From an uncultured Alphaproteobacteria bacterium (lineage in GTDB: Bacteria; Pseudomonadota; Alphaproteobacteria; Rhizobiales; Hyphomicrobiaceae): a DNA stretch of 64,000 nucleotides. The notes under the pieces are model-generated. The model saw nothing but the letters and a program-made list of their open reading frames with translations, ran no database searches and was not told the origin of the DNA. Shown here in pieces: positions 1 to 64,000 of this stretch; within the stretch, counting starts at the first letter, position 1; every line of letters begins with the position of its first letter. The stretch is from the NCBI GenBank assembly GCA_963840445.1, contig CAWIZC010000011.1, positions 82,841 to 146,840 of the forward strand. Direction: 5' to 3'. Made by a program: the position numbers and the translations under genes.

Positions 1-83
1 CGCGAAGTATCCGGGACCCGTAAGCCTCGGCGCCTGGGTCCCGGCTCTCGGGCTGAGCCCTCGGCCGGGATGACAGGTGCCCG

Positions 84-1313
84 TCAAGCCGTGGCCTTGG
101 CGCCGCGCCGCTCGCTGATGAAGGCGAACACCGACGTCGTCAGCAGCAGGCCCACCGCCGCGCCGAACACCCACACCGGCGCGCCGTGATCCATGATCCA
201 GCCGAACACCAGCGGGCCGACGATGCCGCCGATGTTGAAGCCGGTCGAGACGATGCCGAATACGCGCCCCGCGGCTCCGGGCGGCGCCGCCTTGCGCACC
301 AGCATGTCGCGCGAGGGCAGCATCATGCCGCTCAGGAAACCGGCGAGCCCCATGCCGGCCACCAGCGCTACCGCCGGCAGGCTGAACACCGTCATCAGCA
401 GCACGACCACGGCCGCGGCGCCGAAGCCGGCCGCCGCCACTTCGCCATGGCGCTCAGTGCGGTCGGCCAGCGAGCCGCCCGCCAGCACGCCGAGCGCACT
501 CAGGGCCAGATAGGCCGTCAGCGCCCAGTTGGCGGATGTCAGGGTGAGGCCCTGCGTCGCCATCAGCGACACCACCGAGAAGTTCTGCAGCGCGCCGTTG
601 GAAAGCGCCATCAGCACGAAGAAACCGGTCAGCGACAGCACGGCGGGTGTCAGCAGGCTCCACGTCGCGCCTTTGCCGGCAGCGGCCTTGCTCGCGTGCG
701 TGCCGGCGGCCGAACGCGGCGGCGGCATCAGCAGCAGGATCAGCGCAACGGCCGGACCCAGCAGCGCCGTGAAGGCGATGGCGGCTGCGAAGCTCACGTA
801 GGCGATCAGGCCGAACAACACGACGGGCGTCAGCGCTCCGCCGAGCAGGCCGGCAAACGTATGCACCGAGAAGGCGCGGCCCATGCGGTTTTCGGACATG
901 GCATCGGCCAGGATGGCGTAGTCGGCTGGATGGTAGACGCAGTTGGCGAGACCGACGAGGAACGCCGTCACCAGCAGCACGGGATAGGTGGGCAGCAGGC
1001 CGAAGGCGGCGAACCCAACGCCGCCCAGCAGCAGCCCTGCGATCAGCACCCGGCGCGCGCCCAGGCGGTCGACCACGAACCCCATCGGCGCTTGCGTAAC
1101 GCCGCTCACCACGTTGAAGGTGGTCAGGGCCAAGCCGAGGTCGAAGAAGCTCACGCCCAACCGGTCCTTGAGCACGGGCAGCAGCACCGGCAGGGTGACG
1201 ATGTAGAAGTGGCTGACGAGATGCGCCGCCGAGACGCCCAGCAGCGTCTGCAGCTCGCTTGCGGCAGCGGGCGTCGTGCCCGCGCCCTCGGACCTGGCGG
1301 ATTCGGCGACCAT
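84..1313 (-). CDS. MFS transporter
   Basis: 409-aa ORF, hydrophobic multi-TM composition throughout, typical MFS glycine-rich loops; start may be a downstream Met. Confidence 0.65.
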   Translation of the reverse strand: MVAESARSEGAGTTPAAASELQTLLGVSAAHLVSHFYIVTLPVLLPVLKDRLGVSFFDLGLALTTFNVVSGVTQAPMGFVVDRLGARRVLIAGLLLGGVGFAAFGLLPTYPVLLVTAFLVGLANCVYHPADYAILADAMSENRMGRAFSVHTFAGLLGGALTPVVLFGLIAYVSFAAAIAFTALLGPAVALILLLMPPPRSAAGTHASKAAAGKGATWSLLTPAVLSLTGFFVLMALSNGALQNFSVVSLMATQGLTLTSANWALTAYLALSALGVLAGGSLADRTERHGEVAAAGFGAAAVVVLLMTVFSLPAVALVAGMGLAGFLSGMMLPSRDMLVRKAAPPGAAGRVFGIVSTGFNIGGIVGPLVFGWIMDHGAPVWVFGAAVGLLLTTSVFAFISERRGAKATA

Positions 1314-1504
1314 TGACCCGCTTTTTGGCGCGTTTCCTCAAGGCCCTCTCTAACACGGGTGGCGGGCGTGCCGGTATGCGAATGGCGGCCCCCTGCCCCG
1401 CGACCTCTAAACCGTGGGCATGCGGGCCGTCGGCGCGGCGAAGGTGTTTGACGGCGGCGCGGCCCGTGCTAGGCGACAGGCTCAACTCAGCGGCGAGGAC
1501 GCCC

Positions 1505-2813
1505 ATGATTCCCCGCTATACCCGCGCGCCGATGGCCGCCATCTGGTCGCCCGAGACACGCTTTCGCATCTGGTTCGAGATCGAGGCGCATGCCGCGTCC
1601 GCCATGGCCGAGCTTGGCCTGATCCCCAAGGAGGCGGCCAAGACCATCTGGGAGCGCGGCTCGGCGGCCAAGTTCGACGTGGCGCGCATCGACGAGATCG
1701 AGCGCGAGGTCAAGCACGACGTGATCGCCTTCCTCACGCATCTGGCCGAGCACATCGGCCCGGACGCGCGCTTCGTGCACGCGGGGCTCACCTCCTCCGA
1801 CGTGCTCGACACCTGCTTCAATGTTCAGCTGGTGCGGGCCGCCGATCTGCTGATCGCCGATCTCGACGCCTTGCTGGCCGCGCTGAAGAAACGTGCGATC
1901 GAGCACAAGATGACGCCGACCATCGGCCGCAGCCACGGCATTCACGCCGAGCCGACCACGTTCGGCGTCAAGCTGGCCTATGCCTATGCCGAGTTCGACC
2001 GGGCCAAGGCCCGTCTCGTGGCCGCTCGCAAGGAGGTTTCGACCTGCGCCATCTCCGGCGCGGTCGGCAGCTTTGCCAACATCGACCCGCGCATCGAAGC
2101 CTATGTGGCCGCCAAGATGGGCCTGACGCCGGAGCCGGTGTCGACGCAGATCATCCCGCGCGACCGCCACGCCATGTACTTCGCCACGCTGGCGGTGATC
2201 GCCTCCTCGCTGGAGCGGCTGGCAATCGAGATCCGCCACCTGCAGCGCACGGAGGTGCTGGAGGCCGAGGAGTTCTTCTCGCGAGGGCCAGAAGGGCTCC
2301 TCCGCCATGCCGCACAAGCGCAATCCGGTGCTGACCGAGAACATCACCGGGCTCGCCCGCATGGTGAGGAGCTACGCGCTGCCCGCCATGGAGAACGTGG
2401 CGCTCTGGCACGAGCGCGACATCTCCCACTCCTCGGTGGAGCGCATGATCGGCCCGGACGCCACCGTGACGCTCGACTTCGCGCTGGCGCGCATGGCCGG
2501 CGTGATCGAGAAGCTGGTCGTCTATCCGGACAACATGCGCGCCAACCTGGACCGGCTCGGCGGTCTCGTGCACTCCCAGCGCGTGCTGCTGGCGCTCACG
2601 CAGAAGGGCGTTGCGCGCGAGGACGCCTACCGCCTCGTGCAGCGCAACGCCATGCGCGTGTGGGCCGAGCGCGCCGACTTCCTGGCGCTCCTGAAAGGCG
2701 ATCCCGACATCGCCAAGGTGCTGACACCGATCGAGCTCGATGCCTTGTTCGACCTCGCCTATCACACCAAGCACGTCGATACGATCTTCGCCCGCGTGTT
2801 CGGCAAGGCGTGA
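1505..2813 (+). pseudogene. purB: adenylosuccinate lyase purB, reading frame broken by a 1-nt insertion near 2281-2284 (possible sequencing artefact)
   Basis: N-terminal 259 codons (MIPRYTRAPMAAIWSPE...EFFS) in frame of ORF 1259..2839; C-terminal part (MPHKRNPVLTENITGLAR...FGKA) in ORF 2307..2813; a single extra base separates the frames. Confidence 0.85.
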
Positions 2814-2879
2814 TCCACGTGTCTGGCATCCCGGCCTGAGCGCAGCTCAGAGCCGGGATCTCGCGCGGCGAACTCGTGG

Positions 2880-2918
2880 GTCCCGGATATTCACTGCGCG
2901 AATTCCGGGATGACAGTT
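2880..2918. repeat. GTCCCGGA…TCCGGGATGAC palindromic intergenic repeat, copy
   Basis: GTCCCGGATATTCACTGCGCGAATTCCGGGATGACAG. Confidence 0.6.
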
Positions 2919-2919
2919 G

Positions 2920-3183
2920 TCAGGATAAGATAATCAGCTTGGCGAGGATGACGACGATGATGGCACCGATCGCCGAGGTGGCGATGCAGTCGACCAGCTC
3001 GCTGCCGAGATTGGGCTTCCAACCCGCCGCTCCCAGCACGATGTTGCCGACGAACGCGCCGATCAGACCGGTCAGCAGATAGCCGATCAGGCTGCTGGGT
3101 CCGCCGACGAGGATGCTCGCCAGCCAACCCGCGACGATGCCGACGATGGCCGTGATGATGAGCTGCTGCGTGTTCATGTTCAT
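2920..3183 (-). CDS. GlsB/YeaQ/YmgE family (transglycosylase-associated) small membrane stress protein
   Basis: 87 aa from MNMNTQQLIITAIVGIVAGWLA..., Gly-rich TM helices typical of family. Confidence 0.75.
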   Translation of the reverse strand: MNMNTQQLIITAIVGIVAGWLASILVGGPSSLIGYLLTGLIGAFVGNIVLGAAGWKPNLGSELVDCIATSAIGAIIVVILAKLIILS

Positions 3184-3348
3184 GGGAATCTCCTTCCCCG
3201 GCGCCGGCCAATCCGCAAGCGAAGACCGCCCGCGGCCTCCCGACCCGGCGATAGGAGTCTGACCAACTCGTCCGACCACGTCGAGACCCTCGAATTGCAG
3301 CTGCGAAGCGCGTACAGGGGCGGCGAAACGGAGCTGCCCCCGCGATCG

Positions 3349-4770
3349 TCACACGTGGATGGCGCGCCCGAAGGCGTCGAGCACGCTCTCGTGCATCGTC
3401 TCCGACAGCGTCGGATGCGGGAAGACCGTGTGCATCAGGTCCTCCTCGGTGGTCTCGAGTTGCATGGCGATGACAAAGCCCTGGATCAGCTCGGTCACCT
3501 CGGCGCCCACCATGTGCGCACCCAGCAGCTGGCCGGTCTTGGCGTCGAAGATGGTCTTCACCAGCCCCTGGTCCTCGCCCAGCGCGATGGCCTTGCCGTT
3601 GCCCACGAACGGGAAGCGGCCGACCTTGATCTCGCGCCCCTGCTCCTTGGCCTTCTGCTCGGTCAGTCCGACGCTGGCGATCTGCGGCTGGCAATAGGTG
3701 CAGCCCGGGATCCTCAACTTGTCGATTGGATGCGGGTGCAGGCCTTTGATGGCCTCGATGCACACCACGCCCTCGTGCTCGGCCTTGTGCGCCAGCATCG
3801 GCGGCCCGGCCACGTCGCCGATGGCATAGACGCCGGCCACGCTGGTTTTGCCGAGGCCGTCGACGACGATGGTGCCTCGATCCATCTTTACGCCGAGCTT
3901 TTCCAGGCCGAGGTTCTCGACGTTGCCGACGACGCCCACTGCCGAGATCACGCGATCGAAGGTCAGCGTCTGCGTGCCGCCCTTGCCGTCGTCGATGGTG
4001 GCGGTGACGCTGTCGGCCTTCTTGTCCAGCTTGCTCACCTTGGCGCCGGTCACGATCTTGATGCCCTGCTTCTCGAACTGCTTGCGGGCAAAGGCGGCGA
4101 TCTCGGCATCCTCGACGGGCAGGATCTGCGGCAGCACCTCCACCACCGTCACCTCGGCGCCGAGCGTGCGGTAGAACGAGGCGAACTCGATGCCGATGGC
4201 GCCCGAGCCGATCACCAGCATCGACTTGGGAACGGCCGGCGGCACCATGGCCTCGAAGTAGGTCCACACCAGCTTCTTGTCGGGCTCGATGCCGGGCAGC
4301 GCCCGCGGCCGCGCGCCGGTGGCGACGATGATGTGCTTGGCTTGATAGCTGCCGGGACCGAGCGCACCTTTCGGAGCCTCGCTCTGGGAGGCGGCGACGC
4401 GCACCTTGCCGCCACCCTCCAGCGTCGCCGCGCCCCAGATCACAGTGATCTTGTTCTTCTTCATCAGGAACGTGACGCCGGCGTTGAGCCGGCCCGCCAC
4501 CTTGCGCGAGCGCTCCACCACCGCCTTGGCATCGTAGGCAACCTTGTCCGCCACCAGGCCGTAGTCCTTGGCGTGCTGCAGCATGTGGAACACTTCCGCC
4601 GAGCGCAGCAGGGCCTTGGTCGGGATGCATCCCCAGTTAAGGCAGATGCCGCCCAGGTAGTCGCGCTCGACGATCGCCGTCTTGAAGCCGAGTTGCGCCG
4701 CCCGGATCGCGGTGACGTATCCTCCCGGCCCGGACCCGATGACGATGATGTCGAAGGATTGCTCAGCCAT
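3349..4770 (-). CDS. lpdA: dihydrolipoyl dehydrogenase (E3)
   Basis: MAEQSFDIIVIGSGPGGYVTAIRAAQLG...GGICLNWGCIPTKALL FAD/NAD motifs and redox-active CxxxxC; full length 473 aa. Confidence 0.95.
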   Translation of the reverse strand: MAEQSFDIIVIGSGPGGYVTAIRAAQLGFKTAIVERDYLGGICLNWGCIPTKALLRSAEVFHMLQHAKDYGLVADKVAYDAKAVVERSRKVAGRLNAGVTFLMKKNKITVIWGAATLEGGGKVRVAASQSEAPKGALGPGSYQAKHIIVATGARPRALPGIEPDKKLVWTYFEAMVPPAVPKSMLVIGSGAIGIEFASFYRTLGAEVTVVEVLPQILPVEDAEIAAFARKQFEKQGIKIVTGAKVSKLDKKADSVTATIDDGKGGTQTLTFDRVISAVGVVGNVENLGLEKLGVKMDRGTIVVDGLGKTSVAGVYAIGDVAGPPMLAHKAEHEGVVCIEAIKGLHPHPIDKLRIPGCTYCQPQIASVGLTEQKAKEQGREIKVGRFPFVGNGKAIALGEDQGLVKTIFDAKTGQLLGAHMVGAEVTELIQGFVIAMQLETTEEDLMHTVFPHPTLSETMHESVLDAFGRAIHV

Positions 4771-4905
4771 GGCGGAAGGCTCTCGGTGAGGGGCCAAGGC
4801 GCGCAACAAACAAGGCGCGCAAATGCACAAGGCCCCGACGTACGCGCCAGGGCCCTGCTATTCAAGCCATTTTACGTGCAGCGCGCAAAGCGCCAGCTGC
4901 CTCAT

Positions 4906-5223
4906 CTAGGACGGCGGCACGTGGCAGCGCGCACCCAGGTACTGGTTGAGCAACTCGTTGTAGCGGTTGACGTCGACCATCTGCGCGGGCGGCAGCTTCT
5001 TGCCCTGGGTCGCCGCCTCGACCTTGCCCTGCGTGCCCTTGGCATCGAGTCGATCCAACTCGGCGCGGATCGTGCTGCAGGTCTGTCCGGCCGCGAGCGG
5101 CTTGGCGCCGGGGTCGCCTCCCCAGTCGTCGCCCGCGCACGCCGACAACGAGGCCGCCACGGCCATCGCCGCCAGAAGCTTCCAAGACTTGGAGACCGTG
5201 CTCGCCACGAACCGCTCCTGCAT
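4906..5223 (-). CDS. small lipoprotein (signal peptide + lipobox LSAC), paralog of next gene
   Basis: MQERFVASTVSKSWKLLAAMAVAASLSAC...; conserved Cys pairs shared with 5419..5802 product. Confidence 0.55.
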   Translation of the reverse strand: MQERFVASTVSKSWKLLAAMAVAASLSACAGDDWGGDPGAKPLAAGQTCSTIRAELDRLDAKGTQGKVEAATQGKKLPPAQMVDVNRYNELLNQYLGARCHVPPS

Positions 5224-5418
5224 CGCACCACCACCCATGCTGCTGGCTACGAACCATAGCCACGCAACGATTTCAACCGTCTACGGCGGCAGTGTGACAA
5301 CTTTGCAGCAGGAAAAGCGCACTCCGAAGCCAAGCAGCGCAGGGCAGGCCTGCCACTATGGAATGCATCGCAGCGTCGCTTTTCAAAAAGCGAGCGGCCG
5401 CCTGCAAGCACCATTGCG

Positions 5419-5802
5419 CTAGTAGTTGCCGCCTGCGCCGGACTTGGTGCCCGGCTTGACCTGCGCGGTGGTCGGCTTCGGCGGCACCAGCGAGCAGCGC
5501 GCCTGGAACTCGGCGTTGGCCTTGGTGAGCTGATCGGCCTTGGCGAGGTCGGCCTGAGTCATCTTGTATTTCTTGGCAGAGGCCTTCTCGATCTTGTCGG
5601 CAATGCCTTCCTTGCGCAGGCCATCGATGCGCGCGGTCAGGGCGGCGCAGGCCGGATCTGCCTTGGCCTCAGCGGACGCGCCGCCATCGCCGAGGGCGCC
5701 CGTCGTGAACAAGCCGCCATCGCTGCCGTCGCCAGCACATCCGGCCAGCAGAGCGCCGGAGAGCAGCAGTGCCGCCGAAGCGACACGGAACGCGATTGCC
5801 AT
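5419..5802 (-). CDS. small lipoprotein (lipobox LAGC), paralog of previous gene
   Basis: MAIAFRVASAALLLSGALLAGCAG...; same C...IDGLRKEG...ARC architecture as neighbour. Confidence 0.55.
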   Translation of the reverse strand: MAIAFRVASAALLLSGALLAGCAGDGSDGGLFTTGALGDGGASAEAKADPACAALTARIDGLRKEGIADKIEKASAKKYKMTQADLAKADQLTKANAEFQARCSLVPPKPTTAQVKPGTKSGAGGNY

Positions 5803-6018
5803 GAGCAGTACCCCCGAGTGTGTTTTGCAGCTGTCTGCGTTTGTACGGTCCGAGATGCGCTTACATCTTGTGATTCTTAACTGATTCTTAGGCTCGATTG
5901 TTGAGACCCGCAAGCGGCAGGTAAATGGCATCCGACCTTCGCCCTATAGCAAGAATCGGGAATTTCTGTGGATGGACGCCCGGCGAGGCAACGGCGCCAC
6001 AGCGCCCAGGCCCCCCTG

Positions 6019-7407
6019 TCAAACCAGCATACGCACGGGGTCTTCCATCAGCATTTTGAAGGCGTTGAGCAGCTCGGCGCCGACTGCCCCGTCGACCGCC
6101 CGGTGGTCGCAGGACAGGGTGCAGGAGACGATGGTGGCCGGTTCCACCTTGTCGCCCACCACAATGGGACGCTTCTCGCCGGCCCCGACGGCCAGAATGG
6201 TGGCATGCGGAGGATTGATCACCGCGTCGAAGCTCTTGATGCCGTACATGCCGAGGTTGGAGATCGAGGTGGTGCCGCCCTGATACTCGTGCGGCGCCAG
6301 CCGACGCTTGCGCGCCCGCTCGGCCAGGTCCTTTATCTCGTTGGAGATCTCGGACAGCGACTTCAGCTCGGCATGCCGGATGACCGGCGTGAACAGCCCG
6401 CCCTCGATGGCCACGGCGACGCCGACGTCGGAATACTTGTGGCGTAGCGTGCCGCCCTCGGTCCACGTCACGTTGGCGTTCGGCACCTGTGCCAATGCCA
6501 GCGCCAGCGCCTTGATGACGAAGTCGTTGACCGACAGCTTGTAGGCGCGCGGACCATCCTTCGGTGCCACCGAGTTCATGCGCTCGCGCGCACGCAGCAG
6601 CTCGTCGATGCGGCAGTCGACCGTGAGGCGATAATGCGGGATGGTCTGCTTGGACATGGTGAGGCGCTGGGCGATCACCTTGCGCATGCCATCGTGCGGC
6701 ACGACCTCGTAGGAATTCTTGTCGTAGAGGGCCAGGATCTTGTCGTCCGACATGCCCTGCAACGCGGACGGCACGGCCGGTGCCGTGCTTGCCCTCGGCG
6801 TCACCGCCGTGCCGGCCTTCGCCGCGCCCGTCGCGTGACCGTTGGCGAGCGCACTCTCGATGTCGCTCTTGACGATGCGCCCGTGCGGACCCGAGCCCGC
6901 CAGGCCCGCGATCTCGATGCCCGCGGCCTTGGCGAGCCTGCGCGCCAGCGGCGAGGCGAAGACCCGCTCGTGCAAACTCTTTGACGCGGCGGCCGACGTC
7001 GTGTGGGCCGTCGCCGAGCTGTGCGCGGTCGCCGTCGCCGGTTTTGCCGGCGACGATGCGGCAGACGCGCTGGCCGCGGCCGCCGCTGCCTTGACAGGTT
7101 CCGCACGCGGTGTTGCAGCCTGCGGCGTCGGCGCCTTCGGCTTGGGAGCCGCGCCCTCGCTCTCGCCCTCGGCAAGCAGCGTGGCGATCGGGGTATTGAC
7201 CTTGACGCCCTCGGTGCCGGCCTCGACCAGCAGCCGGCCGACCTTGCCCTCGTCGACCGCCTCCACCTCCATGGTGGCCTTGTCGGTCTCGATCTCGGCG
7301 ATGACGTCGCCGGCTTTGACCTGCTGGCCCTCCTTGATGAGCCACTTGGCGAGCTTGCCCTCCTCCATGGTGGGCGACAGCGCGGGCATCAAGATCTCGG
7401 TCGGCAT
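6019..7407 (-). CDS. pdhC: pyruvate dehydrogenase complex dihydrolipoamide acetyltransferase (E2)
   Basis: N-terminal lipoyl domain [23 protein letters not shown]...[12 protein letters not shown], Ala/Pro-rich linker, C-terminal catalytic domain ...DHRAVDGA. Confidence 0.95.
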
Positions 7408-7420
7408 CGCGTTTCTCTGT

Positions 7421-7852
7421 CTAGAGGTATCTGATCTCGGTCGGCGTCCATTTGGCCTTGCGGCGGGCGATGCGCGCCTCCGGCGTCTCGCCCTCGTAGA
7501 CCACCGGCTCGGCCACTCGTCCCTTGAACTCGGGGATGGCCAGGCCGCGCACGTTGAGGATCGACCACACCTTGCCGTCGTCCTCCAGAATGGCGCCGGC
7601 GTACATGCCGCAGCGGCCGCACAGCAAGCTGGTGCCCGAGCGCGTGCCGAACTGATAGCGCGTCAGCGCCGCCGGCTCGATCTCGAACGTGGCGCGTCCC
7701 GCCGGATCGGACACCGTCATCGCCCCGTGTCGGGTGCAGAAGCCGCACTGGCAGGCCCGCACCTGCAGCTCGGCCGCCGGCTTGCTCGCCGTCAACGCCC
7801 CGCGGATGGCACCGCAGTGACAGGAGCCCGCGTAGGTCGGCCGGTCAGGCAT
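7421..7852 (-). CDS. GFA family protein (glutathione-dependent formaldehyde-activating enzyme-like, Cys-rich zinc site)
   Basis: CHCGAIR...[10 protein letters not shown]...CGRCG motif pattern. Confidence 0.7.
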
Positions 7853-8282
7853 GCGCGGCTCCGTTCCCGCGCCGCCAGCGATAGATGAAAGTCAGGTAGG
7901 CGAGGGCCAGATACACGCTGGCGGCCGTGCCCCAGCCGATGACGATGCCGACATCCTGCAGCGACGTGCCCGGCGGAAGCGTGAAGGGCAGCATCAGCGG
8001 ATTGCGCAGCGCCTGCACATCGATGCCGGGCGATGGCAGCCTGCTCCAGGAGGCAAACAGTCCTTCCTGGACCCGCTGCTGGGTGGCGGCCGTGGTGCCA
8101 AGGAATACGAGGCCGACCGACAGCAGGAGGAACGCCAGCAGCCGCAGTGCCATCGGCGCGCGATTGAGGAAGAAGAACAAGCCGGCGATGTAGGCCGAGA
8201 TAATGGTGAAGAATACGGAAAACAGGCTCATGATGACTTGGATGGAACCGAGCAGGTTCTGCATCAGCTCTGCTTCCGACAT
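7845..8282 (-). CDS. hypothetical integral membrane protein embedded in the pdh operon
   Basis: 145 aa, 3-4 predicted TM helices; overlaps downstream gene start by 8 nt (operonic). Confidence 0.55.
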   Translation of the reverse strand: MSEAELMQNLLGSIQVIMSLFSVFFTIISAYIAGLFFFLNRAPMALRLLAFLLLSVGLVFLGTTAATQQRVQEGLFASWSRLPSPGIDVQALRNPLMLPFTLPPGTSLQDVGIVIGWGTAASVYLALAYLTFIYRWRRGNGAAHA

Positions 8283-8294
8283 GCAAAGCCTCCG

Positions 8295-9665
8295 CTACGA
8301 CACATATAGAACCGACTTCACCGCCTCGATCACATGCTCGACCGTGGGCAGCGCGAGCCGCTCCAGGTTGGCCGCATAGGGCATCGGCACGTCGGCGCCG
8401 TTGACCTTGGCAGGCGGTGCGTCGAGGTAGTCGAAGGCCTGGATCGCCACCTGCGCGCAGATCTCGGAGCCCACCGAGCACACCGGCCAGGCTTCCTCCA
8501 CCGTCACCAGGCGGTTGGTCTTCTTGACGGACTCGATCACCGTCGGCAGGTCGAGCGGGCGCAGGCTGCGCAGGTCGATGACCTCGGCGTCGATGCCCTC
8601 GCCGGCCAGCTGCTCGGCTGCGGCCAGCGCATAGACCATGCCGCGCGCGAAGGAGACGATCGTCACGTGGCTGCCGGCGCGGGCGATGCGCGCCTTGCCG
8701 ATCGGCACGATCCACTCGCCTTTCGGCACCTGCCCGGAGGCGCCGTAGAGGATCTCGTTCTCCAGCACCAGCACGGGGTTGGGGTCGCGGATGGCGGCCT
8801 TCAGCAGGCCCTTGGCGTCGGCCGCGTTGGAGGGCGCCACCACCTTCATGCCGGGCACATGCGCATACCAGGACGAGAAGCACTGGCTGTGCTGGGCGGC
8901 GACGCGCGCGGCAGCACCATTGGGGCCGCGGAACACGATGGGACAGCCGAGCTGGCCGCCCGACATGTAGAGCGTCTTGGCGGCCGAGTTGATGATCTGG
9001 TCGATCGCCTGCATAGCGAAGTTCCAGGTCATGAACTCGACGATCGGCTTGAGGCCGGCCATGGCCGCGCCGACGCCCACGCCGGCAAAGCCCTGCTCGG
9101 TGATCGGCGTGTCGATCACCCGCTTCGGCCCGAATTCTTCGAGCAGCCCCTGGCTGATCTTGTAGGCGCCCTGGTACTGCGCCACTTCCTCGCCCATCAG
9201 GAACACGTCGGGGTCGCGCCGCATCTCCTCGGCCATGGCGTCGCGCAGGGCTTCGCGCATGGTCTGCGATACGGTCTCCGTGCCGGGCGCGATCTCGGGC
9301 TCGGCTGCCCGCACCACCATCGGTGCCGAGGGGGCGGGCTTGACCTCCGCGTAGGCGGCGCGGCCATCCGACTGGCGGGTGCCTTCCGGCGCAGGCCGCG
9401 AGGCAGAAATCGGCTTTGCACTGCTGTCGCCGTCCAGCACCGCGATCGGCGTGTTGACCTTCACGCCCTCGGTGCCGGCGGGAATGAGCAGCCTCGACAC
9501 CTTGCCCTCGTCGACCGCCTCCACCTCCATGGTGGCCTTGTCGGTCTCGATCTCGGCGATGATGTCGCCTGGCTTGATGGCCTGCCCCTCGCTGACGAGC
9601 CACTTGGCGAGTTTGCCCTCCTCCATGGTCGGGGAGAGCGCTGGCATCAGGATCTCGGTCGGCAT
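8295..9665 (-). CDS. pdhB: pyruvate dehydrogenase E1 component beta subunit with N-terminal lipoyl domain
   Basis: [28 protein letters not shown] lipoyl domain then transketolase-like beta subunit (…[34 protein letters not shown]…). Confidence 0.95.
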
Positions 9666-9709
9666 TGCTTTTCGTCTGGTCCTTGGTGTTTCCGTCCGCG
9701 GCCGCCTCG

Positions 9710-10093
9710 TCAGCGCAAGTGCGCCGTTTGCGACTCTATTGATTTGGTCAAATCGGTGGCCGTATCGCCGGTGTGCCTGGTGGCAGCAGGCTCGACGAGC
9801 ACGATCCACGCTTCCTCGGGTGCAATCGGGCTGTGCTCGACACCCTTGGGAACTACGTGGAAGTCGCCCTCGCGCAGGACGACATCAGGCCGATCGCGAT
9901 AGCGGATGGTGAAGGCACCCTTGCGCACCAGGAAGAACTCGTCCTCGTCGGCGTGCGCATGCCAGACGAACTCGCCCTTGGCCTTCGCCAGCTTCACATA
10001 CTGCCCGTTGGCGACCGCCACCACGCGCGGCGACCAGAACTCGGTGATCGACCCGAACTCCTTGTCGAGATTGGAGTGAAACACCGACTGCAT
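9710..10093 (-). CDS. cupin domain protein
   Basis: 127 aa; ...[22 protein letters not shown]...[11 protein letters not shown] cupin motifs. Confidence 0.7.
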
Positions 10094-10094
10094 G

Positions 10095-11102
10095 TCAGGC
10101 CTCTATCAGCACGTCGGTCCACAGCTCGCTCGGATCGGGCTCGGGGTCGGACTGCGCGAACTCGGCGGCGCCATTGACGATCGTGCGGATCTCCGCGTCG
10201 ATCGTCTTCATCTCGTCCTCGCTGGCGAGCTTGCCCTCCAGCAGGCGGCGACGCACCTGCTCGATCGGGTCGTGCTCCTCGCGCATCTTCTGCACTTCCT
10301 CGCGCGTGCGGTACTTGGCCGGGTCCGACATGGAGTGGCCGCGGTAGCGGTAGGTGAGCATCTCCAGGATGTAGGGACCGTTGCCGCCACGAATCCACTT
10401 CACCACGCGGTCGCCGGCATCCTTGACGGCGCGCACATCCATGCCGTCGACCTGCTCGCCCGGGATGTCGAACGAGCGGCCGCGCTGGGAGAAGTCCGTG
10501 GTCGCCGCCGAACGCTCGATGGAGGTGCCCATCGCGTATTTGTTGTTCTCGATGATGAACACCACCGGCAGCTTCCAGAGCTTGGCCATGTTGAAGCTCT
10601 CGTACACCTGGCCCTGGTTGGCGGCGCCGTCGCCGAAGTAGGTGAGGCACAGGTTGCCGTTGCCGCGATACTGGTTGGCGAAGGCGAGGCCCGCGCCCAG
10701 CGGCACGTTGGCGCCGACGATGCCGTGGCCGCCGTAGAAGTTCTTCTCCTTGGAGAACATGTGCATCGACCCGCCCTTGCCGTGCGAGTAGCCGTGCCTG
10801 CGCCCGGTCAACTCGGCCATCACGCCTTTGGGGTTCATGCCGCAGGCCAGCATGTGGCCGTGGTCGCGGTAGGTGGTGATGACCTGATCGCCTTCGCGGA
10901 CGGCCATCTGCATGCCCACCACCACGGCCTCCTGGCCGATATAGAGGTGGCAGAAGCCGCCGATCAGGCCCATGCCGTAGAGCTGGCCGGCCTTCTCCTC
11001 GAAGCGGCGGATGAGCAGCATTTCGCGGTAGGCGTGCAACTCCTGGTCACGGCTGAAGGGAGGGACTGTCTGCTTACCGTTTGGGAAGGACATGCCGGAC
11101 AT
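10095..11102 (-). CDS. pdhA: pyruvate dehydrogenase E1 component alpha subunit
   Basis: ...ELHAYREMLLIRRFEEKAGQLYGMGLIGGFCHLYIGQEAV...GDGAANQGQVYE TPP-binding motifs. Confidence 0.95.
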   Translation of the reverse strand: MSGMSFPNGKQTVPPFSRDQELHAYREMLLIRRFEEKAGQLYGMGLIGGFCHLYIGQEAVVVGMQMAVREGDQVITTYRDHGHMLACGMNPKGVMAELTGRRHGYSHGKGGSMHMFSKEKNFYGGHGIVGANVPLGAGLAFANQYRGNGNLCLTYFGDGAANQGQVYESFNMAKLWKLPVVFIIENNKYAMGTSIERSAATTDFSQRGRSFDIPGEQVDGMDVRAVKDAGDRVVKWIRGGNGPYILEMLTYRYRGHSMSDPAKYRTREEVQKMREEHDPIEQVRRRLLEGKLASEDEMKTIDAEIRTIVNGAAEFAQSDPEPDPSELWTDVLIEA

Positions 11103-11597
11103 TCGACCTCGATGCGGGGAAGTGGCGAAACGTACAAGAAAGCCGGCGACAAGGCCAGCCGCGCGGCTGCAGACCTGCCATGAAGCCTAACGGCAGACAT
11201 GAAAAACGGTGGTGTTCCCAACCGGCTGGCGACCGCCGGCAGGCATCCAAAACAGGCGCACGCGGCTCCGAGACCCGCCCATCGGGGCTCAAGCAAAGGA
11301 GAGCCTCAGCCAATCTCTGGCGAGCCTCGAAGCCGCTGCGACCATGCAAGCAAGGATGGCGGAACAGGCCGACGCGTGACGGCAGAAAAGCGAAACCGGG
11401 ATCTGTCGGGGGCCGGCCGTGGCGCCGATCCTACAAGGGTGTGACGCGAGACCTGAGAGCGTCCAACCGGGACACCTACATCTTATACAGGTGTGTCCGT
11501 TAAGGCCGCGTAAAGCGATGCGACGTGGGCGTTGCGTCGCGCGCCCGCCGATCTCCAACGATATGCGCGCATCGCGGGAATGATTTACACAGACAAC

Positions 11598-11921
11598 CTA
11601 CCGGCCCTGGTAGGCGGGGGTGTGCACGACGAGGCCGTCGAGTTGCTCGGTCACCTTGATCTGGCAGGACAGGCGCGAGGTCGGCCGCACGTCGAAGGCC
11701 TGATCGAGTTGGTCCTCTTCCTCGTCGCTGCGCGCACCGACGCGGTCCTTCCACTCCTCGGCCACATACACCATGCAGGTGGCGCAGGTGCAGGAGCCGC
11801 CGCACTCGGCGACGATGCCGGGCACGCTGTGGCGCAGCGCCGTCTCCATCACGGTGGCTCCGATCTCGCCGTCGACAGTGTGCTGCGTGCCGTCGTGCTC
11901 GATGTAGGTGATCTTGGGCAT
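11598..11921 (-). CDS. 2Fe-2S ferredoxin (adrenodoxin type)
   Basis: MPKITYIEHDGTQHTV...CGGSCTCATCMVYV...LSCQIKV. Confidence 0.85.
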   Translation of the reverse strand: MPKITYIEHDGTQHTVDGEIGATVMETALRHSVPGIVAECGGSCTCATCMVYVAEEWKDRVGARSDEEEDQLDQAFDVRPTSRLSCQIKVTEQLDGLVVHTPAYQGR

Positions 11922-12055
11922 TGCTGAGATGGGCCGTGCTGGATGAGGGAGCGGATTGCGGATTTGTTTGATCGCCAAACCTTGTGCCGTCGCGGGCCGG
12001 CGGCGTCAAGATGCCTTCCCCCGAGGGGAGGTGCCTTGAGGGCGGATGAGGGCGC

Positions 12056-13999
12056 TCACTCAAGTGCGGCGACCAGCGCGCCTTGCGCGACCTGCTGGTT
12101 CTCGGCGACGGCGACCTTGGCAATCTTGCCGGCGCGGGCCGCGTGCAGCACGTGCTCCATCTTCATGGCCTCGACCACGGCGATGCGGTCGCCCTTGGCG
12201 ACGGTGTCGCCGGCCTTGACGAACACCTTGGCGACGCGGCCGATGATGGGCGCGCGCACACTCGAGCCGTCGCCGTTGTCCTCGATGGCACCGGCCTCAA
12301 AGCTCGGCCAGGCCAACGCGATCTGGTGCATGTCGTAGAGCACGTAGAGCGGGGCGCCGTCGCCCGCGACGCTGATGCGGCCGATGGCGGCAGCCGCACC
12401 CTCCCGCTCGCCTTGCAGCATGACGGCGAGACCGTCGGGCTTCCACTCCACCTCGACCGGCGTGGCGACGCCATCGGCGAGCACGGACAGCTTCTGGCGG
12501 CGCGGCGGCCCCAGCTGGAAGGCGTCCTGCACACCCCACGGCGAATAGCCGCCGCGGTGAGCCGCGCTGTCGTCGTGCGCCTGCCAGAGCAGGTGCATGA
12601 CGCCGAAGGCGATGGCGCGCGGGTTGACGGCCGCGGGCGCCAGCTTGTCGAGCTCGCGGCCGATCAGGCCGGTGTCCATCTCGGCGCGTTGGAACGCCGG
12701 GTGCGTGATGAGCGCGTGCAGGAAGGCAGCGTTGGTCTTGGGGCCGGCAACGACGGTCTCCTCCAGCGCGCGGGCGAGGCGGGCTGTGGCCTGGGCGCGG
12801 TCGGAGCCGGACGCGATCAGCTTGCCGATCATGGAGTTGTAGAAGGGCGGGATGTTCGAGCCTTTCTCGACGCCGGCATCGACGCGCAGGCCTTCGATGG
12901 TCGGCGTATCGAAGGCGGCGACCGGCCCAATCGAGGGCAGGAAGCCCCTGGCGGGATCCTCGGCGTTGAGCCGCGCCTCGATGGCGTGGCCCGACATGCG
13001 GATCTGAGCCTGAGAGAGCGGCAGCTTCTCGCCGGAGGCGACACGTAGCTGCCATTCGACGAGATCGAGACCGGTGATCGACTCGGTGACCGGATGCTCC
13101 ACCTGCAGGCGCGTATTCATCTCGATGAAGTACCAGGGCGCCGACGCCGACAGCGCGCCACCCTCGACCAGGAACTCGACGGTGCCGGCGCCCTCGTAGG
13201 CGACCGCACGCGCGCAGGCGACGGCGGCCTCGGTGATCCTGGCGCGCAGCTCTGCCGACATGCCGGGCGCGGGTGCCTCCTCGATCACCTTCTGGTTGCG
13301 CCGCTGCAGCGAGCAGTCGCGCTCGAACAGGTGCACGACGTTGCCGTGGCTGTCGCCGAACACCTGCACCTCGATGTGGCGCGGGCGGGCGATCACCTTC
13401 TCGAGCAGGATGCGCGCGTCGCCGAAGGCCGCCTGCGCCTCGCGCTGGGCGCTCTCCAAGGCGGCGGCGAAATCGGCCTCGCGCTCGACCAGGCGCATGC
13501 CGCGCCCGCCGCCGCCGGCCACCGCCTTGATCATCACCGGCCAGCCGATGCCCTTCGCCTCTTTGACGAGGGCCTTGGCGGTCTGGCTGTCGCCCTGGTA
13601 GCCCGGCACCACCGGCACGCCGGCCGCCGCGGCGATGGCCTTGGCCTCGGCCTTGCCGCCCATACGGCGCATGGCGTCGGGCGACGGGCCGATGAATTTG
13701 ATGCCGGCCTTGCCGACGGCGTCGGCGAAGTCGGCGTTCTCGGCCAGGAAGCCGTAGCCCGGATGGATGCCGTCGGCGCCGGTCGACTTGGCGGCGGTGA
13801 GGATGCGGTCGATGCGCAGGTAGCTGTCGGATGCCGGGCCGGGGCCGATCTCTATCTTTTGGTCGGCGGCGCGCGCGAAGGGCGCGGTGCGATCGGCTTC
13901 GGAGACGACGGCAACCGTCTCGACGCCGAGCCGGCGAGCGGTGCGAATGATGCGGAGGGCGATCTCGCCGCGATTGGCGATCAGGATTTTTTTGAGCAT
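12056..13999 (-). CDS. biotin-dependent acyl-CoA carboxylase alpha subunit (biotin carboxylase + C-terminal biotinyl/BCCP domain)
   Basis: MLKKILIANRGEIALRIIRTARRLG... ATP-grasp BC domain; C-terminal ...VVEAMKMEHVL biotin attachment motif; 647 aa intact. Confidence 0.9.
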   Translation of the reverse strand: MLKKILIANRGEIALRIIRTARRLGVETVAVVSEADRTAPFARAADQKIEIGPGPASDSYLRIDRILTAAKSTGADGIHPGYGFLAENADFADAVGKAGIKFIGPSPDAMRRMGGKAEAKAIAAAAGVPVVPGYQGDSQTAKALVKEAKGIGWPVMIKAVAGGGGRGMRLVEREADFAAALESAQREAQAAFGDARILLEKVIARPRHIEVQVFGDSHGNVVHLFERDCSLQRRNQKVIEEAPAPGMSAELRARITEAAVACARAVAYEGAGTVEFLVEGGALSASAPWYFIEMNTRLQVEHPVTESITGLDLVEWQLRVASGEKLPLSQAQIRMSGHAIEARLNAEDPARGFLPSIGPVAAFDTPTIEGLRVDAGVEKGSNIPPFYNSMIGKLIASGSDRAQATARLARALEETVVAGPKTNAAFLHALITHPAFQRAEMDTGLIGRELDKLAPAAVNPRAIAFGVMHLLWQAHDDSAAHRGGYSPWGVQDAFQLGPPRRQKLSVLADGVATPVEVEWKPDGLAVMLQGEREGAAAAIGRISVAGDGAPLYVLYDMHQIALAWPSFEAGAIEDNGDGSSVRAPIIGRVAKVFVKAGDTVAKGDRIAVVEAMKMEHVLHAARAGKIAKVAVAENQQVAQGALVAALE

Positions 14000-14064
14000 G
14001 GCCCAAGCTTATGGCATTGGGCCGCCGGATCGGGCAATCGCCGAGCGACTGTGCAGGTCAACGC

Positions 14065-15222
14065 CTAGGCGCGGCGCAGCCAGGCGGTCAGGCCATTCGT
14101 GCCGTGGCCGGCGACCGACATGTCGTTGCCGCGCCAGCTCAATCCGTTGCCGAGCCAGGACTGCAGCCACAGCACCGGCAGCAGCAGATCGCGCAGGAGC
14201 CAGAGAAGCGGTGAGCGCCATGACAGGGGCCAGCCGGCGGTGGCAGCGAGACCGTATTCCGAGCCGAGCCAGATGGCGATGTACAATAGGGCGGTCGGCA
14301 GCTCGGGCAGATCGAGCGCCCAGGCCGCCAATACGCCCGCCACGAGAGGAGCAAACAGGCCGGAGAAAATCTCCAGCGAATACATGACCGGGAAGGTCGC
14401 GCGCCGCAGCCGCGCCCAGCGCAGCTGGCGCGACCACACACTCGGCAGTGCACGCAAGCCGAGTGGCTGGGGGAAGGCCCCGTCGACCAGGCGCACCCTC
14501 AGACCCTGCTCGCGCACCAGCTTGGTCGAGGCAGCGTCCTCGGCGAGTTCCGCTGCCAGGGCGTGAATGCCGCCGGCGCGCTCCAGGTCGATGCGCCGCC
14601 AGAACAGGGTCTTGCCCTGCGCGAAGCCGAAGCCCAGGCTGTCGGCTGCGAACTGCCAGCGCGCCTGGTATCCGTTCAGGAAGGCGCATTCCAGCTCGGC
14701 CCAGGTGTTGGCCGGACGTGCGCCAATCGGCGGGGCCGAGACCAGCCCGGTGCCGGGCTTCCAGGCCTCGAACAGCCGATCGATGTAATCGCGCGGCAGC
14801 AGGACATTGCTGTCGGTAATGACGATCCAGCCGTGACTGGCAGCCCGCCAACCCTTGATGACGTTATTCAGCTTGGGGTTGTCGGAGACGCGGTCATCGC
14901 CGATCAGGAGGCGCGCCTGGACACTCGGATGCTCCGCAATCAGCCGCTGAGCCAGGGGCACCACGGGGTCGTTGGCCGAGGCGCAGCACAGCAGGATCTC
15001 GAGTTGCGGGTAGTCGAGTTCGAACGTGGAGCGAAGCGTCGCCTCCTCGTAGGCGTCGAGCCCACACACCGGGCGGATGATGGTGACGGCCGGCCTTTGC
15101 AGGGGCCGGGGCCGGGGTTCGGTGTGCCGACGGCAGCGCCAGGCCGCAGACAGCGAAGTGGCTACATGGACGAGCAAGGCGGCAACGGCAAAGGCTCCGG
15201 CCAGGTGCGCCAACAGCTCCAT
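14065..15222 (-). CDS. glycosyltransferase, ceramide glucosyltransferase-like (GT21/GT2 fold), membrane-anchored
   Basis: PAVTIIRPVCGLD...DPVVPL...ITDSNVLLPRDYI...QxxRW-type C-terminal region with TM helices. Confidence 0.6.
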   Translation of the reverse strand: MELLAHLAGAFAVAALLVHVATSLSAAWRCRRHTEPRPRPLQRPAVTIIRPVCGLDAYEEATLRSTFELDYPQLEILLCCASANDPVVPLAQRLIAEHPSVQARLLIGDDRVSDNPKLNNVIKGWRAASHGWIVITDSNVLLPRDYIDRLFEAWKPGTGLVSAPPIGARPANTWAELECAFLNGYQARWQFAADSLGFGFAQGKTLFWRRIDLERAGGIHALAAELAEDAASTKLVREQGLRVRLVDGAFPQPLGLRALPSVWSRQLRWARLRRATFPVMYSLEIFSGLFAPLVAGVLAAWALDLPELPTALLYIAIWLGSEYGLAATAGWPLSWRSPLLWLLRDLLLPVLWLQSWLGNGLSWRGNDMSVAGHGTNGLTAWLRRA

Positions 15223-15393
15223 GCCTCACACCCCCAAGTCTGCAAGCACGCCAGTCCGGGCTGACTGGCAGACTCGTATTTCGGCTGTGTGACAATGTGC
15301 CGACGTGGGCTGCGGGCAGCCGGCGCACAGGCCGCGACCTGGCGCCGCGTGTGCCTGGATCTTGTTTCCACCGCCATGGAATTCGCGGCAAAG

Positions 15394-15440
15394 GTCCCGG
15401 ACAGCTTCGGCTACGCCTCAGCTTCCGGGATGACGGGTGA
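15394..15440. repeat. GTCCCGGA…TCCGGGATGAC palindromic intergenic repeat, copy
   Basis: GTCCCGGACAGCTTCGGCTACGCCTCAGCTTCCGGGATGACGGGTG, near-identical to 32641-32687. Confidence 0.65.
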
Positions 15441-15457
15441 ATACGAGGGGACGCAGG

Positions 15458-16339
15458 CTAGCGGGAGCCCTGCTGCTGCTCACACTTCTTGGGCTCGAGG
15501 AAGGTGATCTCCTTGATCTCGCCCTGGATGGCGAACTCGCCATAGTCGATGAACAGCTTGCGGCTGACGCCGTTCTCGAAGAACAGGAACATCAGCTCGT
15601 AGACCGGCACCGCATCCTTCTTGTCGGAGCCCGGCTCGAAGTAGCCGATCGAGACCGGCCAGGCGGGCAGCTGGTCGAGGCGCTCGCCATCTTTTAGGCC
15701 CGGCAGCTTCCGGTTGCCACCTGCCGGCTGCACACGGCCAATAAAGGACACCGTGTCGTAGACCTTCTCGCCTTTCTCGGACCCATCGAACAGGTTGGCG
15801 CGGAATGTCGCCTTGCCGGACCGCGCCGCCTCGAGCAGGGCGATCGAGTGCTGGATGGGGAAATACACACCCATGCGCAACGACAGGTCCTTCTTGGCCG
15901 GCTTGCTCAGCTCGACTTTGACGTCGCTGCCGGTCGGCGCCCGCGTCGCGTCGCCGGCGGTTGCCTCGGTCGCCTTGTCGTCACGGAACTGGCTCGAGTT
16001 GAAGCGAAAGCGCTTGCCGCCCGCGTCCTCCCAGCTCGAAGAGCGCAGATCGGAGATGACAGCCGCCCCGTTCTGGTTCGTCATATTGGTGACGAAGCGC
16101 ATATTCTGCGTGTAGCCCTCGCAGGCCGAGCCGGTCAGCTCGTAGACCATGCGGCCGGTGACCTGGGTCACGCCGGCACCTCCGCGCGCCTCGGCCAGCG
16201 TCATGTCGTAGATGGCGCGGTGCGGGGCCAGCACGATGCCCTCGCCAGCGGCGTGCGCGGAGGGCATAGACCATAGCGCCATGAAAGCCAGGGCGACCGG
16301 GCCGCCGGCAAGCAATCGGTCGAACGAGAGGTGCTTCAT
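15458..16339 (-). CDS. DUF1849 (EipB-like) periplasmic protein with signal peptide
   Basis: MKHLSFDRLLAGGPVALAFMALWSMPSAHA signal; conserved Cys pair (…GSACEGYTQN… …KKCEQQ). Confidence 0.55.
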   Translation of the reverse strand: MKHLSFDRLLAGGPVALAFMALWSMPSAHAAGEGIVLAPHRAIYDMTLAEARGGAGVTQVTGRMVYELTGSACEGYTQNMRFVTNMTNQNGAAVISDLRSSSWEDAGGKRFRFNSSQFRDDKATEATAGDATRAPTGSDVKVELSKPAKKDLSLRMGVYFPIQHSIALLEAARSGKATFRANLFDGSEKGEKVYDTVSFIGRVQPAGGNRKLPGLKDGERLDQLPAWPVSIGYFEPGSDKKDAVPVYELMFLFFENGVSRKLFIDYGEFAIQGEIKEITFLEPKKCEQQQGSR

Positions 16340-16547
16340 GGTGCCTTATTTCTTGCAGACAAGGGCGGTTCTAAGGCCTGCCGGTTGCGCATCGGGCACG
16401 ATCGTCGCCGATCGAAGTCCTTGGCTCAGATCATGGAACGTGAATCTTGCTCTTAAGTCTATAGTTAGAGCAGGATTTGCCCGCTGGCATCGTTCGGTGC
16501 ACGACAAGTACGCAGAAAAATCGGCACGCAGTAAAGAAAGAAGCACA

Positions 16548-17333
16548 ATGACCAGCGTGGGCTCCGGGGGCGGTTTGGCGAGCCTCGACACGGCTGTCTT
16601 CCTGCGCCCCATGGCGCATCGTGGACTGCATGTCGCAGGCCAAGGCGTGATCGAGAATACGCTGCCGGCCTTCCAGGCGGCCATCGCCAAGGGCTATGGC
16701 ATCGAGTGCGACCTGCAATCGGCTGCCGACGGCACGCCGTTCGTGTTCCACGATGCAACACTGGACCGCCTGATGGATGCCACGGGGCCGCTGGCGGCGC
16801 GTTCGCCCGCCAACCTGGCCGCCTTGCACTACAAGGACCAGAAGACGCGCATCCTGAGCTTTGCCGAATTCCTCGGCCTGGTGGCCGGGCGGGTGCCGAT
16901 GCTGGTCGAAGTGAAGAGCGCGGGTGGGGCACCACATCCGGACTTTCTCGACAAGATCGCAGAGCAGGCCCGCGGCTATGCCGGCCCCATCGCCCTGATG
17001 TCGTTCAACGCAGACTTCGTGGCGGCGCTGGCCAAGCTCGCGCCCACAATTCCGCGCGGGCTCATCGTCGGCGTCGAGCAGCTTCCAGGTGGGTGGGCAG
17101 CGCTGTCTGCAGGACCTAAGAAGGAGGCGGCCGTCGACGCACTGCTCGGCGCGGCGCCAGAAGGCGTGGGCTTCTATGCGATCGACGTGAAGATGCTGCC
17201 GGAGGCCGCCGCCTGGATGGCCAAACGGCCGGCGCGGCTGCCGCTGTTCTCGTGGACCATCCGCACGCCCGAGCAGCGCGCGATGGCCGCGCGCTGGGCC
17301 GACGCGCCGATCTTCGAGGGCTATGAGCCTTAA
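16548..17333 (+). CDS. glycerophosphodiester phosphodiesterase family protein
   Basis: MAHRGLHV...ENTLPAFQAAIAKGYGIECDLQ...FVFHDATLDRL GDPD motifs; start could alternatively be Met at 16611. Confidence 0.75.
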   Translation: MTSVGSGGGLASLDTAVFLRPMAHRGLHVAGQGVIENTLPAFQAAIAKGYGIECDLQSAADGTPFVFHDATLDRLMDATGPLAARSPANLAALHYKDQKTRILSFAEFLGLVAGRVPMLVEVKSAGGAPHPDFLDKIAEQARGYAGPIALMSFNADFVAALAKLAPTIPRGLIVGVEQLPGGWAALSAGPKKEAAVDALLGAAPEGVGFYAIDVKMLPEAAAWMAKRPARLPLFSWTIRTPEQRAMAARWADAPIFEGYEP

Positions 17334-17981
17334 CCGCCTGGCCCGTGCGTTTACCTTGCGCCCGGATGTGCGCTTGCGCCAATCCCCGCACACTTCGGCC
17401 GTGCGACGATGCTCGCACCTCGGCTCAACGAGGGGCGCCATCGCGAGGCGTCTCGATGGTGCGAGCCGGGGGTCGTATCCGGGCAGCCCTGCCAAGGGTG
17501 CTCCGCTCGATGTGGCCAGTTGGGTCACTCGCTGGAGCCGCGTAGTGGAAAGCCGGATACGGCGCGGGGCGTCCGTGCCAGCATGGACTGCCCGATTACA
17601 ACAGAGCCAGGCGTCGGACGCCCCGCTCCCTCGGTTTCTCAAAGCTGACATCCGATGAAGCGGAGCGTCAGGAAGAAACGGCGCGTGTGCCAGTGGAGGG
17701 CCGGCCGGAACTGCGGCCGGGCGCGCATTTGCGCGCCGAACTCGCGCGCTCGCCAAACGACGCACGTGCCAACTGTCCTCATCTCGTCAAGGCGGGGATC
17801 CAGATCACGTCTTCACGAAAATCGGTAGGCTGCATCAAAGTGCGGAGGACGCACCTGTGCTGCGCAGTGCACCAGGTTTCCGCCTGCGCGGGGATGACGT
17901 TGCAGGACGCGGAACGCGGGCAGCCGCGGCATGAGCGATGTTGCTCGAAGGGCGCGGCTGTGATCCTCTAACGTCCGCACC

Positions 17982-19194
<1,213 letters not shown>

Positions 19195-19356
19195 AGACCG
19201 CACCTCGCGCACGACGTTAGCGGCGACATGGCGCGAGAGTCTCTCCATCTCCATCGCGCCGGCTCGTGTGATGCGTCGTCATCTGAGCGCTTGACGCGCA
19301 CTCATGCCATTGCCATGGATGAGACGAGCGACGTGTACCTCGCGCGGGAGAGTCTG

Positions 19357-19779
19357 ATGCCGGGCTACGACACCAACAACGTGTTTGCAAAAATTCTGCG
19401 CGGCGAGCTGCCGTCGCAGAAGGTGTATGAGGATGCCGATACCGTGGCGATCATGGACATCATGCCTCGCTGCCAGGGACACACGCTGGTGCTGCCCAAG
19501 ACGCCGGCGCGCAACATGCTCGACGCCAGCCCGGCCCAGCTCGCCGCCTGCATGAAGACCGCGCAGAAGGTGGCCAACGCGGTGATGAAGGCGTTCAACG
19601 CAGACGGCATCACGCTGCAGCAGTTCAACGAGCCGGCCGGCGGACAGGTGGTGTTCCACCTGCACTTCCATGTGCTGCCGCGCTGGGAGGGCATGGCGCT
19701 CGGACCCCACACCGCCAAGATGGAGAAGCCCGAGGTGCTCTCCGCCTATGCCGAGAAGATCAAGGCGGAGCTCGTGTGA
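19357..19779 (+). CDS. HIT (histidine triad) family protein
   Basis: ...FAKILRGELPSQKVYEDADTVAIMDIMP...HLHFHVLPR HxHxHxx motif. Confidence 0.85.
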   Translation: MPGYDTNNVFAKILRGELPSQKVYEDADTVAIMDIMPRCQGHTLVLPKTPARNMLDASPAQLAACMKTAQKVANAVMKAFNADGITLQQFNEPAGGQVVFHLHFHVLPRWEGMALGPHTAKMEKPEVLSAYAEKIKAELV

Positions 19780-19850
19780 GGATTGAGGTTCCCCAGCCTT
19801 TGGACGCAAGGCTCGGAGCGAATTTCGCGGCAACCGGACTAGGATAGGCG

Positions 19851-20495
19851 ATGGCCAGCCTGCTCGTGATCGGCGCCAGCCAGGGCATCGGCCTCGAGAC
19901 GGTGAAATGCGCTCTGGCCGGCGGCCACGATGTGCGCGCCTTCGCGCGCGGCGCGGCGGGCATTGCCATCGATGATGCCAAGCTTACGAAAATCACCGGC
20001 GATGCGCTCGATGCGACGGCGGTAGGCGCGGCGGTGGCCGGCGCGGACGCCGTCATCCAGGCTCTCGGTGCACCCAAGACGGCGATGGCCGTGCTGGCCG
20101 GCACGACGCTGTTCTCGAAAGCGACGCGCATTCTGATCGATGCCATGCGCGCCGCCGGCGTGCGCCGACTGGTCGCCGTGACCGGCATGGGCGCCGGCGA
20201 CAGCCGCGGGTACGGCGGCTTCCTCTACGATGCCCTGATGTTCCCTCTCGTGTTGAAACGCATCTACGACGACAAGGACGTAGAGGAGCAGATGATCCGC
20301 GCCAGTGGGCTGGAGTGGACCATCGCCCGGCCGGGCCTGCTTACCGGCGGCGCGGCGACCGGCAGGATGCGCGTGCTGGCCGACCGCAAGGACTGGCAGG
20401 CGGGCTCGGTGACGCGCGCCGACGTCGCCCAATTCCTGGTGCGCGAGGCGTTCGAGCGGCGCTACGTGAGCAAGACGCCGCTGCTGATCCAGTGA
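19851..20495 (+). CDS. NAD(P)-binding oxidoreductase (NmrA/SDR-like)
   Basis: MASLLVIGASQGIGLETVKCALAGGHDVRAF Rossmann GxxGxxG start. Confidence 0.7.
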   Translation: MASLLVIGASQGIGLETVKCALAGGHDVRAFARGAAGIAIDDAKLTKITGDALDATAVGAAVAGADAVIQALGAPKTAMAVLAGTTLFSKATRILIDAMRAAGVRRLVAVTGMGAGDSRGYGGFLYDALMFPLVLKRIYDDKDVEEQMIRASGLEWTIARPGLLTGGAATGRMRVLADRKDWQAGSVTRADVAQFLVREAFERRYVSKTPLLIQ

Positions 20496-20513
20496 TCCGA
20501 TGAGCTGACATCC

Positions 20514-21533
20514 GTGAGCAACTGGCGCAACGATCCGGAAGGTGCGGCCGATCAGCTGATCCGGCGCAGCCTCGACGACCTCGATGTGCAGGGGCGGGTG
20601 CTGCTCGCCTATCAGTCGGGCGATCTGCCGGTGCTCGTTGCGCAGCGTGGTGTCGACGTCGCGGTCTGGAACCGGCGCGTGGTCGGGAGCGCATCGGGCC
20701 TCGCCGTGGCCGTCCGCGGCGCCGTGCGCAGGTGGCCCTGCTGCGCCTGCCGAAGGCCAAGGACGAGCAGGAGATGGCGGCGCATGCCTGCCTCGGCGCG
20801 CTCGTCGACGGCGGTCGCCTGATCGTGTACGGCGGCAACGACGAAGGCATTCGCTCGGCGGCGGGCATGCTGGAGGAATTGTGCGGCAGCGTCGATACGC
20901 TGGCGACGCGTGGGCATGGACGTGTGCTGGCGGTGCGCCGGCCGAACGATGTCTCTGTACTGCGTGCACCGCTGAGCACATGGAGGCGCGTGATGGCCGT
21001 CACGATCGGCGGTGCATCACGCGAGTGGCTGAGCTATCCCGGCATCTTCGCCGACGGCCGCATCGACGAGGGAACGGCGCTGCTCATCGCCAACCTGCCG
21101 CCTCTGCCGGCGGGAGCGCGCGTGCTCGACTACGGCTGCGGCTCAGGGCTGATCGCCGCCGCGGCGCTGGTGCAGCAGCCGGACCTCGCGCTCGACCTCG
21201 ATCGACAGCGACACGGTCGCGCTCGAAGCCGCGCGTGAGAATGTGCCGGGTGCCCGCATTGTTGCCGGGACGCGCCTTGGCGACACCGGCAAGGTCATCT
21301 ATGCGGCCATACTGTCCAACCCGCCGCTGCATTCCGGATTGATCGAGGACCACGCTCATCTCGAGCAGCTGGTGGCGGATGCGCCGTCTCGTCTCGCACC
21401 GGGTGGCGTGCTGCAGATGGTGGTGCAGCGGCGCGTGCCGCTCGACCGCATGCTTGCGGATCATTTCGCGAGCGCGACCATTGTTGCCGAGACCAGCCGC
21501 TACCGCGTCTGGCGCGCGGTTGCGCGGACATAG
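20514..21533 (+). pseudogene. class I SAM-dependent methyltransferase (RsmC/MTS-type, NPPxH motif), two frameshifts (~20728 and ~21195)
   Basis: three consecutive ORFs in three frames: 20514..(N-domain), 20732..(LDYGCGSGLIAAAAL SAM motif), 21243..21533 (…ILSNPPLHSG…); each junction is a 1-nt shift. Confidence 0.7.
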
Positions 21534-21620
21534 CCCGCCTGTTTCCCGCCTGCGGCACCTCGCGTATCCTTCGATCGAGAAAACTGGCTTGGGTTTGCAC
21601 CAACGAAGGTTACGGAACGC

Positions 21621-21935
21621 ATGGATTTGGTTGAGCTCTTGACCGTCGCGGACCGCTTCCAGCTCAGCAATGGCCTCGTTGTTGTTCCCGACTTCTCGCT
21701 GCCTAGAGGGTGGAAGGCTCGTTCGGAAACCGTGGAAATTATAACGCCCGATGGTGAAAATCGGAAAACTTGCGCATGCCTGATGGCCACGCACTTCAAC
21801 ATTCCTGACCCAACGGTCCCGGCGGACAGGCGGTGGAGGCTTGTGGTGTCTTTGCCAACCATGACCAAGGAAGAGGTGCCGATCGGGACCAAGATCATGG
21901 TGGCGAAGTCATTGAAACTGGAAATGGGCGTCTAG
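21621..21935 (+). CDS. hypothetical protein, orphan, AT-richer than surroundings
   Basis: 104-aa ORF in a ~400-bp region of visibly lower GC between two convergent high-GC genes; no recognisable motifs. Confidence 0.35.
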   Translation: MDLVELLTVADRFQLSNGLVVVPDFSLPRGWKARSETVEIITPDGENRKTCACLMATHFNIPDPTVPADRRWRLVVSLPTMTKEEVPIGTKIMVAKSLKLEMGV

Positions 21936-21944
21936 AACTGAAAG

Positions 21945-23159
21945 CTACTCGCTCGACAGGATGACGTTGCGCACGATCGGGTAGACCTGCTCCTCCCAGC
22001 GCCGGCCGCTGAACACGCCGTAGTGGCCGACGCCGGCCTGCATGTGGTGGCGCTTCATGTAGGGCTTGAGCTTGCTGCACAGGTCGTGCGCGGCCGACGT
22101 TTGCCCGAGCGCGCAGATGTCGTCGCGCTCGCCCTCCACGGTCAGAAGCGCGGTGCGGCGGATGGCGCTGGGGTCGACCTTGCGCCCACGGTGGGTGAGC
22201 TCGCCCTTGGCAAGGCGCATCTCCTGGAACACCCACTGCACCGTCTCGAGGTAGAACTCGGCGGTGAGGTCGAGCACGGCGAAGTACTCGTCGTAGAAGT
22301 CGATGGTCGGCTTGGCCTTCTCCGGGTTGCCATTGGCGAGGTGTTCGTACAGCTCGATGTGCGCCTTGCGATGCCGATCGAGGTTCATCGACATGAAGGC
22401 CGAGAGCTGCACAAAGCCCGGATATACCTGCCGACCTCCCCCCGCATAGCGGGCCGGCACGCGGGCGATCAGATTACGCTCGAACCAGTCGATCGGCTTG
22501 CTCATGGCAAGCTCGTTGACCTTGGTCGGGTTGACGCGCGTGTCGATGGGACCGGCCATCAGAGTCATGCTGCGCGGCTGGCAGGGGTTCTTGGCCTCGG
22601 CCATCACGGCAGCGGCCGTCAGCACCTGTACGCAGGGCTGGCAGACGGCGACCACGTGCACGCCGGGGCCCATTTTCTCGATGAACTTGATCAGATGCTC
22701 GACATAGTCCTCGTAGCCGAAGCGACCGGCGTCGATGCTCGCATCGCGGGCATTATGCCAATCGGTTATGCAGACATCGTGCTCGGGCAGCATCGTGCGC
22801 ACCAGACTGCGCAGCAGAGTGGCAAAATGACCGGATAGCGGCGCCACTACCAGCACCTGCGGCTGGGCGATCTCCACGTCCTTGCGAAAGCGCAGCAAGG
22901 TGCCGAAGGGCGTGGTCATCACCGCTTCCTCGGTGACGGCCACCTCCTGGTTGCCGACCCTGACCTTGTCGATGCCGTAGGCGGGCCGCGAATGCGTCAG
23001 CCCGGCGCGCGCGATCAACTCGTAGGCGGCGGTGACGTTGCGCAGGAATCTCAACTCCTGGGCCGCGGCCAACGGCCCCAGCGCGCTCAGACCCGCCTGC
23101 GCCATGGCACGCACGGGCACCATGATGTCGGCGTGGGTCTGATAGGCCAGATAGAGCAT
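21945..23159 (-). CDS. phaZ: intracellular poly(3-hydroxybutyrate) depolymerase
   Basis: 405 aa from MLYLAYQTHADIMVPVRAMAQ...; conserved PhaZ family blocks (…VVAVCQPCV…). Confidence 0.85.
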   Translation of the reverse strand: MLYLAYQTHADIMVPVRAMAQAGLSALGPLAAAQELRFLRNVTAAYELIARAGLTHSRPAYGIDKVRVGNQEVAVTEEAVMTTPFGTLLRFRKDVEIAQPQVLVVAPLSGHFATLLRSLVRTMLPEHDVCITDWHNARDASIDAGRFGYEDYVEHLIKFIEKMGPGVHVVAVCQPCVQVLTAAAVMAEAKNPCQPRSMTLMAGPIDTRVNPTKVNELAMSKPIDWFERNLIARVPARYAGGGRQVYPGFVQLSAFMSMNLDRHRKAHIELYEHLANGNPEKAKPTIDFYDEYFAVLDLTAEFYLETVQWVFQEMRLAKGELTHRGRKVDPSAIRRTALLTVEGERDDICALGQTSAAHDLCSKLKPYMKRHHMQAGVGHYGVFSGRRWEEQVYPIVRNVILSSE

Positions 23160-23288
23160 GAGTGAGGGGGTGCCCCGGGGATGTATCTGCTGGAACGAAT
23201 GTTGCACGGCGATTGAGCTCGCCGGTCCCGCGCCCTGCGATGCAACTTTCGAACCAAACTCCTTGAACCAGACTGGGGAAACGCCGCG

Positions 23289-23942
23289 ATGGCCAAGGCC
23301 ACCCTCTCGATCAGCAGTAAGAATTACTCGTCCTGGTGCCTGCGCGGCTATCTGCTGTGCCGGCTGGCCGAGCTGGAGTTCGACGAGGAGGTGGTGTCGC
23401 TGGACGACCCTGGCGCGCGGGCCGAGTTGCTGCTGCTGTCCCCGTCGTTCCTGGTGCCCTGCCTGACCGACGATGGGGTCAAGGTGTGGGACACGCTGGC
23501 GATTGCCGAGTACCTGGCCGAGGCCAAGCCCAACGCCGGATTGCTTCCCGCCGATCGCGCGGCGCGGGCGCATTGCCGGGCCATCTGCGGGGAGATGCAT
23601 TCGGGCTTCTACAATCTGCGCTCGGCGCTGCCCATGAACCTCAAGGCGCATCATCCGGGCTTCAAGGTGTGGGCCGGCGCGCAGGCCGACATCGACCGCG
23701 TCTTCGCCATCTGGCGCGATTGCCTCGCGAAGTATGGCGGCCCCTACCTGTTCGGCAAGCTGTCGATGGCCGACGCCATGTATGCCCCGGTGTGCACGCG
23801 CTTCCTCACCTACGACGTCAAGCTCGACGCGCGGTGCACGGCCTACAGCCGGGCGATCATGAGCTGGCCGGCCATGGAGGAATGGATCGCCGCGGCACGC
23901 GAGGAGCCAGCCGAGCTGGAAGAGCTCGACGTCGAGTTCTAG
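23289..23942 (+). CDS. glutathione S-transferase family protein
   Basis: 217 aa, thioredoxin-like N-domain with ...SSWCLRGYLL... and GST C-terminal helical domain. Confidence 0.7.
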   Translation: MAKATLSISSKNYSSWCLRGYLLCRLAELEFDEEVVSLDDPGARAELLLLSPSFLVPCLTDDGVKVWDTLAIAEYLAEAKPNAGLLPADRAARAHCRAICGEMHSGFYNLRSALPMNLKAHHPGFKVWAGAQADIDRVFAIWRDCLAKYGGPYLFGKLSMADAMYAPVCTRFLTYDVKLDARCTAYSRAIMSWPAMEEWIAAAREEPAELEELDVEF

Positions 23943-24028
23943 GACGCGATCACAACCTCGTGCTTGTCATCCCTGGCGGCGCGCAGCGACGACACGGGAC
24001 CCAGGACCGCAGGTGGCATGCTTCTCTG

Positions 24029-24070
24029 GGTCCCGGATACGCGCTCGCGCGCGTTCCGGGATGACAGTTG
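24029..24070. repeat. GTCCCGGA…TCCGGGATGAC palindromic intergenic repeat, copy
   Basis: GGTCCCGGATACGCGCTCGCGCGCGTTCCGGGATGACAGTTG. Confidence 0.65.
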
Positions 24071-24074
24071 GAGG

Positions 24075-24985
24075 TCAAGCCTGCCGGCGCACGACGAAGG
24101 CTGCTGCCTCGCGCAGGGCATCGGCGCGCGCGCCGAAGGGTTGCAGAGCGGCGAGGGCATCGGCCTCGAGCTTGGCGAGCTCCGCTTTCGCGGCGTCCAC
24201 GCCCATGAGTGATACCAGCGTGGCCTTGCGGGCGTCCTTGCCGGTCGCCTTGCCGACGGTGGCCGCCTCGCCTTCGACGTCGAGCAGATCATCGGCGATC
24301 TGGAAGGCGCGGCCGAGCCGCTCGCCGTACGACGTTGAGCGCGCGACGCTGCTGGCCATCGCCGCCGCCGAGGATGGCACCGGCCTCGCAGGCGTAGCGG
24401 ATGAGGGCGCCGGTCTTCATCGCCTGCAGGCGCCGCACGTCGGCCAGCGTCGGCCGCGCCGGCTGGTCGCAGCTTGTCGGCCTCCAGGTCGAGGCATTGA
24501 CCGCCGACCATGCCGGCGGCACCGGATGCGCGCGCGAGACCGAGGGCCAACTCGGCGCGCACGGCGGCATCGGCGTGGGTGTCCGGACTGGCCAGCAGCT
24601 CGAACGCGACGGTCAGCAAGGCGTCGCCGGCCAGGATGGCGGTCCATTCGTCGAAGGCCTTGTGCACGGTCGGCCGGCCGCGACGCAGATCGTCGTCGTC
24701 CATGGCCGGCAGGTCGTCATGCACGAGCGAATAGCAATGCACGCATTCCAGCGCCGCGGCGGCAGACAGGGCGGCGCTGGCCTGCACGCCGAACAGGGCG
24801 GCGCACTCGATCAGCAGGAACGGACGTACCCGCTTGCCCCCGCCAAGCGCGGCATGACGCATGGCGTCGAGCAACCGCGCGGGTGTGCCGGCCGCCGCCA
24901 TGCCGTCGAAAAGCTCTGCCAGACGCGTCTCGACGTAGGGCCGCCGTGTGCGCCAGCCGTTGGCTGAAGGGCATGTTTCCACCAT
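24075..24985 (-). pseudogene. ispA: (2E,6E)-farnesyl/geranyl diphosphate synthase ispA, two frameshifts (~24480 and ~24340)
   Basis: first DDxxD (SLVHDDLPAMDDDDLRRG) in frame of ORF 23939..24985; middle block (TLADVRRLQAMKTGALIRYACEAGAILGG) in ORF 24289..24570; second DDxxD (FQIADDLLD) in ORF 24075..24380. Confidence 0.8.
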
Positions 24986-25051
24986 ATCTATCGGCGGCGG
25001 TTCGCCGGTGCGGCATCGCGTGATAGTTGCACCGGTTGTTTAGCGGTTCCG

Positions 25052-26770
25052 GTGGCAGGCGTGAAAGACAAACTGAGCGGGGAAGAATGGGCGCCGGTGG
25101 TGGGCCGCCCCGGCAACGCCAATGCCGTCCACGGCGAGGCCGACCGCGTGGCCGAGCTGCAGCCTGGACAGCCCGTTGTTGACGAGGGGCTCCGGCAGGA
25201 GGAAGCGGCGGCGCCCATCTCCCCCGGCGAGTCGGCGGAGCGGATCGAAGACGTTGCCCATTCCGACCTCGCCTTGCCGACGCCGGGCCTTCCCGATGAG
25301 CCGAGCTTCAGCGGCGAACCGATCATCTCTGTCGCGGAAGCTCCCGATGGTGAGCCGGCGGCGGCCGACGCGTTGGCATGGCAGCCCGAGATCGAGCCCG
25401 ACCCCGATCAGTCATCCGATCTCATCGTCACCGACCATTCTGTCCCGACCCAGCCCATGCAGGTCGAGGCTGCGACCGCGCCGCTGGTGCGCGCACCAGA
25501 GGTCGACCCGGCGCACGACGGTGCGCCCTTTGCGCATGATCTTGACGAGCGGCCTGCGCCCGACGCGCCGCTGGCTCCCCCGGACGAACCGCTCCCGGAA
25601 CCAACTACCGCCGAGGAGGTCGCCGCAGAAGCGGCCCTGGAGGACGAGCCTCCGGCCGAGCTGGTTAGCTCTGAGCCTACATCGATGGAGGCCGAGCCTC
25701 TGGTGTTGGAGGAGGAGCCGGCCGCGCAGGCCGAGGCCTTGCCCGACGCGGAGTTTCCGGCCGATGCCGCCATCGTCGAGCACACGCCGGCCGAGCTGCC
25801 GACGGTGGAGGAGCCGCCCGCGCAAAAGTCCACTGAGCCCGCGGCAGAGCTGCCGCTGCGCGACCGCATCCCTTCCGTGCGTCCGGTTGAGCTGGAGGCG
25901 ATCAAGACGCCGCTCTCCGTGCCGGTGTTCGAAGAGACCGCTCGCGCGCTGGAGGCCCGGCGGCCGAATCTTGAGGATGTTTCGCACAGCGCCGAACCCG
26001 CCCTCGCCGCGCCGCTCAGCTCGCACGTCGCGATCCCACGGAGTACGGACGATGTGGCGCCCGCCCGAACTCCCGTGCCGGACATCACCCCGCTGCTGTA
26101 TCGGGCGCTGCGGCTGGCCGCCATCGCAGCGTTTGCACTGGGCTGTCTGGTGCTGGTGCTGATCGTGCTCTATCGCTGGGTCAACCCGCCCGCTTCCACG
26201 CTGATGCTCGGACAGTGGCTGACCGGCACCCGCATCGACCAGCGCTGGGTATCGATCGACCGGATCTCGCCCTATCTGCAGCGTGCCGTCATCACCTCGG
26301 AGGACGGGCGTTTCTGCCGGCATCACGGCGTCGACTGGGACGAGATCGAAGAGGCGCTCGAACGTGCACGCGACGGCGTCGCGCGCGGCGGCAGCACCAT
26401 ATCGATGCAGGTGGTCAAGAACCTGTTCCTGTGGCCCTCCAAGAGCTATGTGCGCAAGGCGTTGGAGATCCCCCTCACCTATGCCATCGAGCTGGCCTGG
26501 TCGAAACGGCGCATTCTCGAAATCTATCTGAACATTGCCGAGTGGGGGCCGGGTGTGTTCGGGGCCGAAGCGGCCGCCCGCTATCACTTCGGCAAGCCGG
26601 CCGCCTCGCTGACGCCAAGCCAGGCTGCCCTGCTGGCGGTGGCCTTGCCTAACCCGCGGGAACGCAGAGCCGGAGCGCCGGGACCCGGAACCTTGCGCCT
26701 GGCCACCACGCTGCACGCGCGCATGATGGCCGGCGCCGGCAATACGTCCTGCGTTCAAGCCCGGCGCTAG
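25052..26770 (+). CDS. mtgA: monofunctional biosynthetic peptidoglycan transglycosylase with ~330-aa acidic Pro/Glu/Ala-rich N-terminal extension (true start uncertain)
   Basis: C-terminal 230 aa = TM helix + GT51 domain (…ITSEDGRFCRHHGVDW…GGSTISMQVVKNLFL…EIYLNIAEWGPGVFG); upstream in-frame ORF opens at GTG 25052. Confidence 0.8.
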   Translation: MAGVKDKLSGEEWAPVVGRPGNANAVHGEADRVAELQPGQPVVDEGLRQEEAAAPISPGESAERIEDVAHSDLALPTPGLPDEPSFSGEPIISVAEAPDGEPAAADALAWQPEIEPDPDQSSDLIVTDHSVPTQPMQVEAATAPLVRAPEVDPAHDGAPFAHDLDERPAPDAPLAPPDEPLPEPTTAEEVAAEAALEDEPPAELVSSEPTSMEAEPLVLEEEPAAQAEALPDAEFPADAAIVEHTPAELPTVEEPPAQKSTEPAAELPLRDRIPSVRPVELEAIKTPLSVPVFEETARALEARRPNLEDVSHSAEPALAAPLSSHVAIPRSTDDVAPARTPVPDITPLLYRALRLAAIAAFALGCLVLVLIVLYRWVNPPASTLMLGQWLTGTRIDQRWVSIDRISPYLQRAVITSEDGRFCRHHGVDWDEIEEALERARDGVARGGSTISMQVVKNLFLWPSKSYVRKALEIPLTYAIELAWSKRRILEIYLNIAEWGPGVFGAEAAARYHFGKPAASLTPSQAALLAVALPNPRERRAGAPGPGTLRLATTLHARMMAGAGNTSCVQARR

Positions 26771-26944
26771 CCCCTTGGCGTGCAAGTCGCTGGCCCAAGT
26801 CCCTGGGCCAAGTCGCTGGCCATGTGCCAGAAATGCCGCTATAAGCCCGCCACCTTTAGGCCCGCAGGTGCGGGCGACGGGCCGCCCTGCATTGCGCCGC
26901 AATCGGTTGGCAGCCTGATTTTCCTGGATTAAAGCGAGGGTGCG

Positions 26945-27130
26945 ATGGCGGTCCCGAGGAAGAAAGTATCGCGTATGAAGCGCGGAACCCGCCGCTCGGC
27001 GGATGCGCTGCGGGCGCCGACCTACGTCGAAGACAAGGAGTCCGGCGAGCGGCGGCGGCCTCATCACATCGATCTCAAGACGGGCAAATACCGCGGCCGG
27101 CAGGTTCTGGCAGGCAAGGCCGAGGCCTGA
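26945..27130 (+). CDS. rpmF: 50S ribosomal protein L32
   Basis: [55 protein letters not shown]. Confidence 0.95.
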
Positions 27131-27246
27131 TCCGCCCTCGGGTGTGGCCCGCCGCCGCTGGTTTGCCGCCCGGCCGACGTGCTAGAAACACGGGCTTGAT
27201 AGACGCGCGGTACCCGATCGATCGCTACCGCATTGGAGGTTGAACG

Positions 27247-27660
27247 ATGTCGCTCCGGGCGCTGCCGTTGATGGCCATTCCGCTCATTGTCTACAATCTT
27301 CTGGTGATGTTCAGCGGCGGAGAGGCGACGCAGTTTTTTGCCGCGCCTCTGCTCAAGGTGCCGATGATCAAGGGCGCGGAGTGGGTCTTCACGCGCGGTG
27401 ACCTGATCATCCTCATTACCATGCTGTTCCTGTTCGCCGAGCTGGTCAAGGCCACCTACACGAGCTCGGTGTCGCTGATCGACCACGGCCTGTCGATGGT
27501 GGTGTTCATCGTCTGCATCGTCGAGTTTCTGGTCGTCAACGCGGCGGCCACCTCCACCTTCTTCTTCATCCTGGTCGGATCCCTGATCGACGTGGTGGCC
27601 GGCTTCACGATCGGCATCCGCGTGGCTCGCCGCGACCTCGCCATCGGCGGCGTCGACTAG
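27247..27660 (+). CDS. hypothetical integral membrane protein
   Basis: 137 aa, four hydrophobic helices. Confidence 0.55.
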   Translation: MSLRALPLMAIPLIVYNLLVMFSGGEATQFFAAPLLKVPMIKGAEWVFTRGDLIILITMLFLFAELVKATYTSSVSLIDHGLSMVVFIVCIVEFLVVNAAATSTFFFILVGSLIDVVAGFTIGIRVARRDLAIGGVD

Positions 27661-27746
27661 AACCGCCTCCAGCAATACCGCATATCGCCAAGGGAGGCGG
27701 CCAACGCCGCCCCCCGTGCTGAGCTAGCCTAAGCACGGCGTTTGTA

Positions 27747-27791
27747 GACCCACCCATCCGGCCCTTCGACATGCTCAGGACGGGGTGGGTC
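27747..27791. terminator. stem-loop (GACCCACCC…GGGTGGGTC) between convergent genes, likely bidirectional terminator
   Basis: 9-bp perfect stem between stop of 27247..27660 (+) and stop of phaR (-). Confidence 0.4.
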
Positions 27792-27841
27792 ACAGCCCTA
27801 CCTTGGTAGTCCAGCGATTGTGGAGTGGAAGAGGCCCGACC

Positions 27842-28516
27842 CTAGCCGCGGTCGCGCGAGAGCTTCTCGAGCTGCGCCTGCATGTTGGCAAGCTGGGCCT
27901 TGAGATCGGCGATGTCGTCGCTGCCCTTGTGCGCGCCCGCCGCTGACGGCTCGGCCTTGGCCTTCGGCTCCTCGCCCACCTTGGCGTTCGCGCCCGGGAC
28001 ACCGAACTTGGCAGCGTGGGTGAAGGGGCTGAACATGGCCATCGCCTGCTCGAACATGGCGAGATTCTTGCGCGCCTGCTCCTGGTACACCTCGAACGCT
28101 CCGGCCGGCGTGAAGGCGCCCGTGAACTGCTTGCGGAAGCGGTCCTGCTCCTTGGCCAGCGTCTCGAGGCTGACCTGCAGGTAGCTCGGCACCATGCGCT
28201 CGACACTGTCGCCGTAGAAGCGGATCAGCTGGCGCAGAAAGGGGATGGGCAGCAGGGTCTGCCCGCCGGTGCGGTTTTCCTGCTCGACGATGATCTGGGT
28301 CAGCACTGCGTGGGTGAGATCGTCGCCGGTCTTGGCGTCGAACACCACGAAATCCCGGCCGGACTTCACCATCGCCGCCAGATCATCCAGTGTTACGTAA
28401 GTGCTTGTCTCAGTGTTGTACAGCCGCCGATTGGCGTACTTCTTGATGACCACCGGCTCTTTTTTGTCGGCAGCCGGGTCGATTTTGTCGGCGGGCGTGT
28501 CCATCTTATTGAGCAT
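27842..28516 (-). CDS. phaR: polyhydroxyalkanoate synthesis repressor PhaR
   Basis: ...PVVIKKYANRRLYNTETSTYVTLDDLAAMVKSGRDFVVFDAKTGDDLT... diagnostic PhaR N-terminal block. Confidence 0.9.
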   Translation of the reverse strand: MLNKMDTPADKIDPAADKKEPVVIKKYANRRLYNTETSTYVTLDDLAAMVKSGRDFVVFDAKTGDDLTHAVLTQIIVEQENRTGGQTLLPIPFLRQLIRFYGDSVERMVPSYLQVSLETLAKEQDRFRKQFTGAFTPAGAFEVYQEQARKNLAMFEQAMAMFSPFTHAAKFGVPGANAKVGEEPKAKAEPSAAGAHKGSDDIADLKAQLANMQAQLEKLSRDRG

Positions 28517-28702
28517 GAGCGTCGATCAGCCGCTGCCTCCACTGCACCAAAGAGTAGCATGCGGACTTAGATTAACACCAGACGTTTGTTGCGTTGCGAT
28601 TGCCGGCGTGATCACGCCCCTGCTATCTTACAGATTAGTTAAGATCGGCCGCACCCAGGCGCAGCACCTGACGCCGCTCTCACCCAACGCTGGAGCACAA
28701 GA

Positions 28703-29890
28703 ATGAGCAAGGATCAAAGCACGATCGTCATTGCCAGCGCGGCGCGCACACCCGTGGGCGCGTTCAACGGCGCGCTGGCCAGCCTGCCGGCGCACGATCT
28801 CGGCAAGGTCGCCATCAAGGCCGCGCTGGAGCGGGCCCACGTCGAGCCGGGCGACGTCTCGGAAGTCATCATGGGCCAGATCCTGTCCGCTGGCCAAGGC
28901 CAGAACCCTGCTCGTCAGGCCTCCATCAACGCCGGCATTCCGGTCGACGCACCAGCCTGGGGCATGAACCAGCTGTGCGGCTCGGGGCTCAGGGCCGTCG
29001 CGCTCGGCGCCCAGCAGATTCAGGACGGCTCCTCCAAGATCGTGGTGGCCGGCGGCCAGGAGAGCATGAGCATGGCCCCGCACTGTTCCCACCTGCGCGA
29101 GGGTACCAAGATGGGCGACACCAAGTTCATCGACACCATGATCAAGGACGGCCTGTGGGATGCCTTCAACGGCTATCACATGGGCAACACGGCCGAGAAC
29201 GTCGCTCGCCAGTGGCAGATCACGCGCGAGGAGCAGGATCGCTTCGCGGTCGCCTCCCAGAACAAGGCAGAAGCCGCCAAGAAGGCCGGCAAGTTCAAGG
29301 ACGAGATCGTCCCGGTGGTCATCAAGACGCGCAAGGGCGAGACCGTGTTCGCCGAGGACGAGTACATCAAGGACGGCGTCACCTATGACGCCATCACCAA
29401 GCTCAGGCCGGCCTTCGACAAGGAAGGCACTGTGACGGCGGCCAACGCCAGCGGCATCAACGACGGTGCCGCCGCGGTGGTCCTGATGACGCTGGAGGAG
29501 GCCAAGAAGCGGGACATCAAGCCGCTGGCGCGCATCGTCTCCTGGGCGCATGCCGGCGTCGATCCTTCGATCATGGGCACGGGGCCCATTCCGGCTTCCA
29601 AGAAGGCGCTGGAGAAGGCCGGCTGGACCGTGAAGGACTTGGACCTGATCGAGGCCAACGAGGCGTTCGCCGCTCAGGCCTGCGCAGTCAACAAGGGCCT
29701 CGGCTGGGACACCGAGAAGGTCAACGTCAACGGCGGTGCCATCGCCATCGGCCACCCGATCGGCGCTTCTGGAGCGCGCGTGCTCACCACCCTGCTCTAC
29801 GAGATGAAGCGCCGCGACGCCAAGAAGGGCCTCGCCACGCTGTGCATCGGCGGCGGCATGGGCGTGGCCATGTGCGTTGAGCGCGATTAA
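28703..29890 (+). CDS. phaA: acetyl-CoA C-acetyltransferase (beta-ketothiolase)
   Basis: [23 protein letters not shown]...[11 protein letters not shown]...[12 protein letters not shown]...[13 protein letters not shown] thiolase signatures. Confidence 0.95.
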
Positions 29891-29998
29891 CCGTCTTTTC
29901 GAGCGTTCGGCTTATCATGTCCCCGGCCGGCTATCGCCCGGCCGGGGATTTATTTTACCTTAACGCGCAAACACAACCGCAGGGGGAGGAAAAGCCAA

Positions 29999-30727
29999 AT
30001 GGCTCGAGTTGCAGTCGTTACCGGAGGTACGCGCGGGATCGGACACGCGATTTCCACCGCCCTTAGGTACAAGGGCTTGCGCGTGGCGGCCAACTACGCC
30101 GGCAACGATACCGCGGCTCGGCAGTTTCAGGCCGACACCGGCATCCCCGTCTACAGGTGGGACGTCGGCGACTACGCCGCCTGCCAGGAGGGCGTCGCCC
30201 GCATCACCCGCGACCTCGGCCCCATCGACGTGCTGGTCAACAACGCCGGCATCACGCGCGATGCCATGCTGCATCGCATGACCAAGGACAACTGGGACGC
30301 GGTGATCCGCACCGACCTCGACTCGGTGTTCAACATGACCCGGCTGGTCATCGACGGCATGCGCTCGCGCAGCTTCGGGCGCATCATCAACATCTCCTCG
30401 ATCAACGGCCGCAAGGGACAGATGGGCCAGGCCAACTACTCGGCCGCCAAGGCCGGCATGATCGGCTTCTCCAAGGCGGTGGCGCAGGAAGGTGCCTCGC
30501 GCAACATCACCGTCAACGTGATCGCGCCCGGCTACATCAACACCGAGATGGTACAGGCGGTGCCGAAAGAGGTGCTCGACACCAAGATCATCCCGCTGAT
30601 CCCGGTCGGCCGGCTCGGTACGGCAGAGGAGATCGCGCGCTGCGTGACGTTCCTTGCCGCCGACGAGGCGGGCTTCATCACCGGCTCCTGCATCGATGCC
30701 AACGGCGGGCAGTACATTCCCTCGTGA
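29999..30727 (+). CDS. phaB: acetoacetyl-CoA reductase (SDR)
   Basis: MARVAVVTGGTRGIGHAIS...NNAGITRD...YSAAKAG SDR motifs; immediately downstream of phaA. Confidence 0.9.
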   Translation: MARVAVVTGGTRGIGHAISTALRYKGLRVAANYAGNDTAARQFQADTGIPVYRWDVGDYAACQEGVARITRDLGPIDVLVNNAGITRDAMLHRMTKDNWDAVIRTDLDSVFNMTRLVIDGMRSRSFGRIINISSINGRKGQMGQANYSAAKAGMIGFSKAVAQEGASRNITVNVIAPGYINTEMVQAVPKEVLDTKIIPLIPVGRLGTAEEIARCVTFLAADEAGFITGSCIDANGGQYIPS

Positions 30728-30734
30728 CAATGCA

Positions 30735-30783
30735 AGCCGCGCGATCCTCCGGATCAAGAGGAATGCGCGGCTCGCTTTAATTC
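30735..30783 (+). terminator. rho-independent terminator after phaB
   Basis: AGCCGCGC…GCGCGGCT stem with inner GATCC…GGATC palindrome followed by CGCTTTAATT. Confidence 0.55.
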
Positions 30784-30919
30784 CGCCGAATTTGCTGCCT
30801 ATCAGCCGCGTCGCTGTTGGACGCCTCGTGTCCGGGCTCGCCGAGTCCCGGCTGGCGCGCACCGCCTTGCGGCTCGTGTGTTCCGCGTTCGATTGCTCCC
30901 GGGGCCGGGAACGGCTCCA

Positions 30920-30991
30920 CCACGACTAGCTCATTGGTAGAGCATCAGACCTTGGATCTGACTGTAATGGGTTCGAATCCCATGTCGACCG
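30920..30991 (+). tRNA. tRNA-like sequence / probable tRNA pseudogene or 3'-fragment (canonical D-arm and T-arm, acceptor positions 1-3 unpaired, C at position 33)
   Basis: TAGCTCATTGGTAGAGCA D-arm; ATGGGTTCGAATCCCAT T-arm; anticodon arm TCAGA-CCTTGGA-TCTGA; 5' strand CCACGAC vs 3' strand GTCGACC pairs only at 4-7. Confidence 0.4.
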
Positions 30992-31283
30992 CTCGTCGAG
31001 AGCACTCGCCTGTTAAGCGAGCTTCACATTCGGGAAGCCGGCTGCTTCCCGGCTCATCCAGCTGACATCGAGGCTCCGGCCGCGATGCGGCCGGTGAGCA
31101 AACGCCGAGGCGCTCTGCGCCAGCGCGGATACCGTTTCGGGCTCGAGGTCCGACGGTTCGGCACCGGCGCGTCCGTTCCTGCGGGAACGACGCGGACGCA
31201 GCCGAGCCCGATGGCCTGGATCCCGGGACTGAAGCGCTGGTCCGTGGCCTCGACGTGGGGAGTGGCCGGCAACCTGCTGAGAT

Positions 31284-31390
31284 TCCCTCTCCGCACTCTT
31301 CCGTGGGGAGAGGGTTAGGGCGAGGGGCAGACACAGGCACTGACCTGGAGTTTGTCACTGCCCCTCACCCCGTAAGAACGGGGAGAGGGG
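31284..31390. repeat. REP-like composite palindromic element (motifs GGGGAGAGGG / GGTGAGGGGCA and their complements), copy 1
   Basis: CCCTCTCC…GGGGAGAGGG…GAGGGGCAG-loop-CTGCCCCTCACCCC…GGGGAGAGGGG; related copy at 35412..35555. Confidence 0.7.
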
Positions 31391-31421
31391 AATTGCAGAA
31401 GAAGAGATTGGAGATTGTGTC

Positions 31422-32579
31422 GTGCTGTTCAAGTTCACGGTGGTGGTCAAGGATGACGAGCGCGCGTTCCTGACGCGCGATGGCCGGTTCGAGCGCCTGC
31501 TCGGCCCTGGCCGCTTCACGACCTTCGCCTTTCACGGTCGCCTGGCGGCCGAGGTGGTGAAGGTGGTGCGCGCGGAGATCGCGGCCGACAAGGCGCTGCT
31601 GCTGGCCAAGACGCATCCCGAGGTTGCCGCGGAGCACTTCGAGATCGTCCGCACCGGCGCCAACGAGGTCGCCATCGTATCGTTCGACGGCGAGGCCAAG
31701 CATCTCGTCAACCCGAACGCGACGCGCGCCTTCTGGAAGACCATCACCAAGGTCGACGTCGATCGCATCGACGCCGGCACCGACGTGCGCGTCGCCAAGA
31801 AGCATCTCGACCGGCTCGACCTGTCGCGCATGCCGCTGGTGGTGCACGGCATCGTGGAGGCGCACGAGGTGGGCCTACTGTTCGTCGACGGCCAGCTGAC
31901 CGAGCGCCTGGCGTCCGGCCGGCATGCCTTCTGGGCGGTGGGCCGCACGGTGCGGATCCAGAAGATCGACGTCCGTCCGACGCCGCTCGAGGTGACGGCG
32001 CAGGAGATCCTGACCAAGGATCGCGTCGGCATCCGCGTGACGCTGACAGCGTTCACGCGTGTGATCGATCCGGAGAAGACGGTGCTGGCGTCGGGCGACG
32101 TCGCCAACACGGTCTACCGGCTCGTGCAGTTCGCGATCCGCGAGGCGGTGGCGATGCGCACGCTGGACGAGATCCTGGCTGCGCGCGACACGGTCGACCG
32201 CGAAGTGCGCGGCTTCGTGACCGAGCGTGCCAGCAACCTCGGCGTCGAGATCGGCGAGATCGGCGTCAAGGACGTCATCCTGCCGGGCGACGTGCGCGAA
32301 CTGCTGAACAAGGTCGTGGAGGCAGAGCGGACGGCAAAGGCCAACCTGATCCGCCGCCAGGAGGAGACGGCAGCCACGCGCTCGCTGCTCAACACGGCAC
32401 GGCTGATGGAGGACAACCCTCTGCTGCTACGCCTGAAGGAGCTGGAGGCGTTGGAGAAGCTGGTCGAGAAGGTCGGCCGCATCGATCTGCATGCGGGTGC
32501 CGGAGCCGGCGGCTTCGACGCACTGCTGCAGAACCTCTACCGCCTGCGCGCTGAGGGCGAGGCGGTAAAGCCGTCCTGA
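31422..32579 (+). CDS. SPFH/band-7 (slipin/stomatin-like) domain protein
   Basis: 385 aa, GTG start; SPFH core …LEVTAQEILTKDRVGIRVTLTAFTRVIDP… and C-terminal coiled-coil …AERTAKANLIRRQEETAATR…. Confidence 0.7.
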   Translation: MLFKFTVVVKDDERAFLTRDGRFERLLGPGRFTTFAFHGRLAAEVVKVVRAEIAADKALLLAKTHPEVAAEHFEIVRTGANEVAIVSFDGEAKHLVNPNATRAFWKTITKVDVDRIDAGTDVRVAKKHLDRLDLSRMPLVVHGIVEAHEVGLLFVDGQLTERLASGRHAFWAVGRTVRIQKIDVRPTPLEVTAQEILTKDRVGIRVTLTAFTRVIDPEKTVLASGDVANTVYRLVQFAIREAVAMRTLDEILAARDTVDREVRGFVTERASNLGVEIGEIGVKDVILPGDVRELLNKVVEAERTAKANLIRRQEETAATRSLLNTARLMEDNPLLLRLKELEALEKLVEKVGRIDLHAGAGAGGFDALLQNLYRLRAEGEAVKPS

Positions 32580-32586
32580 TCTACCC

Positions 32587-32687
32587 GTCATCCCGGACCG
32601 GCGCACTCGCGCCGGTCCGGGACTTCACCGCAGGGGGCAAGTCCCGGGCAGCTTCGGCTGCACCTCAGCTTCCGGGGTTGACGGGTG
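32587..32687. repeat. two adjacent copies of the GTCCCGGA…TCCGGGATGAC palindromic repeat family
   Basis: 32587-32623 and 32641-32687; homologous to elements at 2880-2918, 15394-15440, 24029-24070. Confidence 0.65.
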
Positions 32688-32773
32688 CGATGTGAAACGC
32701 AGGCATTGAATCAGAAGGAGCAGCTCGCGCGAGCCGCTCCTTTTTTGCATTCCCGAAGCGATCGTTCCGGTGA

Positions 32774-34537
32774 TCAGCCGCGCAGGCGGTTGCGTACAAA
32801 GCGCGGAAAATCCTCGTTCTCGCCCTTGTCCGGCCCGCCACGCTCGTTCTCCTTGGCGCGACCATCGTCCCGCGTCCACCAGCGCGATCCCGATGGCGCA
32901 GGCTCCGGCGTCGACTTCGGCAGCGGCGGGATTTGCCCGATCTGGGTCGGCAGCGCCGCCGGAGTGTTGCCGGGGGCGCCCCCGCTGCTGCGCTGAGCCG
33001 GCGTTGCGCTCTGTGTTTGCGCGGGCACCTGCGGCGTCGATCCGCCGGCGAACCAGGCATCGATCAGGTCGAGTTCGTCGGCGGACAGGTTGAGGCCCTG
33101 GCCGCGGCAGCGTGCCACCACGAAGTTGCGGAAGCGGCCGGCGAACAGGTTGGCCGACGCTCCCTGCTCGAACCAGGGATCGGCCTCGCTCACCACCTCG
33201 AGCACGAAGCGCACGTCGTCGCGGCGCACATCGAGGCCCTTCTCCTGCGCCCGCTGCGTGATATTGGCCAGCGTCTGCGCTCCGATCAGATCGTTCTCGC
33301 TGATCTCGGTGGCCATCACCTCGAACAGAACCCGATACTCGTGCGGCGACATGGGTGGCGCCTGGCAAGCCTCGTGGATGCGCGCAATCGACTGCTGGAT
33401 GGCCGTGGAGGTTGCCCCCGCCGGCGCGAGGCCTGCGGCCGCAACCGTCGCCGAGCGTGCGGTGGATGCGGCGGTGCCGGCGCGTGGCGTGGCAGCCGCA
33501 GGCTGCGATGTGGGAGTGATGCCGTATTGGGCGAGCGGGTCGGGCTGGCCGCCCCCTGCAGTCAGTTGTGGGGCCAAGCCGGCCGCCGCAGCCATATCGG
33601 CTGCCGCCTCGCGCAGCAATGCGGCCGGCCGCATGGTGTCAAGTGTATGCCGCTTGGTGTCCATGGCCAGGTACGGCGGGTCGTCGGTCAGGCGGATGTC
33701 GCCGGGCAGGCTCTGGCGCAGCAGCTCGCGGAAGCTGCCGGCGCCGGCCCAGCCGGTGGCGATGGTCTTCTCGTGGCCAAGCGCGCGCACCGCACGATCG
33801 GCCAGCGCCTCGAGCGGCACTGGAGTGTTGGAGGCACGCACGCCGGCCACCACTTCGGCCAGAATCTCGCGGCGCCCTTCGTCGGCCCTGAGCGAGGGCG
33901 TGAGCACGCCCGACGTCAGGTTGCCGCCGTTCTCGGCACCACCCGGCAGTTGGCCGCTGAGGATCAGCTGGATGAGGTCGGACTCGCGCACCTCGCCGTC
34001 GCTGATGGCGGTGTAGGGGGCGGCGGTGAAGTCGTTGGCGAAGATGACCGTGCGGCGCGCATGCGCGCGCAGACGATGCAGCACCGGCGTGAAGTCGGCG
34101 TCGCCGGACAGGATGATGAATTCGTCGAAGTAGGTGTCGTGCGTGAGGTAGTCGCGCACGTCCATGACCATGCGGATGTCGGAGGAGTTCTTCAGCTGGG
34201 CGGTGAGCGGCGGGCAGTCCACCACCTCGAAGCCGGCGCGCAGGAAGTGGTGACGCACGAACGGGAAGGAGTTCATGTCGGTCGAGTTGTCATGCGTATT
34301 GCGACGGGGCACCGGGTTGCCGTAGCAGCGGTTCATGACGATGCGGCGATCGTTGCCGCCGAATGCCGAGTTGGTCGGGGTGATCAGACGGCCGCTCTCG
34401 ATCTCGTGCAGCCACGCGCTGGCGTCCTTGGCGAAACGCTTGGCCGCCTCCTCGCTCTTGCGCTTGAGCGACAAGTAAATGTTGTCGTAGTCGACGAAAA
34501 CCGCGCTGAGGCACGGCCCACCTGCTTCCCTCTTCAT
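32774..34537 (-). CDS. NYN (LabA-like PIN-fold nuclease) domain protein with C-terminal OST-HTH/LOTUS-like region
   Basis: N-terminal …VFVDYDNIYLS…ILSGDADFTPVLHRLR NYN motifs; low-complexity Ala/Pro linker; C-terminal helical domain …YRVLFEVMATEISENDLIGAQTLANITQRAQEKG…. Confidence 0.7.
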   Translation of the reverse strand: MKREAGGPCLSAVFVDYDNIYLSLKRKSEEAAKRFAKDASAWLHEIESGRLITPTNSAFGGNDRRIVMNRCYGNPVPRRNTHDNSTDMNSFPFVRHHFLRAGFEVVDCPPLTAQLKNSSDIRMVMDVRDYLTHDTYFDEFIILSGDADFTPVLHRLRAHARRTVIFANDFTAAPYTAISDGEVRESDLIQLILSGQLPGGAENGGNLTSGVLTPSLRADEGRREILAEVVAGVRASNTPVPLEALADRAVRALGHEKTIATGWAGAGSFRELLRQSLPGDIRLTDDPPYLAMDTKRHTLDTMRPAALLREAAADMAAAAGLAPQLTAGGGQPDPLAQYGITPTSQPAAATPRAGTAASTARSATVAAAGLAPAGATSTAIQQSIARIHEACQAPPMSPHEYRVLFEVMATEISENDLIGAQTLANITQRAQEKGLDVRRDDVRFVLEVVSEADPWFEQGASANLFAGRFRNFVVARCRGQGLNLSADELDLIDAWFAGGSTPQVPAQTQSATPAQRSSGGAPGNTPAALPTQIGQIPPLPKSTPEPAPSGSRWWTRDDGRAKENERGGPDKGENEDFPRFVRNRLRG

Positions 34538-34970
34538 ATGAAACAACCCCCAACCTGCCGTAGTGTTGTTTGCATGACGTGCAAAATCGTACGGCTTACA
34601 ATTTCCCGCCACCCGCAAAATCATCCGAGTCGGGTTGGCGCCGCAAGCGCAGCCGGGCGGCGGTGCCGAGCCAAACGCAATAACCTGAAACACGTCAGAT
34701 ACTTGATGCTGGATTTCGCGGTGGGAAAAGCGTGGACAACCAGTGGAGTGGCACAAGAGTGACGCGCAAGCGCCGCCTTGAGGTCACACCGTTCAACGAA
34801 TCCGGGTGTTGGATTCGAGTCGGTTCGGATCGCGTCACCCGGTTGGCCCAGGGTCGAGTCGCGATCAGCGGCCTTGTGCTGAGCGCGTCGATACAAAGAT
34901 GGCCCAACTCGTTCGCCCTTCGACAAGCGCAGGGCTGAGGGCGCCTGCGTCTGCATAAACCGGAAGGACG

Positions 34971-35405
34971 CTAGGGGACGAAGCCGGACGGCGCCATTTC
35001 GAAGCCGGCGAACTCGAATCCGGGCGCGACCGTGCATCCGACCAGCGTCCAGGCGCCGGCACTGTGCGCCTGCTGCCAGGCGTGAGCCGGAACGACCGCC
35101 TGCGGGCGTTGCCCGGCAGCGAGATCGGACCCCAGCGTGATGGTCTGCCGGCCCGCACCGTCCGTGATGGAGAGCACCAGCGGCGCACCGGCGTACCAAT
35201 GCCAGACCTCGGCGGCGTCGACGCGGTGCCAGCGCGACACCTCGCCCGCGCGCAGCAGGAAGTAGATGGCCGTGGAGACGGCGCGCCCGCCCTGTAGGCC
35301 CGCAGTGTCGCGAAAGGTCTCGCGGAAATGGCCGCCCTCCGGGTGCGGCGCGAGGCCGAGAAGCGCGATGATGGCGTCGGCGGAGATTTGTGTCGTGCTC
35401 ATCAC
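34971..35405 (-). CDS. cupin domain protein (DUF985-like)
   Basis: 144 aa; …GGHFRETFRD…STAIYFLLRAGEVSRWHRV…EVWHWYAG…. Confidence 0.6.
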   Translation of the reverse strand: MMSTTQISADAIIALLGLAPHPEGGHFRETFRDTAGLQGGRAVSTAIYFLLRAGEVSRWHRVDAAEVWHWYAGAPLVLSITDGAGRQTITLGSDLAAGQRPQAVVPAHAWQQAHSAGAWTLVGCTVAPGFEFAGFEMAPSGFVP

Positions 35406-35411
35406 GCGCGC

Positions 35412-35555
35412 TCCCTCTCCCGCGCCTCACCAACCGCTCTTCGGGCTTCGACCGGGGGAGAGGGTCGGGGTGAGGGGCAGCAACACCCGCCGGAGCAAGC
35501 GTGTGCCCCTCACCCTGGCCCTCTCCCCATGCGAAGATGGCATGGGGGAGAGGGA
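35412..35555. repeat. REP-like composite palindromic element, copy 2
   Basis: CCCTCTCCC…GGGGGAGAGGGTCGGGGTGAGGGGCAG-loop-TGCCCCTCACCCTGGCCCTCTCCCC-ATGCGAAGATGGCAT-GGGGGAGAGGG. Confidence 0.7.
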
Positions 35556-35570
35556 ACGTCGAACCCTCGC

Positions 35571-36338
35571 TCAGCCGCGGTTCTTGCGCTCGCGGATCTC
35601 GCCGAAGATCTGCCAGTCCGGCTTGCCGACCATGCCGAGGCGCTGCTGGATGGCCGGCACGTTGGGACGCAGGAAGGGATTGGTCTCCAATTCCAGGTCC
35701 ATGCGGGTGGGCAGGGTCGGCTTGCCGGCGGCGCGCAGGGCATCGACCTCCTTGGCGCGCTTCTGCAGGGCCGCATTGTCGGGCTCGATGGTGAGCGCAA
35801 AGCGGGCATTGGCTTGCGTATACTCATGGCCGCAATAGACCACCGTCTCCTTCGGCAGGGCGATCAGCTTTTTCAGCGACTCCCACATCATCTCGGCGTT
35901 GCCCTCGATGACGCGGCCGCAGCCGATGGCAAACAGCGTGTCGCCGACGAAAGCGACGCCGGCCGACGGAATCCAATAGGTGATATGGCCGGCGGTATGG
36001 CCGGGCGTGTCGAGCACGTGCACCTCATGCTCGCCGAAGCGGAAGGCGTCGCCCTGCCCGACCTTGGTGTCGATGCCCGGGATCTTGGCGGCCTCCGCGC
36101 GCGGCCCGATGATGGTGCAGCCGGTCGCCTGCTTGATTTCCAGGTTGCCGCCGGTGTGATCATGATGGTGATGCGTGGTCAGGATATGCGTGAGCTTCCA
36201 GCCCTTGGCCTGCAGGGCGGCTGTGACGGCCGTGGCGTCGGGCACGTCGATGGCCGCAGTGGCGCCACCGGAATCGTGGATCAGCACACCGTAGTTGTCG
36301 GAAAGGCACGGAAACTGGTGAATCTCGAGTTTGGCCAT
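35571..36338 (-). CDS. gloB: hydroxyacylglutathione hydrolase (glyoxalase II)
   Basis: MAKLEIHQFPCLSDNYGVLIHD…THHHHDHTGGN…GHTAGHI metallo-beta-lactamase motifs. Confidence 0.9.
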   Translation of the reverse strand: MAKLEIHQFPCLSDNYGVLIHDSGGATAAIDVPDATAVTAALQAKGWKLTHILTTHHHHDHTGGNLEIKQATGCTIIGPRAEAAKIPGIDTKVGQGDAFRFGEHEVHVLDTPGHTAGHITYWIPSAGVAFVGDTLFAIGCGRVIEGNAEMMWESLKKLIALPKETVVYCGHEYTQANARFALTIEPDNAALQKRAKEVDALRAAGKPTLPTRMDLELETNPFLRPNVPAIQQRLGMVGKPDWQIFGEIRERKNRG

Positions 36339-36492
36339 TTGCCAGAGCCTCGTCGTTTTGCTTGCATTTTCGTGGTCTAGACGCACCTAGTGTGAGGACA
36401 CTAGCAGGCGATTTATCGAATTCAACCACGCTCCGCTTGGCACAGCTTGAGCATGCGCCGGAGCTCTCGGGAAACTAGCGGCTCAGACCTCG

Positions 36493-37269
36493 ATGCACCC
36501 TGACGTCCTCGAGCTTCGCGCCTTCTACGCCAGCACGCTCGGCAGCGTGGTGCGCCGGCTGCTGGCCGGTCGCATCCGGGCGCGCTGGCGCAGCGTCAGC
36601 GGGGCGCAGCTGATGGGCCTCGGCTTTGCCGTTCCCTACCTCGGCACCTTCCGCGGCGAGGCGGCAAGGCTCGGCGCCCTGATGCCGGCGAGCCAGGGTG
36701 CGGTGGCCTGGCCCGCATCCGGCAATGGCCACACGGTGATGGTCGAAGAGGCCATGTTGCCGCTGCCCGATGCCAGCATCGACCGGCTGCTCGCCGTGCA
36801 TTGCCTGGAGGCCTCCGAACGGACCGGAGCGCTGCTGCGCGAGATGTGGCGCGTGCTGACCCCCGAGGGCCGCCTGCTGCTGATCGTGCCGAACCGGCGC
36901 GGCGTATGGGCGCGCATGGATTCCACCCCGTTCGGCCACGGGCGGCCCTACAGCCGCGGGCAGCTCGAGCGGCTGCTGACCGACTCGCTGTTCACCCCCA
37001 TCGAGTGGACCAACGCCCTCTACATGCCCCCGCTGGATCGGCAGTGGCTGATCCGCTGGGCCACCGCCTTCGAGCGCATGGGACCGCGCCTGTGGCCGGC
37101 CTTTGCCGGCATCATCATGGTGGAGGCGCGCAAGGAGCTGATGGGCGCGCTGCCGGCCAAAGCCAAGGTGCGCCGCGCCACCCAGCTCGCGCCGGCCGAA
37201 GGAGCGCTCAAGCGCAATGGATCGCAGAAAATCCAAAGTGCCAACGCCGCTGTCATCAAGGTCTCATGA
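36493..37269 (+). CDS. class I SAM-dependent methyltransferase (Methyltransf_11-like)
   Basis: 258 aa; divergent from gloB, a conserved alphaproteobacterial arrangement; …DASIDRLLAVHCLE… motif II-like. Confidence 0.6.
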   Translation: MHPDVLELRAFYASTLGSVVRRLLAGRIRARWRSVSGAQLMGLGFAVPYLGTFRGEAARLGALMPASQGAVAWPASGNGHTVMVEEAMLPLPDASIDRLLAVHCLEASERTGALLREMWRVLTPEGRLLLIVPNRRGVWARMDSTPFGHGRPYSRGQLERLLTDSLFTPIEWTNALYMPPLDRQWLIRWATAFERMGPRLWPAFAGIIMVEARKELMGALPAKAKVRRATQLAPAEGALKRNGSQKIQSANAAVIKVS

Positions 37270-37472
37270 TTTGGCTGGGAGCACTGCAGCGGACGCGGTT
37301 GCCATACAGCGCCACCCCGTGCCGCGCGAGCTGTACCAACCTGAGGTGTACCGACCAGCCGGGCACCGATGCCTGCAATTGACGTAAAATTGCATGACCC
37401 GTCTCAGCGACTGCTCCACCTGCACCAAGCACCATCGGCCCACGGTTCGGGTGCACAGGCTGGGAGCATGCC

Positions 37473-37742
37473 ATGATGAGTTCACGCAGCGCGATGTATC
37501 TGCCGGTGCTTGCCGTGGCCATTTGCCTGCCAAACGTGGTGGCGGCCCAGGAAGACCCAAAGAACGTCATCGCCGCGCATATCCGCATGCAGGGTTTTGC
37601 GTGCGACAAGCCGGTCAGCGCCGAGCGCGAGCGTGGGGCTTCAAGGCCCAACGAAGCGGTGTGGCTGCTCAAGTGCGAGAACCGCAGCTACCGGGTCCGC
37701 CTGGTTCCCGACATGGCGGCCGCCGTTCTCCCGCTCGACTGA
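37473..37742 (+). CDS. small secreted hypothetical protein (signal peptide)
   Basis: MMSSRSAMYLPVLAVAICLPNVVAAQ signal; two Cys. Confidence 0.45.
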   Translation: MMSSRSAMYLPVLAVAICLPNVVAAQEDPKNVIAAHIRMQGFACDKPVSAERERGASRPNEAVWLLKCENRSYRVRLVPDMAAAVLPLD

Positions 37743-37748
37743 GCGATG

Positions 37749-38744
37749 TCAGCGCGGCGACGCGTGCTTCGCGAGGAACTCCAGCGAACGCGTGAGCGCG
37801 AGCTTGCCGGCTTCGGTATCCAGATTGAACTGATACTCGTGCAGCGGCTTCTGGTTGGCTGGGAAGAAGAGGCGATCGACCGGGACGCCCTGCCTGGCGA
37901 GCGCGTCGGCCATGACCAGCGAGTGCGGCAGCAGCGGATCGCCATTGCCGGCCGAGATGAATGTCGGCGGAAATCTCGACGTCACGTACTGGATGATGGA
38001 GGCCAAGGCGAACTCGCGGTTGGTCCTGTGGTCACGGTTGCCGGTGTAGGACCACAGCACCGTCGTCATGAACCAGCCGAGTACCCCGTCGACCCTGAAT
38101 GCACCGACATCATAAGGACCGCAGTAGAGGATGGTGCCCGCGAGCTGCGATGGCTCGAGAGACGGCGTGATGCCGACCCTCTCGGCGTACTCGGACGAAG
38201 TTATGATGTTGGCGATCTGGGCGGATATATGCGCGCCGGCGGAGTCGCCCGCCAGCACGATGCGCTTCGGGTCGACGTGCAGTGTCCCTGCGTGCCTGAC
38301 GAGATAGGCGAGAGCCGAATTCACCTGCCGCACGGCCGTGGGGTAGGTCGTGCGCGGAGCCAGGGAGTAGTCGACCCCGACCACCGTGTAGCCGTTCGCG
38401 GCGAGGATCTTCAGATAGTTGGCGATGTGGTCCTTGCTGCCTGAGACGAAGCCTCCCCCGTGCACCCAAACGATGGTCGGCAATGCTCGCGACGTGCCTT
38501 CGACCTCGGATGGGTAGTAGACATCGAGGCGCGCATCGGCATCGGCTTCGTCGTAGTGTTCGTTGAGCCTGGCCTTGATATTGGTCGGGACATGCTTGGC
38601 GAGGGCCGCGTTCACGGCCTTGCCGCCTCTCTCGAAGACATAGCGGATCACGAGTGCCGACGGCCACGGGCTCAGGAAGGAGACCGCCAACAGCGCGATG
38701 ATGAGGATGGCGAAGGCGTCGAGTACGACCAGGATCATCCTCAC
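37749..38744 (-). CDS. alpha/beta hydrolase (esterase/lipase, HGGGF oxyanion motif)
   Basis: …IVWVHGGGFVSGS…LAGDSAGAHIS… catalytic GDSAG. Confidence 0.8.
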   Translation of the reverse strand: MRMILVVLDAFAILIIALLAVSFLSPWPSALVIRYVFERGGKAVNAALAKHVPTNIKARLNEHYDEADADARLDVYYPSEVEGTSRALPTIVWVHGGGFVSGSKDHIANYLKILAANGYTVVGVDYSLAPRTTYPTAVRQVNSALAYLVRHAGTLHVDPKRIVLAGDSAGAHISAQIANIITSSEYAERVGITPSLEPSQLAGTILYCGPYDVGAFRVDGVLGWFMTTVLWSYTGNRDHRTNREFALASIIQYVTSRFPPTFISAGNGDPLLPHSLVMADALARQGVPVDRLFFPANQKPLHEYQFNLDTEAGKLALTRSLEFLAKHASPR

Positions 38745-38852
38745 GGCCGGGCCTGGGCGGGTATTGCCCGCTTACTCTGCACCGATCCAGCTTCCAAGCG
38801 ATGCAGACTGCTTCGCGCGGCGATCACAGCAGTGGCAGGCGGCTTACACCAA

Positions 38853-40919
<2,067 letters not shown>

Positions 40920-41180
40920 GGACGTTCAAACCCCGTGGATGGCGAAAGCAGGGTCAGGCCGACGAACGCCACGCACGAAGGTTAGCCGGAGCCCACGAAT
41001 CCAGGGCTGCAGCGGTGCGCTCAAGTTGCACGGACGGCCCGGAATGGCAAGCGTGGGCGGGTGTCGCGGTGGACACACCGTGACGGGCCCAGCACGCCCG
41101 CCGCGATGGTCCTGGCGCCCTGCGGGGATATGCACAGCCTCGGACTCGTGCGGGCCGCTCGTCAGCCGGCCCGCTAGATC

Positions 41181-42164
41181 TCAGGTCCGCCCCTTCAATC
41201 CTGCAAATTTGACGACTTGTGCCCACTTCTCCGTCTCAGACGCTATGAACTGGGCGAACTCGGCGGGAGTAGCTGGAAACGGATCGGCTCCCAAGTCGGC
41301 AAACCGCTGCTTCAAACCGGGATCGGCGAGGCCAGCCATGATGGCGGTGCTCAGCGTCTCGATCGCCTCGTTGGGCGTCTGCCTTGGCGCCACGAGCCCG
41401 AACCAAGCACTGACATCGAATCCCGACAAGTACTCGTTCATGGCGGGAACGCCCGGCAGGACGTCGACGCGGCGCGGCGTGGTTACCGCGAGCGCCCGCA
41501 ATGTGCCCTCCTGGATGTGGCCAAGCGAACCCGGCAGCGTATCGAACATGACCTGCACATGGCCGCCGATGAGATCGCTCAATGCCGGGGAGGAGCCGCG
41601 GTAGTGGACGTGCACCATTTCGACATGGCTCAACATCATAAAGAGTTCGCCGGCCATGTGGTTGGATGTGCCGACGCTCGGTGACGCCGCGCTGATCAGC
41701 TTGGGGTTCCGACGGGCGTAGTCGATGAATTCCGGGACTGTGCGTGCCGGGAAGGAAGGGCTCACCACCATCACGAGGGGAACGCGTGCAACGCTGCCGA
41801 TGGGCGCCGTGTCCTGGATGAAATTGAAGGTCAGATTGTCGAACAGGGTCGCGTTGACGGCATTGGCGGGCGCCGCCCACAGAAGCGTGTAGCCGTCCGC
41901 GGGGGCCCTCACCACGGCCTCGGTGGCGATGTTGGTGCCGGCGCCTGGTCGGTTCACGACGACGAATGGCTGCCCCAGCCGCTCCGAAAGCCAGTCCGCC
42001 ATCAGCCGGGCCAGCACGCTGGACGAGCCGCCCGCAGCGACGCCGACCATCACTTGAACAGGTCTGCTTGGATAGGAGGCCACCGCCCAGCCCAGCCCCG
42101 GGCAGGCCGACAGGCATGCCGCGCCGCTGGCGAGTTGCAGGACATGTCGTCGGCTGATCTGCAT
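41181..42164 (-). CDS. Bug-family tripartite tricarboxylate transporter substrate-binding protein (TctC-like)
   Basis: 327 aa with signal peptide; …VVVNRPGAGTNIATEAV… Bug family core. Confidence 0.8.
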   Translation of the reverse strand: MQISRRHVLQLASGAACLSACPGLGWAVASYPSRPVQVMVGVAAGGSSSVLARLMADWLSERLGQPFVVVNRPGAGTNIATEAVVRAPADGYTLLWAAPANAVNATLFDNLTFNFIQDTAPIGSVARVPLVMVVSPSFPARTVPEFIDYARRNPKLISAASPSVGTSNHMAGELFMMLSHVEMVHVHYRGSSPALSDLIGGHVQVMFDTLPGSLGHIQEGTLRALAVTTPRRVDVLPGVPAMNEYLSGFDVSAWFGLVAPRQTPNEAIETLSTAIMAGLADPGLKQRFADLGADPFPATPAEFAQFIASETEKWAQVVKFAGLKGRT

Positions 42165-42281
42165 CGGTGACCTCCCGAGCCACGTAACAGTGTCATGGTC
42201 ACTCCCATCGGGCGTTCGGGGAATTCCATTTTTTCCTGATCCCCGTTAGGCTGGCGCCTAACTTAACCCTGGCCACCAGCC

Positions 42282-43239
42282 ATGCCGCAGATCACCAATT
42301 GGGAACAGCACATTGGCCGCCGAGTGCGCCTGCGCGACCTGTTCGTGTTCTTCACGGTTGGTCGAATGCGGCGGCATGGCCAAGGCAGCCAAACAGCTCG
42401 GCGTGTCGACGCCTTCGATCTCCGAATTGATCAGCGGTCTGGAGCAGGTGCTCGGCGCGCGTCTGCTCGATCGCACCTCGCGCGGCGTCGTTGCGACAGC
42501 TTGCGGCGAGGTGCTGCTTACCCGAGGGCGCGCAGCGTTCGACGAGCTTCGCCAGGGCTTTCGTCACATAGAGTTCATGTCGAGCTCGGCGGCGGGCGAG
42601 GTCCGCATTGCCTGCCCGGAATTGCTTGCGCATTTTCTGGTCACCAACGTGCTGTTCGAAGACCCGTTTGCAATCGTGGTCGGACGCCGCAGCAAGTGGG
42701 GGCGTCGCCGCAAAGTGGATCTGCTCGAGCTTGCCGAGGAGAAGTGGGTGCTGAATGTCGAGATCCTCTGACAGCCGTCCTTGCTTGTGAGCGCCGAGCC
42801 GGGACAGTGCCAAGTCGACCTTGCGATCGTGCAACTCGGGATATTCCAGGGACGGCCAGGTAATCTGCTGAACGTTGAAGCGGACACGCGGATATCGTTG
42901 CGCGACGCGTTCGATCACCAGACGCCGCCTGATGTGCTGGCTGGAATTTTGGTCGGCAAGGCGTTCGAGGCTCGCGGCTGCAAGGCACCGACGGCGCAAA
43001 TCGCGACGTCGTCCATTCATCTGCGCAACAATCTCGCAAGCCGCGGCGACTACATCGCCGTGCTTCCGCGTTCGGTGCTGCGGCTCGGCGCCAAGCAATA
43101 CGGGTTGAAGGAGCTGGCGATCCGCTTGGATTTCGGCCCGTCGCCGGTGGCCATCATCACCTTGAGGGGTCGCACGCTCACCCCGGCGACCCGCGCGACC
43201 ATTGACTGCGCGCGCGAGGTCGCAGCACGCATGCTATGA
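42282..43239 (+). pseudogene. LysR family transcriptional regulator, disrupted (1-nt insertion ~42357 and in-frame TGA at 42769)
   Basis: HTH …RLRDLFVFFTV|VECGGMAKAAKQLGVSTPSISELISGLEQVLGARLLDRTSRGV… split across two frames; substrate-binding domain continues through a TGA stop into ORF 42781..43239 (…GDYIAVLPRSVL…). Confidence 0.65.
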
Positions 43240-43252
43240 CGACGCTAACCGG

Positions 43253-44470
43253 CTAGCGCGACGCGACGCTGCCAGCATCCTCTGGCGGTACGCGCATCCA
43301 GGGGTAGCCGCCGCGGCCCAGCTTGTAGCCGACCTCGTACAGGTCCTTCATGTAGACGGGATCGAACACCTCGGTCTGCTTGACCGCGAAGTCTGGCGGG
43401 ATGGCGGCCAGGCGGAACTCCGCATCGTCGCGTTCGGCCGTGGCATAGATGCGATTGATGTCGCCGATGCTCTGGCTCTTGGTGATGGTAAACAGCGAGC
43501 GGGCGCTGATGGCCAGCGTGTTGGCCTGCACGGCTTCATACTCGGGAGACAGCTTGCCGTTCTTGACCACATAGATGCGGCGGATGGGCGGCTTCGGATA
43601 GAGCTTGTCGAAGGTTCTGAGAGACAGGTTGGCCGGAGCCACGAACACCTGCCGGGTCGGACCGCCGTCGACGTGCATCTCCTCGAGGATCTGGTCGCCG
43701 ACGCGTACCTTGATGTGCACCGGCGGGAAGGCGCCGGGAATGGAGGCCGAGGCCAGCAGCACCTGCTGGAACAGCTCCACCGCATAGGGGTGCTGGTTGG
43801 TCGCGATCTCGCCCATGTTCCAGATCACCGGCCGCTGGGCATCGAGATTGGTGGTGCCGATCAGCAGGACGCGGCCGCTGCGATACTCGCGGGCGATGCG
43901 ATCGAGCAGAGAGCGCGTGACGTACTTGGCAATCAGCTTGCGCAGGGGCGTGGAGTCGGCAAACAATTCAGCGCCGAACAGACCAGCCAGGATCTGTGGC
44001 GTCGCCAGGTCCGCGGTGTCGTACTTGGTCCAGATCTCGCGCAGAACGCGATCATACTCCGGACCGAGGTAGGCGAACGGCGCGGTCAAAGCGCCCGCGC
44101 TCACCCCCGTCACCACCTCGAACTCGGGCCTGTCGCCGCGCTTGGTCCAGCCTGCCAGCAGGCCAGCGCCGAACGCGCCGTCGCCGGCGCCGCTGGACAG
44201 CGCCAGATACTCGACGACCGGCCGCTCCCCGAAAATTCTGCGCGATACCGCCATGCGCTTGGCGGCCGGCATGTGCGTCTGCACGAAGGCGAGGATGTCG
44301 TTGGGCGCCTCGTCGCCCCAGAAGCGGGCGTGCGACAGGCCCGGGATGGCGGCTGAGTCAACCAGGGTGGCCGGCACAGGCGTACGCTCGACACGCGCGG
44401 CGCAGCCACTGACGGCGATGGCCACGCAGCACAGGATCAGCGCCAGACGACTGCGATACGCGCGAACCAT
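43253..44470 (-). CDS. patatin-like phospholipase family lipoprotein
   Basis: lipobox …AIAVSGCAA; GxSxG …VVTGVSAGALTAP…; Asp-Gly catalytic dyad region …MHVDGGP…. Confidence 0.8.
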   Translation of the reverse strand: MVRAYRSRLALILCCVAIAVSGCAARVERTPVPATLVDSAAIPGLSHARFWGDEAPNDILAFVQTHMPAAKRMAVSRRIFGERPVVEYLALSSGAGDGAFGAGLLAGWTKRGDRPEFEVVTGVSAGALTAPFAYLGPEYDRVLREIWTKYDTADLATPQILAGLFGAELFADSTPLRKLIAKYVTRSLLDRIAREYRSGRVLLIGTTNLDAQRPVIWNMGEIATNQHPYAVELFQQVLLASASIPGAFPPVHIKVRVGDQILEEMHVDGGPTRQVFVAPANLSLRTFDKLYPKPPIRRIYVVKNGKLSPEYEAVQANTLAISARSLFTITKSQSIGDINRIYATAERDDAEFRLAAIPPDFAVKQTEVFDPVYMKDLYEVGYKLGRGGYPWMRVPPEDAGSVASR

Positions 44471-44683
44471 CCACCCCCGGAGCGCCAGCGGCGCACCCCT
44501 CCTACTCGACGTAGTGGTGCCAGGACGCGGTTGTGGCGTCAACCGCCGAGTTGTCACCTAACAGATTGGTTACACAGATGTTTTCTGGTTGTTGCCGGCG
44601 CATGCGGAAAAGCCACGCATCAGCCCGCGCAAATGGGCGGCACGGCTGCTTCCAATTCGGGCAGCAGCCCCTATGTTGCGGCC

Positions 44684-46106
44684 ATGACTTTACAACCCGC
44701 TGACATCGCCGCCGGCATGGAGCTGCCGGTGCCACGGACCGCTTGGCGCATCGAGATCATCGACACTCTGCGTCTGGCCTGGCCGATGGCCGTCACACAG
44801 CTCGGCCAGGTCGCCATGATGACGACCGACCTGATGCTGCTGGGGCGCCTGGGAGGCCAAGTGGTGGCGGCGACGGCACTTGCCCATACCGTCCTGTTCG
44901 CCGCCTTCACGGTCGGCATGGGCCTCGTCTCGGCGGTGGCGCCGCTGGCCTCGCAGGCCTTCGGCGCGCGCCAACCACGCATCGTGCGGCGGGCGCTGCG
45001 CGTCGGCCTGTGGGCTGCGCTGATGCTCGGCATTCCGGGCATGGCTTTGCAGCTGTGGGGGCGGGACATTTTGATTCAGCTTGGTCAAACGCCTGAGGCT
45101 GCGACGCTGGCCGGCCGCTATCTCAACGGGCTGGCTTGGTGCCTTGTGCCGGGCTGGGCTTTCCTGGCCTTGCGCAACTTCATGAGCGCGGTCAACCGGC
45201 CGGAGCCGGCGCTGTGGATCACGCTGGCGGCCATTCCGGCCAACCTGGTGCTGGCATATGCCCTCATCTACGGAGCCTTCGGCCTGCCGGAGCTCGACCT
45301 GCTGGGCGCGGGCCTTGCCACGACGGTGGTCAACATCGGCATGTGTGCAGCGGCGATCTGGGTCTGCTATGCCCGCCACCCGTTCAAGAAGTATCGCGTG
45401 CTCGGGCGTTTCTGGCGCTCGGACTGGCCGCTTTTTGCCAAGCTGATCGAGGTCGGCGCACCGATCTCGGGCACGTTCCTGCTGGAGTTCGGCGTGTTCG
45501 CGGCTGCGGCCCTGCTGATGGGCATGATCGGCACGACGGCGCTGGCGGCGCATCAGATCGCACTGCAGACGGCGGCCATCATGTTCATGGTGCCGTTCGG
45601 CATCTCGATGGCGGCCACCGTGCGAGTCGGCCATGCCGCCGGACGCGCGCGATGCCGGCGCGGTGCGCAGGGCCGGCTTTGCCGCAATCCTGCTCGGCTC
45701 CGTGTTCATGGCGGCCATGACGCTGCTGGTCGCGCTCACGCGTCACATCATCCCCTACGCGTTTCTCGGCGCCGGCGACACCGGCGCGGCGGACGTGGCG
45801 GCGCTCGCCGCGACGCTGCTGCTGCTCGGCATGTCCTTCTTCATCGCCGACGGCATCCAGACGGTCACGAACGGTGCCTTGCGTGGCCTCAACGACACAC
45901 GCGTGCCGCTGCTGTTCTCGGCGCTGAGCTTCTGGGGCATCGGCTTCACGACCTGTTACGCCCTGGCGTTCTGGGCGGGCTGGGGCGCAGTGGGCGTATG
46001 GATCGGCCTGTCGCTGGCGCTGACCGTCTACGCGGGCCTGCTGGTTTGGCGCTTCCATGTGCTGAGCCGCGAGGGCTACCTGCCGGAGCTGCCGCCGGGC
46101 GCGTGA
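44684..46106 (+). pseudogene. MATE family efflux transporter, frameshift ~45650
   Basis: first ~320 codons in frame of ORF 44531..; C-terminal 157 codons in ORF 45633..46106 (…NGALRGLNDTRVPLLF…). Confidence 0.75.
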
Positions 46107-46243
46107 GGCTCTGCCGCTGCTGTCGCCTTGCGCCTCTCTCGGCGCGGGCGAATTGCCGCGCTTCACGGTTCAGCCTCATTTTCAGCCGATTTGCCCATCC
46201 CCTTGCCCTGCTTCAACAAAAAGCAGTGCAGGGAAATGAGCAA

Positions 46244-46822
46244 ATGAGCATGAAAGTGAAGTTGTTCGGCATCATGGGGGCGCTTGTCCTGCTTGGGACT
46301 GCCACCGCGGCCGAGGCGAGGCGTCATGAGTGGTCCGATGAAAGCGGGTGGGAGGACGAGGGCCCACGATCAAGGGCCGCGAGCGCCCGACGCTATGAGT
46401 GGTCGGAAGACGACGAAGAGTCAGCCCCGCGCCGTGTGCATCGCAGGCAGCGGTCGCATCAAGTGCGGACCGAACGCACACAGCAGTCCGACCACGTGCG
46501 GACCGAACGGAAAGAGCAGTCCCTGACCGCGCAGGTCCATAGCGGCAGCTTCCGCAACGTCGGACCGCGCCCGGGTGCATGGTGCGGCTGGTGGATGCGC
46601 ACACAGAAAGGCGGCGGGCCGGAATTCAATCTGGCCTGGAACTGGAGCCGCTGGGGCAAGGCAACCGAGCCGAAGGTCGGCGCCGTGGTGGTCTGGAGAC
46701 ACCACGTCGGAGAGATCACCGGGCGCACCAAGAATGGGCAATGGATCGTGCGCTCGGGCAACGACGGCAACCGCGTGCGCGAACGCCCGCGTTCGGTAGC
46801 TGGCGCCGTCTTCCGCATCTGA
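46244..46822 (+). CDS. secreted CHAP-like domain protein with charged Arg/Glu-rich internal repeats
   Basis: signal peptide MSMKVKLFGIMGALVLLGTATAAEA; repeats RHEWSDESGWEDE / RYEWSEDDEE and HQVRTERTQQS / HVRTERKEQS; C-terminal Cys (AWCGWW) and His (WRHHVGEI) spaced as in CHAP/NlpC amidases. Confidence 0.5.
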   Translation: MSMKVKLFGIMGALVLLGTATAAEARRHEWSDESGWEDEGPRSRAASARRYEWSEDDEESAPRRVHRRQRSHQVRTERTQQSDHVRTERKEQSLTAQVHSGSFRNVGPRPGAWCGWWMRTQKGGGPEFNLAWNWSRWGKATEPKVGAVVVWRHHVGEITGRTKNGQWIVRSGNDGNRVRERPRSVAGAVFRI

Positions 46823-46846
46823 TCTCGTCAAACCCCAACGCCGACG

Positions 46847-46939
46847 TTGTCGATCAGGCGCGTCTTGCCGAGCCAGGCTGCGGCCAGCACGCGCAAGGGA
46901 CGGCCGGCGTTGGGCTGCACCGGCTTGAGCGTCAGGGTT
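46847..46939. repeat. direct repeat DR-L: 93-bp duplicate (1 mismatch) of the panC 3' end
   Basis: identical to 48852..48944 except caaggga/cagggga. Confidence 0.85.
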
Positions 46940-47396
46940 GAGCACCTAGTCCTGGTGCGCGGCACCACTAGGAAGTCGTAGGACGGCCGCAACCATCCTG
47001 ATCGCTGGGGCCGTGGTCGCGGTCCCGGCAAGGATCGCGAGGTTTTGGTTGTGTCTGCGTAACCTTGCTGCCCGCTGCTACGGCGGTCACCACTGCACCG
47101 ATGCCAAGGGTGTGCAGCAGCGCGCGACGACTGACGTTCCGGCGCGAGGATATGTCTGTATCCGCTAACGTATGGGTCTTACGTTCCACTGCAAGAATCT
47201 CCGGTCAGAAAGTCCTGAGGCTGGCTGCCGCTTTGTCGAGAAACGTGCGTCCCCTTGAGAATGGATCGACGACGAGAATGGATCGACGACCTGCTTCCAT
47301 CTTAAGGGCTGCTGCTGAGAAAGCAAAGCTCGGACCAGTTGCGGCTCAACATGTAACGCGTCGTCAATCGCTGCGAGTGCGCCCAAGTGTCGTCGG

Positions 47397-48470
47397 CTAC
47401 TCGGCTGCCTCGTCCCGCCTCACCAACAACCCCTCCCGCAACAGTCGTTGCGCCAGCACGATCTTCCCAGCCTCATCGAGGTGGCCTGGCAGATCGCGCA
47501 CTGCGAAAGGCGCTCCGTCGAGGGCGAACAGCACAGCGTCGCGCGTGAATACGGGAAGACTGATCTCGGTTGCTCCGAATAGCAACACGAGCCTCTCGTT
47601 CTCTTCGCGCACTAGGTAGACAAGGTCTGGCCGGGGTGCGAGTGCGCTCTCGATCGAGAGCGCCGCCTCTAGTTCCCGCAGACACCCGTCAAGCGCGGGC
47701 CGGCGCGAGGTCACAAAGTCTTCGGCAAGTCGCTCGAGGATCGGCGCCAACTGGGCATCGCGGGCAAACGCGTCAACAAGGGAGCGGAAAGTCGCGTGGG
47801 CCTGATTGGGGTCAAAGCTCGCATTGGCAAAGCCGACCGGCAGGCTGGCGCGGAATGCGGGCGACGCAAGGCACGCCGCAGACACAGCCTCCATCATCAC
47901 GTCCGCCCAGGTCTTGCCTATGAGGCCCAGCGTGATGTGCAGCGATGTCTCATCCGTCGAGCGAGCCGAATGATAGAGCCCGCGCGGGCAGTATAAGAGA
48001 TCGCCCGCATGCAGCGTAAACTCGCGGGTGGGCGGACCAGGCGTATGTCTGTCTGGATCGAAAGCCTGCCCCCGCAGCGGCAGCACAATCCCGGTGTCAT
48101 ATATGGTCCACAGCTTTGACCCCGAGACCTGCAGCACGAACACGTCATGGCTGTCGAAGTGCGTCTTGAAGCCCTGGGCGTGCGGCGGCGAAAGATAGAT
48201 GTTGGTTTGAAAATGGCTGCTGAAGGTTCTTTCGACGACTCGGCACAGAGCGGCAAGTGGCGGCAGGCGCTCATGCATCTGTGAAAGGGAGATCGTGGCG
48301 CCGGTACGATACAACTGGTAGGCCCGCGGCAGGTCGATCCTGCCGGGCGGCTCGGAGTTGGGAAACGAGTAGTCCTCGGACTTGATCTCCCGTGCTGCGT
48401 CGACCAGAAAGACGTCGGCATTGCTAGGGGTGGTTGTCGAGAGGTAGCGATCGATCGCGTCAACGCTCAA
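47397..48470 (-). CDS. JmjC / cupin-4 family protein (ribosomal-oxygenase-like 2-oxoglutarate/Fe(II) hydroxylase)
   Basis: 357 aa; …NIYLSPPHAQGFKTHFDSHDVFVLQVSGSKLW… His-x-Asp…His cupin core; located inside insertion bounded by the 93-bp direct repeats. Confidence 0.65.
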   Translation of the reverse strand: MSVDAIDRYLSTTTPSNADVFLVDAAREIKSEDYSFPNSEPPGRIDLPRAYQLYRTGATISLSQMHERLPPLAALCRVVERTFSSHFQTNIYLSPPHAQGFKTHFDSHDVFVLQVSGSKLWTIYDTGIVLPLRGQAFDPDRHTPGPPTREFTLHAGDLLYCPRGLYHSARSTDETSLHITLGLIGKTWADVMMEAVSAACLASPAFRASLPVGFANASFDPNQAHATFRSLVDAFARDAQLAPILERLAEDFVTSRRPALDGCLRELEAALSIESALAPRPDLVYLVREENERLVLLFGATEISLPVFTRDAVLFALDGAPFAVRDLPGHLDEAGKIVLAQRLLREGLLVRRDEAAE

Positions 48471-48847
48471 CAGCGACGCAAACTTCGAGGATTGCTGCCG
48501 TTCAATCAGTAGCGGCTTGCGTTCGTAGACTCTGCGAAGAATGCCACCGGCTCGATCGGATCAATCAGCCACTCGAACGATACGGCCATACGTTCACCCG
48601 CAATTCCGTGCGTGATCACTTCTCAGCTTGCACCACCCCCGGCTCCACACTCACTGGATCCATTCGGGGAAGGGATGATGCGCGGGGTAAGTATCCACGC
48701 GCGTGTGGACTTGCGCCAGGGTGGCGACACGCGAAGGGGCGGCATCGGTAATTTGGCGGACGGCCCGACATGGTGGCGCGCCGCCGGACGCAAAGGCGCA
48801 GAATGAGGGCGGTCCGCAAACTCCATTGCAAATAGACAGCGCGAGGC

Positions 48848-49699
48848 TCAGACGCCGACGTTGTCGATCAGGCGCGTCTTGCCGAGCCAGGCTGCGGCCA
48901 GCACGCGCAGGGGACGGCCGGCGTTGGGCTGCACCGGCTTGAGCGTCAGGGCGTCGCGCACCTCGACGTAATCGATCTTGCCGAATCCGACCGCTGTCAG
49001 GGCGGCCTTGGCCGCGCCGGTCGCCGCATCGATGTTCCCGCCGGCGGCCACACTAGCTGCTACGCCCATCAGCGCGCGGTGCAACGTCGGGGCGATACCG
49101 CGCTCCTCGGCCGACAGGTAGGCGTTGCGCGAGGACAGCGCCAGCCCGTCGGACTCGCGCACCGTCGGCGCGCCGACGATCTCCAGCGGCAGGTTGAGGT
49201 CGCGCACCATCTGCGTAACGACCATCAGCTGCTGGTAATCCTTCTCCCCGAACACGGCGATGTCGGGCAGCACCTGCGTGAAGAGCTTGCAGCACACGGT
49301 GGCGACGCCGCCAAAGAAATGTGGTCGGAAGTCACTCTCCAACCCCTCGGCGGCGCCGGCTGGAACGATGCGCGTGGCGAAGCCCTCGGCGTACATTTCG
49401 CCGAGGGTCGGCGTCCACACCGCATCGCAGCCCACGCCGGCAAGCTTGGCGAGATCACCCTCCTCGTCACGCGGATAGCGGGCGAAATCCTCATGCGGCG
49501 CGAACTGCGTGGGATTGACGAAGATGGAGACGACGGCACGCGCGCAGCGCGCCCGCGCCAGACCTACAAGCTGCAGATGTCCCTCGTGCAGGGCACCCAT
49601 GGTCGGAACCAGGGCTACGCCCTCATGACGCTCGCGCCAGCCGCGCACTTGCGTGCGCAAATCGGAAATCGTGCGGATGACTGGAATGCCGCTTGCCAT
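48848..49699 (-). CDS. panC: pantoate--beta-alanine ligase
   Basis: MASGIPVIRTISDLR…VPTMGALHEGHLQLV… HIGH-type motif; C-terminus …AAWLGKTRLIDNVGV. Confidence 0.9.
   Translation of the reverse strand: MASGIPVIRTISDLRTQVRGWRERHEGVALVPTMGALHEGHLQLVGLARARCARAVVSIFVNPTQFAPHEDFARYPRDEEGDLAKLAGVGCDAVWTPTLGEMYAEGFATRIVPAGAAEGLESDFRPHFFGGVATVCCKLFTQVLPDIAVFGEKDYQQLMVVTQMVRDLNLPLEIVGAPTVRESDGLALSSRNAYLSAEERGIAPTLHRALMGVAASVAAGGNIDAATGAAKAALTAVGFGKIDYVEVRDALTLKPVQPNAGRPLRVLAAAWLGKTRLIDNVGV
48852..48944. repeat. direct repeat DR-R (native panC 3' end)
   Basis: see DR-L. Confidence 0.85.
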
Positions 49700-49877
49700 G
49701 CCTTCGCTGCCAACCAGGGAGTGGGCGAAACGGGGTACGACCCTTCGCTGCGACGATCCACTGAAGCATGCCCCGCGTCGGCGAGGGGTCTGACCCCGAC
49801 GCACCGAGGAATGGGCGCTGCTTATATAGTGCTGCTCTCTGTCCGAGAAGGGGGCTGACCTGGGCCAGCGTCCGCTG

Positions 49878-51458
49878 CTACTCGGCCTTCATGACCAGGC
49901 AGTCGACCTTCAGGCGTTTCAGCTCACCGCAGGCGGCCGCCGCCGACTGGGCATCAAAGCCGGCAAAGCGCGCACGGTGGAACACTTTGTCCCCCTGCTT
50001 GAACTGCACGGTGACAGGGGTCCGATTGCGCAGCGCCGCCGGCGCCCGCTCACGCACGGCCGTCAGCTGGCGCTCGGCTTCAGCGGCACTCTGGTAGGCA
50101 CCGATCTGCACATGGAACCCACCCGGCGTGACCGCGGCAGCCTCCACCTGGGCCGACCATCGGGGTTTGCTCTCTGCCTCGCTCGGCGCCAGCGTGGCGA
50201 CGGCCGGACCGGGCCGTACGGCGCCGCCACCGAGCTTTGCAGCCTGGTCCTCCAGGGTCGAGGGCTGGGCGCCGCGCATGGTTGGGTCGGGGAGCACAGC
50301 TGACGGCGGACGCATCAGCGACCCGCCCGTTGTTGCGGTCACCCACTGCTGCGGGGCCGGCTGGGGCTTCTCCAGCACTGCCTCGATGCTGTCGGGCGCT
50401 TTCTGGGCGGGGCGCGGCGTCACCAGCACGGTGCGGACACGGGCGACCTCGATGGGCCGCGTGGAGGCCTGCGTCTGCTGCGGCACCTCGGCCTCTGCCG
50501 GCGCCATCGGCTTGGCGGGCGGGCGGATGACCCGCTCCGGGGTCGGAACCTCGGCCACCACTTTGCGCTCGGGCCCTGCCTTGGCGCGGGCGGCCACCAG
50601 CGCGGACGCCGGCACGCGCGTCTTGACGGGCGATGCCTTGACCAGTCCGATGTTGAGGAACGTGCGCATGGTGCGGTCACGCGTGGAAGCACTCTCGCCG
50701 CCGAACACCGCGCCGATGACATGCTTGTGCCCGCGCCGCACGGACGCCACGAGATTGAAGCCCGAGGCATGCGTGTAGCCGGTCTTCAGGCCTTCCGTGC
50801 CTTCATAGTTGGCAAGCAGGTTGTTGTGATTTTTGTACGTGTCGCCGTTGTATGTGAAAGTGCGGGTGGCAAACAGCGGGTAGTGCCTCGGGAAGTCGTC
50901 CTGCAGGCGCAGTGCCAGGGTCACCATATCGCGGGCGGTCGTCACCTGCTCATCGTCGGGAAGGCCCGACGCGTTCTTGAACACGGTGTCCTTCATGCCG
51001 AGTTGGGCCGCCTTCTGGGTCATCAGGCGGGCGAACTTGGCTTCCGTGCCGCCGATGTGCTCGGCAACCGCCACCGCTGCGTCGTTTGCGGACTTGGTTA
51101 TCAGGGCCTTGACGGCGTCGAGCAGAGCGATCTCCGCGCCTTCATCAAGTTCGAGCTTGGTTGGGGCGGCGGCCGCGGCGGCGGCCGACACCTTGATCCT
51201 GCTGTCGTAGCTGAGGCGGCCCTGCTCGATCTGCTCGAAGACGAGGTAGAGCGTCATCATCTTGGCGAGCGACGCCGGATGCCGCAGGGCGTCTGCCGCG
51301 TTCTGATAAAGGGTCTGCCCGGTGTTGGCGTCGACGATCAGGACGGCATGCTTGTCGGCCGCGCCCGCCTGCCCGGCAAGCGTCACAGCACCCAAAAGTG
51401 CCAGCGCCGCAACGCGAATGACGCGCGGCAGACGGTATCCCAGCTTATGAACGGCCAT
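49878..51458 (-). CDS. D-alanyl-D-alanine carboxypeptidase (PBP5/6 family) with C-terminal SPOR domain
   Basis: signal peptide; SxxK …HPASLAKMMT…, SGN-type …KSANDAAVA…, KTG …LKTGYT…; C-terminal …FHVQIGAYQSAAEAER… SPOR fold. Confidence 0.85.
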   Translation of the reverse strand: MAVHKLGYRLPRVIRVAALALLGAVTLAGQAGAADKHAVLIVDANTGQTLYQNAADALRHPASLAKMMTLYLVFEQIEQGRLSYDSRIKVSAAAAAAAPTKLELDEGAEIALLDAVKALITKSANDAAVAVAEHIGGTEAKFARLMTQKAAQLGMKDTVFKNASGLPDDEQVTTARDMVTLALRLQDDFPRHYPLFATRTFTYNGDTYKNHNNLLANYEGTEGLKTGYTHASGFNLVASVRRGHKHVIGAVFGGESASTRDRTMRTFLNIGLVKASPVKTRVPASALVAARAKAGPERKVVAEVPTPERVIRPPAKPMAPAEAEVPQQTQASTRPIEVARVRTVLVTPRPAQKAPDSIEAVLEKPQPAPQQWVTATTGGSLMRPPSAVLPDPTMRGAQPSTLEDQAAKLGGGAVRPGPAVATLAPSEAESKPRWSAQVEAAAVTPGGFHVQIGAYQSAAEAERQLTAVRERAPAALRNRTPVTVQFKQGDKVFHRARFAGFDAQSAAAACGELKRLKVDCLVMKAE

Positions 51459-51817
51459 TCCCTCTCCGTTCGACACCTGTGGGCCGGCTTCGACTGGCCG
51501 ACCCTTCTTCCCCCGACGCCCAGGTGTTTGGCCTACGATTCGTGCAAACCGAAGGCGATCACCATTTCTGGGATTCTATGAGGCAGGTCAACGCCTCGGC
51601 CGAGGGTCCCATTCGAGAATAAAGCTACCGCGAGGCGCGTATGCGGTGGGTTAAGCGGACTGGTTAATAAATCGGCAGCTGCCTACCAACGTGTCGCATG
51701 TTGCGCTGCAGCATGAAACTTGACAGTTTTTTGTGCGGTGCATATAGTGACGGATACCGGACACTTGGTTCAAGCGTCATACCCCAGAAACTCCCCCCGC
51801 AAACACAGGACACACCA

Positions 51818-52147
51818 ATGATGAAGAACTTCGAAGACATCCAGAAACTCAGCCAGAACAACATGGACGCCGCCATGAAGGTGTTCGGCGAGTGGAACAA
51901 GGGCTGGCAGGCGATCGCCGCCGAGATCACCGACTACACCAAGAAGTCGTTCGAGGAAGGCACCGCCACCTTCGAGAAGCTCGCCTCCGCCAAGTCGGTC
52001 GAGCAGGCCATCGAGATCCAGACCGGTTTCGCCAAGCGCGCCTACGACGGCTACATGCATCAGATGTCGAAGATCGGCGGCATGTATGCCGAGCTCGCCA
52101 AGGAAGCCTACAAGCCGGTCGAGAAGGCGCTTCAGAACGGACGCTGA
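51818..52147 (+). CDS. phasin family PHA granule-associated protein
   Basis: MMKNFEDIQKLSQNNMDAAMKVFGEWNKGWQAIAAEITDYTKKSFEEG… typical alphaproteobacterial phasin. Confidence 0.85.
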   Translation: MMKNFEDIQKLSQNNMDAAMKVFGEWNKGWQAIAAEITDYTKKSFEEGTATFEKLASAKSVEQAIEIQTGFAKRAYDGYMHQMSKIGGMYAELAKEAYKPVEKALQNGR

Positions 52148-52196
52148 TCGACTTCATAATCGACCACTTGCGCGTCACGGCAGGCGCGCAACGAGG

Positions 52197-52238
52197 AAGG
52201 CCCGGGTGCAATCACACGCACCCCAGGGCCTTTTTTCG
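52197..52238 (+). terminator. rho-independent terminator after phasin gene
   Basis: GGCCCGGGTGC…GCACCCCAGGGCC hairpin followed by TTTTTT. Confidence 0.6.
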
Positions 52239-52459
52239 TCGCATTTCGCCCCCTTGATATTCGCAGCGGAGGCGCAATATTCAGCGGGTGCGCATGCAAG
52301 CAGTGTGTGACGGGCTGCATGCCTGCCCAGCCCCTTGTGATATTTGCCGACCCTGCCTAGCTACCGTTAAAATGGCGAACGGTCAGCCATGCCGGCCGTT
52401 CAGAACACACATCGGCGCGAATCTTGCGAAACTCAGCGGACATGGACAGGGACATACGC

Positions 52460-52789
52460 ATGGCCGGCAAGAACGGCTCGCGAGACGAAGGGGAAGGCAA
52501 GACCGGCCTCATCACCAAGACGCGGCCGAAAACCAAGAAGCCCAGCTTGTATAAGGTACTGCTGCTGAATGATGATTACACGCCGATGGAGTTCGTGGTG
52601 CACGTGCTGGAGCGCTTCTTCAACAAGGGGCGCGAGGAAGCAACCCGCATCATGCTGCATGTGCACCATAAAGGAGTCGGCATTTGTGGCGTGTATACTT
52701 ACGAAGTCGCCGAGACGAAAGTTGCCCAGGTGATGGATTTCGCCCGCCAGAACCAGCATCCGTTGCAATGCACCATGGAAAAGGAGTGA
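52460..52789 (+). CDS. clpS: ATP-dependent Clp protease adaptor ClpS
   Basis: …[27 protein letters not shown]…[27 protein letters not shown]…. Confidence 0.9.
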
Positions 52790-52798
52790 CGGTCCCCC

Positions 52799-55267
52799 GT
52801 GCCCGCATTCTCGCAAAGTCTTGAAACCGCCCTGCATCGCGCCCTCGAGTACGCCAACGAGCGCCACCACGAGTACGCCACGCTCGAGCATCTCCTGCTG
52901 TCGCTCCTGGACGACCGCGACGCCGCGGCCGTCATGCGCGCCTGCTCCGTCGATCTCGACGGCCTGCGGGCCCGCATCGTCGAATACATCGACAACGAGC
53001 TGACCTCGCTGTTCCTGAAGGGCTCCACCGAGGCCCAGCCCACCACCGGCTTCCAGCGCGTCATCCACCGCGCGGTCGTGCACGTGCAGTCCTCCGGACG
53101 CGAGGAAGTGACAGGCGCCAACGTGCTGGTCGCCATCTTCGCCGAGCGCGAGAGTCACGCCGCCTTCTTCCTGCAAGAGCAGGAGATGACGCGCTTCGAC
53201 GCCGTGCAGTACATCAGCCACGGCATCGCCAAGCGGCCGGGCATGACCGATCCGAAGTCCGTGCGCGGCGTCGACGAGGATGCCGGCGCGTCGGAGACGC
53301 GCGAGGAGAAAAAGCAGCCGCAGGATGCCCTCAACACCTACTGCGTCAACCTGAACAAGAAGGCCAAGGGCGGACGCATCGACCCGCTGATCGGGCGCGA
53401 GCAGGAGGTGCTGCGCACCATCCAGGTGCTGTGCCGCCGGCAGAAGAACAACCCGCTGTTCGTGGGCGACCCCGGCGTCGGCAAGACTGCCATCGCCGAA
53501 GGTCTGGCGCGCAAGATCGTGCAGGGTGATGTACCGGAGGTGCTGAAGGACTCGACCATCTTCGCTCTCGACATGGGCGCGCTGCTGGCCGGCACCCGCT
53601 ATCGCGGCGACTTCGAGGAACGCCTCAAGGCGGTGATGAAGGAAGTCGAGAACTATCCGGGCGCCATCCTGTTCATCGATGAGATCCACACCGTGATCGG
53701 CGCAGGAGCCACCTCCGGCGGCGCCATGGATGCGTCCAATCTGCTCAAGCCGGCGCTGCAGTCGGGCACCGTGCGCTGCATCGGCTCGACCACCTACAAG
53801 GAGTATCGCCAGCACTTCGAGAAGGACCGCGCGCTGGTGCGGCGCTTCCAGAAGATCGACATCAAGGAACCGACGATCGAGGATTCCATCGAGATCCTCA
53901 GGGGCCTGAAGCCGGTGTTCGAGGAGTACCACAAGCTCAAATATACGGGCGAAGCCATCAAGGCGGCCGTCGAGCTGTCGGCCAAGTACATCCACGACCG
54001 CAAGCTGCCCGACAAGGCCATCGACGTGATCGACGAGACGGGCGCCTCGCAGATGCTGGTGCCGGAGAACAAGCGCAAGAAGAAGATCGGCATCAGGGAG
54101 GTCGAGGCGACTGTCGCCACCATGGCCCGCATCCCGCCCAAGACCATCACCAAGTCGGACGCCGAGGTGCTGGCCGCTATCGACAAGGATCTGAAGCGGC
54201 TGGTGTTCGGTCAGGACAAGGCGATCGAGGCGCTGGCCAGCACCATCAAGCTGTCGCGCGCCGGCCTGCGCGAGCCGGAGAAGCCGATCGGCTGCTATCT
54301 GTTCTCGGGGCCGACCGGTGTCGGCAAGACCGAGGTCGCCAAGCAGCTGGCCGCGCTGATGGGCGTCGAGCTGCTGCGCTTCGACATGTCCGAGTACATG
54401 GAGAAGCACACGGTTTCGCGTCTGATCGGCGCCCCGCCCGGCTACGTCGGCTTCGACCAGGGCGGGTTGCTGACCGACGGCGTCGACCAGCACCCGCATT
54501 CGGTGCTGCTGCTCGACGAGATCGAAAAGGCGCATCCGGACCTGTTCAATATCCTCCTGCAGGTGATGGATCACGGCAAGCTGACCGACCACAACGGCAA
54601 GTCGGTCAACTTCCGCAACGTCATCCTGATCATGACCACCAACGCCGGCGCGTCCGACATGGCGCGGCCGCCGATGGGCTTCAATCGCACCAAGCGCGAG
54701 GGCGACGACATGGAGGCGGTGAACCGTATGTTCACGCCCGAGTTCCGCAACCGTCTGGACGCGGTGATCCCCTTCTCCGGCCTGCCGCCGGAGGTGATCA
54801 TGAAGGTGGTCGAGAAGTTCGTCTTCCAGCTCGAGGCGCAGCTGGCCGACCGTGGCGTCACCATCGAGCTGACCGACGAGGCCACCAAGTGGCTGGCCGA
54901 GACCGGCTACGACGAAAAGTTCGGCGCCCGGCCGCTCGCCCGCGTCATCCAGGAGCACATCAAGAAGCCGCTGGCCGACGAACTGCTGTTCGGCAAGCTG
55001 CTGCATGGCGGCACGGTGCGCGTACTGGTGACCGGCGAGGGCCAGGAGAAGAAGCTCAGCCTTCGAGTACATCCCCGCCGACCCCGCGCTCAGGGCCAAG
55101 AAGGCCAAGAGTGAGGAGGACGACGACGGCGAGGATGAGGACGGCGAGGGCGCGGCGCTGGTCGAAGCATCCCCGCGCAAGGCCCTGCCAGGCCCGAAGG
55201 ACAAGAAGGACCGCCCGAAATCGAGCGGCGGTACCGTGCCGATCGTCCCGCGCCGCAAGGACGACTG
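52799..55267 (+). pseudogene. clpA: ATP-dependent Clp protease ATP-binding subunit ClpA, 1-nt frameshift ~55063 near 3' end
   Basis: 771 codons intact (two AAA+ modules, GDPGVGKT and GPTGVGKT Walker A); after …EKKLS the conserved tail FEYIPADPALRAKKAKSEEDDD…PIVPRRKDD continues in +1 frame to stop at 55265-55267. Confidence 0.85.
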
Positions 55268-55611
55268 AGGCGGTGTGCGTTGGGTTGCGGCAGCGACCGT
55301 AACCCAACGCCAGCAAACCAAGCCCGCTCCGCTTTGGCTTGCAGCGAATACCTCGGCTACCGCCCTGCTGCAGCACCCCGGGCATGACGCAGTGCGTCTA
55401 ACGCACGCGTTGCCTTCAGGCCATCCCCGAATATTCCCTCCGGCCGGCATGACCGAGTATGCGGCGGCAGCCGCCACATCCCGCGTCGATCGACCGAGCC
55501 GTCGGGCAAGGTCTGCTTGCCGCAGTCGACGCTCCGAACTCACCGCAATCTATGTGCGCGGTATTGCGTGGAGCATTCCCGGAGCTGACATAGGCGTTCG
55601 GCAGAGTTCGG

Positions 55612-56861
55612 CTACGCCTTGGCCTTCGCCGCAACCTCGGCTGAGCCATACCGTCGGGCCACATAGCTCTCGACGATGTCCTTGAACTCGGCGGCGATGT
55701 TGGCCCCGCGCAGGGTCATGGCCTTCTTGCCGTCGATGAACACCGGCGCGGACGGCGCCTCGCCGGTGCCGGGCAGCGAGATGCCGATGTCGGCATGCTT
55801 GGATTCGCCCGGCCCGTTGACGATGCAGCCCATCACCGCGAGGTTGAGGCGTCTCCACACCGGGATAGCTCTTGCGCCACTCCGGCATGCGCTGTGCGCA
55901 CATAGCCCTGGATCTCGCCGGCCAGCTCCTGGAATACGGTCGAGGTGGTGCGCCCGCAGCCGGGGCAGGCGGCCACGATCGGCACGAACGAGCGAAAGCC
56001 CATGGTCTGCAGGATCTCCTGCGCCACGCGCACCTCCTGCGTGCGGTCGCCGCCGGGCTCAGGCGTGAGCGAGACGCGGATGGTGTCGCCGATACCCTGC
56101 TGCAGCAGCAGCCCCATCGCCGCCGACGAGGCGACGATGCCCTTCGAGCCCATGCCGGCTTCCGTCAAACCGAGATGCAGGGCGTAGCGGCAGCGCGCCG
56201 CCAGCATGGTGTAGACGCTGACCAGGTCCTGCACGGCGCTGACCTTGGCCGAGATGATGATGCGCTCGGGGCCCAGGCCCAGCTGCTCGGCGCGCTCGGC
56301 CGACAGCAGACCCGACTGGACGATCGCCTCGTGCATGATGGCGCGGGCATCCTTGGGCTCCGGCGAAGTCGCGTTCTCGTCCATCAGCCGGGTCAGCAGC
56401 TCCTGGTCGAGGCTGCCCCAGTTGACGCCGATGCGCACCGGCTTGCCGTAGCGCATGGCGAGTTCGACGATCTCGGAGAACTGCCGGTCGCGCTTGGCCT
56501 TGAAGCCGACATTGCCGGGATTGATGCGATATTTGTCGAGCGCCTCGGCGCAGGCCGGGTTCTCGGCTAACAGCGTGTGGCCGTTGTAGTGGAAGTCGCC
56601 CACCAGCGGCACCGTAACGCCCATCTGCAAGAGGCGCTCGCGGATGCGCGGCACGGCCTTGGCGGCCTCGTCGCGGTCGACCGTGATGCGCACGATCTCG
56701 GAGCCGGCGCGGGCAAGATCGGCGGTCTGCTGCGCGGTTCCCTCGACGTCGGCCGTGTCGGTGTTGGTCATCGACTGCACGACGATCGGGGCGCTGCCGC
56801 CGACGATCACGCCGCCCACATCGACGGGAATGGATGCTCTGCGCTGTGCCGGCTGGGTCAT
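55612..56861 (-). pseudogene. ispG: 4-hydroxy-3-methylbut-2-enyl diphosphate synthase IspG, two 1-nt frameshifts (~55905 and ~55850)
   Basis: main body in ORF 55833..56900 (…[13 protein letters not shown]…[21 protein letters not shown]); next block [13 protein letters not shown] in a second frame; C-terminus [32 protein letters not shown]… in ORF 55612..55860. Confidence 0.8.
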
Positions 56862-56919
56862 GGCTCGATCGCTGCCGTTGACGACGTCGTATCCTACCAC
56901 GGCGCCATGTCACAATCCG

Positions 56920-57717
56920 CTAGCTACGTTGGCGCAGGATGGTGGGGATGATGGACACCACGAAAAACAGCGCCAGCACCAGCACGATGGACGGGCCGCC
57001 CGGCGTATCGAAGGTGACCGACGCGAACAGCCCGAGCACCACCGACAGCATGCCGAAGATGCCGGCGAACAATGCCATCTGCTCGGGCGTCTCGGATAAG
57101 GGCCGCGCGGCGGCCGCCGGCATGATCAGGAAGGCGATGGTCAGCAGGGCGCCGACGATTTTGATGGCGATGGCCACCACCAGCGCCAGCGCCAGCACGA
57201 ACACCAGCTTCAGCTTCTCGATGGGCAGGCCCTCTGCGGCCGCCAGGTCCTCGTGGACGCTGAGCGACAGCAGCGGACGCCACACGAAGGTCAGCGCCAC
57301 CAGCGCCGCCGCACCGCCGAACACGATCCAGCGCAGATCGCCGACGGTGATTGCAAATATGTCACCGAACAGAAACGCCATCAGGTCGATCTGCTGACCG
57401 CGCACCAGCGACGCCGCGATCACTCCAATCGCCAGCGACGCATGCGCGAGCAGGCCCAGCAGCGAATCGAACGGCACCACATGCTGCCGCCCGAGCACCA
57501 CCAGCAGCAGCGAGATCACCAGCGTGACGATCAGCACGCTGGCCGTCAGATTGAACGAGAACGCCAGGCCAAGGGCGACGCCGATCAGGCCGGCCTGTGC
57601 CACCGTCTCGCCGTAGTAGGCCATGCGGCGCCAGACCACGAAGCAGCCGAGCGGAGCAGCCACGATCGCCAGCCCAAGGCCAGCCAAAAGCGCGCGCAGC
57701 AAAAAGGGATCCGGCAC
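56920..57717 (-). CDS. znuB: zinc ABC transporter permease
   Basis: GTG start; …LGCFVVWRRMAYYGETVAQAGLIGVALG… ZnuB signature. Confidence 0.85.
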   Translation of the reverse strand: MPDPFLLRALLAGLGLAIVAAPLGCFVVWRRMAYYGETVAQAGLIGVALGLAFSFNLTASVLIVTLVISLLLVVLGRQHVVPFDSLLGLLAHASLAIGVIAASLVRGQQIDLMAFLFGDIFAITVGDLRWIVFGGAAALVALTFVWRPLLSLSVHEDLAAAEGLPIEKLKLVFVLALALVVAIAIKIVGALLTIAFLIMPAAAARPLSETPEQMALFAGIFGMLSVVLGLFASVTFDTPGGPSIVLVLALFFVVSIIPTILRQRS

Positions 57718-57730
57718 ATTGGCCTCCGGG

Positions 57731-58618
57731 TCAAGTCTCGCTGCCTGAACGCGCGCCTGGGCGTGCCGGCAGCGGCTCGCCCGCCAGGTCGTGCCGGTGA
57801 TCGTGACGGTGGTGGTAGAGGCCGAAGGCGCGCGCCGCCTGCGGTCCGAACAGCCGCGCGTATTCGGGATGCTGGGCGACCGACTGCGGCACACCCGAGC
57901 AGCATACATGCCGGTTGAGGCAGAGGACGCGGTCGCTCTGCGCCATCACCACGTGCAGGTCGTGCGACACCAGCAGCACGCCGCAGCCGGTCTCCGTGCG
58001 CAGCCGCCCGATCAGCGTGTAGAGTTCGGCCTCGCCTGCGAAATCGACACCGCGCACCGGCTCATCCAGCACCAGCAGCGCCGGCGAGCGGATCAAGGCC
58101 CGCGCCAGCACCACCCGTTGCAACTCGCCGCCGGACAGCTCGGAGAGTTGCCGATCCAGCAGCGCCTCGGCGCCCACCTGCCGCAGCACGCGCTCGAGAT
58201 CCTCAAGACTTGCGCGCCGCCCCAGCTTGACGAAGCGCTCCACGGTCAGCGGAATCGCACGATCGACCTCGAAGCGCTGCGGCGCATAGCCGATCACCAG
58301 GCCCGGCTGGCGCACGATGCTGCCCCCATCGGGCCGCTCGATTCCGAGCAGCGTCCGCACCAGCGTCGTCTTGCCGGCGCCGTTGGGGCCGATCACGGTG
58401 ACGATCTCGCCGGGCCGGATGTCGATGTCGACGCGCTGCAGGATGGCCCGACCCGACCTCGTCACCTCCAGCCCGCGCGCGCTGATGAGTGCCGCCGGCT
58501 CGTGCGCGACGGCTGCGTGGTTGTGCGGGCCATGATGGTGGTGGTCATGCTCATGGCCATGATCGTGGCCGGACTGCTCGGGCCGATGGCTGCGCTCCTC
58601 GAAGGCCAAGGTCGGCAT
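57731..58618 (-). CDS. znuC: zinc ABC transporter ATP-binding protein with His-rich N-terminus
   Basis: …HDHGHEHDHHHHGPHNH…; Walker A GPNGAGKTT, signature LSGGELQR. Confidence 0.85.
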   Translation of the reverse strand: MPTLAFEERSHRPEQSGHDHGHEHDHHHHGPHNHAAVAHEPAALISARGLEVTRSGRAILQRVDIDIRPGEIVTVIGPNGAGKTTLVRTLLGIERPDGGSIVRQPGLVIGYAPQRFEVDRAIPLTVERFVKLGRRASLEDLERVLRQVGAEALLDRQLSELSGGELQRVVLARALIRSPALLVLDEPVRGVDFAGEAELYTLIGRLRTETGCGVLLVSHDLHVVMAQSDRVLCLNRHVCCSGVPQSVAQHPEYARLFGPQAARAFGLYHHRHDHRHDLAGEPLPARPGARSGSET

Positions 58619-58650
58619 GCCGGCCTCGCCCTGCACGTCGCGTCCTTCGA

Positions 58651-59151
58651 TCAAGCTGCAGCCTCCGCGCAGTTCGCGCACACGCCCCACACTTCCACCA
58701 CCGCGCTCTTGGGCGTGAACCCGGCCGACGCGGCGGCCTTGTCGATAGCGGCCAACGCCTTGGTGCCATCTACCTCGGCGATGCGCCCGCAGGTATCGCA
58801 GCTCAACACCAGATGTCGCGTGCGCACATCATGGCCGGCGTGACAGGCAAAGAACGCGTTGCGGCTCTCGAAGCGATGCACGATGCCGGCAGCCAGCAGC
58901 GCGTCGATGGCCCGGTATACGGAGATCGGCGCAAGCCGCTCGCCGCGCTCGGCGAGCTTGTCCAGAACCTGGTAAGCTCCGATCGCCCGATGCGAGGAGG
59001 CGATTTCCCCGAACACCGCCCGCCGCAGCGGCGTCAGCTTCAAACCTTTGTCATCGAACGCCTTGCGCGCCCGCAGCATGGCCTCCTCGAGGCAGCGATC
59101 GTGGTCGTGCTCGGGCGCCGGGAAGGCGTCGGGGGGGTGGGTTTGTGTCAT
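58651..59151 (-). CDS. zur: zinc uptake regulator (Fur family)
   Basis: 166 aa; DNA-binding helix …LTPLRRAVFGEIASSHRAIGAYQVL…; CxxC…CxxC zinc sites (CDTCG…CANC). Confidence 0.8.
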   Translation of the reverse strand: MTQTHPPDAFPAPEHDHDRCLEEAMLRARKAFDDKGLKLTPLRRAVFGEIASSHRAIGAYQVLDKLAERGERLAPISVYRAIDALLAAGIVHRFESRNAFFACHAGHDVRTRHLVLSCDTCGRIAEVDGTKALAAIDKAAASAGFTPKSAVVEVWGVCANCAEAAA

Positions 59152-59307
59152 TTTCGCACTTATAGCACCGGCTGGCCGGCACGCCAGGCGCCACGGTCGG
59201 CAGCCGGATTTCGCCATGATCCTGTGGTGTCAGAGATATGGGTCCTTTCTGGCGCAGCAGGCGGAACTGCGACCATTCGAGCCAACCCGCCGCGGATGCA
59301 TGCGGAT

Positions 59308-60480
59308 ATGACCTCGGCCACTGCCTTGGGATCATCATATTTGATTGCGGCACGCCGGACGGCCCTCGGCCGGCCGGGCGGCCTGCATCGCAGCCGGCGG
59401 CTGGAGGACCTGACAGCCCCGGTTCTGCTCGCAGCCCTGCAGGACGCACAGATTGAGCCGCGCGTGGTCGAGGAGATTATCCTCGGCAACACCACCGCAG
59501 GCTGCAACCCTGCCCGTCTGGTCGGCCTGGCCGCCGGGCTGCGCGAGGGCGTGCCCGGGCTCACCGTCGACCGTCAATGCGCCTCGGGCCTCGACGCCAT
59601 CCTGTTCGCCATGCGCGCGGTGGCGATCGGCCAAGCCGACGTGATGGTCGCGGGCGGCGCCGAATCCGTGTCGACCGCGCCCTGGCGCGTGGCCAAGCCC
59701 AAGAACCTGTTCCAGACGCCGCGTTTCATCGGCCTCGAGCAGGACGATCTCGATACGGCCGACACCTCCCAGACGGTAGCCGCCTCGGAGGAGCTGGCGC
59801 GCCGCCTCGGCATCACCCGCGACCAGCAGGACAATTACGCGCTGCACTCCTTCCTGAAGGCCGAGACCGCGCAGGCCGAGCGCCGCTTCGTCGGCGAGAT
59901 CGTGCCCCTGAAGATGGCCGGTGCCGAAGCCCGCGATGAGCATACGGTCACGCCCGAGATCGACGAGCTGTCCGCGCTCGCCCCGCTGGCAGGCCCCGAC
60001 GGCACGCTGACCAGCGGCAACACCAGCGCCATCCAGGATGGCGCTGCCATCGCCGTGATCGTCTCGGAGCGCAAGCATCGCGAGCTGGGCGCGCCGCGCG
60101 GTCTGCGGCTGATGGCCAGCGCCACCGAAGGCGTCGCGCCCGGCGATGATGCGCGTGCGCCGGTCTCGGCACTCGAGAAATTGCTCAAGACAGCCAACGG
60201 TGTTATCGGCGGCCGGCTCGGCCTTGTCGAGCTGTCGGAGGCCTCCGCCGCTCAGGCCCTGGCGCTCCGCAACACCTTCGAGCTGGACGACGGCGAGTTG
60301 AACCCGGATGGCGGCGCGGTGGCGCGCGGCTATCCGCTCGGAGCCTCGAGCGCCGTCAGCGTCGTGCGGCTGTTCACGCGCCTGGTGCGCTGCGCCGTGC
60401 GCCCCAAACAGACCTTCGGCGCCGTCACTCAGGGCGCCGTCGGCGGCCTCGGCGTCGCCGCGCTGTTCGAGGCGGTCTAG
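59308..60480 (+). CDS. thiolase-family acetyl-CoA acyltransferase-like protein
   Basis: …YLIAARRTALGRPGG…VDRQCASGLDAILFA… active-site Cys; C-terminal …GGLGVAALFE; start may be ATG 59296. Confidence 0.7.
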   Translation: MTSATALGSSYLIAARRTALGRPGGLHRSRRLEDLTAPVLLAALQDAQIEPRVVEEIILGNTTAGCNPARLVGLAAGLREGVPGLTVDRQCASGLDAILFAMRAVAIGQADVMVAGGAESVSTAPWRVAKPKNLFQTPRFIGLEQDDLDTADTSQTVAASEELARRLGITRDQQDNYALHSFLKAETAQAERRFVGEIVPLKMAGAEARDEHTVTPEIDELSALAPLAGPDGTLTSGNTSAIQDGAAIAVIVSERKHRELGAPRGLRLMASATEGVAPGDDARAPVSALEKLLKTANGVIGGRLGLVELSEASAAQALALRNTFELDDGELNPDGGAVARGYPLGASSAVSVVRLFTRLVRCAVRPKQTFGAVTQGAVGGLGVAALFEAV

Positions 60481-60663
60481 ATTCTGTTGCCGCGAAGTTA
60501 CCCTCATTCAATTGATATCTCGCATCGCCGACATCTTCGTGTCCTACGCAGCGCTCAGCGTAAAGAACAGCCGCGCCGTCAATTGACAACACCGCCGGAT
60601 TTGACGATCCATGTGCCCTGGCGTCTCGCCCTTCTACGTCTGCTGTCGATCCTGCGGCAGAAT
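60481..60663 (+). ncRNA. candidate retron msr/msd non-coding RNA (putative a1/a2 inverted repeats)
   Basis: ATTCTGTTGCCGC (60481-60493) imperfectly complementary to GCGGCAGAAT (60654-60663); internal hairpins TACGC-AGCGCTCA-GCGTA (60565-60582); located immediately 5' of the RT gene on the same strand. Confidence 0.3.
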
Positions 60664-60724
60664 AACAAATGCTCTCTTTCGCCGGGGGCAGGCCCCCAGG
60701 CGCTAATAAGGTACGAGGGGCGGG

Positions 60725-62371
60725 ATGCCTGTCGCCGAGAGCCAGGCCGGGGTGAGTGGCGGTCTACGACTGTCCGGGCGGCCGCTGCAGTCTGCGGAAG
60801 ATGTCGCCAAATTCTTCACTGTTCCGCTGGCCCAGCTTCTCTGGACGCTCTATCGCGCCCCCGCCGACACGCGCTATCGGCACTTCGAGATACCCAAGCG
60901 CTCCGGCGGCATGCGCCAGATTCATGCTCCGATCGGCCTCGTCCGTGATCTGCAGGATCGCCTCCACCTCGAGTTGAAGCCGCTCTACCGCGCGCATCCG
61001 AACGCGCACGGCTTTATCGACGGCCGCAGCGTCGCCAGCAATGCGGCCGACCACGCCGGCAAGCGCTGGGTCCTCAACGTCGATCTGGAGGATTTCTTCC
61101 CGAGCATCAACTTCGGCCGTGTGCGAGGGCTGCTGATGCGACCGCCCTTCGAATTGGGTCTGCCCGCAGCGGCGATGTGCGCGCAGATCGCCACCTATCG
61201 CAACGGCCTGCCGCAGGGCGCTCCGACCTCGCCCGTGCTTTCCAATTTCATCGCCGCCACCCTCGACCGGCGCCTGCTGCGGCTCGCCCGTGAGCACAAG
61301 CTCACCTACTCGCGCTATGCCGATGACATCACGTTCTCGACCGATCTGCCGCAGTTTCCTCCGAGCATCGCCGTGCACGAGCAGATCGAGGGAGGAGGTT
61401 TGCGAGTAGCAGCCGGCGAGGCGCTGGAACAGACGATCCGGGCTTGCGGCTTCTCGATCAACGCCAAGAAGGTTCGCATCCAGGGACGCGGCGTGCATCA
61501 GAGCGTGACCGGGCTCTGCGTCAACACCCGGGTCAACATCGAGCGCCAGCGCGTCCGGCGCATCCGCGCCATGCTGCACGCCTGGGGGAAGTTCGGCCTT
61601 GCCAAGGCTGCGGCCGAGCACATGGACAAGTACAGAAGCCCGGGCAGGCGGCCCCGGCACGACGATCACGGCAAGGCCTTCAGGAACATCGTCTACGGCC
61701 ATCTTTCATTCGTGAAGATGGTGCGTGGCCCGGCCGATCCCGTCTATTTGAAGCTCTGCAGCAAGGTGCTCGATCTCGACCCCAACCCGTCCAAGTTCAT
61801 CCGCCAGATGGTGTTCGGCGCCGACGACTACGACATCTTCATCAGCCATGCGAGCGAGGATCGGGCTGCAATTGCGAGGCCCATCTTCGAGGCCTGCGAG
61901 CGGCTGAAGCTCAAAGCGTTCCTCGATGAGGAGCATATCGCCTGGGGCGAGATCTTCACCAAGAAGATCAACATGGCACTTGGCGCCGCGCGTACGGTGC
62001 TGGCCGTCATCTCCAGTACATCGGTCGCCAAGGAATGGCCGCTGACGGAAGTGAACACGGCGCTGACGCTCGAGGTGTCGGGCGATAAGACCGTCGTGCC
62101 GCTGATCATCGGCAAGCCGGACTTGAGCAGGTTGCCCCTCATCCGCGGCAAAGACTATCTCGTGTGGAAGGACGACCCGCTGAGCGTTGCGCTGAAGTTG
62201 CGCGAGGTCGTCGCCCGGCAGAGCGGCGCCCAGGATGGAGCGCACCCCGGCCGGTCCACCGGTAGCGTCCCGACCGTCGCCGTCCCGGCGCAGGTGCGCC
62301 CCCGGGCAGATCGGCCGCCCGCAGATCAACCGCGTTCGTGGCTGCAGAAAATCTTTCGCAAGCCCGATTGA
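60725..62371 (+). CDS. retron-type reverse transcriptase fused to C-terminal TIR domain (RT-TIR, putative anti-phage defence effector)
   Basis: RT motifs: …RHFEIPKRSGGMRQIHAP (1/2), HGFIDGRSVASNAADH (retron NAxxH), LNVDLEDFFPSI (A), LPQGAPTSPVLSN (B'), YSRYADDITFS (C), RGVHQSVTGLCVN (retron VTG); C-terminal …DIFISHASEDRAAIARPIFEACERLKLKAFLDE…VLAVISSTSVAKEWPLTEV… TIR fold pattern. Confidence 0.85.
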   Translation: MPVAESQAGVSGGLRLSGRPLQSAEDVAKFFTVPLAQLLWTLYRAPADTRYRHFEIPKRSGGMRQIHAPIGLVRDLQDRLHLELKPLYRAHPNAHGFIDGRSVASNAADHAGKRWVLNVDLEDFFPSINFGRVRGLLMRPPFELGLPAAAMCAQIATYRNGLPQGAPTSPVLSNFIAATLDRRLLRLAREHKLTYSRYADDITFSTDLPQFPPSIAVHEQIEGGGLRVAAGEALEQTIRACGFSINAKKVRIQGRGVHQSVTGLCVNTRVNIERQRVRRIRAMLHAWGKFGLAKAAAEHMDKYRSPGRRPRHDDHGKAFRNIVYGHLSFVKMVRGPADPVYLKLCSKVLDLDPNPSKFIRQMVFGADDYDIFISHASEDRAAIARPIFEACERLKLKAFLDEEHIAWGEIFTKKINMALGAARTVLAVISSTSVAKEWPLTEVNTALTLEVSGDKTVVPLIIGKPDLSRLPLIRGKDYLVWKDDPLSVALKLREVVARQSGAQDGAHPGRSTGSVPTVAVPAQVRPRADRPPADQPRSWLQKIFRKPD

Positions 62372-62393
62372 GCGCCGGTGCCGCAGACCGCGG

Positions 62394-63398
62394 CTACCAG
62401 ATGCGTTCGATCGGAACCACTTTCTTCTCGCGCACGGAGCGGATCGCCGCCTCGGCGACAGCCTGCGCCCTCAGGCCGTCCCCGAGAGTGGCATAGGCAG
62501 CGTCGCGCTTGCCGATTGCAGCCAGAAACGCGTCGAGTTCGGCCTCATAGGTCGGGCCGAAACGCTCATACCATCCCCCGTGCAGGCCGTCCTCGATGAC
62601 ACGCCCTTCTTTGTAAAGCGAGACGGCCTGTTGGCGCTGGCGCCGCGATACCAGCATCCCCTCGGATCCGAATACTTCAATCATCTCCTCATAGCCGAAG
62701 GCCGTCCTGCGACTGAAGCTGAACGTGGCAATGGCCCGGCTGTCGAAGCGTAGAGTGAGGGCGGCGGTATCGAGATCGCCGTAGTCGGCATAGCCTGGAT
62801 CGATCAGGCAATCGCCGGCGGCAAACACTTCGACGGGCTCGGCACCTGCCATCCAGGCGGCCAGATCATAGTGATGCGAGCCCTTCTCGCGCAGCATGCC
62901 GCCCGAGAACCGGACAGTGGCCGGCGGCGGAGGGGGAGCCTGCGTCCGCGAGACGATGTGGATCATCTCGACCTTGCCAATCTCGCCGGCGCGAATGCGG
63001 TCGTGCACGGCGCGGTGGCTGGTATCGTAGCGACGATTGAAGGCGGTCGCGGCGACCAGCCCGGCCGCAGCAGCGGCATCGACACAGCGCTTGGCGTCAC
63101 CCAGATCGTCGGCGATCGGTTTCTCGCACAGAACAGGCTTCCTCGCGGCTATCACCGCCGAGAGATGCGCACAGTGCGCCGATGTCGAGGACGCGACGAT
63201 TACGGCATCGACCGCCTTATCCTCGAGCGCCGTCGCGACGTCGGAGGCGGCCCGCCCGCCATGGGCGCGGCAGAGCGCTTGCGCACGCTCGACATCCTGA
63301 TCGACCACGTATCTGAGTTCGCACCCGGGATGAGCAGCGACGTTACGAGCGTGCACGCGTCCGATCGTTCCAGCACCGAGGAGAGCGATGCCGATCAC
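62394..63398 (-). CDS. Gfo/Idh/MocA family oxidoreductase
   Basis: MIGIALLGAGTIGRVHARNVAAHPG… Rossmann N-terminus; …EKPIADDLGDAKR…. Confidence 0.8.
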   Translation of the reverse strand: MIGIALLGAGTIGRVHARNVAAHPGCELRYVVDQDVERAQALCRAHGGRAASDVATALEDKAVDAVIVASSTSAHCAHLSAVIAARKPVLCEKPIADDLGDAKRCVDAAAAAGLVAATAFNRRYDTSHRAVHDRIRAGEIGKVEMIHIVSRTQAPPPPPATVRFSGGMLREKGSHHYDLAAWMAGAEPVEVFAAGDCLIDPGYADYGDLDTAALTLRFDSRAIATFSFSRRTAFGYEEMIEVFGSEGMLVSRRQRQQAVSLYKEGRVIEDGLHGGWYERFGPTYEAELDAFLAAIGKRDAAYATLGDGLRAQAVAEAAIRSVREKKVVPIERIW

Positions 63399-64000
63399 GC
63401 GGCCCCTCCAAGAGGCTGAGCGCCTGCCTCGACCCAGGCGCCATTGCGACGGCTCAATTCGACGCAGGCCTCGATGAAGGTCATGCCGAGCACACCGTCG
63501 CGGACGGACGCAAAGCTGTTGGCCAGCGGGTCAGGTGGACGCCCCGCCTTCGCCGCCAGCAGGACCTCGGCAAAGTCGCGATAGACGTTGGCGAAAGCTG
63601 ACACGTAGCCTTCGGGCTGGCCGCGATTGGTGCGAACGCTTCGCTTTGCCTGGTCACTCAGCCACGCGTCGCCGCGCCGCAGGATCTGGTTGGGCTGCTG
63701 CTCAGAATTGAGATACAGCTCGTTGGGGTGCTCCTGGTGCCATTCCAAACTCGCCTTGTCACCGAACACGCGGATGCGCAGGCCCTGTCCAACGCCGCAG
63801 GCAACCATGCTCGCCCACAGCTGGCCCTTGGCGCCACCCGCGAAGCGAAGATTGACGTTGGCGTTGTCGTCGGCCTTGCGGCCGGGCACCATGGTGCTGA
63901 GCTCGGCCGACACCGCCTCGAGCTCGAGCCCGGTCACCGTGCGCATCAGGTGATGAGCATGGCTGCCGATGTCGCCCAGCACCGTCGACGGTCCTCCGAT
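63395..64000 (-). CDS. Gfo/Idh/MocA family oxidoreductase, C-terminal part (gene continues beyond window end)
   Basis: …GGPSTVLGDIGSHAHHLM… C-terminal alpha/beta domain; 4-nt overlap (ATGA) with downstream oxidoreductase start suggests operon. Confidence 0.6.
   Translation of the reverse strand: MGGPSTVLGDIGSHAHHLMRTVTGLELEAVSAELSTMVPGRKADDNANVNLRFAGGAKGQLWASMVACGVGQGLRIRVFGDKASLEWHQEHPNELYLNSEQQPNQILRRGDAWLSDQAKRSVRTNRGQPEGYVSAFANVYRDFAEVLLAAKAGRPPDPLANSFASVRDGVLGMTFIEACVELSRRNGAWVEAGAQPLGGAA

What the first reader, a model, noticed from the sequence alone, without database searches (positions are those of the whole stretch)
60481..62371. Retron-type reverse transcriptase fused to a TIR domain, with a candidate upstream msr/msd
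One 548-aa gene combines a full retron-class RT with a C-terminal TIR domain. The RT carries motifs 1-2 (FEIPKRSGGMRQI), NAxxH (SNAADH), YADD and the retron-specific VTG (QSVTGLCVN). The TIR region (DIFISHASEDRAAIA…VLAVISSTSVAKEW…) is followed by a Pro/Arg-rich tail. TIR domains in bacterial defence systems act as NAD+-depleting abortive-infection effectors. Retrons with a TIR effector, encoded separately or fused, are a recognised class, so this looks like a self-contained retron defence module. It is wedged between housekeeping-like genes (a thiolase and a Gfo/Idh/MocA pair). The 245-nt leader has no ORF. It begins right after the thiolase stop and holds an imperfect a1/a2 inverted-repeat pair (60481-60493 vs 60654-60663) plus internal hairpins, as expected for an msr/msd template. 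A hairpin (GGGGGCAGGCCCCC) and an RBS (GAGGGG-N6-ATG) precede the RT start. No accessory gene is apparent, so the fused TIR would be the sole effector. This architecture is not commonly described in Bradyrhizobiaceae.
Basis: partly seen in the sequence, partly recalled or inferred. Interest (0 to 1): 0.85.

Follow-up and report, generated by a model that had tools for sequence, protein, structure and literature searches.

The report
Type XII retron (RT-TIR) with its RNA

Summary
The 548-aa ORF at 60725-62371 is real. It is a full-length match to the retron type XII / "Retron-TIR" family (PADLOC RT-TIR_XII, E 4e-153; Pfam RVT_1 plus TIR_2). YADD, VTG and the TIR catalytic Glu (E442) are invariant in relatives. 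This class has been known since 2020 and is common in alphaproteobacterial MAGs, so the protein is a new member of a known kind.

The proposed a1 (60481-60493) is not conserved, and its "a2" is the 3' arm of a conserved hairpin. The real RNA element is 60620-60729:
- a1 (60620-60634) pairs with a2 (60715-729).
- One unpaired G lies at 60638.
- A 23-nt hairpin P1 spans 60639-661.
- P2 (60676-711), the likely msd template, forms a hairpin in every locus although its sequence differs.

Covariation support is strong: 97% of cells paired, 13 of 15 a1/a2 pairs with compensatory changes, and a CM hit of 115 bits. A conserved TTGAC lies 35-39 nt upstream.

One feature is new. The a2 arm contains the Shine-Dalgarno sequence and the start codon of the RT-TIR gene. 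The reference classification lists the type XII ncRNA as "nd". msDNA synthesis, NADase activity and phage defence are inferred, not shown.

The parts
60583..60588 (+). Putative -35 box TTGACA, within CAATTGACAAC, of the retron promoter. It would place the transcription start near 60618-60621.
   Evidence: TTGAC lies 35-39 nt upstream of the first a1 base in about 17 of 23 loci and within 31-42 nt in 19, in otherwise unconserved sequence. CAATTGACAAC is invariant in the 5 closest loci while the sequence 5' of it diverges. No -10 box passes the strict sigma-70 scan, so the promoter is an inference.
60620..60729 (+). Retron non-coding RNA (msr-msd), 110 nt.
   Evidence: Conserved at 73-91% nucleotide identity in about 25 loci whose RT-TIR proteins are 56-80% identical. 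Covariance model R1 hits only this site in the 64-kb window (115.4 bits, E 9e-33). Minimum free energy -57 kcal/mol, z = -4.46. No Rfam family matches.
60620..60634 (+). a1, the 5' arm of the closing helix. It may extend through UAC at 60635-60637.
   Evidence: RNAalifold pairs it with 60715-60729. Column 19/119 shows C:G in 13 sequences and U:A in 9. In the 32-sequence alignment, 13 of 15 pairs carry changes on both sides. The arms are fully compensated in L021, L024, L086, L096 and L050.
60638..60638 (+). Candidate branching (priming) guanosine.
   Evidence: It is the only unpaired base between the a1/a2 helix and P1 in the minimum-free-energy fold. It is invariant in the 22 alphaproteobacterial loci. 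Its position corresponds to rG15 of Eco2 (PMC12405507). It is not conserved at this position in L021 and L024, so the assignment is tentative.
60639..60661 (+). P1, the msr stem-loop: 8 bp plus the 7-nt loop CGAUCCU. This is the likely RT recognition hairpin.
   Evidence: 100% of cells pair. Two positions show compensatory changes (U:A to C:G in 7-11 sequences; C:G to U:A in 4-5). The loop GAUCCU is invariant. P1 alone is found upstream of distant clade-8 RT genes, such as cyanobacterial loci. It has the same 23-nt size as the Eco2 stem-loop rG20-rU42 (PMC12405507).
60662..60675 (+). A-rich single-stranded linker, consensus AAyAAcAAAUGUC. This is the probable region where reverse transcription ends.
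   Evidence: Sequence is conserved. The function is inferred by analogy with Eco2 ssRb and the RNA-DNA duplex region (PMC12405507).
60676..60711 (+). P2, a hairpin of variable sequence and conserved structure. Its base is CUUU/AAGG and its apex is CGCC-GGGGG-CAGG-CCCCC-A-GGCG at 60680-60702. This is the candidate msd template.
   Evidence: All 22 loci fold this segment into a 9-15 bp hairpin although the sequences are unrelated. The base helix is predicted by RNAalifold. The segment is longer, by 40-65 nt of insert, in distant relatives.
60715..60729 (+). a2, the 3' arm of the closing helix. It contains the Shine-Dalgarno sequence GAGGGG (60715-60720) and the RT-TIR start codon ATG (60725-60727).
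   Evidence: The ATG and GAGGG are invariant in 22 loci. In L021, L050, L096 and L100 a TTG start lies inside or directly after a2; it is the only candidate in L021 and L050.
60725..62371 (+). RT-TIR gene, 548 aa. The retron RT covers about residues 20-358 (YADD at nt 61316-61327), the TIR about residues 369-500 (nt 61829-62224; Glu442 at nt 62048-62050), and the Pro-rich linker plus conserved tail residues 501-548 (nt 62225-62368).
   Evidence: PADLOC RT-TIR_XII, 4e-153, residues 20-495. NCBIfam NF042941, 558.7 bits. Pfam. Best solved-structure match is retron Eco2. The TIR matches AbTIR, TcpB and PdTIR with the Glu aligned. Catalytic residues are invariant in 23 homologues.

Best explanation
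The locus is a complete retron of type XII ("Retron-TIR"): one promoter, one 110-nt non-coding RNA (60620-60729) and one RT-TIR protein (60725-62371).

The RNA folds so that its 5' end (a1) pairs with its 3' end (a2). This closes a junction that carries a conserved 23-nt hairpin (P1, the likely RT handle) and a hairpin of variable sequence (P2).

By analogy with other retrons, especially Eco2/Ec67, which has the closest RT, the proposed mechanism is:
- The RT binds P1.
- It primes from the 2'-OH of a guanosine next to a1 (candidate G60638).
- It copies P2 into a short msDNA hairpin, roughly 40-50 nt.
- The RT-TIR/msDNA complex keeps the TIR domain silent.
- Phage interference with the msDNA frees the TIR domains to assemble and destroy NAD+ (catalytic Glu442), which aborts the infection.

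Because a2 contains the Shine-Dalgarno sequence and the start codon, a folded RNA molecule should be poorly translated. This would tie the dose of the toxic RT-TIR protein to its own RNA.

Shown here: the domain architecture, the conserved catalytic residues, the covariation-supported RNA structure, and the absence of any partner gene.
Inferred: transcription start, msDNA synthesis, branch site, NADase activity, trigger, translational coupling and phage defence.
For: Protein:
- Full-length match to RT-TIR_XII (4e-153) and to NF042941 Retron_TIR_antiphage (558.7 bits).
- RVT_1 plus TIR_2.
- The next-best PADLOC models are the other clade-8 fusions, types XI and I-C.
- The top solved-structure matches are retron Eco2, 9lm3 and 9i2f (E about 1e-24).
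- The TIR domain matches the NADases AbTIR, TcpB and PdTIR (E 3e-13 to 1e-9), with the catalytic Glu aligned to E442.
- YADD, VTG, FISHA and E442 are invariant in 23 homologues.

RNA:
- The conserved block lies immediately 5' of the ATG.
- RNAalifold finds a1/a2, P1 and the P2 base on its own.
- 97.1% of cells pair, against 46-55% when partners are slid, and 0 of 500 shuffles reach the observed covariation.
- On 32 sequences, 17 of 27 pairs have double changes, including 13 of 15 in a1/a2.
- P2 forms a hairpin in 22 of 22 loci with unrelated sequences.
- The covariance model finds the element upstream of RT-TIR genes that were not used to build it, down to 41% protein identity.
- The fold has z = -4.46.
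- TTGAC lies at -35 relative to a1.
- The layout matches the Eco2 ncRNA: a1, a branch G, a 23-nt stem-loop, a linker, then a single msd hairpin (PMC12405507).

Context and literature:
- No neighbouring gene is conserved across 29 loci.
- Retron-TIR from Shigella dysenteriae defends E. coli against phage (Gao 2020, as cited in PMC7736814 and in bioRxiv 10.1101/2022.06.09.495361).
Against: - No experiment on this locus or on its alphaproteobacterial clade is available.
- The NCBIfam equivalog score is below its curated cut-off (558.7 vs 600).
- No Rfam retron family matches. The covariance model built here does not significantly detect the Eco2 ncRNA (6.8 bits), so the likeness to Eco2 is one of layout, not of sequence.
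- The candidate branching G is replaced by A in L021 and L024.
- P2 would give an unusually short msDNA.
- The promoter has no recognisable -10 box.
- The A3 alignment was fitted to the model, which favours the structure. A2, made by MAFFT, was not.
- Type VI retrons show that a retron may make no msDNA until it is triggered (bioRxiv 10.1101/2025.10.22.683967).
Confidence: 0.7

Rival explanations
1. The conserved upstream element is mainly a cis-regulatory 5' leader. It would bind the RT and shut off translation by locking the Shine-Dalgarno sequence and the AUG into the a1/a2 helix. It would not be reverse-transcribed constitutively, so either no msDNA is made or it is made only after a phage trigger, as in type VI retrons.
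For: - a2 contains the Shine-Dalgarno sequence and the start codon in all 22 alphaproteobacterial loci and in L021, L050, L096 and L100.
- P2 is short.
- The candidate branch G is not universal.
- There is a precedent for msDNA-dependent translational control in type VI retrons (bioRxiv 10.1101/2025.10.22.683967).
Against: - The layout matches the msDNA-producing Eco2 ncRNA (PMC12405507), and the RT is closest to Eco2.
- A hairpin with conserved structure but free sequence is typical of an msd template, not of a protein-binding operator.
- In L024 and L113 the a1/a2 helix is kept although the start codon lies 16-18 nt downstream, so the helix is not maintained only to hide the start site.
- RT catalytic residues are invariant.
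Confidence: 0.15
2. The TIR domain is a signal generator, as in Thoeris ThsB, which makes a cyclic ADP-ribose isomer. It would not itself be an NAD+-depleting killer, and a separate effector encoded elsewhere would execute the response.
For: - There is a weak NCBIfam hit to a Thoeris type III protein (19.4 bits).
- The closest solved TIR, AbTIR, also makes cyclic ADPR isomers; this point rests on my own knowledge.
Against: - No partner gene is conserved next to the retron in 29 loci.
- The Thoeris hit is far below its cut-off (19 vs 220 bits).
- The Retron-TIR system is described as working from a single gene in E. coli (PADLOC labels it 'single gene'; Gao 2020 as cited in PMC7736814).
Confidence: 0.08
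3. One reading: the msr/msd fills the whole 245-nt leader, with a1 at 60481-60493 and a2 at 60654-60663.
For: A 6+4 bp complementarity with a 3-nt bulge does exist in the sequence.
Against: - 60481-60578 is not conserved in any relative, including L161 at 94% protein identity, where a Sod_Cu gene occupies that side.
- This a1 lies upstream of the conserved -35 box.
- 60654-60663 is the 3' arm of the covarying hairpin P1.
- The pair is absent from the fold of the leader, whose z-score is -0.09, and is not reported by the repeat finder.
Confidence: 0.02
4. The element is a domesticated or decaying retron with no defence role, inherited vertically among housekeeping genes.
For: - It sits between metabolic genes with no mobility genes nearby.
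- It has the same znuC-zur-thiolase neighbours in L002 and L161.
Against: - The ORF is intact and all catalytic motifs of both domains are invariant.
- The ncRNA is under structural selection.
- The genomic context differs in L162 and most other loci, which implies movement over longer times.
- The RT-TIR protein has diverged faster than the adjacent thiolase (about 79-84% vs 91% identity in L002), as expected for a defence gene.
Confidence: 0.05

Closest known systems
Retron type XII / Retron-TIR (Mestre et al. 2020, PMC7736814; Gao et al. 2020, Shigella dysenteriae NCTC2966)
   Same: - A retron clade-8 RT fused at its C-terminus to a TIR_2 domain, working as a single gene.
- Full-length HMM match (PADLOC RT-TIR_XII 4e-153; NCBIfam NF042941 over residues 23-489).
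   Different: - The score is below the NCBIfam equivalog cut-off (558.7 vs 600).
- Identity to gammaproteobacterial and rhizobial members is only 34-41%.
- This clade has an extra roughly 50-residue Pro-rich linker and a conserved C-terminal W-L-x-R-I-F tail.
- The reference classification lists the type XII ncRNA as 'nd'; here one is defined.
Retron Eco2 / Ec67 (type I-C, RT-Toprim; PDB 9lm3, 9i2f)
   Same: - It is the closest solved structure (E about 1e-24, 26% identity).
- It is also a single fusion protein plus an ncRNA.
- The ncRNA layout is the same: a1/a2, a branch G next to a1, one 23-nt msr stem-loop with a 7-nt loop, a linker, and one msd hairpin (PMC12405507; the Ec67 sequence was verified in E. 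coli genomes).
   Different: - The effector is a Toprim RNase, not a TIR domain.
- The msd is 67 nt, against roughly 40-50 nt inferred here.
- The Eco2 a2 ends 38 nt before the start codon, whereas here a2 contains the Shine-Dalgarno sequence and the ATG.
- There is no significant sequence or covariance-model similarity between the two RNAs.
Bacterial TIR NADases AbTIR / TcpB (BtpA) / PdTIR
   Same: - The TIR domain aligns over about 95 residues at E 3e-13 to 1e-9.
- It shares the FISHASED(K) motif and the catalytic Glu in W-x-x-x-E-(L/V).
   Different: Those are secreted or stand-alone virulence-type proteins. Here the TIR is the C-terminal effector of a reverse transcriptase.
Type VI retron hybrid RNA (Retron-Vpa2; bioRxiv 10.1101/2025.10.22.683967)
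   Same: A retron RNA structure that holds a translation start region, so reverse transcription and translation are coupled.
   Different: In type VI the repressed ORF is a separate small toxin and the RT belongs to another clade. Here the occluded start belongs to the RT-TIR gene itself, and the coupling has not been tested.

Membership tests
Retron type XII (RT-TIR) | Retron-class reverse transcriptase with an RT palm (YxDD) and the retron-specific NAxxH and VTG motifs | tested here: met
   RVT_1 at 4e-23. SNAADH, YADD and SVTGL are present and invariant in 23 homologues. 71 PADLOC retron RT models match.
Retron type XII (RT-TIR) | C-terminal TIR_2 domain fused to the RT in one polypeptide | tested here: met
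   TIR_2 at 2e-16 over residues 371-471. The RT-TIR_XII model is matched end to end (13-475 of 478).
Retron type XII (RT-TIR) | RT belongs to Mestre clade 8, shared with types I-C and XI | tested here: met
   The best PADLOC models after XII are XI and I-C (1e-114 to 1e-75). The closest structure is Eco2, type I-C. No phylogenetic tree was built.
Retron type XII (RT-TIR) | Score above the curated NCBIfam equivalog threshold (NF042941) | tested here: not met
   558.7 bits against a cut-off of 600. This is a divergent subfamily, so NCBI's rule would not name it automatically.
Retron (general) | Adjacent ncRNA with terminal inverted repeats a1/a2, msr hairpin(s) and an msd stem-loop, on the same strand and 5' of the RT | tested here: met
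   The element at 60620-60729 is supported by RNAalifold, covariation counts, per-sequence P2 folds and covariance-model searches.
Retron (general) | Production of msDNA joined by a 2'-5' bond to a branching guanosine | not testable with these tools
   Only a candidate G (60638) can be named. It is not conserved in L021 and L024.
Retron (general) | Match to a curated Rfam retron RNA family | tested here: not met
   No retron family appears even at E <= 10 in 59500-63000.
Retron type XII (RT-TIR) | Anti-phage (abortive infection) activity | not testable with these tools
   Known only for the Shigella homologue (Gao 2020, as cited in PMC7736814 and 10.1101/2022.06.09.495361).
TIR NADase | TIR fold with the conserved catalytic glutamate | tested here: met
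   phmmer matches AbTIR 7uxr and 8g83, TcpB 4lqc and PdTIR 3h16, with the Glu aligned. E442 is invariant. AlphaFold gives alternating beta-alpha elements at pLDDT 80-94 over most of residues 371-500. NADase activity itself was not testable.
Retron type I-C (Eco2-like RT-Toprim) | C-terminal Toprim nuclease domain | tested here: not met
   PADLOC I-C models align only to the RT part (residues 21-373). Pfam finds a TIR domain and no Toprim domain.
Thoeris | TIR protein (ThsB) encoded next to a ThsA-type effector | tested here: not met
   No neighbouring gene is conserved. The Thoeris hit is 19.4 bits against a cut-off of 220.

The most novel reading that the evidence does not exclude
In type XII retrons the a1/a2 stem of the ncRNA also acts as a translational gate. 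The Shine-Dalgarno sequence and the start codon of the RT-TIR toxin gene lie inside a2. Each transcript would then be either folded, bound and reverse-transcribed, or translated, but not both. This would autoregulate the dose of the self-toxic RT-TIR protein against its own RNA and msDNA, and could link phage-induced loss of the msDNA complex to a burst of new effector synthesis. It would also be the first defined ncRNA for type XII, which the reference classification lists as 'nd'.
Probability: 0.3. Interest if true: 0.6.

Novelty: new member of a known kind. Interest (0 to 1): 0.35.

Why it matters
The protein adds nothing new in kind. Retron-TIR has been a catalogued defence system since 2020.

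The comparative work does give three useful results:
- It provides a covariation-supported structure and exact boundaries for the ncRNA of a type XII retron. The standard classification left this RNA undetermined, and it is needed to reconstitute or engineer these compact single-protein retrons.
- It shows that the RNA shares its layout with the structurally solved Eco2 retron. That makes an msDNA-caged effector a testable model for a TIR NADase.
- It shows that the translation start of the RT-TIR gene is built into the a2 arm across the family. This suggests a simple autoregulatory circuit for a toxic single-gene system.

Tried and rejected
- Rfam scan of 59500-63000 at E <= 10 gave only chance hits and no retron family.
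- The strict sigma-70 scan found no promoter. Only a conserved -35 box is supported.
- An exact-sequence look-up of the window protein found no record, so the source organism stays unidentified.
- The metagenome scan returned mostly distant RTs and added only two close loci.
- Covariance model R1 with filters off found nothing convincing upstream of the gammaproteobacterial RT-TIR genes L025-L029 and L035. It gave only weak hits in the rhizobial-type loci L096 and L050. It did not significantly detect the Ec67 ncRNA.
- The Foldseek search of the full model was dominated by RT hits and gave no information on the TIR fold. The TIR domain was checked by sequence against the PDB instead.
- The hydrophobic moment of the C-terminal tail is high (mean 0.76) but not above composition-matched shuffles, so an amphipathic membrane helix remains only a lead.
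- I considered P2 as an intrinsic terminator or attenuator and rejected this, because no U-tract follows it and it lies inside the a1/a2-closed junction.
- I considered an accessory gene and rejected this, because the best-conserved neighbour occurs in only 5 of 29 loci.
Full report
**Observation.** The ORF 60725..62371 (+) is present and encodes 548 aa. Pfam finds RVT_1 (4e-23, residues 56-252) and TIR_2 (2e-16, residues 371-471). The flanking genes are a thiolase (59299-60480, same strand) and two convergent Gfo/Idh/MocA ORFs. A znuB-znuC-zur cluster lies further upstream. The hairpin GGGGGCAGGCCCCC (60684-60697) and GAGGGG (60715-60720) also exist, although the spacer to the ATG is 4 nt rather than 6.

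**What the protein is.** PADLOC's two RT-TIR_XII models match end to end (E 4e-153). The other clade-8 fusions come next: RT-Protease_XI and RT-Toprim_I-C, which match over the RT part only. NCBIfam's "TIR domain-containing anti-phage reverse transcriptase" (NF042941) matches residues 23-489 at 558.7 bits, just under its cut-off of 600. An AlphaFold model (pLDDT 70.9, with the RT and TIR cores mostly 80-94) finds retron Eco2/Ec67 as the best solved structure, at E about 1e-24. The TIR segment alone matches the bacterial NADases AbTIR, TcpB/BtpA and PdTIR (E 3e-13 to 1e-9). Their catalytic Glu aligns to E442 in WPLTEVNTAL. In 23 homologues of 59-94% identity, YADD, VTG, FISHA, E442 and many other positions are invariant.

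The family is large. All 120 best database clusters carry RVT plus TIR at 59% identity or more. They come mainly from Hyphomicrobiaceae, Hyphomonadaceae, Caulobacterales and unclassified alphaproteobacterial MAGs. This is retron type XII as defined by Mestre et al. 2020 (PMC7736814), the "Retron-TIR" shown by Gao et al. 2020 to protect E. coli (cited in PMC7736814 and in 10.1101/2022.06.09.495361).

- The whole 244-nt leader folds no better than shuffled sequence (z = -0.09).
- The proposed a1/a2 (60481-60493 / 60654-60663) is a 6+4 bp match with a bulge. Neither repeat finder nor the fold recovers it.
- Its a1 lies in sequence that no relative conserves. In L161, at 94% protein identity, a Sod_Cu-domain gene occupies that side.

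**The RNA: what is there.** A blastn of the upstream region against 80 homologous loci showed that only window positions about 60620-60730 are conserved. Identity there is 73-91% in loci whose proteins are 56-80% identical. Alignment of 22 loci (A2) and RNAalifold give the following layout:

| Element | Coordinates | Notes |
|---|---|---|
| a1 | 60620-60634 | pairs with a2 |
| a2 | 60715-60729 | contains GAGGGG and the ATG |
| P1 | 60639-60661 | 8-bp hairpin, invariant loop GAUCCU |
| Linker | 60662-60675 | A-rich |
| P2 | 60676-60711 | base CUUU/AAGG; inner stem differs completely between loci |

P2 forms a 9-15 bp hairpin in all 22 loci.

Pair counts on the MAFFT alignment:
- 97.1% of cells are paired, against 46-55% when partners are slid.
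- 25 cells have changes on both sides.
- 0 of 500 shuffles reach the observed covariation.
- One a1/a2 position switches cleanly between C:G (13 loci) and U:A (9 loci).

A covariance model built from A2 hits the window only at 60614-60738 (115 bits, E 9e-33). It also finds the element upstream of RT-TIR genes that were not used to build it:
- L020, L031, L081 and L082 at more than 100 bits
- L018 at 74 bits
- L021 (Thiodiazotropha, 48% protein identity) at 64 bits
- L024 (Sulfurimonas, 41%) at 34 bits
- L086, L113 and L100
- weak hits in the rhizobial-type loci L096 and L050

In those distant hits the a1 and a2 sequences are entirely different yet complementary. On the 32-sequence model alignment, 13 of 15 a1/a2 pairs show compensatory changes. 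That alignment is fitted to the model, which favours the structure. P1 alone is recognisable upstream of many distant clade-8 RT genes.

The 110-nt element folds at -57 kcal/mol (z = -4.46, 0 of 200 shuffles fold as well). G60638 is the single unpaired base between the a1/a2 helix and P1.

**Promoter.** TTGAC sits 35-39 nt upstream of the first a1 base in about 17 of 23 loci, and within 31-42 nt in 19. CAATTGACAAC (60580-60590) is invariant in the five closest loci, while the sequence 5' of it diverges. This puts the transcription start at about 60618-60621, at the 5' end of a1. No -10 box passes a strict scan, so the promoter is an inference.

**Comparison with Eco2.** I recalled the Ec67 msr-msd sequence from memory. 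It proved 100% identical to 14 E. coli genomes at the Ec67 RT locus. Its numbering matches the published structure: a1 to A14, branch rG15, 4-nt ssRa, a 23-nt stem-loop G20-U42, 9-nt ssRb, then the template, with a 67-nt msd hairpin (PMC12405507, PMC12916289). The window element has the same order and the same 23-nt hairpin with a 7-nt loop, but a much shorter msd candidate. It shows no significant covariance-model similarity to Eco2 (6.8 bits).

In Eco2 the a2 arm ends 38 nt before the real start codon. PGAP's CDS there is over-extended across the ncRNA. In the window and all 22 alphaproteobacterial relatives, a2 contains both the Shine-Dalgarno sequence and the ATG. In L021, L050, L096 and L100 a TTG start lies inside or directly after a2, with GAGGG inside it; that TTG is the only candidate in L021 and L050. 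In L024 and L113 the start lies 16-18 nt downstream.

**Context.** L002 (RT-TIR about 79-84% identical over different spans, thiolase 91%) and L161 (RT-TIR 94%) share the zur-thiolase side. L162 (81%) and most other loci have unrelated neighbours. No neighbouring gene is shared by more than 5 of 29 loci. The system is therefore the ncRNA plus one protein.

**Mechanism (inferred).** The RT binds P1, primes from a G next to a1 (candidate 60638) and copies P2 into a short msDNA. As in Eco2, where the msDNA scaffold cages the Toprim domains until a phage nuclease degrades it (PMC12916289), the msDNA complex would keep the TIR domain inactive until phage interference. The TIR domain would then deplete NAD+ through E442. 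The start site inside a2 suggests that folded or bound RNA is not translated. That would be a plausible autoregulatory device, with a precedent of a different kind in type VI retrons (10.1101/2025.10.22.683967).

**Verdict.** This analysis adds a well-supported ncRNA model for a retron type whose RNA is listed as "nd" in the reference classification, and the finding that the translation start lies inside a2. I rate it a new member of a known kind, with interest 0.35.

Noticed in passing
window 62225-62368 (residues 501-548): The alphaproteobacterial RT-TIR proteins end in a variable Pro/Ala-rich linker followed by a conserved C-terminal motif, [S/G]-W-[L/F]-x-[R/K]-[L/I/M]-[F/L/M]-x-R (SWLQKIFRK in the window). 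Gammaproteobacterial and rhizobial RT-TIRs stop near the residue-497 equivalent. The hydrophobic pattern i, i+1, i+4, i+5 recalls, from memory only, the MinD-type membrane-targeting helix. The hydrophobic moment averages 0.76 but is not above shuffles.
   Followed up: partly
L023 2590-2721 and 2793-2921: Two tandem copies of the ncRNA element (73 and 103 bits) lie upstream of a single RT-TIR gene in a Hyphomonadaceae MAG.
   Followed up: no
L161 2478-3575, compared with window 60481-60580: The closest relative (94% RT-TIR identity) has a 365-aa gene with a Sod_Cu domain between the thiolase and the retron. The window lacks it, so the retron's 5' flank varies by insertion or deletion.
   Followed up: partly
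L008, L010, L012, L013 (for example L010 1606-2799 and 4688-5851): In a Caulobacterales/Hyphomonadaceae subclade the retron sits between two paralogous acyl-CoA dehydrogenase genes. In the window a thiolase is the neighbour, and an enoyl-CoA hydratase lies nearby in L162. The retron therefore repeatedly sits next to fatty-acid oxidation genes.
   Followed up: partly
L163 2490-4430 (E. coli NZ_CP045712.1): The RefSeq/PGAP CDS for the Ec67 retron RT is over-extended at its 5' end and covers the whole Ec67 msr-msd (2501-2632). The real start is the ATG at 2671.
   Followed up: yes
L086 445-5193 and 5268-5430: An ncRNA-like hit (40 bits) lies just downstream of a 1582-aa ORF that contains the RT-like region. 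This is an unusual arrangement and was not examined further.
   Followed up: no
window 60508-60515 and 60579-60586: The palindrome TCAATTGA occurs twice. The second copy overlaps the conserved -35 region CAATTGACAAC, so it could be an operator. This was not tested.
   Followed up: no
window 56920-59217: A zinc-uptake cluster lies upstream of the thiolase on the minus strand: an ABC-3 permease, an ABC ATPase and a Fur-family (Zur-like) regulator. It is syntenic in L002, where apparent frameshifts suggest long-read sequencing errors.
   Followed up: partly
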